DNA of 47,980 nucleotides from an uncultured Nitrososphaerales archaeon (GCA_964475215.1 CAYYVT010000171.1:1-47980); one strand, 5' to 3'; shown: positions 1-47,980, counted from the first letter of the stretch. The notes: generated by a model from the letters alone, not told the origin. A program made the numbers and translations.

Positions 1-431
1 GGCTGCCGAGGCTGGCTTCCGACGGAGTCCTGGTGGCCGGCGATTCGGCCATGCTCGCCAACCCCATCACGGGGGAGGGGGCGGACCTGGCGGTGCTCTC
101 GGGGAAGCTGGCGGGGGAGGCGGCGACCCTGGCCAAGAAGGCCCACGACTTCTCGGGGAGGTACCTGGACGTCTACAGGAGGGCCCTCGCGGGCTCCTTC
201 GTCCTTAGGGACATGAAGAAACAGGAGGGGCTTCTCCGCTATATCGAAGAGAACATCGACATCATCGATAGGTACCCAGAAGCTGTGAACGCGGCGCTGG
301 AGGAGTGGTTCAGGGTGGATGGAGCCACAAGGGGCGAGAAGATGAAGAGAATCACAGGCATCGTTATATCGAAGAGAGGGCCTGCGAAGCTGATCCGGGA
401 CATGTACGTGCTGGGGAGGAAGCTGATTTGA
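1..431 (+). CDS. fixC: FAD-dependent oxidoreductase, FixC/ETF-quinone oxidoreductase family (C-terminal part, 5' truncated by window)
   Basis: Frame open from base 3 (LPRLASDGVLVAGDSA...GEGADLAVLSGKLAGEAA), the second FAD motif of the FixC/geranylgeranyl reductase family; stop overlaps a FixX-type ferredoxin. Confidence 0.8.
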   Translation, partial: LPRLASDGVLVAGDSAMLANPITGEGADLAVLSGKLAGEAATLAKKAHDFSGRYLDVYRRALAGSFVLRDMKKQEGLLRYIEENIDIIDRYPEAVNAALEEWFRVDGATRGEKMKRITGIVISKRGPAKLIRDMYVLGRKLI

Positions 432-691
432 GGCTGGAGGAGAAGCTCTACCTTCTGCGCCACGTCGTCGACGAGAAGTCTCACATCAGCGTTGACGAAG
501 AAAAGTGCGCCCAGTGCAGCGACAGGTTCTGCCTCGACATCTGCCCAGCCAACGTCTATTCCTACAACGACAGGAAGGTCTTCATCGCCTTCGAGAACTG
601 CGTGGAGTGCGGCACATGCAGGATAGCGTGCCCGTTCATCAACTGGGTGAACCCCCTGGGGGGCACCGGCATCTCCTACAGGTTCGGCTGA
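428..691 (+). CDS. fixX: Ferredoxin-like protein FixX
   Basis: TTG start overlapping the fixC stop (TTGA); CxxCxxxxCxxxCPA and CVECGTCRIAC motifs, C-terminal P-GG-G-SYRFG typical of FixX. Confidence 0.88.
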   Translation: MRLEEKLYLLRHVVDEKSHISVDEEKCAQCSDRFCLDICPANVYSYNDRKVFIAFENCVECGTCRIACPFINWVNPLGGTGISYRFG

Positions 692-859
692 GGGGCCGGC
701 CCTGGGGCGCATTACTTATCCGAACCTCCACTGACCGCGCCCGGAGGAGGCCCGGTCGTTGCCTGCGGAAAGGCTAGGGAGCACGCCGATTTCCGACGAG
801 CCGACGGACGCCATACATACGACAAGGCTTTTCAATGAAGGGGCCCCGATACCTTCAGT

Positions 860-2197
860 TTGAAGGGGAAGCTAATTGACATCAGGGTCCCGCCGCCGGG
901 CCCGAACGCCAGGAAGATAGTCGCCCGGGCGGATAGGGCGCTGTCGCCGTCATTTTCGAGGTTCTACCCTCTGGTGGTGGAAAGAGCCCACGGGTGCATG
1001 GTGAAGGACGTCGACGGTAACACCTACATCGACATGAATGGAGGGATTGCTGTCTTGGCCGTTGGATCTACCCCTGAGCCGGTGGTGAAGGCCATCAAGG
1101 AGCAGGCGGACAAGTTCTTGCATTACTCCTACACCGACTTCTACTACAGGAGCATCGTCGACCTCGCCAACAAGCTGGCCGAGATAACCCCCGGCTCCTT
1201 CGAGAAACAGGTCTACTACGGGAACAGCGGGGCGGAGGCCGTCGAGGCCGCCATGAAGCTGGTCCGCTTCCACACGAAGAGGCCTCGCTACCTTGCCTTC
1301 GCGGGAGGCTTCCACGGCAGGACCATGGGATCCCTGTCTCTGACGGCCAGCAAGCCAACGCAGGTGAAGGGGTTCTCAGCCATGGTCCCCGGCGTGACCC
1401 ATGTGCCCTACCCCTACTGCTATAGGTGCCCGTTTCACCTGAAGTTCCCCGAGTGCGACTACTATTGCGTTGACTTCATAGGCGAGCAGGTCCTCGAGAA
1501 GTACGTGCCACCGGAAGAGGTGGCCGCCATCTTCTTCGAGCCCATACAGGGAGAGGGGGGCTACGTCGTCCCCCCCGACGACTACTTCAGGCGGCTGGAG
1601 AAGTTGCTCAGGCCCTACGGGATACTCCTAGTCGATGACGAGATCCAGTCGGGGATAGGAAGGACGGGGAAGTGGTTCGCCATCGATTACTTTGGGGTCA
1701 AGCCAGACGTCGTCCTGATGGCGAAGGCCATGGCGGCCGGCCTTCCTCTGAGCGCCATGGTGGCCAAGAAGGAGATCATGACATGGGGGCCGGGATCGCA
1801 CGCATCGACCTTCGGCGCTAACCCGGTGGCGGCGGCAGCGGCCTTGGCCACCCTCTCCATGATCGAAGACCAAGGCCTTCTAGCCAACGCTGTCAAGGTC
1901 GGCGGCCACCTCAGGAAGAGGCTTGAGGAGATGAAGGAGAAGTACGAGATAATCGGCGACGTCAGGGGGAAGGGCCTGATGATAGGGGCGGAGATCGTGA
2001 ACGGCAGGAGGAGGAAGGAGTTCGGTGCCAAGCACGTGGAGAACATCCTCGATTATGCTTGGAGACACGGGGTCCTGCTCATAAGCTGCGGCAAGTCCAC
2101 CCTTCGCTTTGCGCCTCCGTTGGTCATCGACGATGATACTGTTGACGAGGCGATGGAGGTCGTAGAGGCGGCCGTGGCAAGGGAGAACGGTTCCTGA
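860..2197 (+). CDS. Class III PLP aminotransferase (4-aminobutyrate/ornithine aminotransferase family)
   Basis: NSGAEAVEAAMK, FHGRT, EPIQGEGG, DEIQSGIGRTG, PDVVLMAKA (PLP Lys), HASTFGANP. Confidence 0.93.
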   Translation: MKGKLIDIRVPPPGPNARKIVARADRALSPSFSRFYPLVVERAHGCMVKDVDGNTYIDMNGGIAVLAVGSTPEPVVKAIKEQADKFLHYSYTDFYYRSIVDLANKLAEITPGSFEKQVYYGNSGAEAVEAAMKLVRFHTKRPRYLAFAGGFHGRTMGSLSLTASKPTQVKGFSAMVPGVTHVPYPYCYRCPFHLKFPECDYYCVDFIGEQVLEKYVPPEEVAAIFFEPIQGEGGYVVPPDDYFRRLEKLLRPYGILLVDDEIQSGIGRTGKWFAIDYFGVKPDVVLMAKAMAAGLPLSAMVAKKEIMTWGPGSHASTFGANPVAAAAALATLSMIEDQGLLANAVKVGGHLRKRLEEMKEKYEIIGDVRGKGLMIGAEIVNGRRRKEFGAKHVENILDYAWRHGVLLISCGKSTLRFAPPLVIDDDTVDEAMEVVEAAVARENGS

Positions 2198-2245
2198 CTT
2201 GGCCGCGTGGAGGAGCCACTGGCCCGGGGCAAGTCTTCGCGGGGG

Positions 2246-2905
2246 CTAGGCGCCTCCCTTCCCTTCTTTCAACTCGCCCATCCTCCAAAGGTAGAGAGAA
2301 GCGACGGTGCAGTAGGGGTGCCACTTTGACCCGATTTCGGCCACCTCCCGTTCGCTGGGGAGGTGATCAAGCTCGTAAAGCTTCATCACGGCCGCCCTTA
2401 TGCCCAGGTCCCCGGTCGGAAGCACGTCCTGCCGGCCCAGGGGGAAAATCAGGAACATCTGGGCGGTCCACCTCCCGATTCCCTTGACTTCGCAGAGCAT
2501 GGAGATGACCTCCTCGTCTCCCTTCATGAAGAGGGAACCGAGGTCAAGGTCTCCTCCGGCGACGCGACCAGCCAGGTCCTTTAGGTATTCGACCTTCCTT
2601 CTGGAGAGGCCGGTCCGCCTTAGTCTGTCGACGTCGGTGGCCAGAAGCTCAGGAGGAGTGGGGAAGCGGTCTCCGTAGAGGTTCTTGAAGCGGCCCATTA
2701 TGGCTTCGGCGGCGGATCCTGCTAGCTGCTGAAAGATGATGCTGACCATGAGGGCCTCGAAGGGCTCGAGGCCGCTTCGAAGCCGCAGCCTGCCCACCTT
2801 CTCGACCACCGATTTCAAACGTGGGTCGGCTCGAATGATGTAGGCAATGGCCCTTGCCATCTCGCTTGAAGTGAATCTCTTCCCGAACCTCCAGGTCGGT
2901 TCCAA
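2246..2905 (-). CDS. alkA: DNA-3-methyladenine glycosylase II (AlkA-like, HhH-GPD)
   Basis: IIFQQL, GLSRRKVEYL, HhH motif VKGIGRWTA, LPTGDLGIR, WHPY-TVASLYLW. Confidence 0.9.
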   Translation of the reverse strand: MEPTWRFGKRFTSSEMARAIAYIIRADPRLKSVVEKVGRLRLRSGLEPFEALMVSIIFQQLAGSAAEAIMGRFKNLYGDRFPTPPELLATDVDRLRRTGLSRRKVEYLKDLAGRVAGGDLDLGSLFMKGDEEVISMLCEVKGIGRWTAQMFLIFPLGRQDVLPTGDLGIRAAVMKLYELDHLPSEREVAEIGSKWHPYCTVASLYLWRMGELKEGKGGA

Positions 2906-2984
2906 TTCCCCAGTCTCAGGGCTCCCTCCTGCAGGTGGCTCATAAAGCTAGGGCGTAAGGCACCAGGGCCATCCATCTGGTTGC

Positions 2985-4790
2985 CTACTTCGTCCGCTCG
3001 ATGGAGAAGGCGAGGTTCCTCAGGCCATCCTCCAAGGCATCGAGCGCGGGGACGAGGTCGGACACCAAACCCACATCGCAATATCTGAAGGAGGAAGCCT
3101 CTGGGTCGCTGTTCACCGAAAGGACCAGCCGGGCCCGGCGCAGACCAATGTAGTGGTTCGCGGACCCCGAGACCCCGACCTCCACCATGAGCAATGGGTG
3201 GACGGACCTCCCCGTGAGGCCCACCTGGGCCTGGGGCGGAGCCCAGCCCGCGTCGACGACCTTCCGGGTGGCGGCCACGGCCGCACCCATCCCTGTGGCA
3301 TAGGATTCGAGGGATTGGAAGGCCTCCAGGGAGCCCACCCCGAACCCGCCGCAGATTATCACCTTTGCCCTGTCCAGATCCCCTCCCCGTGAGCCCATTC
3401 TGACAGTTCGAAGGACCAGCTTTGCGTCGGCAGAAGCAGAGGGCTTGGTTTCCAGGCTTCGCACAGATGGCTGTCCGGGCGCGAACGAAAGCAGGGGAAA
3501 GACGCCAGGGCGAACAGTGGCCATTCGCGGCGAGGTCTTGGAGATAACTTCGGCCATCACGCTTCCGCCGAAGGCGGGCTTGACCTGAATGAGGTCCCCT
3601 CTGCGGTGAAGGGAGATGTCCGTGGCGTCGCCCGTCAATCCCAGCCTGAGGGAGGCCGCCAACCGTCCGGCCACCTCCCTTCCTTTCACGGTGGAGGGTA
3701 TCAGGACGGCGAACGGCCTGTCGCGTTCAATCGCCTGGCGGAGGGCCATCGCGTCCACGAAGGCCGATGGAGTGCCCGAAGGGACGCTCAGCCGCAGCAC
3801 TTCTTCGGCTCCCGCCTTGGCGGAATCGGCCACCAGGTCCTCCACTACGTCGGGGGCGATGACCGCCACGGCCGTGAGGCCAAGGCCTCTGACCTTTCCC
3901 ATGACTTCTTGGGCGGTGCGGGCCTCCTGGGAACCCGCCATCACGACCACCCAGACGGGCTTGGGTTCGGTCGCCCTCGACATGTCGACCGCTTCGGAGG
4001 GGGCTTCGGCCAAGAGCCTGCCGACCTCCGCAAGACACTTGGATGCGGCCGACGGTAGGTCATTCCTCCCGTCGAAGATCACGGGCCTTCGCTGGTAGGA
4101 GGCATCGAAAAGCGACTTCACAAAGGTGGGTGAGCCCGAGGCGCCGAAGAGGCTCATGTCGGACGAAAGGGAGGATGCAGGCCAGCGCTCTACGGGCATC
4201 TGAACGGCCTTCACCCTAGCCTCCTCCGAAGGGATCCTCGGATGGTTGATCTTCTCGTTGACGCTGAGTACTGCAGGAGGCTCCACCTCGTAGGTCTCGG
4301 TCCCCTCTTCGAAGTCCCGGACGACCGTTATCGTAGAGCCGTTCACCTCGATGGACCGGGCGTTGGTGACCAAGGGTGCTTCAAGTAGCTGGGCGATCTC
4401 AGGTATCACTTGGGATGTCTCTGCGTCCACGCTCGACACACCACCAAGCACCATGTCGAACCCAAGGCGTCGGACCGCCATCGAGAGGGCCGTCGAGGTC
4501 GCCAGCGTGTCGGAGCCCGCGAAAGCTGGATCGGTCAAGAGGACGGCCCGGTCTGCGCCGGCAGCGAGGGTCGAGCGGAGGACCTCGTCCGCGGAGGGAG
4601 GGCCCATGCTGACTGTGACGACCTGACCTCCCTCTTTCTCCTTCATGATGACGCCAGCCTCCACCGCCCTTCGGTCGAAGGGGTTAATGGCGTTCTTAAC
4701 GCCCTCGCGAATCAGGGTGTTGGTCTCGGGGTTGAAGCGAAGCTGGGAGACATCTGGAACCATCTTGACGAGAACGACGATGCGCAGCAC
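2985..4790 (-). CDS. Fused electron transfer flavoprotein beta+alpha subunits (FixA-FixB fusion)
   Basis: N-half ETF-beta (VLVKMVPD, INPFDRRAVE, GSDTLATS); C-half ETF-alpha (KPAFGG, TVRPGVF, ATRKVVDAGW, QVGLTG, GVSGSANH). Confidence 0.92.
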   Translation of the reverse strand: MLRIVVLVKMVPDVSQLRFNPETNTLIREGVKNAINPFDRRAVEAGVIMKEKEGGQVVTVSMGPPSADEVLRSTLAAGADRAVLLTDPAFAGSDTLATSTALSMAVRRLGFDMVLGGVSSVDAETSQVIPEIAQLLEAPLVTNARSIEVNGSTITVVRDFEEGTETYEVEPPAVLSVNEKINHPRIPSEEARVKAVQMPVERWPASSLSSDMSLFGASGSPTFVKSLFDASYQRRPVIFDGRNDLPSAASKCLAEVGRLLAEAPSEAVDMSRATEPKPVWVVVMAGSQEARTAQEVMGKVRGLGLTAVAVIAPDVVEDLVADSAKAGAEEVLRLSVPSGTPSAFVDAMALRQAIERDRPFAVLIPSTVKGREVAGRLAASLRLGLTGDATDISLHRRGDLIQVKPAFGGSVMAEVISKTSPRMATVRPGVFPLLSFAPGQPSVRSLETKPSASADAKLVLRTVRMGSRGGDLDRAKVIICGGFGVGSLEAFQSLESYATGMGAAVAATRKVVDAGWAPPQAQVGLTGRSVHPLLMVEVGVSGSANHYIGLRRARLVLSVNSDPEASSFRYCDVGLVSDLVPALDALEDGLRNLAFSIERTK

Positions 4791-4903
4791 ATGCCGTCGA
4801 AGTTCATTTCATTAGGAGAGAATTATGGTTTGCCTCGTTCCAGCGGGCGGGGCAAGAAAGGAGACAACAGATATACGCGCCCGCAAGGCGAGGGAACCTC
4901 GCT

Positions 4904-5623
4904 GTGCCCGAACCCGAATTGAGCGACCAAGGAGAACTGGGCTTGGAGCAAGACGAGACCAAGCGCAGGATGATGGTCGACCTCATCCCGTACATTGTGT
5001 CCGTCTACCTGAGGGCCCAGTCGGCGATTTCTCCGGCCGGCCTGCTTTCAAAGGCCCTTGAAAGCTCCGGGAACGCGAGCTCGGGAGGGCCGAGCCGCAG
5101 AGAGGAGCTCACCGCGGCGCTCAGGGGCGTAGAAGAGCTCAACCTAAGGCAGGAGGGGGACGGGTTCGTCTTCGACCTCGACAGGAAGATGATGCTGGAC
5201 ATCGTGAGGCTTCATGTCACCAAGGCCTACATTCACGAGGGGTCGCATGGGGCCGCATACGTGGTCGACCCACCGAGCTTTGGATATCCGCTGGACGCCG
5301 CGCTGAGGCTCCCGATGAGGAGCGTGTTCGTAAAGCTCCTGGATTCGGAAGTGACGACGGACGTCGAGGCCGACATTCTGGAGGTCGCGGTGAAGCTCTC
5401 TCCATCTCAGCTCTGGGTGTTTACGCTGGGAAACCCCAACGTAGACTCGAGGCTGAGCCCGCAGTTTCGCTCTGAAAACAGGGTCCTCTTCGGCCGGCTC
5501 AGGATCCTGGGCCTCAAGACGGTCCTTGACGAATACCTGGGAGGAGCCTACACTTTGGACGTAAAGAAGGGAGAGAAAGGCTACCAGGTGAAGGCCACGC
5601 CCGGGCGGTCAGCCCAGGCGTAA
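4904..5623 (+). CDS. Hypothetical protein
   Basis: 239-aa ORF with ordinary globular composition filling the gap between etfBA and the convergent protease gene; no family recognised. Confidence 0.65.
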   Translation: MPEPELSDQGELGLEQDETKRRMMVDLIPYIVSVYLRAQSAISPAGLLSKALESSGNASSGGPSRREELTAALRGVEELNLRQEGDGFVFDLDRKMMLDIVRLHVTKAYIHEGSHGAAYVVDPPSFGYPLDAALRLPMRSVFVKLLDSEVTTDVEADILEVAVKLSPSQLWVFTLGNPNVDSRLSPQFRSENRVLFGRLRILGLKTVLDEYLGGAYTLDVKKGEKGYQVKATPGRSAQA

Positions 5624-6037
5624 GATCCCCGCCTTGGGGTCTATCTCCATCTTGAACGACTTCAGGAAGGTCCTGCCGAGGACCATGTCGAACGGAGAAA
5701 GCGGGGATGTGTCGAACTCCGTGATCAGCGCGTCCACGTCCTTCACCGAAAGGTCACCCAAGGAGACCTCCTTCAGGGTGATCTGGATGCTGCGCTCCAT
5801 CCCCCTCATGTCTAGGACCATGGGCGCCCTATCGGGTCTGAACTCCATCCAACTGCCATGTGAAAGGGTGGCTTCGGGGTATCCCAGCTCTGAGGCGTCC
5901 TGTCTGCCCAGATAGCAGTAGTCGAAGTTGTAGTCCAAGAGGCAGCTCAGCTCCATTATGCGGGTGTTGGCTCCCTTCACCCTGCACCAGAGGATCATGG
6001 GGTCCTTGAGCGGGAACTCCAGCACTTCATTCACCAA
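5609..6037 (-). CDS. Retropepsin-like (clan AA) aspartic protease homologue, degenerate motif
   Basis: LLDYNFDY in place of hhD[TS]GA, plus A-ELG, V-LGDL-VKDV and FDMVLGRTFLKSFKMEID C-terminal signature. Confidence 0.75.
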   Translation of the reverse strand: MVNEVLEFPLKDPMILWCRVKGANTRIMELSCLLDYNFDYCYLGRQDASELGYPEATLSHGSWMEFRPDRAPMVLDMRGMERSIQITLKEVSLGDLSVKDVDALITEFDTSPLSPFDMVLGRTFLKSFKMEIDPKAGILRLG

Positions 6038-6437
6038 GGGAGACGGCCAGAGATGACATGTCTAGCTTCACCTTCGCCCGTGAAAGAAGCGATGCCCCCA
6101 GGACCACGTCGAAACCAGCCTCCTGGGGAAGGTCGTATGCCAGGAACTCCACGTTCCTGAAGACCTGGCCTCCCAGGCTGACTTCGTCGACCCTTATGAG
6201 CGGGGCGTCGAGATACCCCGCAAAGGTCGCCACGGTCATGAGGTTGGCCGGCCGAGTTATGAAGTCCGTTGATGGGTCCTGAATCGCTTCGCCATACCCC
6301 AGCGCGTAGGCGTCCACTTTGGGCATGATGCAATAGGAGGCTGCGGAGTCGACGAGGCCCTCATACTCCCTCACCTTGCCGTTCCTGCCCCTGAGCCTGG
6401 CGAACAGGATCGGCACGCCGCGAGTTCTGGGCTGCAT
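6027..6437 (-). CDS. Retropepsin-like (clan AA) aspartic protease
   Basis: LVDSAASY (variant of DSGAS), AYALG, VSLGGQVFRNVEF, FDVVLGASLL. Confidence 0.8.
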   Translation of the reverse strand: MQPRTRGVPILFARLRGRNGKVREYEGLVDSAASYCIMPKVDAYALGYGEAIQDPSTDFITRPANLMTVATFAGYLDAPLIRVDEVSLGGQVFRNVEFLAYDLPQEAGFDVVLGASLLSRAKVKLDMSSLAVSLGE

Positions 6438-6445
6438 GGAGGACC

Positions 6446-6676
6446 CTACATCAGCACCGTGTATCCCGCGTCGCCGCCATAGACTATGCAGATGTCGCCG
6501 TATTTCGTGAGCTTCATCCTGAGCCTGTACCTGTCAACGTCCTCGGCCACCACGGTTCCGGCCGTGGGCTGGCCGTTCTGGTCTCGTTTCGTGACGATCA
6601 TGGCCACCCACCTGTTGGGGTACTTCTCGTGGATGGCCTCGAGGGTCAGTTCCTCCTGGGTCGTCGAAGAGCTCAC
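6446..6676 (-). CDS. Small DUF5678-like protein
   Basis: GTG start at 6676 (VSSSTTQEELTLEAIHEKYPNRWVAM...G-VVAED); KYPNRWVA...G-VVA pattern; this family commonly precedes retropepsin-like genes. Confidence 0.65.
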   Translation of the reverse strand: MSSSTTQEELTLEAIHEKYPNRWVAMIVTKRDQNGQPTAGTVVAEDVDRYRLRMKLTKYGDICIVYGGDAGYTVLM

Positions 6677-6690
6677 TGGGTCGTCTCCGC

Positions 6691-7707
6691 CTAGGTCGCG
6701 CCGTTGAATGAGCGCAGGGCCTTCTTGACGGCCCCCTTCGCCAAGTCCACCCGGAACGCGTTCCCCGTGCCGTAGGTCAGGGGAGTCGCCCCGCTGAGCG
6801 CCATGTTGGCGGCGTCGCTGATCACGTCCTCGGTGAGCTGTTTGCCTGCCAGGTACGACTCGGCGCTTGGCGCCCTGTGGGGCTTGACGTCCACGCCTCC
6901 CAATACCACGCGGGCGCTGCTGACGGTACTGCCGTTGAAGGTCGCCGTGATGGCGGCGGAGGCGAGGGCGAAGTCCCACGTCCCCCTGTCGCGCACCTTG
7001 TAGTAGACGCTCTGGGTGTTGGCCGCGGGCGTGGGAACATGAACTTCGGTGAGTACCTCGTTGTACCCGACGGTGTTCTCCTTGACTATGCCGTCCTGCA
7101 CTGTGATTCCAGGGATAAGGTCGTCCATGCTGACTGTCCTAGAGCCTGAAGGACCCTGCACCGTCGCCTCGGCGTTCAGGGCGTAGAGGGCCGGAGCTAT
7201 GTCCCCGGCATGGACCGCGTAGCAGAGCCTGCCTCCGAACACGCTGTGGTAGAAGCGGTTATCGCCGATGGCGCCGTAGCAGATGCTGCCTCCGTTCCGC
7301 CAGCAGTCGTAGTCGTAGCGCAGGTACCAGCACCAGACCTCCTGAAGCAGGTCGCCGGCGACGGTGCCGACGTTCCTGATCTGAGGGGTGGCGATGGATC
7401 CGGCCGCCTGGGCCAATACGGCGAAGTATTGGTTGGTGTTCGCGTCGTTCTCTAAGGTGCTGATGTTGGTGGCACCGCCTATCCGCAGGCCGTCACTCTG
7501 GGTGAACGTGATGTAGTTCAGGCCCAGGTTGCTGATGTCTACCACGTAGTAGGGGATCTGGGTGGAGATGTTGTTCTTGATCCTCGAGATTATGTCGGAG
7601 CCGCCCGAGATGATCTTGGCGCTTCCTCCGGCACTCGTGAGGTGGCTGATGGCGTCGCTGACGGAAGTGGCCTGATAGTAGCCGAACTTCTGGACTTCGG
7701 TTCTCAA
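6691..7707 (-). CDS. Xanthine dehydrogenase-family FAD-binding subunit, PaoB/YagS type with [4Fe-4S] insert
   Basis: ISGGSD, ATPQIRNVGTVAGDL, four Cys in WCWYLRYDYDCWRNGGSICY...RLCYAVH, KVRDRGTWDFALAS; TTG start overlapping the upstream stop. Confidence 0.92.
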   Translation of the reverse strand: MRTEVQKFGYYQATSVSDAISHLTSAGGSAKIISGGSDIISRIKNNISTQIPYYVVDISNLGLNYITFTQSDGLRIGGATNISTLENDANTNQYFAVLAQAAGSIATPQIRNVGTVAGDLLQEVWCWYLRYDYDCWRNGGSICYGAIGDNRFYHSVFGGRLCYAVHAGDIAPALYALNAEATVQGPSGSRTVSMDDLIPGITVQDGIVKENTVGYNEVLTEVHVPTPAANTQSVYYKVRDRGTWDFALASAAITATFNGSTVSSARVVLGGVDVKPHRAPSAESYLAGKQLTEDVISDAANMALSGATPLTYGTGNAFRVDLAKGAVKKALRSFNGAT

Positions 7708-10064
7708 AACGCACCTGCCTCCTGGGCCTTGGCTATGGCATTCATGATGTCCTGTCGGGAGACCGGCAGGTGGTCGAACCTCTGGCCGCCTAGGGCGTTG
7801 CTCAGGGCGTTTACTATGGCCGGGCTGACGGCTATCAGGACGTTCTCGCCGATGCCCTTCGCCCCGAACGGTCCGATGGGGTCCACGTACTCGTCCCAGG
7901 TCGCGGTGACGGCGTCGGGCACCTCCATGATGGTGGGGACCCTGAAGTCGTGGAAGTTGGGGTTGATGTAGCTCCCGGTCGTCGGGTCCTGAAGGAGCTC
8001 CTGATAGAGGGTTTCTCCCATCCCCATGCCGTAGAAGCCCCCTCTGACCTGGCTTTCGGCGCCCTTGGCGAATATGACCTTGCCGATGTCGAGTCCGCTG
8101 ACGTAGTTGGTGATGTGGACGTCCCCAGTCTCGATGTCCACCTGGAGCTCGACCAGCTTCGCGCCGCCCACGCGCCAGGCGACGTTTGTCGGGACTGAGA
8201 ACACGCCGACGCCGGTGATCGGGGCGCTCAGAAGGGCCGCGGCGTCCTTGAAGCTGATGCTCAGGGTGCCGTCAGCGGAGACTATGTTGCCGTTCGAGAA
8301 GCTTAGGTTCGATGCCGTGGTCCCGAGCTTGGCCGCCACGATGGGGAACCATTGGCGCTTCAGGTCGGCTGCGGCCATCGAAAACGCCATTCCGGCGTTT
8401 CTGGTCGACTGGCTTCCTGCCGTGACGCTTGAGCTAGTGGTAAGGCTGGTGTCCGACTGGACGCAGGTGACGTTCGCCAGAGAAGTGAGACCCAGGTACT
8501 CGGCGGCCATTATCGGGAACGTGGTGTTGCCCCCCGCGCCGTGGTCCGTCAGCCCTGTGTAACAGACGACGGAGCCGTCGGTGTTGACCTGTATCTGCCC
8601 TGTGCTTGGCGGAATTATGCTCCCCTTCGCAGAGTTCTGGAGGGCGATGCCAACGCCCGTTCTGACCGTGCCGCTGACGGCGCTGGCCACTCCCCAACCC
8701 TGGAACTTCGAGCTCCAGCCGAAGGCGGTTACAGCGTTGTTGAAGGCTCCAGGCTCCCCAAATCCCGTGTATGGAAGCTTGCTTACGGGGTCGACGGCGT
8801 TGGCGCTCGTCCTCATGTTCTGTAGCCTGAACTGGACGGGATCGATCCCCAGCTTCTCGGCCATCATGTCGACGGCCACCTCCATGAAGAAGTGGGCCTG
8901 GCTCTCGCCAACGTCCCTCATGGGGCCTGCCTGGGCGAAGGCGTTGGTGTTCACCGAGGTGGAGGTCAGCTCAACGTTGGGGGTCATGTATGCGTTGTAG
9001 AAGTCGCTCAGCGAGTCCGAGCCGTTGGAACCGCCGTAGGCGCCCACGTTGACGTAGAACTGTCCCTTCATTGCGGTCATGGTGCCGTCCTTCGTCCCCC
9101 CGAGGGTCATGTACGCCTTTATGGGGAACTTGGCGCTGGTGTTGTTGAGGGCCTGGTCAAACCGCGTGGGGCCGTACTTCACGGCGGCCCCAACCTTCTG
9201 GGCCATGACGGCGGCGAGGATCATCTCCTCAGCAGCGCCGGACTTGTCGCCGAGGGCCATCCCGACAACCCCTCCCCCTTCGTTGCCCCCGAGGCCCGAC
9301 TTCACCGTCACCGTGTTCAGGGGGACGCGGAAGTAGTTCGCAAGAGTCGACTGGGCCGAGTGGACGTACTGGTTGCTGGCCCATATCGTGAGCGTGTTGT
9401 TCTTCCAGGAGGCGACGCAGGCGCGTGGCTCCATCTCAAAGTGTTGGTGGAGGGGGAAGTTGAGCGTCGTGGTGATGGTGGCATCGGCGCTCGCCAGGGC
9501 GGCATCCACGTCACCATACGATACGCTGAGTGTGGCGGGGACGGGGCCCGTCTCCGGGTTAAAGCCCGCGCCCGGGATGTTCCCGCCTGGCCAGATCTGG
9601 ACAGCGCCAGGCTGGCTCGCCTCCTCGGCATCAAGGACGTAGGGAAGGGGCTTGAATTCGACGTCGACCAGGCCTATGGCATCCTCCACCCCGTCGGTGG
9701 TTGAGGCCCCCACCACGGCTACCATCTGGCCGGGGTAGTAGGTCTGGCCCTCTGGCAGCGGGAGGTGAGGCCTCGCGCCGCTGATCATGGAAAACGCCGC
9801 CAAGTCCTGGGCTGTCAGGACCACATATCCGGCGGCCAGGGCCTTGGTGGCATCGATCTTTACGATCTGGGCGGAAGGATAAGGACAGGTTATCTTGCCC
9901 ATGTAGACAAAGCTCGTCTCGCCGACGTGAGAGGGGTTTATGTCATAGGCGTACACCGCCGAGCCGGTTATCTTGCGCGTTATATCCCTCCTGTTCACAG
10001 ATGTGTTGCCGACGAGGTTGTAGGTCGGGGTTGAAGAGGATGAAGAGGACGATGATGAGGACAT
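7704..10064 (-). CDS. Xanthine dehydrogenase-family molybdopterin-binding large subunit (PaoC/YagR-like)
   Basis: KITGSAVYAYD, HFEMEPRA, DMMAEKLGIDPVQFRLQN, GPFGAKGIGE (catalytic Glu); true start taken as ATG at 10064, just after the small-subunit stop. Confidence 0.92.
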   Translation of the reverse strand: MSSSSSSSSSSTPTYNLVGNTSVNRRDITRKITGSAVYAYDINPSHVGETSFVYMGKITCPYPSAQIVKIDATKALAAGYVVLTAQDLAAFSMISGARPHLPLPEGQTYYPGQMVAVVGASTTDGVEDAIGLVDVEFKPLPYVLDAEEASQPGAVQIWPGGNIPGAGFNPETGPVPATLSVSYGDVDAALASADATITTTLNFPLHQHFEMEPRACVASWKNNTLTIWASNQYVHSAQSTLANYFRVPLNTVTVKSGLGGNEGGGVVGMALGDKSGAAEEMILAAVMAQKVGAAVKYGPTRFDQALNNTSAKFPIKAYMTLGGTKDGTMTAMKGQFYVNVGAYGGSNGSDSLSDFYNAYMTPNVELTSTSVNTNAFAQAGPMRDVGESQAHFFMEVAVDMMAEKLGIDPVQFRLQNMRTSANAVDPVSKLPYTGFGEPGAFNNAVTAFGWSSKFQGWGVASAVSGTVRTGVGIALQNSAKGSIIPPSTGQIQVNTDGSVVCYTGLTDHGAGGNTTFPIMAAEYLGLTSLANVTCVQSDTSLTTSSSVTAGSQSTRNAGMAFSMAAADLKRQWFPIVAAKLGTTASNLSFSNGNIVSADGTLSISFKDAAALLSAPITGVGVFSVPTNVAWRVGGAKLVELQVDIETGDVHITNYVSGLDIGKVIFAKGAESQVRGGFYGMGMGETLYQELLQDPTTGSYINPNFHDFRVPTIMEVPDAVTATWDEYVDPIGPFGAKGIGENVLIAVSPAIVNALSNALGGQRFDHLPVSRQDIMNAIAKAQEAGAF

Positions 10065-10066
10065 TT

Positions 10067-10792
10067 CTATGGGGAACCTCCTAGGGCCTGAGCGGCCTGT
10101 TGAATGGCGGAAATGATGTTCAGGTAGGTGCCGCAGCGGCATAGGTTGCCGCTCATTCCGGCCTTTATTTCGTCCACGGTCGGGTTGGGGTTGCTCTTCA
10201 AAAGAGCTGTGGCCGCCATAACCTGGCCGGCCTGACAATAGCCGCACTGGCTGGCGTCGTTCGGCACCCAGGCGGTCTGAACTGCCGCTAGGACAGGGTC
10301 CGGGGTCTTGGACGTGATGCCTCCCTCAACGGTGAGGATCTGATGACCCTGGGCCCTGATGGCCAGTAAGGTGCAGGAGTAGTACGGCTTGCCGTCGATC
10401 AGGACAGTGCAGCCGCCACACTCCATCCTGTTGCATGGCCGCTTGGTCCCAATCAGGCCAAGCTGCTCCCGGAGAACGTTGACGAGCATGTCCCTTGGCT
10501 GGACCTGGGCCGCCATGGTGGTCCCGTTGACACTCAGATTGATGGTCTGAATGGCAAAGAGGCTGGCATCGAACGCCGCCGTGCTGCTGACGCTTGGGCT
10601 GGTGGCCCCCATGCCGGAGATTTGCTGCGGCCGAAGACCCACCACAGCCGCGGCAAGTGCCGTCGCGGCTACGCTACCTTTGATGAAGGTCCTTCGGCTC
10701 AGCCTTACGCCATGTGAACTCTCGAGGGCAAGCTTCAGCCTGTCCTGAGAGGAGCTAAAATCGGTCCCCGAACTCTTGCTCTCGTTAGACGT
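10067..10792 (-). CDS. Xanthine dehydrogenase-family 2x[2Fe-2S] subunit with twin-arginine signal (PaoA/YagT-like); start codon non-canonical or uncertain
   Basis: GTKRPCNRMECGGCTV...SC, QCGYC, GNLCRC; frame stays open upstream of the listed ORF to 10798 and encodes LSRRTFIKGSVAATALAAAVVG; no in-frame ATG/GTG/TTG before RR, ACG at 10792 proposed. Confidence 0.85.
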   Translation of the reverse strand, partial: TSNESKSSGTDFSSSQDRLKLALESSHGVRLSRRTFIKGSVAATALAAAVVGLRPQQISGMGATSPSVSSTAAFDASLFAIQTINLSVNGTTMAAQVQPRDMLVNVLREQLGLIGTKRPCNRMECGGCTVLIDGKPYYSCTLLAIRAQGHQILTVEGGITSKTPDPVLAAVQTAWVPNDASQCGYCQAGQVMAATALLKSNPNPTVDEIKAGMSGNLCRCGTYLNIISAIQQAAQALGGSP

Positions 10793-10798
10793 GACACA

Positions 10799-10990
10799 CT
10801 ACCGAATCCCCAGAATCTGCATGGCATATATTTTACCGTTTTTAACGATTCCAGCCAAGGTAATCACGGACGGTTACGTTTGCTGATACGAAACGCAGGG
10901 AACTATCCGAAAGGCCTACAAAAAGGAGAAAAATCGAAAAAACGGAATAATGGTTAAAGGTCTGTCAATTTACTCCTCCGAGTTCGATTA
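10799..10990. promoter_or_regulatory. Divergent AT-rich promoter region between the Mo-hydroxylase operon and the cytochrome b gene
   Basis: TATA-like AAATATAT on - strand (about 10826-10833) and GGTTAAAG on + strand (about 10952-10959); related 10-mers next to both. Confidence 0.6.
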
Positions 10991-11836
10991 ATGATTCCAT
11001 TCCAGGTCGCGCCGGAGAGATTGGATGAAACGATCGCCCTCTACATCGTCTTGGTATTTGTCGCCGGATACGCAGTCCACTGGTTCAGGAGGGCATTCAG
11101 GGAACCTTCACCCACAGGTCCCACCCCGAGCGTCAGCGTCCCCGGCGACAGGGTAAAGTACTATGACATAGTCGAGCGCCTCTTCCACTGGACGGACTTC
11201 ATCGTAATGGGAATGATGATGCTAACCGGAATCGCCATCTTCTTCCCGGGATCCCTGAACTTCGCGCTGGCGCCCTTCGGCGTCCAGGGGACAGCCGGCG
11301 AGATAGACCTTCACCTTACTTTTGTGTGGGCTCTGTTGGGCCTGATTGTGATACATGTCGTCTGGGACACGGCCGTGGCGAGGGGCTTCTGGAACATCTG
11401 GCCGGGCGTCAAGGACATACGGGATGCGGCCAAGAGGGCCAAGAACTTCGTGGGGTGGTCCGATGAATACCCAAGGATGGCCAAATACGACGCGTTCATG
11501 AAGACGTTCCACTGGGGCCTGACGCTGTCCCTGATCGTCCTGGGGATCACGGGGATCTACTTCTGGAATCCCTACGGCATCATGCCCAACCTTGGCTACG
11601 CCACGGAGAACCTGTTCAGAGTTCTGCACGATATATTCGCGTTCCTACTCGTCGGGCTGGTCATCGGCCACATCTACTTCGCCGTGATACCAGAGAACTG
11701 GCCCATCCTGAAGGCCATGATTACAGGGACGATGTCCAAGGACTTCTACATGAAGCACTACGACCCGGCACGGTGGAAGGCCAAGCAGTCTACAGGACTC
11801 CTGAGGAAGGAGTTCGCCGACGGCGGTGACGAGTAG
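10991..11836 (+). CDS. Di-heme cytochrome b (FdnI/HyaC, formate dehydrogenase gamma / Ni-hydrogenase cytochrome b family)
   Basis: ERLFHW, DLHL, KYDAFMK, RVLHD, IGHIYFA, LKAMITG; about 5 hydrophobic helices with the four conserved His. Confidence 0.85.
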   Translation: MIPFQVAPERLDETIALYIVLVFVAGYAVHWFRRAFREPSPTGPTPSVSVPGDRVKYYDIVERLFHWTDFIVMGMMMLTGIAIFFPGSLNFALAPFGVQGTAGEIDLHLTFVWALLGLIVIHVVWDTAVARGFWNIWPGVKDIRDAAKRAKNFVGWSDEYPRMAKYDAFMKTFHWGLTLSLIVLGITGIYFWNPYGIMPNLGYATENLFRVLHDIFAFLLVGLVIGHIYFAVIPENWPILKAMITGTMSKDFYMKHYDPARWKAKQSTGLLRKEFADGGDE

Positions 11837-12361
11837 TTGCAGGAGAATGAACATGTAAAGGCGCATGGCGAGGAGCAGGCCGATAGGGCGCTGTCCTCGT
11901 CGCACCTCCTCACGATGAAGGGCAAGGCCGAGATGGGTTTTGTTGGGGGCCTGGTAGCAAGCATAGTCGCCGCGTTCGTGGCGATTGCCTCTGATGGGGT
12001 AGGCCTTCTTATCTCCCCCTGGTTCGTGACTCTAGGAAGCGTCCTGGGCGTCGCTGGGCTTCCCGCCTATGTTGGGCTGGTGGGAGTGGTCGCATTCCTG
12101 ACCATTGGGGTGGTCTGGGGCCTCATCTTCGCCTTCCTCTTCAGCAAGTACTCTGTCACCAAGGGTTTGGCGTTCAGCGGCATCCAGATCCTGCTGACGG
12201 TGGCCCTTCTGATGGTCGTCTCCACCCCTCAGGTGGGGGGGACCCTTCTGACTCTTCCAATAGTCAACTCCCTGATGCTGGTGATCGGCCTGGCCTTCAC
12301 CTACATAGCGTTCGGAGTCGTGATAGGGCTGGTCGGAAGGAAGTACACCGGATTGCCGTAG
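11837..12361 (+). CDS. Hypothetical integral membrane protein (about 4 TM)
   Basis: Four long hydrophobic segments; directly follows the cytochrome b stop. Confidence 0.7.
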   Translation: MQENEHVKAHGEEQADRALSSSHLLTMKGKAEMGFVGGLVASIVAAFVAIASDGVGLLISPWFVTLGSVLGVAGLPAYVGLVGVVAFLTIGVVWGLIFAFLFSKYSVTKGLAFSGIQILLTVALLMVVSTPQVGGTLLTLPIVNSLMLVIGLAFTYIAFGVVIGLVGRKYTGLP

Positions 12362-12389
12362 CCGGGACGAAGACCCCCTTTTGACGATG

Positions 12390-13028
12390 CTAATGGGCTA
12401 GGTAGGCCAGCATGTCCTCTATTTCGGCCAGCGACATAAGCATCCGACTAGGGCCGGCAGCTAGTAGCGTGTTGATGTCATGCTCGCTCGAAGGGAGGAC
12501 CACGGGCTCCACCCCGGCGTCGTGAGCTGCGCGTATCTCGAACAGGTTGTCGCAGAAGAAGAGGACTTCGCCGGCGGAGACATCCAGGGACTCCAGCGCC
12601 GACGATATGTCTCCCTCAAGGGTGTGCGTCCCAGCCGGCTGGTCACGGCAGATCATGGCTTGAAACTCGGGAGCTCCCGAAAGGCTCGACAGTAGCAGTT
12701 TGGTCGATGCGGCGCCCAGGTCGCTGACGAGCCCAAGCTTCAGGGATTTCGCAGACGCCGATTGAAGGCCGGCCGGTGCCCCCGGCTTCGGATTCGCGGA
12801 TTTCACTTGGGCGAGCTCTGCCCGGTCCATGACAAGAGCGGCCAGCCTCTTGGCCTCCGAAGCCAGGTCCCTGTCGGGGATGGAAGACACCGCGGCCAGT
12901 ATCTCGGAAGGGCCCGCACCTTTCCCGATGTTGACAGGGTACCTTGCCGTCAACGCCTCCGCAGCGCTGCCGTAGTCCACTTTGTATTTGAAGAGGGCGG
13001 AAATGGGAAAGATGAGGGCGCGTACCAA
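12390..13028 (-). CDS. HAD-superfamily hydrolase-like protein, catalytic motif I degenerate
   Basis: VRALIFPISALF (no DxD), KLGLVSD (motif II), LFFCDNLFEIRAAHDAG (motif IV-like). Confidence 0.65.
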   Translation of the reverse strand: MVRALIFPISALFKYKVDYGSAAEALTARYPVNIGKGAGPSEILAAVSSIPDRDLASEAKRLAALVMDRAELAQVKSANPKPGAPAGLQSASAKSLKLGLVSDLGAASTKLLLSSLSGAPEFQAMICRDQPAGTHTLEGDISSALESLDVSAGEVLFFCDNLFEIRAAHDAGVEPVVLPSSEHDINTLLAAGPSRMLMSLAEIEDMLAYLAH

Positions 13029-13104
13029 TTTCGCGGTCGAGCAATTCCCGCCGTCCTTCCTTATTTTAGATTGATGGCGATTGCGTCGCCTACGGCGGAG
13101 TGAG

Positions 13105-13719
13105 TTAGCTATGTGTGACGGGCTGCCTGATGATGGTCCTGAGCCGTTCTGGGGCAGACCGGCGGGGGTCCCCTAGGTAGATTTCATGATGCCTGCCACG
13201 GGCCATGAAGCCCTTCTCTCGGATGAAATCATGTAGCCTCTGGATGGTGGGAGCCTCGGCGGAATAAGGCCCGACGTGAAGTATCTGGGCACTGAGGCCT
13301 TCGGCGAACTCTTCGAGGCGGGCAGAGTCCAGCAAAGGGAGCTCCTTCTTGGCCTTCACCATCTCCTTGGCCTTCCGGAACCACCCGTCAGTTACGCATA
13401 CGGGTTGTAGGATCATGGAGGTCCAGCTCCAGTTTGCCCGGTCGGACGCGGCGAAGGGCACCCCTTCGGGGGCCGACCAAAGCCCCTCGAGGGCCATGAC
13501 AGGATAGTCGACGCCTTCCTCCTTCTTTATGGCGAACTTCAAAGTGTAAGAAAGGTTGTAGAGGACCTCTATCGAATTGCGGTAGGCTTCGCTCGTGTTG
13601 GGGTCGCCCCTTCCGTCGACCATGATGAAGTTCATAGGAGGGAGTTCAACGAGCTCGGCTCTCACGGATGATGGATTGTAGAACGGCTTGAGGTCCTTCC
13701 TGAGGTCGATCTTCTTCAT
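13105..13719 (-). CDS. GyrI-like small-molecule-binding domain protein
   Basis: KIDLRKDLK-FY, VDGRGDPN, MALEGLW, ILHVGPY, HHEIYLGDPRR, LRTIIRQP. Confidence 0.88.
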   Translation of the reverse strand: MKKIDLRKDLKPFYNPSSVRAELVELPPMNFIMVDGRGDPNTSEAYRNSIEVLYNLSYTLKFAIKKEEGVDYPVMALEGLWSAPEGVPFAASDRANWSWTSMILQPVCVTDGWFRKAKEMVKAKKELPLLDSARLEEFAEGLSAQILHVGPYSAEAPTIQRLHDFIREKGFMARGRHHEIYLGDPRRSAPERLRTIIRQPVTHS

Positions 13720-13779
13720 TGGGCTCCAGGAGGGGTCGGCCTTAGGCCGAGTTAAACCTTCGACCGGCTGAGGGGGAGA

Positions 13780-14298
13780 CTAGGCTCCCCGCGGAGCAAG
13801 GGCCTGCGACTTCGATGAAGCAGCCAGATCCCTCATTCGCATCTTTCGGCGCTCCTGAGCCTCTCGGAACCTCTGCTTCTCCGCCCGTGTCTCAGGGATT
13901 ATCGGCGGGACCGGGGCGGGGCGCCTGTCCTCGTCCAGCGCTACATAGGTCAGGTAGCAGGAGCCCGTGTGCGTCCGCTTGCCAGTCATCAGGTCTTCGG
14001 CTTCAATCCTGACCCCGACCTCCATGGAGGTCCTCCCAACGTAGTTAATCGCTGCCTTCAAGATGAGGAGGTTGCCAACATAGACCGGGGCCCAGAAGTC
14101 CATCCTGTCCACAGAAGCGGTGACTGTGTTAGAACGGGCGTGCCTGGCGGCGACAATTCCGGCAGCCTCGTCCATCAGCCGCAGGATCGTCCCGCCGAAG
14201 ACGTTCCCCAGGGGGTTTGCGTCGGTGGGCATCATCAAGTGCAGCAGTGTCTCCGAGGACTCGGACACCTTGCGGCCTCTCATGGCCAGTCGCTTCAA
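13780..14298 (-). CDS. Acyl-CoA thioesterase (hotdog fold, YciA-like)
   Basis: PTDANPLGNVFGG, MDEAA, VTASVD, VGRTSMEVGV, TYVALD. Confidence 0.92.
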   Translation of the reverse strand: MKRLAMRGRKVSESSETLLHLMMPTDANPLGNVFGGTILRLMDEAAGIVAARHARSNTVTASVDRMDFWAPVYVGNLLILKAAINYVGRTSMEVGVRIEAEDLMTGKRTHTGSCYLTYVALDEDRRPAPVPPIIPETRAEKQRFREAQERRKMRMRDLAASSKSQALAPRGA

Positions 14299-14364
14299 TA
14301 CGGTCTATCGCAGAGTGCGGGCTTTCATAAGCATATTGGGGATATGTGAGGGGCTGCCGCCGGG

Positions 14365-14844
14365 TCAGGTCCCGGCAGAGCCCTGGACGGCTGCCGCACG
14401 GATGCTCCTAAGGGCCTGCAGGGCCTCCCGCACATGGTGGGTGGGCGCCAGCTGGGAGTCATAGACGTGCCTTATGATGCCGGTGCGGTCTATGACGAAG
14501 GTCACCCTCGGAGGGAGGAGCCTCCCTCGGACGCCGTAGGACTCTCGAATCCTCTTGTCGGGATCGGCGACAAGGATGAAGGGCAGCTTATGATGCTTCT
14601 TGAACGAAAGATGAGATTCGACGCTGTCTGAGCTGACTCCGATCACGATCCCACCTTCCGAAACAAGCTCCTCCCAGTTGTCGCGGAAGGAGCACGCTTC
14701 GGCAGTGCATCCCTGCGTTTCATCCTTTGGATAGAAGTATAGGACGACGTTTCCCTTCTTGATAACCTCACCCAGGTCAATCATCGAGCCATCGTCGGCC
14801 GGAGCGCTGAACATGGGTGCCTGATCTCCCACCTTGAGGGTCAT
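14365..14844 (-). CDS. bcp: Peroxiredoxin, Bcp/PrxQ family
   Basis: VLYFYPKDETQGCTAEACSFRD (CxxxxC), RVTFVID. Confidence 0.93.
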   Translation of the reverse strand: MTLKVGDQAPMFSAPADDGSMIDLGEVIKKGNVVLYFYPKDETQGCTAEACSFRDNWEELVSEGGIVIGVSSDSVESHLSFKKHHKLPFILVADPDKRIRESYGVRGRLLPPRVTFVIDRTGIIRHVYDSQLAPTHHVREALQALRSIRAAAVQGSAGT

Positions 14845-15818
14845 TATTTGGAGGATTCTAGCTGGTGAGGGATTAACCTTGCCTTGACTTTGGAGGAGGG
14901 CCTCAGAGACGAAGCGGGGAAGCGGAACGGGTTAACATATGAATCGATGAGTCTCATCTCCTTTAGCCTGGCCTGCATCCTGGCCATCGCCTTCGAGTGA
15001 ATCCTGTCGTGCCAGATGAACCGCCTCAAGACCTTCTTGAGGGTCCAGAGCTCATCCGACATTTCCACAGGAGAGGTGGAGACCCCGGTTTCGTAGAGTC
15101 GGGCGAGCTCGTCGGCGCAGAAGAGGCGGACATCCAGGAACCCGGTGAGGTTGGTGGGAGCCCTCGACCCGAGCCTCGAGAGGTAGAACCGCTGTGTGCC
15201 CGTCAGATGCTCCATGACGGCCTCTATGGTCGAGGGAAGAGGCCCGTAGAAGGTGTTTCTTCGCCTGCTTTGGTCAACCCACTCCTTCAACTGGGCGCCT
15301 TCGTATGCCTTCCAGACGGTCTCTCCAGAATACTTCATGAGGCCAAGCAGCCTCCGGAACTCGTCCTTCTGAAATGGCTCCCTGTCGGCGTCGAGCAGGA
15401 TCTCACAGTCGGCGTCCTCGACCTTCAGCTGGCTCTGGTGTCGCTGAGTCACCATCGCCCTGACCGATGGAGGGGCTCTCTCCCCCAACCAGCCGTAGTA
15501 CGAGCCCACTTCCGCCTGCACCTTCGAAAGGGCCTCGTCCTCGGTTGGCGCTCTGACATAGGCCCCCGGAAGCTGGACGATAAAGCCAAGACAGCCCCTG
15601 CCGTTGGTCTCGAACGCCAGGGTTACTTCATCCACGTACTCCAATTTGGGGGCGGTCAACGGCAAGTCGCCCTCTGAACGCTTCGCATCATAAGGGTTTC
15701 TGCCCGGCTCGGCGGCGACGGCGAATCTCCTGCCACTGTCATGCTCAAGCCCGTCCTCGGTGGCCTTGAGGGGGGCCAGGCTTCTCACGAACCGTTGAAC
15801 AGAATCGGTCCGTCCCAT
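14844..15818 (-). CDS. HicB-like N-terminal domain fused to DinB-like domain (start may lie further downstream)
   Basis: LPGAYVRAPTEDEALSK (HicB-like fold) and WTLKKVLRRFIWHDRIH (DinB-like His motif). Confidence 0.65.
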   Translation of the reverse strand: MGRTDSVQRFVRSLAPLKATEDGLEHDSGRRFAVAAEPGRNPYDAKRSEGDLPLTAPKLEYVDEVTLAFETNGRGCLGFIVQLPGAYVRAPTEDEALSKVQAEVGSYYGWLGERAPPSVRAMVTQRHQSQLKVEDADCEILLDADREPFQKDEFRRLLGLMKYSGETVWKAYEGAQLKEWVDQSRRRNTFYGPLPSTIEAVMEHLTGTQRFYLSRLGSRAPTNLTGFLDVRLFCADELARLYETGVSTSPVEMSDELWTLKKVLRRFIWHDRIHSKAMARMQARLKEMRLIDSYVNPFRFPASSLRPSSKVKARLIPHQLESSK

Positions 15819-15829
15819 TTTTGACGGTG

Positions 15830-16450
15830 TCAGAAGAGGAAGGGGATGAGACGCTTGGTGCGTTCCATGTACTCCTTGTATTGCAAGCCGAAGCTCTCCT
15901 TGAGGGCCCCCTCTTCCACCCTGATCCTGTAGGCTAGGACGGGCAGGAAGACGGCCCCGCTGACGACGATGACCGCCAGCGAGCCCAGGGCCAGGCCGAA
16001 GCCCACCAAGGTCACGGCGATCCCCGTATACGAAGGATGACGCACCCTACTGTAGGGGCCTCGATCCACCAGCTTCTGGCCATCCCGAACGACAACTGAA
16101 AGGGAGAAGGAGCCGCTGAGGGTGGCGATCGCCCACTGACGCAGGACTATTCCTGCGAACATGAGGGCAATTCCTACATAGAAGACGTAGGATGGAAACG
16201 CCCCGAAGAAGCTGTCAGGTAGGGCGACTACGGCGCCCAGAAACACGGCTATGCCGATGTAGTATGCCAGGAGCGAACCCTTGTCGCCCTTCACCTTTGC
16301 CTTGATCTTCCTGTGCCTCAGATGGGTCATGGCGCCGTAGTATTCGCTGACGGTCCATGCAATGACAGCCGCGAATAACAGGGAATCGCTAGGGACTACG
16401 ACGTTCAAATGGCCCTGCGCCATTTCCAAGTTGGGTTGCCTATTATGCAT
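15830..16450 (-). CDS. Isoprenylcysteine carboxyl methyltransferase (ICMT/PEMT) family membrane protein
   Basis: LVDRGPYSRVRHPSYTG, RIRVEEGAL, YKEYMERTKRLIPF. Confidence 0.9.
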   Translation of the reverse strand: MHNRQPNLEMAQGHLNVVVPSDSLLFAAVIAWTVSEYYGAMTHLRHRKIKAKVKGDKGSLLAYYIGIAVFLGAVVALPDSFFGAFPSYVFYVGIALMFAGIVLRQWAIATLSGSFSLSVVVRDGQKLVDRGPYSRVRHPSYTGIAVTLVGFGLALGSLAVIVVSGAVFLPVLAYRIRVEEGALKESFGLQYKEYMERTKRLIPFLF

Positions 16451-16570
16451 ATCCTATGATTTGGCAGGCTTGTCCAGCAACTAGAATGGGCATAACCGGC
16501 CTTGTTGGCGGCGCCCTTCCAGCCCCGTGGACAGCCGTGCGGGCCAACTCTCGGGGGCAATCTTCAGGCT

Positions 16571-17341
16571 CTAGTCCCAGCCTACGTTGACCCAACCTTC
16601 AATCGCATCAGGTGGTTTCTCGCCCTTCCCGAAGACCTCAGTCGCGTGCCTCCAAAGAGTGGTCTCTTTCCTGTTGAACCTGTCACCGATCCAGGACTGA
16701 AGCCTTGCGAAGGAGCCGTAGTCTAGGCCCTTGATTAGGTCAGGGGGAAAGGGCTGAGACGCCCTGCGCAGTCCGCTCGTCGCCTGTTCCACCACCCAAT
16801 CGCATCTTTGGTCCAGCGAGGCCATCTTCGACCCGTTGGTCTGCCATGTGTAGATGGCATGGACGGGGTAGGCCCTGCATGGAAGCGGTCTATCTTCGTA
16901 GATCAGGCATTTCAAGGTACCATCCTCGGTCCTGATGTTCTCAGCCGAGGTGCTCAGAAACGGGCACATGGTGCCGTCCTCCTTTCTGCCCATGAGCCAA
17001 TATGAAATCACGACTTCCGGGCCCTTCGCTCCCTTCGGACTCACACCCTTTGCCGGCAGGAATTTGTATTCAATGGGCTTCCCATTCTCGTCGATCCTCC
17101 TACCTAGCTTCTTACCAAGCTTGATCATCCTTGGGAGCTTCCAGGCTTCGATCTCCACTATTCCATCCTTGCCCAGCGCCCTGGGGCTGACCGAGATGCG
17201 CCTCCCGGTCACGGGGTCATACACAAAGGAGATCTGAGGATAGTCCCGAACCACACAACATGTATTGCACCTGCTTATGCAGTGGAATCGTATGCTGAGA
17301 CTAGCCTCGGCCAACGACGTGCACGAGACGCTCGGCGCCAC
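16571..17341 (-). CDS. YkgJ-family cysteine-cluster (Fe-S/Zn-binding) protein
   Basis: FHCISRCNTCC, CPFL, CLIYEDRPLPCRAYP. Confidence 0.85.
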   Translation of the reverse strand: MAPSVSCTSLAEASLSIRFHCISRCNTCCVVRDYPQISFVYDPVTGRRISVSPRALGKDGIVEIEAWKLPRMIKLGKKLGRRIDENGKPIEYKFLPAKGVSPKGAKGPEVVISYWLMGRKEDGTMCPFLSTSAENIRTEDGTLKCLIYEDRPLPCRAYPVHAIYTWQTNGSKMASLDQRCDWVVEQATSGLRRASQPFPPDLIKGLDYGSFARLQSWIGDRFNRKETTLWRHATEVFGKGEKPPDAIEGWVNVGWD

Positions 17342-17566
17342 ATAACTGTTTCTGCCGTGACATTCCGGCGTAAACCCTTCAACCGGGAAATTGGGTTGGA
17401 AGCCCTGATTGCACCGGAGATGAAACCGAAGCCACCTTCAGGCACGGCGCGGCATGCGGGCTCATAATTCCCGATTGAGTTTCAGCGTGACCGGCGCAAG
17501 ATCAGCGGACAACGCGTCATGCGTCGTTCCACTGGCGGATACGCCAGGGTTAGCGCCCAGAACAGT

Positions 17567-18046
17567 TCAGTGTTGGACCTGATGTGAGCTCGGCAGAGCT
17601 TGCGATTGCGCTTCAGATTCCATTATGCGCTTCACGTTACCGATTTCTTCGCTGACCTCTCTCTTCGCCCGTCCGGATGCGAACGGTCCAATCAACTTGA
17701 GGAAGCCGCTGAGCCTTGCGTCGGTAGCGAGAGTCAATCTGGTCTTCCCGTCGATGGGCTCCACGCTAAAGGTGGTCTTTGTTCCTTTCAGCGTCCCTGT
17801 GGTGTGCTCGAGAGCGAACCATCGCTTGGGTTCGTATTCGATAACCCGAATGTTCGCATCTCTCTGTAATATGTTTGGGCTTCGGAGTTTCGCCTCGATC
17901 GTCGTGCCTATCCCCATTGGTCCTATGGATGTCTGCCTAGCCTCCAGAATGACTGGGTTCATCTTCGCGAAGTTCGACCAATCTGTCATGAAGTTCCAGA
18001 CATCCTCAACTGGGCGGCCAATCACCACGCTCATTTCAATCTTCAC
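17567..18046 (-). CDS. SRPBCC / polyketide cyclase-dehydrase family protein
   Basis: VIGRPVEDVWNFMTDWSN, GIGT, VIEYEP, NVKRIME. Confidence 0.85.
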   Translation of the reverse strand: MKIEMSVVIGRPVEDVWNFMTDWSNFAKMNPVILEARQTSIGPMGIGTTIEAKLRSPNILQRDANIRVIEYEPKRWFALEHTTGTLKGTKTTFSVEPIDGKTRLTLATDARLSGFLKLIGPFASGRAKREVSEEIGNVKRIMESEAQSQALPSSHQVQH

Positions 18047-18266
18047 ATCTCCTCACCCATCATCCGTTCGCACCCAAGACACGGCTCGGTATGTTAAGTT
18101 TGTTATAGACTAGGATTGAACGGGTGGGTGGGATTAAGGCCGAGATAGGTGCGATCGGGTGGGCCTGATGAAATTCACGCCAGTGTAGGGCCTAGCGCAG
18201 CCATGCCTCACGAAAATCTCCGATTGCAGCCTTGCGTAGGTCAGTGAGCAGGCTTATGACTGGTTC

Positions 18267-19301
18267 CTAGCCCGCCGTAATCCGCGTCTCCGTCGGCACC
18301 CCGGTCTTGGCTCCGTTGAGCCCCTCGCCGGTCATCGTGTCCATCGTGGAATAGGGGATTGGGGCCGCCTCATTCCTAGACGGGTTCGCCTCAGCCGCGA
18401 CTACGGGATGGCTGAAGGCAAGAGAGGACGCGACATCGACCTTGCGTGAGGAAAGGCGCCTATAGAGCCTATCCACAACGAAGCATGCGGTGAGACAGTA
18501 GGCCGCTCCCCCAATCAGGTCGATCAGGTAGTGCTGTCCGAGATATATGGTCGAGAGCAGTATCCCCGCAGTAATAGGGAGTGCAACAAGGCCGTACCTC
18601 CTCCCCCGGCTCACCATATAGTAAAGGAAGACGATTGCGTAGGCCGCGTGCAAGCTGGGGAAGGCTGCGAACGTGTTCACCTGAACGAGGTTGGTCAGAT
18701 TCGCATACACCTTCGCCAGCGTACTAGTGCCCTGAAGGAGGTTGTGCGCCACACCCTCGTACCAGGGAGGTGCAGTGGGGAAGAACAGGAAGGTGATCAG
18801 AGCGCAATACGAAGTGATGGCTATGGCGTATACATACCTCTTGTAGATGCCCCTATCCTCGCGCCAGAAGTAGATGGAGGCCAGGATCACCAGGACCGGA
18901 TCCAGAGAATAGAAGAAGATCATCGCCGACGTCATCGCAGGGGAAAGGAGCGCTTTCTGGACGTACCCGGTGAGGTTGAACCCCCAGATCAGGGAGTCCA
19001 ACGGGTAGAGGGATATCACGCCGCTCTTCGCCACGGAGACGCTGATGACCCCCTGAAGGGCTTCGTAGAGCAATATCACTACGATGAACGGGGTCCAGCT
19101 CTTGATGAAGGCAAGGCGCTGCCTGCTCGCCAGCAGTACGAGCGGCAGGGCCAGCACTGCGTACAAACCTAGGGCGAATTGAAAGAGGACGCCGAACCTG
19201 AAGTACGCGAATAGAAGCACCAAGAGGTAGGCGGCGATCATTGCGAGGTAGGAGTTTTCACGTAGCCTCGCGAATGCCCCTTGCATCCGTGGCAGGGTCA
19301 C
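18267..19301 (-). CDS. PAP2-superfamily membrane protein, inositolphosphorylceramide synthase (AUR1)-like
   Basis: FPTAPPWY, AAFPSLHAA, STIYLGQHYLIDLIGG. Confidence 0.85.
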   Translation of the reverse strand: MTLPRMQGAFARLRENSYLAMIAAYLLVLLFAYFRFGVLFQFALGLYAVLALPLVLLASRQRLAFIKSWTPFIVVILLYEALQGVISVSVAKSGVISLYPLDSLIWGFNLTGYVQKALLSPAMTSAMIFFYSLDPVLVILASIYFWREDRGIYKRYVYAIAITSYCALITFLFFPTAPPWYEGVAHNLLQGTSTLAKVYANLTNLVQVNTFAAFPSLHAAYAIVFLYYMVSRGRRYGLVALPITAGILLSTIYLGQHYLIDLIGGAAYCLTACFVVDRLYRRLSSRKVDVASSLAFSHPVVAAEANPSRNEAAPIPYSTMDTMTGEGLNGAKTGVPTETRITAG

Positions 19302-19781
19302 CTCTGCAGCCCCCTATATTGTTCCATCAAGCACGGAAGCGGCAAAGGCAATGAGCGGAAATACGGGATTCCCTAGGCTAAAACTGTATTGCCCCAAGTC
19401 GTCGCAAAGAGGCGCCTGATGGCGTCGTGAAATTCCCTCAGGGGACCCCTCCGTAGAAGTTACATCCGTTTCATGCAAAGGACGAATCCTAAATGACAAA
19501 TCAGGTATTGGCAGGCCGCCGCGGCAAAATCTATACTTGAGAAGGTCAGATTCTCTAGCAGAGTTTAGCAGCGTCCATAAAATGGCAAAGCGGCGTAATG
19601 CTTCCCTTCGTGAAGACTCCATCCCGCGAAGCTTCCCGGACTCTCTCAGTTACCGGACCAGCTCTCCATCTATCCCGTGCTGAAGCAGTTGCTCGGGAGG
19701 GAGGCGAACGATTCCGGGGCGCAGTCCTCAAAGAGGACGATAACCAGGACGATGTGAGCCCGGAATCTAACGGAGGAAAGT

Positions 19782-19860
19782 TGGCGGGCCCGGTGGGATT
19801 CGAACCCACGACATCCGCCTTAGAGGGGCGGCGCTCTAATCCAAGCTGAGCCACGGGTCC
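19782..19860 (-). tRNA. tRNA-Arg(UCU), CCA encoded; non-canonical C33 and A3:C70 mismatch
   Basis: GGACCCG-TG-GCTC-AGCTTGGATTA-GAGC-G-CCGCC-CCTCTAA-GGCGG-ATGTC-GTGGG-TTCGAAT-CCCAC-CGGGCCC-G-CCA; TATA-like CTTAATTA about 30 nt upstream. Confidence 0.92.
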
Positions 19861-19967
19861 CCTGAAGGAGGGGAGCTTCTTCAGACGTAATTAAGCCTTC
19901 CAAGGTTCGCGTGGCGGAAGGGGTCGCATGCTACGTTTATGAATGGACGAGGCGTAGCAAAGCCGTA

Positions 19968-21326
19968 ATGGCGAAGCTCTTCGGAACGAACGGAATCAGG
20001 GGAGTGCCCGGCAAGGACTTGACGGACGACATCGTAACGAAGGTGGGAAGGGCCGTCGGCACGAGGCTGGGAAGCGAAATCGTGGTCGGATGCGACGGCC
20101 GCGTCAGCAGTCCCCGCCTTTCGAAGCTCATCTCCGCCGCCATCAATTCGGCGGGCTCCAACGTTCATTTCGTGGGCTTGGCGCCGACACCCGCTATCCA
20201 GCTTTACACCGGTAGCGGGAAGTTCACTGGCGGGGTCGTTATCACTGCTTCGCACAACCCGCCGGAGTTCAATGGGATCAAGGTCATGGGGCCAAATGGG
20301 GTCGAGATCCCCCGAGGGATGGAGGCCGAAATCGAAGCCCTCGTCGACTCGCCGCCTCCTTCCGCAGGAAGCTCGCTAGGGAGAACGTATGAAGAAGGAG
20401 GGGTCGTGGACCTGTACGTACGCCGCGTCATGGAGAAGGTGGACTCCGAAGCCATCAGGAAGAGGGCCTTCAAGATCGTCGTCGACGCCGGGAATGGGGC
20501 GCAGTGCGTGTCGGCCCCACGCCTCTACGAGGCCCTTGGGTGCGATGTGGTCCCGCTCTTCTGCGAGGTGGACGGGAACTTCCCGGGAAGGGGATCGGAG
20601 CCCGTGGCTGAGAAGTTGACAGCCCTAGTGGATACCGTAAGGAAGTCGAAGGCAGACCTCGGTGTCGCCTTCGATGGGGATGGCGACAGGGTTGTCTTCT
20701 GCGACGAGAATGGGAAGCTATATACGGGGGACAGGTCGGGGGCCCTCCTCCTAGAATACATCCTCGAAAGGAGGAAGGCGCAGAAGGTCGTTACGACGGT
20801 GGCCACGTCCAACATAATCGAGCACGTGGTCGTCAAACACGGTTCGAAGCTGATCAAGATACGTGTCGGCAGTGTGGATGTGACAGAGAGGATGTTAGGG
20901 GAGGGTGCGGTGGCTGGCCTCGAGGAAAACGGCGGCTTCTTCTACCTCCCACACCAGCCCGTGAGAGACGGCGGGATGACGTCCTCATTGATGCTCGACG
21001 CCCTGGCGCACTGGGGAGTTTCAATGTCGGCGGCCATGGGACGGCTCCCAATCTACTATCAGAGGAAGGGAAAGCTCGCCTGCCCGAACCCGCTGAAGGC
21101 CACCGTGCTGGAGGAAGTCAAGAAGCAGGCGGACGGGAGGCTGGACCTCACCGATGGCGTCAGGATCGATTTCGACGACAAGTCTTGGGTCATTGTGAGG
21201 CCCAGCGGGACGGAGCCGCTGATACGGGTCTTCTCCGAGTCGACCGACGAAGGCAGGGCGGAGCAGCTTTTCAGGAGATACTTTGCGTTGGCCGATGAGA
21301 ACACAAAAAAATTGCAAAAAGCGTGA
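19968..21326 (+). CDS. glmM: Phosphoglucosamine mutase / phosphomannomutase (alpha-D-phosphohexomutase)
   Basis: MAKLFGTNGIRG, ITASHNP, FDGDGDR, GLEENGG, RPSGTEP; start placed at ATG 19968. Confidence 0.85.
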   Translation: MAKLFGTNGIRGVPGKDLTDDIVTKVGRAVGTRLGSEIVVGCDGRVSSPRLSKLISAAINSAGSNVHFVGLAPTPAIQLYTGSGKFTGGVVITASHNPPEFNGIKVMGPNGVEIPRGMEAEIEALVDSPPPSAGSSLGRTYEEGGVVDLYVRRVMEKVDSEAIRKRAFKIVVDAGNGAQCVSAPRLYEALGCDVVPLFCEVDGNFPGRGSEPVAEKLTALVDTVRKSKADLGVAFDGDGDRVVFCDENGKLYTGDRSGALLLEYILERRKAQKVVTTVATSNIIEHVVVKHGSKLIKIRVGSVDVTERMLGEGAVAGLEENGGFFYLPHQPVRDGGMTSSLMLDALAHWGVSMSAAMGRLPIYYQRKGKLACPNPLKATVLEEVKKQADGRLDLTDGVRIDFDDKSWVIVRPSGTEPLIRVFSESTDEGRAEQLFRRYFALADENTKKLQKA

Positions 21327-21331
21327 TTTGT

Positions 21332-21508
21332 CTAACTTAGCCCCAGTTCGGGGAACTTGGCCTGAGGAACGCCTAGCTCGCTCTGCAGGGTCCTTATGCG
21401 TCCCGCGTACTCCTTCATCTTGACCTTGTCGTTCTGGACCTTAGCGATCTTGTAGGCCTTCCAAGCCTTCTTGAGAGCTCCCCAAGTTTGTCCTTTCGTG
21501 TACGGCAT
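21332..21508 (-). CDS. Small conserved basic hypothetical protein (58 aa)
   Basis: MPYTKGQTWGALKKAWKAYKIAKVQND...LQSELG; resembles, from recall only, a small protein conserved in Nitrososphaerota; AT-rich box upstream. Confidence 0.75.
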   Translation of the reverse strand: MPYTKGQTWGALKKAWKAYKIAKVQNDKVKMKEYAGRIRTLQSELGVPQAKFPELGLS

Positions 21509-21551
21509 GTGAGATTCCTCGGGACTACCTTCTCTCATGTCTCAAATAAAA

Positions 21552-21588
21552 GCGTTTCGTGTCTCACAGGCCCTGAGACACGAGACGC
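21552..21588 (-). terminator. 15-bp imperfect inverted repeat (terminator-like hairpin or operator)
   Basis: GCGTTTCGTGTCTCA-N7-TGAGACACGAGACGC (14/15), followed on - strand by TTTTATTT, about 70 nt past the thiL stop. Confidence 0.5.
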
Positions 21589-21655
21589 GGAAGTTCCAAC
21601 GACTAAGTGTGTAGATTTCGCGTTCCGGTGCCCTCGGACGGACCCGCTGGGACCC

Positions 21656-22618
21656 CTACCGAAGGTGGACCCACCCTACTCCCGCCACGGTGACGGGGCG
21701 GGCGCAGCCCCTTGGAGCGTAAATCACTTGGGGGTCGCCATCCTGGACGCGGCCGAAGGGGTAAAGCTTCCTGCCTAACGTTCGCGCCAGGGCGATCGCT
21801 GCGCGAACCTTGCCCCCGGGTACCGAGAGCACGGCTTCGTATTCTTCCCCTCCGTGGAGGACGAGGTCCAGCGGATCTAACCCGGCGGCTCTGCAGGCAT
21901 CGACAAAGGGCCTATCCGCAGGGAGCCTGGAGATGACGAACTCCTTCCGGCTCTGGTGGGCCATTTCGTTCAAAGTGATGGCGAGCCCGTCGCTTGAATC
22001 CATGGAGGCGTTCACCAGGCCTTCTTCTATTAGCCTCTTGCAGAGGCCTCCCTTCGGGGCAGGTCGGTAGACGCTGGAGAGGGCTGCCGTTGCCAACGAT
22101 CGTGGAAGAGGCCGTCCCTTCAGGAGATGACCCAACCCCAGCGCAGTTAGCCCGAAGGGCCCCGTAGCCAGGAGCGCGTCTCCGGCAAGGGCGCCGCTGC
22201 GCCGGACCATTCGCTTCGTAGATCCTGCCATGGCAACGTCAATCACGAGGTCATCGGCTTCGTTGACGTCTCCTCCCAGGATGGGGACCCCATACTCGAC
22301 GCTTGCGTCCCTGAGGCCTAAGGTGACGAGCCGCATGCTCTTCGGAGCGGCAAGGCGTTTGGGGATGCCCATCGAAACCATGAACCCCCATGGGTCTGCG
22401 CCCTTGCATAGAAGGTCGGAAAGGCAAGCCACCACAGCCTTCCTCGAGGCCTGCCGGAGGGTCATCCCCGAAGGAAGGTCGGTTCTGGCGACGAACATGT
22501 CCGTCTTGAAGACGATGTACTCCCTCCCCCTTCTCTCAAAGGAAACGTCGTCCAGGAGGTCCGGATGCTGCGAGCCAAAGGTCTCCCGGATCAGGTCGAT
22601 TATCTCCAGCTCGTTCAA
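21656..22618 (-). CDS. thiL: Thiamine-monophosphate kinase
   Basis: NELEII, KTDMF, LSDLLCKGA, ILGGD, ASMDSSDGL, GGEEYE, GW-H C-terminus. Confidence 0.92.
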   Translation of the reverse strand: MNELEIIDLIRETFGSQHPDLLDDVSFERRGREYIVFKTDMFVARTDLPSGMTLRQASRKAVVACLSDLLCKGADPWGFMVSMGIPKRLAAPKSMRLVTLGLRDASVEYGVPILGGDVNEADDLVIDVAMAGSTKRMVRRSGALAGDALLATGPFGLTALGLGHLLKGRPLPRSLATAALSSVYRPAPKGGLCKRLIEEGLVNASMDSSDGLAITLNEMAHQSRKEFVISRLPADRPFVDACRAAGLDPLDLVLHGGEEYEAVLSVPGGKVRAAIALARTLGRKLYPFGRVQDGDPQVIYAPRGCARPVTVAGVGWVHLR

Positions 22619-23922
22619 GCAACGCCGGCCCCCGGTCGTTCAGCCCTGGAGAGCATGGCCTTCGCTTCGTCCACCGCGCCCTGGAGGTCGCCGGGATCCT
22701 GCACCTCCACAGAAATCCTGACCACGTCTTCGGTACGAGAAGGCCTGAAGAGTATCCAACCGTGTTTCCCCTCGATCCTGACGCCGTCTAAGGTGATCGA
22801 GTCGGGATGTTCCGACCTGATCTCGTCGAGCGCCCTGGCGAAGGTGGTCCTCTCTGCCTCGAACTTGATCCTGGCTACGTAATACTGAGGGATGTCCTTA
22901 AGCGCATCTTGTAAGGACCTATGACGAAGCATCTTGACCACGAGGCAGGCCGCCAGGAGACCATCCCGACAGTAGCTGAAGTCCGGGAAGATGACACCTC
23001 CGCTGCTCCCCTCTCCGCCCAGGGATGACTTCGAATCGAGCATGGATCTGACGACGTTGGCTTCGCCAACGGGGGCCATCTGCACCCTGCCGCCCTTGCT
23101 GCGGACTATGTCGGCTACCGCCGACGAAGTGTCCACGCTCACCGTTACGGCGTCCCCTTTCTTCACGGTTTCGAGCGCCATCAGGGCGAAGATGACGTCG
23201 GCTGGGAGCTTCTGGCCATCGGCGCCCATGACGACCAGCCTGTCGCCATCCCCGTCGAAGGCAAATCCAACGTCGCACCCTCGGTCGACGACGACCTTTG
23301 AGAGCTCAGAAAGGGGATCCTCGGTCGGGTCGACCTGTCGGTTAAAGGCTCCTGCGCGCATGTTGATGGCATGCACTTCGGCCCCCATTAGCTCGAACAG
23401 CTGGGCGGCTGATTTGGTGGCGCTGCCTCCACCGAGGTCCAAGCCGACCCTGACCCCTGTCCCCGAGTCGGGAGCCACCCTTCTGAGGATGTCGTCATAG
23501 TACGGCGAAGACGCCGGCCGCACCTTCCCGCTCGAGGGCGACGGCCGGGCATTCCTGATCGCCGTCAGTTCGTCCTCCCCAATCCCGGTCCCGTCCCTCA
23601 GAATGAACTTGAGGCCGTTCCATCCGGGGGGATTGTGAGAGGCCGTCACCATGATTGCGCCGTCGACGCCGGACACGCGGGCGTACCGGAATATCTCCGG
23701 CGTCGTCACCAGGCCGAGCCTGTGCACGATGCAGCCGGTTCCAGCAAGGGAGTCCACTACGGCCTTCAAGAGGGCTTCGGAGGAGGGCCTAGTGTCGCAG
23801 CCCGCCGCCACGTCACCCCCGCCGACGAAAGCGGCGAACCTGGAGGCCCAGCTCTTCGCGTAAGCGACGGTAAGGTCCTTGCCATAAAGGCCGCGAAGGC
23901 CAGAGATCGATTCGATGACCAT
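22615..23922 (-). CDS. Phosphomannomutase/phosphoglucomutase-family phosphohexomutase
   Basis: SISGLRG, VTASHNP, FDGDGDR, GGEGSSGG, RPSRTE. Confidence 0.9.
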   Translation of the reverse strand: MVIESISGLRGLYGKDLTVAYAKSWASRFAAFVGGGDVAAGCDTRPSSEALLKAVVDSLAGTGCIVHRLGLVTTPEIFRYARVSGVDGAIMVTASHNPPGWNGLKFILRDGTGIGEDELTAIRNARPSPSSGKVRPASSPYYDDILRRVAPDSGTGVRVGLDLGGGSATKSAAQLFELMGAEVHAINMRAGAFNRQVDPTEDPLSELSKVVVDRGCDVGFAFDGDGDRLVVMGADGQKLPADVIFALMALETVKKGDAVTVSVDTSSAVADIVRSKGGRVQMAPVGEANVVRSMLDSKSSLGGEGSSGGVIFPDFSYCRDGLLAACLVVKMLRHRSLQDALKDIPQYYVARIKFEAERTTFARALDEIRSEHPDSITLDGVRIEGKHGWILFRPSRTEDVVRISVEVQDPGDLQGAVDEAKAMLSRAERPGAGVA

Positions 23923-24029
23923 GGAGGTCTCCTTATCCCAGCTACGGCCTGACTCCTTTTAAGAATAGGGTTGAACGCCGTGGCCTACCCCCGCAGCCCT
24001 TCTTCGAAACGCGCTTCACAGAGCTTCGC

Positions 24030-24046
24030 ATAATAACAGTTATTAT
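24030..24046. promoter_or_regulatory. Perfect 8-1-8 palindrome over the tRNA-Thr TATA region
   Basis: ATAATAAC-A-GTTATTAT, 25-41 nt upstream of tRNA position 1. Confidence 0.5.
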
Positions 24047-24070
24047 CCAGACTTTGAGATGCTCAAACGA

Positions 24071-24213
24071 GCCCCAGTAGCTCAGCGGTGGAGCAAGCCA
24101 TGTGGTGGAGCTCAGTCGCCTCGTAACCCAGTCGTTCCTCCCCGAGGAACCGACGGGAGAGCGATAGGTCGGGGGTCCAAAAGAGGATGCGTCTGGAATT
24201 CCCCCCTGGGGCT
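24071..24213 (+). tRNA. tRNA-Thr(CGU) with three BHB introns: 27/28 (24097-24115), 37/38 (24126-24159), 59/60 (24182-24199)
   Basis: Spliced product GCCCCAG-TA-GCTC-AGCGGTG-GAGC-A-ATCGC-CTCGTAA-GCGAT-AGGTC-GGGGG-TCCAAAT-CCCCC-CTGGGGC-T; all four stems pair; each intron has a 4-bp central helix with 3-nt bulges; U73 discriminator as in archaeal tRNA-Thr. Confidence 0.88.
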
Positions 24214-24349
24214 CGTTGCAATCCCTAGAGGTCTTCCTCGGTCATGGCGCTCTTGGCGCCTAACGCTGCCTGCAGTCCTCGACGAGAGAGAGGGCCTTGG
24301 AGCCGACGGCCACAAAGCTTTAAAGTTGAATGATTGGGTTTTCGGCTGG

Positions 24350-24437
24350 GCGGGGGTCGCCCAGCCTGGTCAAAGGCGTAGGCCTGAGGCGCCTATCCAG
24401 TAGTGGTTCGTGGGTTCGAATCCCACCCCCCGCACCA
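24350..24437 (+). tRNA. tRNA-Leu(GAG), CCA encoded
   Basis: GCGGGGG...TAGGC-CTGAGGC-GCCTA, long variable arm, GTGGG-TTCGAAT-CCCAC-CCCCCGC-A-CCA; TATA-like CTTTAAAG about 30 nt upstream. Confidence 0.96.
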
Positions 24438-24548
24438 CCATCGCAGTTACCTAGAGGAAACCGGCTTCGCTGCCCGCAAGCTAATCTTCTATGGGCAATT
24501 GCGGTTCAACGACAATGCTATTCAGCTACCAAGCCTCTGCCCCCGTCG

Positions 24549-25001
24549 TTGGCTGGCGGTGCCCAAGCCGAGAGGAACCTTCACAGGCTGAGGGTCCTCA
24601 TCGTGGTCGTAATCCTGATCGTTTCGATTCAGGCGTGGACTGGCGACTTCGTGAACGTATTTGTTGCCCCCTCTCAGGGGGTCGCGCCCTACTCCTTCAC
24701 CGTGGCGGGTTTCCTTCAAGGGGTTGAAAGCCTGGGGCCATTCCTGATCTGGCATGCGCTCGAAGGGCTCCTGATATTCGCACTGTCTCTGGCGCTGCTA
24801 TTACTCTCTTTCAGGTGGTCCACCAAGAGGAGCGTGCGGGTCTGCGCCGCCCTCGGCACGTTGTTCGTAGTGGTTGCAGGCTTGGGCGGGATACTGTTCG
24901 TGCTGTCGGGGTTCAGCGACGGGGGGTCGTCGATGCAGATGGGAGGGAGCTTCCTGGGGGTCTACGCCATGTACTTCATCGAGCTCTATTTTACGAAGTG
25001 A
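24549..25001 (+). CDS. Hypothetical membrane protein (about 4 TM)
   Basis: In-frame TTG at 24549 downstream of tRNA-Leu; four hydrophobic segments. Confidence 0.7.
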   Translation: MAGGAQAERNLHRLRVLIVVVILIVSIQAWTGDFVNVFVAPSQGVAPYSFTVAGFLQGVESLGPFLIWHALEGLLIFALSLALLLLSFRWSTKRSVRVCAALGTLFVVVAGLGGILFVLSGFSDGGSSMQMGGSFLGVYAMYFIELYFTK

Positions 25002-25016
25002 TGGGGCTGCCTATAC

Positions 25017-25655
25017 CTAGCGAGCCTGCTTTGCCTTGGCCGATCCTCGTCTGAGCCATATGACCACCAGCGCCCCAAGCCACAGGTCCGTTCGTAGGAA
25101 GGTCCCCCTGATGAAAATCCTGTCGAAGGCTGGGAGAGCCGAGACGAGGAAGATGCCTGCCGCGATGCTCCATGTAGTTGCTTCCGTTCGGAGCTCGTTG
25201 ATCATCGACTTGGGCACGAGCTTCTTTTCTTCGTCGGCCAGGGCCAACGTGAATATCCCCATCACCAGCATTATGATCCCGAGGTCAAAACCGTAGAGCG
25301 CGGAGGCCACATCCCTTATGGCGGGAGCTACGATGACGGCAGAGTTCCCCGACCTGAGGAGGTTGAAGAGGAAGGGCTCGATTGAGACGGAGAAGAGGAG
25401 GAGGACGTTCAGGATCATGGTCCGCCTATTCTCCAATGGCAGCACGGACATGACCCGGGTGTAATGAAGCCAGACCGATATTAGGATGACGAAGTTGAAG
25501 GCAAACGTGAAGATGTCGCTGTAGAGGTTAGAAATGCTAGTCGGTGGGCTTCCGATGAGCGCGATGGCGCCGATGGATAGGGCGAGCCCGAAGACAAGGT
25601 CAGAAAGAGACTCGATGCGGGGCCTTGGCCTCGCAGGCTCTTCGTCTTCATCCAA
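25017..25655 (-). CDS. TMEM175-family (DUF1211) potassium channel-like protein
   Basis: RIESLSDLVFGLALSI (cf. RxExFSDxVF), W-HY, LNVLLLF; six hydrophobic helices. Confidence 0.8.
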   Translation of the reverse strand: MDEDEEPARPRPRIESLSDLVFGLALSIGAIALIGSPPTSISNLYSDIFTFAFNFVILISVWLHYTRVMSVLPLENRRTMILNVLLLFSVSIEPFLFNLLRSGNSAVIVAPAIRDVASALYGFDLGIIMLVMGIFTLALADEEKKLVPKSMINELRTEATTWSIAAGIFLVSALPAFDRIFIRGTFLRTDLWLGALVVIWLRRGSAKAKQAR

Positions 25656-25715
25656 TTCTAACCCTTTCGTTTGGAAGGCCGGAGTTATAAAGAGGAGCCC
25701 TTGGGGGCGGCCCGT

Positions 25716-27266
25716 CTAGTTGATCGAAACGGCCACGGACTGCCAGCCACTGGCCCCACCGGGGAAGGGGGCTGCGGCCGACTGGGTCTGCAGGTTGCCT
25801 TCGCCGTCGGTGGCCCTAACCGATAGGGTGTAGCTGCCCCTGGCGGAGGGGCTCCAGTCGAAGGACCATAGGACCCATGAATTGACCGAAGGCGGGGCCA
25901 CGAGCGAAGCGGACGACCACGTGCTCCCATTGTCTGTGCTGACCTCCACCTTGGATATGCCTCGCTCGCCCGCGAAGGCTACGCCCAAGATGGTGATGGG
26001 GGCGCCAAAGGCCACGGAAGTGGGGCTGTAGATTCCGAACTTGTCGGAAAGGGCGTCGTCTCCCAGGTTGACTATGGTTGATTCGGTTTCATATTGGGCC
26101 TCGTTTATCCAGCCCTGTCGTTGCCAGAAGCCTTCGTAGGTCTGGTCGGCCAAGGAGATTTCGGTGATCCACTTGGGGTTCATCATGCCATAGTAGCCGG
26201 GGACGAGGGCGCGTAATGGGTAGCCATGGACCTGGGGCAGGGGCGCACCGTTCATCTGATATGCAAGTATGGTGCCGTCCTCCATGGCCTTGCTGAGCGG
26301 GATGCCCACGTCGTACCCGTCGGCGCACTTGAACACCACGTAGGTCGCGCTGGAGTTGACTCCCGCCGAGGAAAGCAAGTCCTTGAGCCTGACGCCCTTC
26401 CACTGGGCGTTGCTCATCAGGTCCCCGCCCACGACGTTGCTGACGCACTCCAAGGTGTTGTACTGTTCAGCCGAAGGGAGGGCCGTGATGTCGTCGTAGC
26501 TTAGGGTGAGGGGGGTGTCCACAAGGCCGCCCACTTTCAGCGACCAAGATGAGGACTGGATTGAGGGAGGGAATATGTTGATGTCGACTCGGTAGAAGTT
26601 GTCGTTTGAAGTCACCTCGTTGGCGAAGAAGTTGGAGGGGTCGCTCGATCGGGCGTTGGTCTGCTCCAGGAAACCCAAGCCGTAAAGGGCAAGCAGCGCC
26701 ACGGCCACAGCCCCGGCGCCGGCAGCGATAAGAAGACGCCTCCCGCTGTCAACCGGCTTGAGGTCCGAGGGGACGATCTCCCTCATGGTTGGAAGGTATC
26801 GGGTTTCAAGGGATACCAACGCAAACCCGAAGACCAGTTGAGGAAAGATCAGCTCGAAAGCGAGGGTGGGTAGCGAAATGGGCTGGGAGTTGATCTGAGT
26901 TATTGAAAGGAAGAGGCTCGAGAGCACGAGCGTGATCGCGTAGGAGATACCAGCGGCGACGAGCGCCTTCACTGAGGACCGGCTTCGGTCTGTCTCCACG
27001 ATGCGGAGGAAGAACAATGAAAGGAGGCCATAGAGCGCCAGGTTGACAGCGATCGCCACGGTGTAGGTCGTGTATTTCGCCAGTGAACCGAGGGTGTCGA
27101 CGGCATTCGATTCGATCTGGCCGGGCACCACGGAGAAGAAGGCCTGGGATGCAAGCTCAGGCAGAAAGGATCCCCCAGCGAAGAGCCTGAGTAGGTAGGC
27201 CGCCACGAGGGCCAAGGCTCCCGCTGCCACGCCAAGGCCGAAGACTCTGCGCGAAGCGCTAGCCAT
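25716..27266 (-). CDS. Sulfite oxidase-family molybdopterin oxidoreductase with N-terminal polytopic membrane domain
   Basis: TLECVSN (Mo-ligand Cys), NAQWKGVRL, MNGAPLPQVHGYPLRALVPGYYG, KWITEI, C-terminal Ig-like dimerisation domain; internal SGRRLL plus hydrophobic helix. Confidence 0.92.
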   Translation of the reverse strand: MASASRRVFGLGVAAGALALVAAYLLRLFAGGSFLPELASQAFFSVVPGQIESNAVDTLGSLAKYTTYTVAIAVNLALYGLLSLFFLRIVETDRSRSSVKALVAAGISYAITLVLSSLFLSITQINSQPISLPTLAFELIFPQLVFGFALVSLETRYLPTMREIVPSDLKPVDSGRRLLIAAGAGAVAVALLALYGLGFLEQTNARSSDPSNFFANEVTSNDNFYRVDINIFPPSIQSSSWSLKVGGLVDTPLTLSYDDITALPSAEQYNTLECVSNVVGGDLMSNAQWKGVRLKDLLSSAGVNSSATYVVFKCADGYDVGIPLSKAMEDGTILAYQMNGAPLPQVHGYPLRALVPGYYGMMNPKWITEISLADQTYEGFWQRQGWINEAQYETESTIVNLGDDALSDKFGIYSPTSVAFGAPITILGVAFAGERGISKVEVSTDNGSTWSSASLVAPPSVNSWVLWSFDWSPSARGSYTLSVRATDGEGNLQTQSAAAPFPGGASGWQSVAVSIN

Positions 27267-27485
27267 CAGCAGCCCCGCCTCAAACGCTGCGGGGCCTGCG
27301 AAGGCTTCGCACCATCATCTCCCAACCGGCGGCAGGGAGCCACCAGATTGGATGAGTCCGCATCCAGGCCCCTTGTTCCCCCTTGCTGGCTGACAAATGC
27401 TCTCATGGCTGCGTTCTTCGACGCCCAAACGGACGCCTTGCTATTAGCGTTGCCGGCTTTCCGCATAAACCATCGAACGGGGAGG

Positions 27486-29504
27486 TCATCTGAGAAGCGC
27501 GAGCTTCTTTCTGATCTCATCTGCGGTGCGCGAAGCCATCGCCATTATCGTGATCATCGGGTTGGCGCCAAGCGAAGTGGGGAAGACCGACGCGTCGCCG
27601 ACGAATAAGTTCTTCACGGCGTAAAGCTCCCCGGTGGGACTAGTCGGCCCGTCCTCCGGCTGGGAGCTCATCCTACATGTGCCCATAAGGTGGGCGCTGT
27701 ACAACATCACCCGATTGTACTGGACGCCTCGCCTGCGGACTTCGGCATCGAACTTATCGAGCTCAGCACGGCTGAACTTCCCTCGCTCCGCCGTGGCGAC
27801 GACGGGCTCGGAGTGCAACGTCCAGAGCTCCGAGGCACCGGACGCGGCCAGTATCCTGCCTGCCTCCGAAAGACCGCTGGCGAAGTTCTCCTTATCCTTT
27901 GCATCGAGGGAGTAGGTGACCTTGGGTGCTCCGTGCTTGTCCGTCTCAACCTTGCCGCTCCCCCACTCTCGAAGTAGGACGATGGTGGCGGTCGACCTGG
28001 CGAACCTTTCTCGCATGAACCTCTTATGGTCGAGGCCGTCCCTCCATGGTATGCTCAGGGCGAAGAGGCCGGGATGTGCCGGCGCCGCTTCGATCCAGAA
28101 GCCATGGCCTGTCCCGTCGAGGTCGAGAAACTTTCTCACCGCCACGGTCTGGGGAGGGCCCTTCCAAGCGTTCACCCCGTTTTCGAAGTAGCCGGATATG
28201 TCTGTGGTAGGGTGAAGGCGAAGATACCTCCCGATGCCCCTGTCCGTAATCCCCGAGTTCAGAAGCAGCGCGGGCGTCTTGATGGAGCCACAGGCTGCCA
28301 CGACGATCTTGGCGGTGACCGTCACCCTGCTGGACCCACGTTCGCTTCGAACGGCCTCGACCCCAACGGCTCTCCCGTCCTTGACCAATATCCGCTCCGC
28401 CTTCGTATCGAAGAGGAACCGAGTCCCGTTCCCGTAGGCTGTGGGGAGGTAGTTCATTATCGTTGACTGCTTGCAGCTGTAGGCACACCCATAGCTGCAA
28501 AAGGAGCACCTTTCTTCACAGCCCACGACGTTGCGAGAGATCACCTCGAAATCGGCTCCTTCTTTGTAGCCAAGGGCCGAGCAGCCCCTCCAGAGCGCAT
28601 CGTTGTTCGGGTTTCTCTGGCTCTGCTCCTGGTTGACTTTGAGCGTCGACCAGACCGTTCCGATCTTTGACTCGAAGGCGGGCGACGTGAGGCCCGCGAT
28701 GCCGTAGACCCGCTCCCATTCGTTGAGCACAAACGGCGGCGGCCTCATGCAGGTGCACCAGTTGACGACCGTTCCGCCCCCAGCGCCCCTGCCTGCCAGG
28801 AGCTGAAACGAAAGGTCGCTGGTCGCGGCGGTCCCATATTCGTCGAAGAGCTTGTTCATCATGTTGAACTCCCTCTGGTCAAAGGTGTCGGCTGTCTCGT
28901 AACCTCCCGCCTCCAGCACGATCACGTCGGCGCCGCTTGCACTGAGCTCTGCCGCGATCACGCTTCCGCCAGCGCCGGACCCGACCACGCAGACGTCGCA
29001 ATCGTAGCGGGAATCCCCCTCAGGCTTGAGGGGGACCACCGCCAGGCCGGAAGGGTGGCCAAGGGGGCTGTGAATTTCAGGGCCCGGGTAACCTAGATCA
29101 CGCCAAGTGGGGTTGCCCTCGGGGCCGACGGGAAGGGCGTAGTACAGGAAGCAGGTGAGCCGCTTTAGGGCCTGAAAGGCGGTGCGCTTTGTGCCAATTC
29201 CGCTATCTCGCCATCCCTTGAGGTATGCGGTGCGGGAGGGGAGATCGAGCGCAGAGAACTTCGACGGTCTCCCTGTGAGCACAAGGTTGTAGGGCCTGCT
29301 GTCGAGGATGGAGAGCAGCCTGTAGAACTGGTCACGCAGGGATGGCTCCAACTTTGACTCTATGATGCCCGCCAGGACGACGTCAACGCCCAGCGAGCTC
29401 GCTGAGAGGCCTTCCATGGCTCCCCCGACAGAGCCTCCGCCTGTGGGGACGATGGCGTCGCATACCAATGTGAGGGTCTTCCGCTGAGCCTTCGAAAGGG
29501 GCAA
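27486..29504 (-). CDS. GMC oxidoreductase, long-chain fatty alcohol oxidase-like
   Basis: VVGSGAGG, LEAGG, GGGTVVNW, C-ERC-FC-YGC, SAHLMGTCRM, DASVFPTSLGANPMITI; start placed at in-frame TTG 29504. Confidence 0.88.
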   Translation of the reverse strand: MPLSKAQRKTLTLVCDAIVPTGGGSVGGAMEGLSASSLGVDVVLAGIIESKLEPSLRDQFYRLLSILDSRPYNLVLTGRPSKFSALDLPSRTAYLKGWRDSGIGTKRTAFQALKRLTCFLYYALPVGPEGNPTWRDLGYPGPEIHSPLGHPSGLAVVPLKPEGDSRYDCDVCVVGSGAGGSVIAAELSASGADVIVLEAGGYETADTFDQREFNMMNKLFDEYGTAATSDLSFQLLAGRGAGGGTVVNWCTCMRPPPFVLNEWERVYGIAGLTSPAFESKIGTVWSTLKVNQEQSQRNPNNDALWRGCSALGYKEGADFEVISRNVVGCEERCSFCSYGCAYSCKQSTIMNYLPTAYGNGTRFLFDTKAERILVKDGRAVGVEAVRSERGSSRVTVTAKIVVAACGSIKTPALLLNSGITDRGIGRYLRLHPTTDISGYFENGVNAWKGPPQTVAVRKFLDLDGTGHGFWIEAAPAHPGLFALSIPWRDGLDHKRFMRERFARSTATIVLLREWGSGKVETDKHGAPKVTYSLDAKDKENFASGLSEAGRILAASGASELWTLHSEPVVATAERGKFSRAELDKFDAEVRRRGVQYNRVMLYSAHLMGTCRMSSQPEDGPTSPTGELYAVKNLFVGDASVFPTSLGANPMITIMAMASRTADEIRKKLALLR

Positions 29505-29632
29505 GTGTCCCAGATTATCGAGTCTTCGAAATCGACTTAAATCCTGTTCCGAACAACCGCTGCCTCCCCCGAGGAACCGATTGGCCAGCAAAGCATTTTG
29601 GCGGCCCCGATGACGCGTTTCCGGGAGGCAAG

Positions 29633-30004
29633 ATGTCGCCCTCACACATCAAGGTCAAGCGGGCGTACGACCCTAGCTCTGAATCCGATGGTGAAAGGCT
29701 CCTGGTCGACAGGTATTGGCCTCGAGGAATGACACGGGAACGCCTCGAGATTGCGCGCTGGGCGAGGGAGGTGGCGCCCAGCAGGTCTCTCTGCGAGTGG
29801 TTCGGCCATGATCCGGCTAGGTGGGAGCAGTTCAAGGAGAGGTATTTCGATGAGCTGGACCACAAGGCCGAAGCCTGGCGGCCCTTGCTTGATGATGCCT
29901 CCAACGGCAGAGTAACCCTAGTGTTCGGAGCCAAGGACGTCAACCACAACCAGGCTGTGGCCCTAAAGGAGTACCTGGACTCCAAGGCCTCTTCACGTCG
30001 CTAA
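29633..30004 (+). CDS. DUF488 / YeaO-family protein
   Basis: IKVKRAYD, RLLVDRYWPRG, APSRSL-EWFGH, HNQAVALKEYL. Confidence 0.9.
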   Translation: MSPSHIKVKRAYDPSSESDGERLLVDRYWPRGMTRERLEIARWAREVAPSRSLCEWFGHDPARWEQFKERYFDELDHKAEAWRPLLDDASNGRVTLVFGAKDVNHNQAVALKEYLDSKASSRR

Positions 30005-30048
30005 CCTTTATCTAGCCTCAACGTGAAGTAAGGACGAGGAAGGATAAG

Positions 30049-30444
30049 ATGGCTACAAATGATGAAATGCTGGAAGAACTGAAGAAGATCACGGCTCTAC
30101 TTACGCCGAAGCCGGCCCCCCCGCCTCCGCCCGAGCCGAAGGGGATGTACAATGAATTTATGGCATTCATCAAGCATGGGAACCTGCTGGCCGTTGCGAT
30201 CGCGTTCGTCATGGGCACTCTGATCGCCAGTATCGTGGGCGCCCTTGTCAACGACCTGATAATGCCCATCGCCGGGGCTTTCCTCCCGAAGGGAGGCTGG
30301 CAGATCTACACTCTCAACGTCGCCATAGGGAACGGCATGGCCTTCACGCTCGGCCACTTCCTCAGTGTCCTCATAAACTTCGTCATAGTCGCTTTCGTCA
30401 TCTTCCTGATAGCGCGCTGGGCAATCAAAGCGGGAATCAAGTAA
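30049..30444 (+). CDS. mscL: Large-conductance mechanosensitive channel
   Basis: EFMAFIKHGNLLAVAIAFVMG, LVNDLIMP, GHFLSVLINFVIVAFVIF. Confidence 0.9.
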   Translation: MATNDEMLEELKKITALLTPKPAPPPPPEPKGMYNEFMAFIKHGNLLAVAIAFVMGTLIASIVGALVNDLIMPIAGAFLPKGGWQIYTLNVAIGNGMAFTLGHFLSVLINFVIVAFVIFLIARWAIKAGIK

Positions 30445-30504
30445 CGCGTCATTTCTTTTACTTGAGTGCGGCCCCAGCGGCAGCTGTGAATTCGTGGGAG
30501 GGGC

Positions 30505-30837
30505 TCAAGGACGTTTGATGTTGGTCACTAGGAGCTTGAACTGCAAGGTCTTTCCCGCCATGGGATGTCGTCCCGACATGCCGTAGGCCTTCTCCGGTGG
30601 TAGGGTGACCTCCTTGGTTTCATTGACCTTCATGCCGACCAGGGCGTCTTCGAAGCCGGAGATGACCTGGTGTGCCCCCAGCGTCACCTGAAGCGGCGTG
30701 TAGTCCCTGGCAGGGTTGAAGATGCCGGCCTGTATGGCTTCGGCCTTCATGCTGGTGTCGAAGACCTTGCCTCCGGGGAACTTGCCAACATAGTGGACGG
30801 ATATGACGTCGCCGTTCTGTGCCGCTAGGACGCTCAT
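30505..30837 (-). CDS. FKBP-type peptidyl-prolyl cis-trans isomerase (short archaeal type)
   Basis: GDVISVHYVG, VFDTS, VISGFEDALVGM, LPPEKAYG, HPMAGKTLQF. Confidence 0.9.
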   Translation of the reverse strand: MSVLAAQNGDVISVHYVGKFPGGKVFDTSMKAEAIQAGIFNPARDYTPLQVTLGAHQVISGFEDALVGMKVNETKEVTLPPEKAYGMSGRHPMAGKTLQFKLLVTNIKRP

Positions 30838-31020
30838 AGCGACTCCCACGTTGAGGCGTGGCTTATTTATGTCTTCACGTGACGTCGACGCGACGACGCA
30901 GGCGGAACAACGGTTAAATAACCGCCTCGTCAGCCTCAGGTCAACGCATAAGACGTTGCAGAGTCTTCAGGTCATGCTGACGCTCGAACGACGCTTTTGC
31001 AGTGTGTGTGAAAGAAGGAA

Positions 31021-32256
31021 TTGAGAGGATTCGAAAGCTTGGGTTTGGACCCGAGGCTACTTAGGGCCCTTCACGACCTCGGGTATGCGGAGCCCTTCCC
31101 CATCCAGGAGAGAGCCATCCAGCCCATCCTCGACGGGACCGACGTGATAGGGCAGGCGAAGACCGGCTCGGGGAAGACGGCCGCATTCGGGCTGCCGCTT
31201 CTTCAGCTGGTGGATCCCCGAGCCGGCAACGTGCAGGTCCTGATACTTGCCCCCACAAGGGAGCTGGCCGTTCAGATAACGGAGGAGCTCAGGAAGCTGG
31301 GCAAGTACATGGGAGTGAGGATCGTCACCGTCTACGGCGGGCAGTCCATCAACGTCCAGCTGGAGGAGCTGGCCGACGGGGCGGAAATCGTCGTGGGGAC
31401 GCCCGGCAGGGTCATAGACTTCATCGACCACAACGAGCTAAACCTCGGTGGAGTCAGGTATGTCGTCTTGGACGAAGCCGACAGGATGCTGGACATGGGG
31501 TTCATAGACGACATCGAATACATTCTAGAGGCTGTCCCGGGCCGACGGCAGATGAGCCTCTTCTCCGCGACCATGCCCGACGAAATCATCAGGCTTTCGT
31601 CAAGATATATGAGCCAGCCGGAGAAGATCCTCGTCAGCGCGGACGAACCATCGGTGGACGAGCTCGACCAGTACTACACTCTTGTGGAGGACGGAGAGAA
31701 GCTCGCCAGGCTGGTGGCCCTCCTAAAGAAGGAGAACCCCTCAAGCGCCATGGTCTTCTGCAGGACGAAGGCGGGTGCGCACAGGCTCGCGAGGGAGCTC
31801 GAGAAGCGATACTTTAACGCCACGCCGCTGCACGGCGACCTGACCCAGTACCAGAGAGACAAGTCCATGAACGCGTTCAGGACCGGCAGGGCGGACATAC
31901 TGGTAGCCACCGACGTCGCCGCAAGGGGCATCGACGTCCCTGGGGTTCAGCTGGTCGTCAACTACGACTTCCCAGACGACCCCCTGATATACTTCCACAG
32001 GGTGGGGCGAACGGCCAGGGCGGGGGCGAACGGCAAGTCCGTGGCGCTCGTCGAACCCGACGACTTCACCACGTTCAGGCTGGTCCAGGACCTGACGAAG
32101 GTTCCGATAAAACCGCTCAGCCCTTTGGACGAGAACCCGTCCTTCATCGGACGCCCAAGGAAGCGAGGGTATGGTGAAGGTAGAGGGAGGCATGACGAGC
32201 GAAGGCGAGGCTATCGTCATGGGCGCGGCGGCGGACCTGCTAGCTATCGCAGATGA
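31021..32256 (+). CDS. DEAD-box RNA helicase (DeaD/CshA-like)
   Basis: AKTGSGKT, PTRELA, TPGR, DEADRM, SAT, ARGID, HRVGRTAR; Arg/Gly-rich tail. Confidence 0.95.
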   Translation: MRGFESLGLDPRLLRALHDLGYAEPFPIQERAIQPILDGTDVIGQAKTGSGKTAAFGLPLLQLVDPRAGNVQVLILAPTRELAVQITEELRKLGKYMGVRIVTVYGGQSINVQLEELADGAEIVVGTPGRVIDFIDHNELNLGGVRYVVLDEADRMLDMGFIDDIEYILEAVPGRRQMSLFSATMPDEIIRLSSRYMSQPEKILVSADEPSVDELDQYYTLVEDGEKLARLVALLKKENPSSAMVFCRTKAGAHRLARELEKRYFNATPLHGDLTQYQRDKSMNAFRTGRADILVATDVAARGIDVPGVQLVVNYDFPDDPLIYFHRVGRTARAGANGKSVALVEPDDFTTFRLVQDLTKVPIKPLSPLDENPSFIGRPRKRGYGEGRGRHDERRRGYRHGRGGGPASYRR

Positions 32257-32426
32257 ACATGGTAGTAGCCCCCTCGAAGAGCTTGATCGGTCAATCCCGT
32301 CCAGAGCCCGAGCTATCTGGAAGATTGGTGGCGGAAGAAAAAACCTCTCCGCCCGTCGTGGCGATACACGTCCGTCTAGACCCGAGGAGAGGAGTTTCCT
32401 CCCTCCCGCATCTACGTTAACGTGAT

Positions 32427-32768
32427 CTACTGATCTTGCCCAGCTGGCTCAGCATCTGTCGATGCGGGAGCCTCCGCCGGTTGCGAAGGTGCGTTTTCTG
32501 TGGGGGAGACAATCTCCGCCGTCGCGTATCTGTTGGAGACGTTTGTGATCTTTATCTTCAGCTTCTGGCCGGTCTTTGCGCCACTGACAAAGATGATGAA
32601 TCCTTGTATCTTGGCGATGCCGTCGCCGCGCCTTGAGATCTCTGTAATCTCTACGTCGTATTCCTCGCCAGCCTTCACTGGCTTTGGTGCGAAGTTTCTT
32701 GGGCCACCGAAGCCTCCGCCGAAGCTCCTTCTGGCTCCGTATCCTCCACTACGTTGTCCGTAACTCAT
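32427..32768 (-). CDS. Stand-alone TRAM-domain RNA-binding protein
   Basis: KPVKAGEEYDVEITEISRRGDGIAKIQGFIIFV; Gly/Arg-rich N-terminus. Confidence 0.92.
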   Translation of the reverse strand: MSYGQRSGGYGARRSFGGGFGGPRNFAPKPVKAGEEYDVEITEISRRGDGIAKIQGFIIFVSGAKTGQKLKIKITNVSNRYATAEIVSPTENAPSQPAEAPASTDAEPAGQDQ

Positions 32769-32836
32769 GCCTTATGCACTCGTGAGCTAGGCGCTTTTGT
32801 TACGACTATATTAACCTATTGATGGCGTAACGTCTG

Positions 32837-33865
32837 TTACGAGTAGCCTTTGGCCATCTCTCGTATCATAAGGCGGACATCGTCACCCAGAGGGTACAGG
32901 ATGGGGCATGTGGACCCGCTCTTGATGTACTGCTTGACCTTGCGCCGGCAGTCCTCCGGTGTCCCTGATGCCGTCAGCATGTCCACCATCTTATCATCGA
33001 CGAGCCTCTTGGCCTTCTCCAGGCCGCCGGGTTTGGCTGGCCAGCCACCGAGTGCTTCGCTTATCTCTTTTACCAGGCTCTCCTTGATCCCGTTGGCCTT
33101 GGCGATGTGAGGCTGCTGGCCCACGTACATCGTCACGAGGTTCCTGGCGCTGTCTAAGGCCTTGTCGGCGTCCTCCTCCATGGAGCAGACCACTAGCTGG
33201 GGCCTGTCGATTTCGGAGAGCCTGCGGCGAGCCTTGCTAGCGCCAATCTTGAGGTGAGCCAATGCCTCGTCATTGTACTTCGGTGAGACCAGGTAGTTGA
33301 GGACGACGCCGTCCGCGATCATCCCGGCGAGCTCCATCATCTGCATCCCGGTGGCGCCAATGTAGACGGGGATCTTCCGGGCGCCCTTGTCCCCATAGAC
33401 TATGTCAAGCTCTATGTCCTGGACCTTGACGAAATCGCCCTGAAACGTGACCTTCTTCATCGTAAAGAGCTCCTTGAGAACAGTGACGTACTCCTTCATG
33501 GCCACTAGGGGTCTGTCCCTGTGGATGCCGACCTTGGACGCGAGCGGATCCCACCAAGCGCCAATCCCCAAAATCACCCTGCCCGGGGCGAGGTCGTAGA
33601 GCGTCGAATATGTGGAGGCCATGATGCCGACGTTGCGCGTCCAGTTGTTGACCACTCCACTGGCGACCTTTATCCTGTCGGTCACCGCGGCCACAGCTGC
33701 CATGGGGACGATGGCGTCCCTCACGAGCCTGGACTCGGCGAACCAGACGGCTTCAAAGCCATGCTTCTCTGCGTACCGCCCGAAGGACATCTCCTCACGA
33801 ATGGAGTGCTTGTCCTGCATGTATAGGGCCAGCCTGTCTGTCAAGGCGATTCTCCGCACTGCCAT
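32837..33865 (-). CDS. LLM-class flavin/F420-dependent oxidoreductase (Mer-like)
   Basis: [47 protein letters not shown]. Confidence 0.88.
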
Positions 33866-33976
33866 GGCCGAAGCGGTATAATAGGTTCGGCACTACATTG
33901 CACATTTTGCACGATTGTGCGGAAATCTTTTAAGAGTCCACAGGGCCGAATAGCTGACGACTTTCGGTGCTACATC

Positions 33977-34774
33977 ATGCCCAGCGTGCTTGAGATAGAC
34001 AAGGTCGGCGTCCAAGTCGCCGACAAGAGGGTCGTGCACGAAGTGACCATAACGATAAGGCAGGGGGAGATTCACGCTCTGATGGGCCCCAACGGCTCCG
34101 GGAAGAGCTCCCTTTCGTACGCGATGATGGGGCATCCGAAATACAAGATAGTCTCAGGGGACATACGCCTGGACGGAGTCTCCATCCTTGCGATGACCCC
34201 GACGGAGAGGGCGAGGCATGGGCTGTTCCTGGCCCTTCAGTACCCCGTGGAGGTGTCCGGGGTGACCCTCTTCAACTTCCTACGAAGCTCATACAGCGCT
34301 CTGAAGCAGGGAGGGAAGGAGGACGTGAAGGCCCTCGCTCCGATCATCCCCTTCAGGAAGCTCCTTCAGCAGAAGCTGGACCTCCTGAAGCTGGACAGCT
34401 CCTTTACGGCAAGGTACCTTAACGAAGGCCTATCCGGGGGGGAGAAGAAGCGGTCCGAGATACTCCAGATGGCGGTGATGGAGCCCAAGGTCGCCGTCCT
34501 GGATGAGATCGATTCGGGCCTAGACATCGACGCCGTAAAGATCGTGGCAGAGACCCTCAACAGGCTCATGGGACCCCAGCTCGGCCTCCTCCTCATCACT
34601 CACTATATCCGCATCCTGCAGTTCGTTAAGCCCGAATTCGTCCACGTTATGGCGGACGGACGTCTCGTCGCCGAGGGGGGACCTGAACTTGCCAGGAAGC
34701 TGGAGGAGAGGGGCTATGGTTGGCTCACGGAGAAGCCCGAAGCCGGCGTCGAGCCCTCACCGGGCCAGGCCTGA
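33977..34774 (+). CDS. sufC: Fe-S cluster assembly ATPase SufC
   Basis: [44 protein letters not shown]. Confidence 0.95.
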
Positions 34775-34851
34775 CCTCGCTTCGACCGCGGGAAAAGGGA
34801 ACAGGAGCAACCTATATCTATGATGAATCGTCTCAAGGGCTGGTGTTCGAC

Positions 34852-36252
34852 TTGTCGGTCAAGGACACAGTGAATGTAGATTACAGCAAGTATGACTTCA
34901 AGGTCCCCGAGAGCTCCGTATTCACTACGGACAGGGGGCTGGACAAGGAGAAGGTCATCAGGATCTCGAAGTACAAGAACGAGCCAGAGTGGATGACCGA
35001 GTTCCGCGTCAGGGCCTATGAGACCTTCAAGAAGAAGCCCATCCCAGAATGGGGGGCCGACCTCTCCAAGATCGACTTCGACAACATCAGGTATTACATC
35101 AAGCCCACCGACAAGAACGTGGACAGCTGGGAGGCCCTTCCTGAGGCGATCAAGAGCACCTTCGAGAGGCTCGGGGTGCCCGAGGCCGAACGGAAGTTCC
35201 TCGCCGGCGTCGGGGCTCAGTACGAGTCCGAGGTCGTCTATCACAACATGAGAAAGGACCTGGAGAAGCAGGGGGTCGTCTTCTCCGACATGGATACCGC
35301 GGTCAAGGAGTACCCAGAGATCGTCAAGAAGTACTTCGGGACGGTGGTCCCCATAAACGACAACACCTTCTCCGCGCTCAACAGTGCCGTCTGGAGCGGG
35401 GGTAGCTTCATCTACGTCCCGGAGGGTGTCAAGGTCGAGCAGCCACTTCACGCCTACTTTAGGATAAACGCCGCGAACATGGGCCAGTTCGAAAGGACCC
35501 TCATAATCGCGGAGCCTTACAGCGACATCCATTATATTGAAGGATGCACGGCTCCCGTCTACACCTCTGATTCGCTTCACGCCGCCGTGGTGGAGCTGAT
35601 AGCGAAGAAGGGCGCCCACATAAGGTACACCACCATCCAGAACTGGTCGAAGGACGTATACAACTTGGTGACCAAGAGAGCTTTCGCCTACGAGGACGCG
35701 AGAGTCGAATGGGTCGACGGAAATTTAGGAAGCAAAATCACAATGAAGTACCCGTCGATATACCTCCTCGGCAGGGGGGCGAGGGCTGAGGTCCTGTCGG
35801 TGGCCATGGCCGGAGCGGGCCAGCACATCGACGCCGGCTCCAAGATCCTCCATCTGGCGCCCGACACCAGCTCGAGGATCACATCCAAGTCGGTGTCCAA
35901 GGATGGGGGCAGGACCACCTACAGGGGCCAGCTGCTGGTTGCCAAAGGGGCGACGGGGGTGAAGAGCAGCGTGAGGTGCGACGCGCTGATACTGGACCAG
36001 AAGTCGATGTCCGACACCTATCCCTACAACATGGTAAGCGAGAGCGACACCGTGCTGACCCATGAAGCTACCGTGGGCAAGATCGGCGAAGATCAGCTCT
36101 TCTACCTGATGAGCCGGGGCTTGACGGAGAACGAGGCACTCAACGCCGTCGTGATGGGGTTCATGGAGCCGTTCACGAAGGAGCTCCCCATGGTATACGC
36201 CATTGAGCTCAATAGGCTGATCAGCCTCGAAATGACGAACTCCGTCGGCTAG
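34852..36252 (+). CDS. sufB: Fe-S cluster assembly protein SufB
   Basis: [41 protein letters not shown]; start placed at TTG 34852. Confidence 0.95.
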
Positions 36253-36315
36253 ACGCTGCCGACCTGTGATATATCTGATAATTCTCATATAGTAGCTACG
36301 ATACCTGAGAATCCT

Positions 36316-37536
36316 ATGTCCGAGGCCCTCCTCAACCGAGTGAACAAGCTCTCGAAGGAGCTTGGCGAAGCGGAGGAGATGGCGAAGGCACGGAAGGACA
36401 GCTCCTCGATGTTCGAGTCACTCCCATACGAGAGGAACGTGCTCTTCGTCAAGAACTTCGAGAAGCTGCCGGAGGATCCGAACCTGTTCGAGCCTCGAGA
36501 GGGAGGTTCGTTGCCGGAGGGGATTCCCTACTCCTTCGCCATGCTGGGGTCCAGAAGTTACGTCGGATCTGCGCCCAAGGGTGTGAGCTTCGTCGACGGC
36601 AGGAAGGTGGGCCTCCCACTACTGACGCTGCCATTGCCGCAGGACGAGGACAAGATGTTCTACTTGAATGCGGCGTTCAGGGATTCCCTCAACAGGATCT
36701 CGGTCGCTCCGGGGGAGGCGATTAAGGACCCGATAACACGGCTGAGCGTCTCCCCGCCGGGCAAATCGGGCACGTTCCGCCGCACGGAGATGGAGTTCGG
36801 TGAGGGATCGACTTCGATTTTCCTCGACAGGATGGCCGATTCACCAACCGCGGAGTCGGACCCTGCCCTGCTGAGCGACCTCATCGACGTCCACATCGGA
36901 TCGAACGCCATCCTCACCTTCGTGACCCTGTTCACCGGTCGACGCGAGAGGGTGGTCCATAACACGAAGTTCGTGCTCGAGAACGGCGCCAAGCTCACCT
37001 ATGTGACGTGGTATGCCGCCTCTCCCTACGTGCGAGTGAGGACGAACGTCACCCTGAAGGGAGAAGGGGCCGAGGCCAACCTGTACTGGGGAGGTTTCCC
37101 TAAGGATTCGTCACACTACGACTACATGGCATTTGTCGAGCACCTGGGCCGCTCTACGAGAGGGTTCGCCCTCCAGAGGGGCCTTGTCAGGGGACAATCG
37201 AGGATGTTGCTGAAGGGCCTCATGACGATCAGGAACTCCGCCATCAACGCTGACAGCCACCTGAGCCAGCATGCGCTGCTGCTCACCCGCGACTCGTTCG
37301 CTAACGCCATCCCCGGGCTCGAGATAGAGACCAACGAACTCAAGGCCAAGCACGCGGCTTCGGTTTCGCAGCCGGACGAGGACCAGCTCTTTTATCTCAT
37401 GAGCAGGGGTCTCACCAGGGAGGAATCGCTGATGGAGATCGCTGGCGGCTACCTGAACCCGCTCGCCGTAAACATCCCCGACCAGGCGGCGAGGGATGCC
37501 TTTGAAGCCGAGATGAGCAAGGCCCTGAAAGGGTGA
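36316..37536 (+). CDS. sufD: Fe-S cluster assembly protein SufD
   Basis: [32 protein letters not shown]; position after sufB. Confidence 0.9.
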   Translation: MSEALLNRVNKLSKELGEAEEMAKARKDSSSMFESLPYERNVLFVKNFEKLPEDPNLFEPREGGSLPEGIPYSFAMLGSRSYVGSAPKGVSFVDGRKVGLPLLTLPLPQDEDKMFYLNAAFRDSLNRISVAPGEAIKDPITRLSVSPPGKSGTFRRTEMEFGEGSTSIFLDRMADSPTAESDPALLSDLIDVHIGSNAILTFVTLFTGRRERVVHNTKFVLENGAKLTYVTWYAASPYVRVRTNVTLKGEGAEANLYWGGFPKDSSHYDYMAFVEHLGRSTRGFALQRGLVRGQSRMLLKGLMTIRNSAINADSHLSQHALLLTRDSFANAIPGLEIETNELKAKHAASVSQPDEDQLFYLMSRGLTREESLMEIAGGYLNPLAVNIPDQAARDAFEAEMSKALKG

Positions 37537-37646
37537 TCGTTCCACTTCTTCGACGTCGTCTCTCCTGACTCGACGGTGCTAAAGTGCAGAGCATTAAAAT
37601 ATCCCGATTGAGAGTAAGCTCCGAGAAGCCACGGGAGAAAGTCGAT

Positions 37647-38882
37647 TTGGAAACAGAAATCTTGGACGTCGAGAAAATCAAGGCGGACTTCCCGATATTC
37701 TCTTGCAAATCGCCAGGTCCACCCCTTGTTTACCTCGACAACGCAGCGACCTCCCAGAAGCCGCTCGTAGTGATCAGGGCGCTGGAGGACTTCTACTCCA
37801 CATATAACTCAAACATCCATAGAGGGGTCTACAAGATCGCTGAGAGGGCGACCGCCGAATATGAAAGAGCCCGCGAAAAGGTGCGGGGATTTGTTTCGGC
37901 ACCCTCGACGGAGGAAATCGTCTTCACGAGGAACACCACCGAGTCGCTTAACCTTGTGGCCCAGAGCTGGGGGAGGAAGTTCGTTTCCAGGGGAGACAGG
38001 ATCGTGATAACTCTCCTCGAACACCACAGCAACATCGTCCCATGGCAGGAGCTTGCGAAGGAGAAGAAGGCACAGGTCGAATTCGCAGGTATCGACAAGG
38101 AGGGAAACCTCGACCTTGAGGACTTTAAGGAAAAGGTTGTCGGGGCGAAGGTCGTGGCGTTCACCCACGTCTCCAACGTCCTTGGCACGCTCAATCCGGT
38201 GAAAGAAATGGCCAAGGTGGCGCGAAGGGAAGGGGCCTTGGTCGTCATTGACGGGGCTCAGGCCGTGCCTCACATGCCGGTGGACATATCGGACATCGGG
38301 TGCGACTTCTATGCGTTCTCTGCGCACAAGATGCTCGGTCCCACCGGGGTAGGCGTCCTCTACGGAAGGCGCGAGCGGCTGGAGGAGATGCCACCTTTTC
38401 TGACGGGGGGAGACATGATCAGCGAGGTCCACCTGTCTGGAGCAGTATGGAACGATCTCCCCTGGAAGTTCGAGGCAGGGACCTCAAACATAGCCGACGT
38501 TATAGCATTCGGGGCAGCCCTGGATTATCTTTCCAATATCGGGATGTCGGCCGTCCGACGCCATGAAATCGCACTGACGGCCCAGGCCCTAGACGAGCTC
38601 CCAAAGTGCGACGGCGTGAAGGTGTACGGGCCCAGCAACCCGGAGCGGCGGGGCGCCGTCATCCCGTTCAACGTAAAGGACATTCATCCGCATGACGTTT
38701 CGGCCGTGCTGGACGGGATGGGAATAGCGGTGAGATCAGGCTACCACTGCGCCCAGCCCCTTCATGAATGGTTCGGGATTCCGAGTTCCGTCCGGGCGAG
38801 CTTCTACATCTACAACAAGGGGGAGGACGTCGACGCGCTGGTTGAGGGAGTTCGCAAGGCGGGGGAGGTGTTTGGTCGTTGA
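37647..38882 (+). CDS. sufS: Cysteine desulfurase, SufS type
   Basis: YLDNAATSQKP, EHHSNIVPW, FSAHKMLGPTG, RSGYHCAQP; start placed at TTG 37647. Confidence 0.95.
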   Translation: METEILDVEKIKADFPIFSCKSPGPPLVYLDNAATSQKPLVVIRALEDFYSTYNSNIHRGVYKIAERATAEYERAREKVRGFVSAPSTEEIVFTRNTTESLNLVAQSWGRKFVSRGDRIVITLLEHHSNIVPWQELAKEKKAQVEFAGIDKEGNLDLEDFKEKVVGAKVVAFTHVSNVLGTLNPVKEMAKVARREGALVVIDGAQAVPHMPVDISDIGCDFYAFSAHKMLGPTGVGVLYGRRERLEEMPPFLTGGDMISEVHLSGAVWNDLPWKFEAGTSNIADVIAFGAALDYLSNIGMSAVRRHEIALTAQALDELPKCDGVKVYGPSNPERRGAVIPFNVKDIHPHDVSAVLDGMGIAVRSGYHCAQPLHEWFGIPSSVRASFYIYNKGEDVDALVEGVRKAGEVFGR

Positions 38883-39280
38883 GCGAAGACGTCTACAAGG
38901 AGATAATAATGGACCACTATCGGAACCCGAGGAACTTCGGGAAGATCGAAGGGCCTGACTTCTCGGCCGAAGACAATAACCCCCTCTGCGGAGACCATGT
39001 AGAGATGGCCGTCAAGGTGGCCGACGGCAAGGTGGCCGACGTCAAGTTCATCGGCAGGGGATGCGCCATCAGCATGTCTGCGGCTTCGATAATCACGGAG
39101 CTCATCCAAGGCATGACGTTGGAGGACCTCAGGAAGTTCGACAAGGAGCAGCTCCTCGAAGCCATGGGCAACCCCGACCTGGGGCCAGTCAGGGTGAAGT
39201 GCGCCCTCCTCCCCTTGAAGACGTTAAAGCTTGGGCTCTACACATATCTGTCCAAGGAAACCGGGACCGAAGCCAAGTGA
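38879..39280 (+). CDS. sufU: SufU/IscU-type Fe-S scaffold or sulfur-transfer protein
   Basis: IMDHYRNPRNFG, NPLCGD, GCAISMSAAS, RVKCALL; TTGA overlap with sufS. Confidence 0.9.
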   Translation: MSEDVYKEIIMDHYRNPRNFGKIEGPDFSAEDNNPLCGDHVEMAVKVADGKVADVKFIGRGCAISMSAASIITELIQGMTLEDLRKFDKEQLLEAMGNPDLGPVRVKCALLPLKTLKLGLYTYLSKETGTEAK

Positions 39281-39286
39281 GCCCGG

Positions 39287-39562
39287 CTACTCTCGTATGC
39301 CTTCGAGGACGGAGACAGCGTTCCAAAGAGTGACCCTCGCGAAGGACGGGACGTTGGGGTCCTGCGAGACCTCTTCGAGAACGCTCATGGCGTTTGCGGC
39401 CCTGACCCCAGCTGAAACCCGCTTGTCGTGGAGGCCATCCACGACCTCCTTCGTGACCTTACGAATGTTGCGGGGGATGTTGGTGTTGTTCACGACCAGG
39501 TTTATCGTGTTTATCGCCTGGTTCAGCTTTTCGTCATTCTCGGCCGCCTTCTTGGTACTCAA
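39287..39562 (-). CDS. UPF0147 family protein
   Basis: [40 protein letters not shown]. Confidence 0.92.
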   Translation of the reverse strand: [91 protein letters not shown]

Positions 39563-39686
39563 ATTTGCGGAACAGCTCCTCAGCTGCGCTGCACGTCTTT
39601 ATTATGACGACCGGTTTTAAGTTTATCCATGGGTTGGAAGAAAGGCTTTATCGCCGATGGGAGGTTCCAAGGCTAGGTCAAGCGGA

Positions 39687-40022
39687 ATGGTTGACTCTAG
39701 GACCACGCAGAAGCTCATGGCCGAGATGATGAGGCAGGGGGCGACCCTGCTCAGGGAGCCATGCCCCCAATGCGGGGGGATCTTGCTCAGGTTCAAGGGG
39801 AAGGACATCTGTCCTTCCTGCTCCGGCATCACCTCCATCGACGATGTCGAGGAGATCATCGCAAAAAGGCCAGAGACCACCAAGGGAAGATCGGAAGTCG
39901 TCGCCAAGGTTCTCGACGATGCCCTCGCACAGCTCGCCAAGGAGAAGGACCCTGCGAAACGAGTCAAGCTCCTCGAAGTGGCCAAGCTGAGCGCCGAAGT
40001 CCTTAGACTGCTGAAAGATTGA
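39687..40022 (+). CDS. UPF0148 / Sjogren autoantigen p27-like Zn-ribbon protein
   Basis: AEMMRQGATLLREPCPQCG...ICPSC; divergent from UPF0147 as is usual in archaea. Confidence 0.85.
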   Translation: MVDSRTTQKLMAEMMRQGATLLREPCPQCGGILLRFKGKDICPSCSGITSIDDVEEIIAKRPETTKGRSEVVAKVLDDALAQLAKEKDPAKRVKLLEVAKLSAEVLRLLKD

Positions 40023-40027
40023 CGGAC

Positions 40028-41560
40028 CTATCCGATGAACGAGTCGAGGCCCCCCTTCTTCGCGGGCCGGCGAGCGCCTCCCTCTGAAGGAGGCTTCGGC
40101 GTGCTCAGCTGGCGTGCGTAGCTGCTGACCACCTTGAGCTTCCTCTGCACGACGCGGTAGTATGCCTCGTCCACGGTGTCCTTCACGATGAGCATTATCA
40201 TCTTGCCCTCCTTCCTCCTGCCGGTCCTCCCCCTTCTCTGGATGTACCTGATGGCGCTGGCGACGTTGTCGTAGAACACGACGAGGTTGCACTCGGCGAT
40301 GTCGAGCCCCTCTTCGCCGATCTGAGTGGCTATGAGTACTCTGTACTTGCCCCTGCGGAACATTTCCACAGCCTCAACCTGCTCCTCCTGCTTCTGTCCG
40401 GTGGCCCCCTGCTTGCCTATCAGGATCCAGGCCCTGATGCCAGCCTTCGAAAGGGCCTTGTAGATGTAGTCCACGGTCTCCCTGTACCCGGCGAAGATGA
40501 GCGCCCTGTCCTCCTCGGTGAGCTCGGCCATGAGGCCCTTTAGGGCCTCGAACTTGGGTTGCTCCATTCCGGCGACGAGGGCCCCGTTGATGAGCTCGTA
40601 AGCCTCCTTAAGCCTCGGCTCCCTGACGATCATGGTGTTGACCCTGCTCTTCTCCTCCCCGACCCGCTCATAGTAGCTGAGAAATGCCCTGTAGCTCTGG
40701 GTTTCGAGCATCTTCTCTAGGTTGAAGAGCTTGGCGGCCATGAAGTACGACAGCTTCGCGTTCCAGCTCCCCTTCTGCAGGACCATCTCCCTGTTCCGCA
40801 TCATCTCCTTGAAGCTCAGTTTATCGGCCGCCGCCCTTGGCATCAAGCTCTCCCGTGCAATGTTGGACAGCTTCTCTCTTAGGACGTCGCGGATGAGCGA
40901 GGATGCCCTTTGCATATAGTCGGGGCTCTCGAGCAATCTGACGTCCATCTTGACTTCGTGGACGTATGGCTGAATGTCCTCGCTTTCGTAGTCTCTAAAC
41001 AGGACCTTGTCGGCCGACAGGTGGCCCTTGATCTCTTCGATCTTGACCCGCTCGCTAGGCAGGGTGGCTGTGAGCCCTATCTTCTGGACTCCCTCTGATG
41101 AAAAGGTCGCCGCTATCCTGACGTAGCTGTGATCCCCAACAGCCCGATGTACCTCGTCCAAGATCAGAAGATCAAACCTCGAGGGATCGAGGAGAGATCT
41201 CTTGACGTCCTGGACGGCGATCTGAGGCGTGGCGCAGACGACCCTCGCGTTCCAGGAGTCCTCCCTCGAGTAGATGTCGTCCTCGCCCGTCACCGCCACG
41301 ATGGACCCCTTCGGAAGGTCCAGGACCTTCTCCAGGAACTCCTTGTGCTGCTGAACCAGGATTCGAGTGGGTGCAAGGAAGAGAGTCCTGCCCCCCGTGG
41401 AGGCCATTCGGTTGGCGATGACCAGGGCGGCTACGGCCGTCTTTCCCATCCCCGTGGGCAGGACTATGATGGCGTTAGAGCCTCCGGCGTCCCTTGCCAG
41501 CTCGCGCTGGTAGGTGCGTTCCTCGAGCGCTCCCTGGCGAATAAAGCGGCTGGTGGACAA
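40028..41560 (-). CDS. Hef/FANCM (Mph1)-like SF2 helicase, no nuclease domain
   Basis: RTYQ, LPTGMGKT, DEVHRA, GLTAT, EEGLDI, YIQRRGRTGR; ends GGLDSFIG. Confidence 0.9.
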   Translation of the reverse strand: MSTSRFIRQGALEERTYQRELARDAGGSNAIIVLPTGMGKTAVAALVIANRMASTGGRTLFLAPTRILVQQHKEFLEKVLDLPKGSIVAVTGEDDIYSREDSWNARVVCATPQIAVQDVKRSLLDPSRFDLLILDEVHRAVGDHSYVRIAATFSSEGVQKIGLTATLPSERVKIEEIKGHLSADKVLFRDYESEDIQPYVHEVKMDVRLLESPDYMQRASSLIRDVLREKLSNIARESLMPRAAADKLSFKEMMRNREMVLQKGSWNAKLSYFMAAKLFNLEKMLETQSYRAFLSYYERVGEEKSRVNTMIVREPRLKEAYELINGALVAGMEQPKFEALKGLMAELTEEDRALIFAGYRETVDYIYKALSKAGIRAWILIGKQGATGQKQEEQVEAVEMFRRGKYRVLIATQIGEEGLDIAECNLVVFYDNVASAIRYIQRRGRTGRRKEGKMIMLIVKDTVDEAYYRVVQRKLKVVSSYARQLSTPKPPSEGGARRPAKKGGLDSFIG

Positions 41561-41637
41561 CGGCTGGCCCCCGTAGGTCTGCGCAAGCCAACACTTTTAT
41601 CATTTGGCGCCTTCGACAGACTCCGGGCACCTGTCCC

Positions 41638-42480
41638 ATGATTGTCGATGCCGCTGAGCTTCAAAGGTCCTTGGCCGACGTAGAGTCGGCAGTGACGACG
41701 GCCCGGATGGGCGAGCTTGAGACGGCGTCGAAGGCGTGGACGCTACCCGAGAGGCTGGCAACCGAGATGAAGAAGGTGGCTGCCTCCCTGGTTGCGTTCA
41801 AGCCGAGCCACAGGGCCGGAAAGTTCCTCGTCCTCAGCGGAGTCGACAAGTCGGGCAAGGAGACCCATAGCTTCAATCAGAGCCGACTCCGCAAAATCAC
41901 CTCCGTGTACGACCACCTATGCTCGGTCGGCTTTGACGTCCTGCCGATCAGCCTCCCTTCCTACGGGACCCTCCTAGGAAGCCTGGTGGGGGCCTACCTC
42001 GGCAGGAGGGAGACGGAGGTGGCCATGGGGGGCGAGCTGAGCAGCTCGTTCGCCTGGCTCCTGTGGAGCCTCGACAGGGCTCAGTTCAACGACCAGGTGG
42101 ATCGGTGGCTTGCTGGGAGCCCCAGAAAGGTGGTCCTGGCCAAGAGGTGGACGGAGAGCCATGTGGTATACCAGCCTGAAGTGGGGGTAGACTACCACAG
42201 GGTCCTCAGGTTCGAAGAGAAAGTCGTCAAGCAGGATTTCACCGTGGTGCTGGACATCTCCCCCGCGGAGGCCTTGCTCAGGCTCAGGAAGAGGCCGGAC
42301 AGGGACAACTACGAACACGTCAGGATGATAGAGGGGGTGAGGCGCGCCTATCTGTCCCTCTCCGCGGTCTATCCCTATGGGGAGGTGTACCTTGTAGACG
42401 CATCGCGGAGCTTGGAGGAGGTCAACGGGGACATAATCTCTCTCGTTGACGAGCTCCTGCAGGTCGATGGTAAGGGATAA
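41638..42480 (+). CDS. tmk: Thymidylate kinase-like P-loop kinase with N-terminal extension
   Basis: LVLSGVDKSGKET, LLWSLDR, KRWTESHVVYQ, VVLDISP, DNYE, VDASRSLEEV. Confidence 0.75.
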   Translation: MIVDAAELQRSLADVESAVTTARMGELETASKAWTLPERLATEMKKVAASLVAFKPSHRAGKFLVLSGVDKSGKETHSFNQSRLRKITSVYDHLCSVGFDVLPISLPSYGTLLGSLVGAYLGRRETEVAMGGELSSSFAWLLWSLDRAQFNDQVDRWLAGSPRKVVLAKRWTESHVVYQPEVGVDYHRVLRFEEKVVKQDFTVVLDISPAEALLRLRKRPDRDNYEHVRMIEGVRRAYLSLSAVYPYGEVYLVDASRSLEEVNGDIISLVDELLQVDGKG

Positions 42481-42515
42481 AGCCGCGCCCCTCCGAGCAG
42501 GTCCTGAAGCGTCCA

Positions 42516-43820
42516 TTGAAGAGCGCCATCACGAAGGGTAGGCCCGTCGAAATCAGGGACCCGATCCATGGGTTCGTCAAGGTCCGGCCTGAGGAGCTGA
42601 AGGTCGTGGACACGGCATTCTTCCAGAGGCTCAGGCGAATCAGGCAGCTATCGTGCGCCTACATGGCTTATCCGGGTGCTAATCATTCGAGGTTCGAGCA
42701 CTCTTTAGGAGCCATGCATGTGGCTGGCCTCACCTCGGCTATCCTCGTGGACAAGGGCTACATCGACAAAGATGCCGAGTCGGAGCTCAGGTTGGCGGGG
42801 CTCCTCCACGACGTGGGGCACGGCCCCTTTTCTCACCTCTTCGAGGAGCTCCTGCACTCCAAGACCGGCATCACCCACGAGGACATGAGCTCTAGAATCG
42901 TGGCGGAGACGGAGGTGGGGGAGGCACTCGCCAGGGAAGGGTTCGACCCCAAGGGGATGTCGAGGTTGGCCGTGGGGAGGGCTCCCGGGAGGAAACATTT
43001 CATGAATGAAGTGATCGCGGGCACCTTGAGCGCGGACATCATGGACTACCTCCTTAGGGACTCCTATTATACGGGGGCGGGGTTCGGCAGGGTGGACATA
43101 ACCAGAGTGATAGACTCCTTCGAAGTGGACGAGGACCATCTGGCGATAGAGAGCGACGCGATTCACTCATTTGAGGCGCTCACGGTTGCACGTTATGAGA
43201 TGTTCAAGGCGGTCTACTTTCACAAGACCTGCCGTGCGGCGGAGGCCATGGTAGTCAGGGCAATGGAGCTGGCAGATGACGAGCTGGGGCTCACACAGGT
43301 GCAGGACCTTTCGAAGTTTGCCGAGCTGGACGATAGCGAAGTCCTATGTAGGATAATGGCCATGAAGGGGGGAAGCTCGGCCAAACGGGCCCAGCGGCTC
43401 GTGAAGGACTTCGTAGAGAGGAGGCTGCTGAAGTGCGTCTACGAAAAGCTGATGATAAGGAAGGAGGGCATCCTTGAGAGCCTCCTGAACAAGGCAAGCG
43501 TCAGGGCCGACGTGGTGGCGGAGATAGCGGGGATAGCCGGGGTGGACCCGCAGGATGTCTACATAGATGTCCCCACGACGCCTTCGGTGCCGTTCACCTC
43601 AGAGCGAGAGCGCTTCACGGAGCTGACGGTGGTCTCTAGGGGAGGGCCCGGCATGAAGAAGTCGAAGATATCGCTAGCCGATATTCCGGCCGTGGCCGCC
43701 ATCAGCGGGTTCATGGATGTGGTCAGGGTCTACACTCCGGCGAAGAATCGTGACAAAGTGGGTGCGGCTGTATCGAAGGTCTTGGGGGAATCTGGCTTCT
43801 CCACCAAGATCTCAGTCTAG
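42516..43820 (+). CDS. HD-domain phosphohydrolase (SAMHD1-like dNTP triphosphohydrolase family)
   Basis: IRDPIHG, FQRLRRIRQL, HSRFEHSLG, LLHDVGHGPFSH, DYLLRDS, VYFHK. Confidence 0.92.
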   Translation: MKSAITKGRPVEIRDPIHGFVKVRPEELKVVDTAFFQRLRRIRQLSCAYMAYPGANHSRFEHSLGAMHVAGLTSAILVDKGYIDKDAESELRLAGLLHDVGHGPFSHLFEELLHSKTGITHEDMSSRIVAETEVGEALAREGFDPKGMSRLAVGRAPGRKHFMNEVIAGTLSADIMDYLLRDSYYTGAGFGRVDITRVIDSFEVDEDHLAIESDAIHSFEALTVARYEMFKAVYFHKTCRAAEAMVVRAMELADDELGLTQVQDLSKFAELDDSEVLCRIMAMKGGSSAKRAQRLVKDFVERRLLKCVYEKLMIRKEGILESLLNKASVRADVVAEIAGIAGVDPQDVYIDVPTTPSVPFTSERERFTELTVVSRGGPGMKKSKISLADIPAVAAISGFMDVVRVYTPAKNRDKVGAAVSKVLGESGFSTKISV

Positions 43821-44207
43821 AATGAGCTCACCCGTCGCCCCGTCGAGGCTGGCCATCCTCCCGTCATGTTCCTTGAGCTGGGCGATCTGAAATCCGTCGG
43901 CAAGTGGGAGGCCCGCCAGTGCGCAGCCCGACACCAAGGTGATGTCCCCTTTGACGGCGACCACGGCCGAGGGGCCAAGGGCCTTCTTGGTCAGGTTGTA
44001 AATGACATAGGCGCCCACGCTGCTGCCCACGGTGTATGGGAGGGCCAACACGACACCCGTCAGCTTCTGCCCGCATAGCTCATGGTTCCTGTCGACGACC
44101 TTCCCAGAGTCGGAGTCGACGCCTCCCAAAAACGAGAGCTGCTGGCCAGTGACCAACAGCTTTCCGGAGGCCTTGCCTTGGACTAGGCCCCGGCCCGCGA
44201 GCTTCAA
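43812..44207 (-). CDS. Aconitase X swivel subunit (DUF126; phosphomevalonate dehydratase small subunit-like)
   Basis: LSFLGGVD, GQKLTG-VL, GSSVG-YV, GCALAGLP. Confidence 0.88.
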   Translation of the reverse strand: MKLAGRGLVQGKASGKLLVTGQQLSFLGGVDSDSGKVVDRNHELCGQKLTGVVLALPYTVGSSVGAYVIYNLTKKALGPSAVVAVKGDITLVSGCALAGLPLADGFQIAQLKEHDGRMASLDGATGELILD

Positions 44208-45547
44208 GCGTTCTCTCCCAAGAGGCGCTTGACGATTGACCGATAGTTGGGGATTTCGGCGATTTCGAACTTGGCCTTGGGCTTTCGGAGGGTCCTCGTG
44301 GCATCAATCCCGAGCTTGTCCGTCAGGAGGCTCTCTTGGTCTGCGGAGGGGTCGAGGCTGGAACCCTTCGCCCCCTTGATCATCAGGAGGCCCCTTGAGG
44401 CCTGGAACCTGGTAGCCACCGCGTACTCAACCATCTTTGGATCCGAGGGGTCGATGTCATCGTCCACCACGGTCGCCATCTTCAACGAGGGGTGCGATGC
44501 GAAGGCGGCGACAAGGGCGTTCTTCGGCTCGCCCTCCAGGCGCTTTGAAATCTGAATGACGGCGTGCAGCCAGTTGCAACCGCCCTCGGTGAGTATCACC
44601 TTCTTGGTCGAGGGGACCGCGTCGCGGACGGCCTTGTTCATCTTTATCTCCACCGGATATGACATCAGCATCCTGTGTTCTAGGCCTCCGGGGAGGATGT
44701 CCCTGTAGAGGGCCCCCTTCCTGTGATAGAGCTTGTGCACCTCCACGATGGGCTGCTCCCTCGCGGCGTCATAGTTGCCCAACATCTCCACCATCGCCTC
44801 CTTCGAGGTCCTGGAGCCGATGACGCCCGTCATGACGATCTCTGCCTCTGAGGGGACCAGGAGGCCTCCATCTACTTCGCATGTGGCCATTTCCCCGCCC
44901 AACAGGGAGTTGGCGAGGGTGAGCTCGTCGTAGCCGTAGGGGGCTTGGAAGGCTGCCGCCATCTCGACGGCTGGGTGGGCCCCGATCACGATAGCCACCG
45001 GGAGGTCCTTCCCAGCCTCCTGAGCCAGAGAATGGGCCCTGTGGAGGTGCCTGCCCTCCACCATCCGAACGACCAAGTGGCCGTCGTCCAGCCTCAGGAG
45101 GCGGTGGACCGACAGGTTTTGGGTCCCCGTCTCCAAGTTCTTGGCGATCACCATGGAGCTCGTTATGTAGGGACCGCTGTCATCGGCGAAGTGATGAACG
45201 ACCGGCAGATCGCCTAGACGAGCTGGCTTCTCGGAGAAGTGAAAGGCCCCCTCGTCGACCAGAGCAGGCTTGACGGGGACGGCCACGGACGACATGAAGA
45301 ACTTCTCAAACGAGGGAACGTCCGTCATCAGCGCCTCCGCGAACTTCCGGTGAGAGGAAAGCAGGTTCGCAACGATGGGGAACCTGCCCGTGGTGGGCCT
45401 CTTGATCATGACGGCCTTCCTTCCATCCAGGGCCTTCTCCAGGGCGGCCACCTCGAACTTCGTCGAAACGGGCGCGTCGAAGGAGGCGATCTCCTTGGCG
45501 CCCAGGCGGGCGAGGTATGACTGAAGGCTGGGGGCCTCTTTCTTCAT
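44204..45547 (-). CDS. UbiD-family prFMN decarboxylase (anhydromevalonate phosphate decarboxylase-like)
   Basis: DSGPYITS, NLSVHR, EGRHL, EAEIV, EGGCNWLHAVIQI, VVDDDID, GSSLDPS; translationally coupled to DUF126. Confidence 0.88.
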   Translation of the reverse strand: MKKEAPSLQSYLARLGAKEIASFDAPVSTKFEVAALEKALDGRKAVMIKRPTTGRFPIVANLLSSHRKFAEALMTDVPSFEKFFMSSVAVPVKPALVDEGAFHFSEKPARLGDLPVVHHFADDSGPYITSSMVIAKNLETGTQNLSVHRLLRLDDGHLVVRMVEGRHLHRAHSLAQEAGKDLPVAIVIGAHPAVEMAAAFQAPYGYDELTLANSLLGGEMATCEVDGGLLVPSEAEIVMTGVIGSRTSKEAMVEMLGNYDAAREQPIVEVHKLYHRKGALYRDILPGGLEHRMLMSYPVEIKMNKAVRDAVPSTKKVILTEGGCNWLHAVIQISKRLEGEPKNALVAAFASHPSLKMATVVDDDIDPSDPKMVEYAVATRFQASRGLLMIKGAKGSSLDPSADQESLLTDKLGIDATRTLRKPKAKFEIAEIPNYRSIVKRLLGENA

Positions 45548-45680
45548 GTCCGCAAATAACCGCCTATGGCATGCTAATAATCGTTCGCCCGCCAGGTTCG
45601 CTTCTTGGCGGGTCGATGAAGGCTTCAGGGGGGAACGCCCCCGTCGGTGCTAATATGCTCTTGATGGCTCTGCTTTTGCC

Positions 45681-47546
45681 TTGAGCGGCCCCGCGTTTCC
45701 CTACGAATCCCCTCGCCCAGGACAGGAGGAGGTCTCAAGGGCTATCATCGCCGCTGCCCTCAAAGGGGAGGGACTGGCCGTGGAGGCTCCCAATGGTTTC
45801 GGCAAGACTGCCTCAGCCCTAGCGGCTGCCATTTCCCTTATCGCCGACCAGGGCTTCTCCTGCACATACGTCGTCAGGACCAAGAGGGAGATGGAGCGGG
45901 TCCTAGAGGAGGTACTTAGGTTCGGCGCGGGGGCAAGGGCAGCCCCCCTCCTGTCGATGGCTGACGGTTGTCTGCTGAAAGAATTGGAGCGCGTCCCCCT
46001 CCCCTCTGAGGTACTTCCAAATTACTGCAGGGGGAGCGTGTCGTCTGGAAGGTGCTTCTTCTATGACGCGCTACAGAGGTCCCGCCGATTCCTTGCGTTT
46101 CCGATCGGAGGGATCGAAGACTTCCTAAAGCGCTGCCAGACGTTCAGAGTCTGCCCCTACTTCCTGGCCAGGGACAGGGCTGCGGACTCGGACCTGGTGG
46201 TCACCACCTATCCGCACTTACTTGACGAAGCGCTCCGGGGCCAGCTGCTTGGGATGAGGAGGGGGTGGAGGAGGAGCCTGGTGATCTTTGATGAAGCTCA
46301 CAACCTTCCGGAGATGATCTATCTCACGTCGGGAAGGGCGATCAGCCTCGCGGAGATGGAGACCCTTGGGACCATCGCTGCAACTAGGGGGAGGAGCCAA
46401 GAGCTGATGTTCTGCGATAAGGTGAGGCTGTGGCTCCAGTCTCTGAGCTTGAAAGAGGGCCAGGAGATTGTGATGACGACCGATCAGGCCATGAGGTCGT
46501 CGAGGCTCCAGGTCGAGGTTGAGACTCTCCTCGTCTCGCAACAGATGAAGACGTCGATGATGTTCGTGGCGGAACCCCTGGACAGGGCGTTCCTCCTAAG
46601 GCTTCGCCTTTTCGAACTGGCCTCTTCGCTCGCGAGGGCGCTCGGGAGGGATGACTCGAGGGTATTGGTCAGGTCGCATGGGGGAGACGTTTCGATGGTG
46701 GTCCGCTTTCTGGACGTCAGGAAGGAGTTCTCGCTGATGATGAAGGGGCTATGGAGCCCGGTCTTCCTGTCCGCCACCTTCTTCGACTACGGGGGCTTCT
46801 CTGGCGCCCTGGGGGTGGAGCGAGGGAGCTTCCTCAGGATCGGGGTCGACCCATTAGAAAGGCGGTGCCTGACGCTTGTGGACGTCGGGGTGACCACAGA
46901 GTACAGGACAAGAGGAAGGGAGCAATTTGCCGCCATAGCGTCTCGCCTCGCTAACGTCGCAAGGGCGGCTCGAGGAAGCACGGCTTCCTTCTTCCCTTCC
47001 TATGATGTCCTAGAAGGGGTGGCAAGCGAGCTTCCCGCCTTCTCCTCTTCGGAATTGGTGAAGGAGGAGAGGGGAATGAGGTCAGAAAGGCAGGCCGAGG
47101 CCGTGCGAAGGGTGACGTCCTCTCCAGGATGTATGTTGCTTGGGGTGATGGGAGGGAGGTTCTCTGAAGGGGAGGACTTCGCGTCGGGCGGGCTAGCAGC
47201 CGTGTCCGTGGTGGGTCTCCCCCTCCCTCCCCCTTCTAGGGAGCTTTCAGAGAGGATGGCCTTCGGAAGGACGGGAGGGGGGCCATGGATATACGATTCG
47301 TTGGTGATAATCCCCGCCGTATCGAAGGTCGTTCAGGCGGCCGGGAGGCTCTTCAGGAGAAAGGGGCAGCGCGGGGTCGTAGTTCTACTGGACAGACGCT
47401 TCGGAAGGAAGCATGTGATCGAGCTCTTCCCCCTATGGCTTAGGGAGAAGGTCGTCCGGACGGACTCATCGGACTTCACGCAGCTCTCCTCCTTGGTGGA
47501 AGGTCCTAGCAGATGCCCGCCCGAGCCGGCCGCCTCCCAGGGTTAA
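45681..47546 (+). CDS. xpd: XPD/Rad3-family Fe-S DNA helicase
   Basis: FPYESPRPGQ, APNGFGKT, four Fe-S Cys (GC, YC, RC, VCPYF), DEAHN, SAT, FSEGEDF, QAAGRLFR. Confidence 0.88.
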   Translation: MSGPAFPYESPRPGQEEVSRAIIAAALKGEGLAVEAPNGFGKTASALAAAISLIADQGFSCTYVVRTKREMERVLEEVLRFGAGARAAPLLSMADGCLLKELERVPLPSEVLPNYCRGSVSSGRCFFYDALQRSRRFLAFPIGGIEDFLKRCQTFRVCPYFLARDRAADSDLVVTTYPHLLDEALRGQLLGMRRGWRRSLVIFDEAHNLPEMIYLTSGRAISLAEMETLGTIAATRGRSQELMFCDKVRLWLQSLSLKEGQEIVMTTDQAMRSSRLQVEVETLLVSQQMKTSMMFVAEPLDRAFLLRLRLFELASSLARALGRDDSRVLVRSHGGDVSMVVRFLDVRKEFSLMMKGLWSPVFLSATFFDYGGFSGALGVERGSFLRIGVDPLERRCLTLVDVGVTTEYRTRGREQFAAIASRLANVARAARGSTASFFPSYDVLEGVASELPAFSSSELVKEERGMRSERQAEAVRRVTSSPGCMLLGVMGGRFSEGEDFASGGLAAVSVVGLPLPPPSRELSERMAFGRTGGGPWIYDSLVIIPAVSKVVQAAGRLFRRKGQRGVVVLLDRRFGRKHVIELFPLWLREKVVRTDSSDFTQLSSLVEGPSRCPPEPAASQG

Positions 47547-47574
47547 TAAGTCCGGGAGGACGAATGAATCGCAG

Positions 47575-47980
47575 TTGCCTGAACTGAAGCCCCCCGGGGT
47601 GCATCTTGTAGTGGTTCCGCTTTCCGAAAGGCCCTACCTCATGAGGCGCTGGGCGTCGGCCGTGGGCCGATTCAGGGCAATCGACCTGGACTGCAGCCTA
47701 CCGCCCCTCTTTCCCAAGGAGCAGGAGGGCTTCCAAGTCCTCCTTGAGGGCGGCGACGTTTTCTCTGCCGTGGCGGACATCTACTCTCTCCAGAGGAGCG
47801 AGGAGCCCATCCTCCTTAACTCGCTGGGGACACTGCAAGCCGAGGCCAGGGCGTTGGGAGGGGAGAGGGACTGGAGTCGAATGTTCTTCAAATATGTGGT
47901 TTACGTCGCCACCGCCTGCAGGGCGAAGGCGGACTCCACCCTCCTCTTGGTCAACCTGATCAGGGAGAGCGCTGCAAGGG
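47575..47980 (+). CDS. Hypothetical protein, 3' truncated by window (possibly degenerate RecA/RadB-like fold)
   Basis: TTG at 47575, frame open to the window end (MPELKPPGVHLVVVP...ILLNSLGTL...LLLVNL); not in the ORF track because it has no stop. Confidence 0.55.
   Translation, partial: MPELKPPGVHLVVVPLSERPYLMRRWASAVGRFRAIDLDCSLPPLFPKEQEGFQVLLEGGDVFSAVADIYSLQRSEEPILLNSLGTLQAEARALGGERDWSRMFFKYVVYVATACRAKADSTLLLVNLIRESAAR

Follow-up and report, generated by a model that had tools for sequence, protein, structure and literature searches.

Background

A Tat-exported catalytic module placed on a four-helix, two-haem cytochrome b is found in FdnGHI (PDB 1KQF) and with the HyaC-type hydrogenase cytochromes, and the redox-loop logic of Fdn-N is the same as that proposed in this work. 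The locus described here shares this layout, with an export that is predicted, and its cytochrome b aligns with the four haem-ligand histidines. It differs in the partner, which belongs to the xanthine oxidase family and is neither a bis-MGD enzyme nor a hydrogenase. Furthermore, an FdnH-like four-cluster subunit and an anchor helix are both missing, and compared with FdnI the cytochrome b carries one additional helix at the N-terminus and two additional invariant histidines.

In AldFGH of acetic acid bacteria, a periplasm-facing enzyme belonging to the xanthine oxidase family delivers electrons to the membrane quinone via a haem subunit, and a similar arrangement, i.e. an enzyme outside the cell and a haem subunit leading to quinone, is proposed here. 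The haem subunit of AldFGH is a multi-haem cytochrome c, not a membrane-integral cytochrome b of the FdnI type, and we know of no FAD/[4Fe-4S] subunit in AldFGH.

PaoABC (YagTSR) of E. coli is periplasmic, and in one published account its electron acceptor is given as unidentified and its reaction with O2 as slow (PMC3958847). The present locus resembles PaoABC (PDB 5G5G) in having three subunits, a Tat signal on the 2Fe-2S subunit and a [4Fe-4S] insert in the FAD subunit (PMC3958847), and also in that the small-subunit gene faces away from a divergent membrane-protein gene, which in E. coli is yagU. Unlike the present locus, the E. coli operon is without a neighbouring cytochrome b, and the membrane protein found here has no relation to YagU. 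The NCBIfam cut-offs for PaoA and PaoC are not reached, Arg440 of PaoC is not kept, and the operon has no XdhC/PaoD.

We consider it reasonably likely that the system is an extracytoplasmic respiratory dehydrogenase, in which an exported Mo enzyme passes electrons to a dedicated cytochrome b.

Organisation of the locus

The window, meaning the whole stretch of 47,980 nucleotides that was analysed, comes from a peat archaeon and encodes a PaoABC-like three-subunit enzyme belonging to the xanthine oxidase family at 6691-10702 on the minus strand. The genes for a cytochrome b and a membrane protein (10991-12361, plus strand) are divergent from it. Gene calls and Pfam domain matches agree with the gene positions given in the initial annotation, and the divergent FdnI-type cytochrome b and 4-TM protein that it listed are both present.

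At the N-terminus of the small subunit (10067-10702, minus strand) lies a twin-arginine signal, LSRRTFIKGSVAATALAAAVVGL, with a Ser/Thr-rich linker after it, and the subunit has two [2Fe-2S] sites. It is preceded by a leader (10703-10835, minus strand) which is conserved in a three-genome alignment and includes a TATA box, TAAAATATA, at 10827-10835; this promoter-like sequence is a candidate promoter element. The catalytic Mo subunit of 786 aa, putatively of the MCD type, has a poly-Ser N-terminus (7704-10064, minus strand; PF01315, PF02738, PF20256), and its stop codon is overlapped by the TTG start of the FAD subunit (6691-7707, minus strand; PF00941, PF03450), which carries the [4Fe-4S] insert. 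On the plus strand, the gene for the two-haem cytochrome b (10991-11836; PF01292) is directly followed after its stop codon by that for the membrane protein (11837-12361), which has 174 aa and is predicted with 4-5 helices.

The molybdenum enzyme

The xanthine oxidase family's features are all found, i.e. the hammerhead and two MoCo-binding domains, two [2Fe-2S] sites and a subunit with the FAD domain. The Mo subunit scores above the cut-off in each of its Pfam families (PF01315, 40.3 bits; PF02738, 165.5 bits; PF20256, 160.0 bits) and has its best PDB matches in 7dqx_A (6.9e-51) and PaoC 5g5g_C (1.1e-49). The glutamate of its GIGE motif aligns with Glu692 of PaoC in the window and in 20/20 aligned orthologues; the GxGE glutamate near the C-terminus is what we take to be the catalytic residue of the family. 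The small subunit consists of Fer2 and Fer2_2 domains (the latter at 93.6 bits), in which Cys90, 95, 98, 153, 156, 188 and 190 are invariant and Cys110 is almost invariant. Cys126, 135, 143 and 162 lie in the insert of about 50 residues in the FAD subunit; all 23 aligned sequences have them, and they match the cluster cysteines of 5y6q_B in the alignment.

No subunit reaches an NCBIfam equivalog cut-off: PaoA scores 141.3 bits against 322, PaoC 265.4 against 1180, and the best model for the FAD subunit, TIGR03195, stays below its cut-off at 163 bits. XdhC/PaoD is encoded twice elsewhere in the genome. A gene of the MobA-like cytidylyltransferase type lies beside the cytochrome b in three other loci (L031, L047, L048), and this may hint at an MCD cofactor.

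The same complex could be run in reverse, from quinol via the cytochrome b to the [4Fe-4S] cluster and FAD, with reduction of a substrate outside the cell. 4-Hydroxybenzoyl-CoA reductase takes electrons in through the same extra cluster, and the FAD subunit matches both its beta subunit (HcrB, 1rm6_B, 5.7e-29) and TIGR03195; neither the gene linkage nor the complex model described below gives a direction. Against this, the characterised members of the family are mostly hydroxylases, quinol is a weak reductant for chemistry of this kind, the catalytic glutamate of the oxidising enzymes is kept, and the nearest solved FAD subunit, 5y6q_B (2e-34, compared with 6.1e-30 for PaoB), comes from an aldehyde oxidase. 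We regard reversed flow as improbable and continue with an enzyme that would oxidise its substrate.

Signal peptide and start codon

The initial annotation assigned a twin-arginine signal to the 2Fe-2S subunit. The motif LSRRTFIK is indeed present with a hydrophobic stretch of 18 residues after it, although the Pfam TAT_signal score of 21.0 bits lies just below the cut-off of 22.7. The RR motif is conserved across lineages, being kept in most cytochrome-linked small subunits with a readable N-terminus (L028 and L030 have a KR variant), and in Caldarchaeales, haloarchaea and bacteria an ATG is placed in front of the signal. The genome encodes TatC.

In the window, no in-frame ATG, GTG or TTG is found between the upstream stop codon (10799-10801) and the RR motif, and the same holds upstream of the motif in the genomes G000 and G001. 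Directly before SRR, G000 and G001 have the codon CTG, and G003 has TTG. Judged from the sequence, the CTG at 10700-10702 is likely to be the start of the small subunit.

Codon comparison was used for judging whether the signal is translated. Over the 19 codons of the signal, 8 codons differ synonymously and 1 non-synonymously between G000 and G001, which shows that the region evolves as coding sequence under purifying selection; in the comparison with G003 the numbers are 8 and 5. In the leader (32 codons) there are 5 synonymous and 6 non-synonymous differences, corresponding to 12/96 nucleotides. The leader also holds a mini-frame of 7 codons, ATG...TAG, which was rejected as coding sequence with 0 synonymous and 3 non-synonymous differences.

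That G000 and G001 lack a regular start codon before the RR motif would fit a genus in which the signal is no longer translated, so that the enzyme begins at the GTG at 10645 and is cytoplasmic or inactive. We find this very improbable, as opposed to it stand the codon differences just given, the TTG of G003 at the same codon, the occurrence of the CTG in two independent assemblies, and the low-charge composition of exported paralogues that all three subunits retain. Translation of the signal, as assumed in the initial annotation, thus agrees with the coding-type evolution of the region, while the start codon itself is non-canonical.

Composition and paralogues

Charged residues (D+E+K+R) make up 13.6, 15.7 and 11.8% of the three subunits compared with 19.8-28.4% in nine neighbouring proteins, so the low charge noticed previously is real. 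An enrichment of N-x-S/T sequons, noticed at the same time, did not hold: the Mo subunit has 8, a count no higher than its amino acid composition predicts (shuffled mean 6.5; at least 8 in 625 of 2000 shuffles). N-glycosylation of an exported enzyme may occur.

Genomes of the genus encode 11-15 members of the xanthine oxidase family. Among the Mo subunits of the present genome, which serve as an internal control, eight have 11.9-13.6% charged residues and three have 21.5-23.8%. In 6/8 of the low-charge group (contigs C22, C61, C64, C121, C141 and C171) the small subunit was readable and has an RR signal; on C43 the small subunit gives a weak TAT_signal match below the Pfam cut-off, and contig C119 yielded none. 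Eight FAD subunits combine low charge with the 4-Cys insert, one of them on a contig (C63) without a Mo subunit. The three operons of normal charge have neither signal nor insert. For the seven other exported-type paralogues, no cytochrome b was found nearby on the 8 contigs scanned.

The cytochrome b and its neighbour

The cytochrome b matches PF01292 at 81.8 bits against a cut-off of 30.1 and has 5 helices. Its sole relative in PDB is FdnI (1kqf_C), found at 4.6e-10 with the single sequence and at 5.1e-17 with a profile. The FDH-gamma model of NCBIfam gives 48 bits against a cut-off of 116, and the equivalog cut-offs for hydrogenase cytochrome b are not reached either. His66, 108, 213 and 227 are aligned with the four haem-ligand histidines of FdnI and are invariant in 31 sequences, and are therefore likely to be the haem ligands; His122 and His174 are also invariant. 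The three inner loops contain 23 Lys and Arg and the three outer loops 2. Likeness to FdnI, taken by itself, suggests reduction of quinone at the cytoplasmic side; His227 aligns with His169 of FdnI, presumably in the role that we attribute to the latter.

The 174-aa membrane protein comes after the cytochrome b in Nitrososphaerota loci. It belongs to no Pfam family above cut-off, with a weak likeness to DUF6789 in 6/12 members (best E 1.8e-5). A relation to YagU was rejected at an hhalign probability of 6%.

Conservation of the pairing

The enzyme genes adjoin the cytochrome b in 23/35 genome loci. Among close archaeal relatives, defined by a cytochrome b identity of 48% or more, the three enzyme genes lie in the fetched flank in 13/15 cases, the archaeal linked loci showing several different gene orders, and the same three genes are in the flank of 10/10 haloarchaeal or bacterial loci. 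Conservation of the neighbourhood had been named as a check on the initial annotation and is seen. Of 48 metagenome contigs whose cytochrome b passes the same 48% identity limit, 19 have the enzyme genes; the 48 contigs are mostly short, and most of the unlinked ones have less than 2.5 kb per side. Four loci with long flanks are without enzyme genes (L035, L073, L080 and L084). On the cytochrome tree the linked state requires 3 changes, a number as low being obtained in 0/500 shuffles. Neither hydrogenase nor formate dehydrogenase genes were seen beside the cytochrome b relatives in the loci scanned with Pfam, which were a part of the 35; within this set, the neighbourhood that the initial annotation had named as refuting did not turn up.

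The four bacterial loci (L051-L054) have the genes co-linear on one strand, arranged as small-Mo-FAD-cytochrome b. These loci are alike in having a Tat-exported-type enzyme belonging to the xanthine oxidase family with an FdnI-like cytochrome b. The archaeal gene order differs in being divergent and not co-linear, and the archaeal form adds the DUF6789-like membrane protein, a 76-aa protein and two retropepsin-like genes, has low charge and a non-canonical start. We found no description of the enzyme/cytochrome b pairing in literature searches.

Presence and absence within the genus follow the same pattern. G001 and G003 have both the cytochrome b and the Mo orthologue (79-87% identical), and in G002 (95% complete) and G004 (86% complete) neither was found. 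The latter two retain 7-10 paralogues without this cytochrome b, from which it follows that exported enzymes of such kind can shed electrons in another way.

A related clade of cytochromes b (33-40% identity) has enzyme genes in 0/9 genome loci and 0/25 metagenome loci. It sits among copper-handling genes, and the relative in G005 is fused to a Rieske domain.

Complex model

The FAD subunit, the small subunit and the cytochrome b were modelled together using our own alignments. The scores were 0.70, 0.71 and 0.70, compared with 0.00 for the best of 3 controls, so that the enzyme-cytochrome b contact proposed for checking by complex modelling is predicted. The score mark is reached by 116/157 solved complexes and 2/215 mismatched pairs, a calibration unlike the present job with three chains and own alignments. 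The partner pLDDT is at least 77, and at least 60% of the contacts are common to the runs.

In the model, residues 134-163, 199-208 and 308-312 of the FAD subunit contact residues 7-10, 83-86, 100-109 and 190-207 of the cytochrome b. The latter are in or edging the outer loops as set by the Lys/Arg count, and flank the histidines aligned with the FdnI haem ligands. As modelled, the [4Fe-4S] loop of the FAD subunit rests on the outer loops of the cytochrome b, near the outer haem ligands.

Linkage of the enzyme to the FdnI-type cytochrome b, as originally suggested, is thereby supported by three independent lines, namely gene neighbourhood, joint presence and absence, and the complex model.

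Oxygen, or a cupredoxin that is soluble or anchored, might still be the electron acceptor of an exported enzyme, with another purpose for the cytochrome b and the membrane protein. The seven exported paralogues without cytochrome b must pass electrons otherwise, a plastocyanin-like gene is found upstream of one of them in place of a cytochrome b, the sister cytochromes lie in copper-handling neighbourhoods, and for PaoABC, which is reported to react slowly with O2, the acceptor is given as not identified (PMC3958847). On the other hand, the linkage is kept over three phyla and several gene orders, enzyme and cytochrome b are jointly present or absent within the genus, and the complex model, with its cluster loop at the interface, scores 0.70 against 0.00. 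Another acceptor is in our judgement unlikely, less so than reversed flow or a lost signal, and the cytochrome b is kept as the acceptor in what follows.

Proposed electron path

The PaoABC-like enzyme, with its Mo, 2x[2Fe-2S] and FAD/[4Fe-4S] subunits, would be assembled in the cytoplasm and exported through the Tat system by means of the small subunit's signal, which may remain as a membrane anchor. Outside the cell it would oxidise a substrate, candidates being an aldehyde or an aromatic heterocycle. Electrons would pass from Mo through the two [2Fe-2S] clusters and FAD to the [4Fe-4S] cluster, and from its loop to the outer haem (His108/His213) and the inner haem (His66/His227). Quinone would then be reduced at the cytoplasmic side, possibly with a gain in proton-motive force, and the electrons would go on to a haem-copper oxidase, for which the genome encodes COX1. 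The pairing, kept from archaea to bacteria, thus probably lets respiration draw electrons from a substrate outside the cell.

We suggest more tentatively, and with some doubt, that PaoABC-like [4Fe-4S] enzymes are the catalytic heads of an unrecognised respiratory complex occurring in both archaea and bacteria, an extracytoplasmic molybdenum hydroxylase:quinone oxidoreductase with a dedicated FdnI-type cytochrome b docked on the [4Fe-4S] loop. If true, the extra [4Fe-4S] cluster is an electron exit port, and a membrane cytochrome, lost or replaced in E. coli, is the physiological acceptor that has been missing for this enzyme type. The abundant non-ammonia-oxidising Nitrososphaerota of acid peat and soil could then obtain energy from the extracellular oxidation of aldehydes or heterocycles of plant or humus origin.

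Expression and accessory genes

In three peat RNA libraries there are contigs of at least 99% identity that map to the genes for the cytochrome b and the membrane protein and to parts of the enzyme genes; one of them spans 10574-10731, across signal and start. This is a hint of expression, with DNA carry-over in the libraries being possible.

Three further genes follow the FAD subunit on the minus strand. The first (6446-6676, GTG start at 6676) encodes a small conserved protein of about 76 aa without a match in Pfam or NCBIfam; all Nitrososphaerota genome loci with a long enough flank have it 3' of the FAD subunit, and it also occurs in metagenome loci. Retropepsin-like protein 2 (142 aa, 5609-6037) matches PF13975 and PF13650 at about 2e-3, below cut-off, and the catalytic Asp motif was not seen in it. 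Retropepsin-like protein 1 (136 aa, 6027-6437), to which it is 31% identical, matches PF13650 at 5e-8 and has DSA at the D-T/S-G position of the family. Protein 1 is kept with the operon in genome and metagenome loci, and protein 2 is likewise kept with it.

Enzyme and cytochrome b genes

The enzyme genes, all on the reverse strand, form a translationally coupled trio encoding a small subunit with two [2Fe-2S] clusters (10067-10702), a Mo subunit of 786 amino acids (from ATG 10064 to 7704) and an FAD subunit of 338 amino acids (from TTG 7707 to 6691). The FAD subunit matches PF00941, and some 50 residues inserted in that domain contain Cys126, 135, 143 and 162. Its closest solved structures by sequence are 5y6q_B (2e-34), the medium subunit of an aldehyde oxidase whose cysteines align with these four, PaoB (6.1e-30) and the beta subunit of 4-hydroxybenzoyl-CoA reductase (5.7e-29). 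PaoB and the reductase subunit bear this extra cluster too, as a preprint describes for PaoABC. The Mo subunit matches 7dqx_A (6.9e-51) and PaoC (1.1e-49); in the alignment to PaoC the catalytic glutamate is kept (GIGE, aligned with Glu692) and Arg440 of PaoC has no counterpart. The enzyme appears to work like E. coli PaoABC and has both of its hallmark features, but none of its subunits reaches an NCBIfam equivalog cut-off, and the substrate can therefore not be named. XdhC-type chaperone genes are found elsewhere in the genome.

The initial annotation had placed an FdnI-type cytochrome b and a membrane protein divergent from these genes, and this was borne out. The cytochrome b gene (10991-11836, forward strand; PF01292, 81.8 bits) is separated from the enzyme genes by 288 bases, and the gene for a membrane protein of 174 amino acids (11837-12361, forward strand) begins at the base right after its stop codon. 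The cytochrome b has a single solved relative, formate dehydrogenase-N's FdnI (4.6e-10 for the sequence alone, 5.1e-17 for a profile); it is FdnI-like, with a partner family not recorded for it. His66, 108, 213 and 227 align with the four haem-ligand histidines of FdnI; these, together with His122 and His174, which are missing from FdnI, do not vary among 31 relatives. His122 (IHVVWD) and His174 (FHWG) both lie at cytoplasmic helix ends and might provide a third haem site or a site for quinone. In a genome from another genus of the family (G005), a single frame of 490 amino acids (L018:8615-10084) encodes the nearest relative (35% identity) with a Rieske [2Fe-2S] domain fused to its C-terminus.

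In E. coli K-12 the DUF1440 gene yagU (locus L057, 302991-303605) is divergent from paoA in the same layout as here, but the membrane proteins are unrelated: YagU/DUF1440 was ruled out as a relative of the 174-residue protein (hhalign probability 6%), which shows a weak likeness to DUF6789 only, under the cut-off.

Signal peptide and start codon

The twin-arginine signal proposed for the 2Fe-2S subunit could be read directly in the window, where the N-terminus ...GVRLSRRTFIKGSVAATALAAAVVGL... has a textbook motif. The signal region is conserved in two other genomes of the genus (G001 and G003), and distant relatives (Caldarchaeales, e.g. MVKRGEGLSRRDFIK, haloarchaea and bacteria) have an ATG start that lies between a few and about 45 residues ahead of this motif. 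TatC is encoded in the genome. The small-subunit frame of the window is open upstream as far as a stop at 10799-10801, and no ATG, GTG or TTG precedes the motif in this open frame, as would be expected if the signal were not translated in this genus. The codons of the signal itself argue against such a reading, which we consider very improbable: among the 19 codons up to the first GTG, the window differs from G001 by 8 synonymous codons and 1 non-synonymous codon, and from G003 by 8 and 5.

Over the 32 codons upstream of the signal there is no synonymous excess (5:6 and 5:5), yet fewer nucleotides have changed, and this stretch looks like a conserved untranslated leader. Because the signal codons, unlike those upstream, show a synonymous excess, and because the codon directly 5' of SRR is conserved as CTG (in the window's genome and G001) or TTG (G003), we infer that translation starts at the CTG at 10700-10702. 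A start by read-through from the in-frame ATG at 10820-10822 across a TAG was also considered and rejected, since the 7 codons in question have no synonymous change, against 3 and 2 non-synonymous ones, and the 32 codons after the stop likewise lack a synonymous excess. Two further rows of this codon comparison, thrown out of frame by indels in the linker, were disregarded.

Nucleotide conservation in the leader of about 100 nt (10690-10805, reverse strand) is above that of the signal-coding part. An Rfam search of the leader returned only snoR125 (E 0.77). The fold predicted from three close sequences has 40 pairs, 2 of them compensatory, which is too few for claiming a structure; in it, the C (CTG) or T (TTG) of the start is paired with the G (TAG) or A (TAA) of the upstream stop codon, with changes on both sides.

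Amino acid composition and exported paralogues

The Mo and FAD subunits had been described as poor in charged residues and rich in Ser, Thr and Asn. The counts agree: D+E+K+R make up 13.6, 15.7 and 11.8% of the three subunits versus 19.8-28.4% of nine neighbouring proteins, and S+T+N about 20-22% versus 11-16%. The many N-x-S/T sequons noted at the same time are indeed frequent, but their number just reflects the abundance of N, S and T; the Mo subunit has 8 against a shuffled mean of 6.5, and an enrichment beyond composition was not borne out. An STT3/AglB gene is present in the genome, and N-glycosylation of the subunits is possible.

Eleven Mo-subunit paralogues were found in the window's genome, eight with 11.9-13.6% charged residues and three with 21.5-23.8%. 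For six of the eight low-charge paralogues a small subunit could be read, with ..VSRRNF.., a hydrophobic helix and a long linker rich in Thr; the small subunit on contig C43 gives a weak TAT_signal match, and on contig C119 none was found. Eight FAD subunits of the genome, equally poor in charge, carry the four-Cys insert. The three normal-charge paralogues come with neither signal nor insert. In this lineage the low-charge bias therefore goes along with export, and it is no inherent property of the enzyme, because the Caldarchaeales, haloarchaeal and bacterial orthologues have 20.7-23.1% charged residues. DNA of the window is present in peat metagenomes, and acid adaptation of exposed proteins would be a reasonable reading of the low charge. 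Besides the three cytoplasmic-type Mo subunits, the low-charge exported-type set lies on contigs C22, C43, C61, C63, C64, C119, C121 and C141 (loci L138-L145). Matches to PF02738 number 11-15 per genome in the genus; the order's other genera, as far as searched, have 3-8.

Linkage of cytochrome b to the enzyme genes

The gene neighbourhood was surveyed by a pattern scan using one genome per species, giving 35 loci. Enzyme genes were found in the flank at 13 of 15 loci with a cytochrome b identity of at least 48% (labelled Nitrososphaerota or archaeon, with one Bathyarchaeota-labelled MAG), at none of 9 loci with 34-39%, at all 10 loci with 25-31% (six Halobacteria, four Acidobacteriota/Gemmatimonadota), and not at one locus with a weak partial match. 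The association expected by the initial annotation is therefore conserved in the first and third of these groups. The two exceptions at high identity are L031, a contig of 6.8 kb with a MobA-like nucleotidyltransferase instead, and L035, where the cytochrome match is split between frames. Gene order differs among the 13 linked loci, the enzyme genes being divergent and adjacent, 5 kb upstream or 2.7 kb downstream, and in some the cytochrome b gene is flanked by two paralogous enzyme operons. The four bacterial loci have the order small-Mo-FAD-cytochrome b on one strand. Metagenome contigs carried enzyme genes in 19 of 48 cases at 48% identity or more (of the 29 unlinked, only L073, L080 and L084 extend for 3 kb or more on one side), in 0 of 25 at 33-40% and in 3 of 6 at 28-31%.

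In a cytochrome b tree, from which L035 and L056 were left out, the haloarchaeal and bacterial sequences form a supported clade, all linked to the enzyme. A single long-branched sister clade within the Nitrososphaerota set (L037 and L039-L044, from soil and groundwater Nitrososphaerales) lies among copper P-type ATPases, cupredoxins, DUF1775 proteins and TRASH-domain regulators in the scanned loci of the group with 34-39% identity, and a DUF1775 (YcnI-like) protein comes next after the cytochrome b in L039, L043 and L044. This context points to a copper-linked role for the same cytochrome family.

Within the genus, G001 and G003 have both the cytochrome b and the Mo orthologue (87% or 79% identical). 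Neither was found in G002 (95% complete) or G004 (86% complete), where the best Mo matches have 31% and 35% identity. As these two genomes retain 7-10 other Mo paralogues, the cytochrome follows this orthologue rather than exported paralogues at large. The window's genome has one cytochrome b of this type, and none was found on the eight contigs holding the other paralogues. That the cytochrome b has nothing to do with the enzyme, whose electrons would go to oxygen or a cupredoxin instead, is unlikely beside this linkage, though the seven unlinked paralogues and E. coli show that such acceptors are possible for the family.

Accessory genes differ between lineages. Downstream of the FAD gene, Nitrososphaerota loci with sufficient flank encode a 76-residue protein of no family followed by two retropepsin-like proteins (5609-6676 in the window, reverse strand), one with DSA replacing D-T/S-G and the other without a catalytic motif; these may be a maturation or signal-binding set. 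The 174-residue membrane protein follows the cytochrome b in Nitrososphaerota loci. Haloarchaeal and bacterial loci have instead a conserved soluble helical protein of about 140 residues and no family (..EEAYEFFLAYAAQGL..SSQLVDNLNANIHLRALLTD..), seen after the cytochrome b in bacterial and Halobellus loci (L051:9739-10161, L052:9606-10061, L054:9686-10114, L053 at about 4170-4570 and L047:10961-11422). Two haloarchaeal loci have a MobA-like gene; such nucleotidyltransferase genes lie near the cytochrome b in L047, L048 and L031.

Model of the complex

Multimer modelling, suggested earlier for the whole module, was run for three of the proteins (FAD subunit, small subunit and cytochrome b) and gave scores of 0.70, 0.71 and 0.70, against 0.00 for the best of three controls. 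In the calibration of the tool, from which our run differs by its three chains and by alignments that we supplied, 116 of 157 solved complexes came up to this mark, as did 2 of 215 mismatched pairs. The partners have a pLDDT of at least 77, and at least 60% of contacts recur between runs. No solved complex of these two families is known to us, so it seems unlikely that the modelling tool passed by having memorised one.

Confident contacts involve residues 134-163 (around the cluster cysteines), 199-208 and 308-312 of the FAD subunit and residues 7-10, 83-86, 100-109 and 190-207 of the cytochrome b; none are listed between small subunit and cytochrome b. By hydropathy and charge, the cytochrome b contact residues lie within, or border on, three loops that have 2 Lys+Arg between them, versus 23 in the other three loops; this would place the contacts on the outer side, adjacent to His108 and His213.

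Cover by RNA libraries

In three peat RNA libraries, taken from three studies, contigs with at least 99% identity map to the genes for the cytochrome b and the membrane protein, and in two of the libraries such contigs also match the enzyme genes in several places. One of them (10574-10731) runs across the signal and the proposed start, and another crosses the junction of the cytochrome b and membrane-protein genes. These contigs, which do not show transcript ends or strand and may stem from DNA carry-over, give a hint that the module is expressed in peat; uncovered stretches (e.g. 9648-10135 in X3) carry no meaning.

Proposed electron path

Our favoured reading, held with somewhat better than even confidence, is an outward-facing dehydrogenase feeding the cytochrome b and quinone. 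Electrons would leave the enzyme through the [4Fe-4S] cluster, enter the cytochrome b at its outer haem, traverse the membrane to the inner one and go on to reduce quinone, and from the quinone pool they could pass to a haem-copper oxidase, for which a COX1 gene is present. The gain from a redox loop and the quinone site are suggested by analogy with FdnI alone. The same complex might also run in reverse, which we regard as distinctly improbable.

PaoABC of E. coli is the best-studied exported xanthine-oxidase-family enzyme. Its terminal electron acceptor is given as unidentified in a 2014 paper (PMC3958847). A conserved and dedicated cytochrome b, which the model places against the extra [4Fe-4S] cluster, is a concrete acceptor candidate that is testable in other lineages, and the cluster would gain a role. 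If the reading is true, the xanthine-oxidase family joins the builders of outward-facing redox loops, to our knowledge so far formate dehydrogenase, hydrogenase and their like. The energy metabolism of these peat and soil archaea is known from genomes alone, and the module is a pointer to respiratory use of outside organic compounds. As cultured Halobellus and Halobaculum strains carry it, a bench test is feasible. These carriers include Halobellus rufus, H. captivus, H. clavatus and Halobaculum sp. D14, with the loci L046, L047, L055 and L049.

Searches of the literature within reach, later subscription papers excepted, found no published description of the pairing. The text of a 2026 review (PMC13653126) is without 'cytochrome b' or 'quinone', and that of a paper on Gagatemarchaeaceae (PMC10640624) without 'xanthine', 'aldehyde' or 'molybd'. 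What is new is how two known modules are combined, here in an archaeal form that has accessory genes of its own.

Other genes in the window

A molybdoenzyme of the sulfite-oxidase family (25719-27266, reverse strand; PF00174 and Mo-co_dimer) has the N-terminus MASASRRVFGL.. and several hydrophobic helices. With 13.6% D+E+K+R it has the same low-charge composition, and for this reason it is likely another outward-facing Mo enzyme. Two fused genes were also seen on the reverse strand. One (27489-29645) joins a gluconate-2-dehydrogenase subunit-3 domain to a GMC oxidoreductase in 719 amino acids, and the other (2985-4790) encodes an electron-transfer flavoprotein with two ETF-domain stretches and the ETF_alpha FAD-binding domain in one frame of 601 amino acids.
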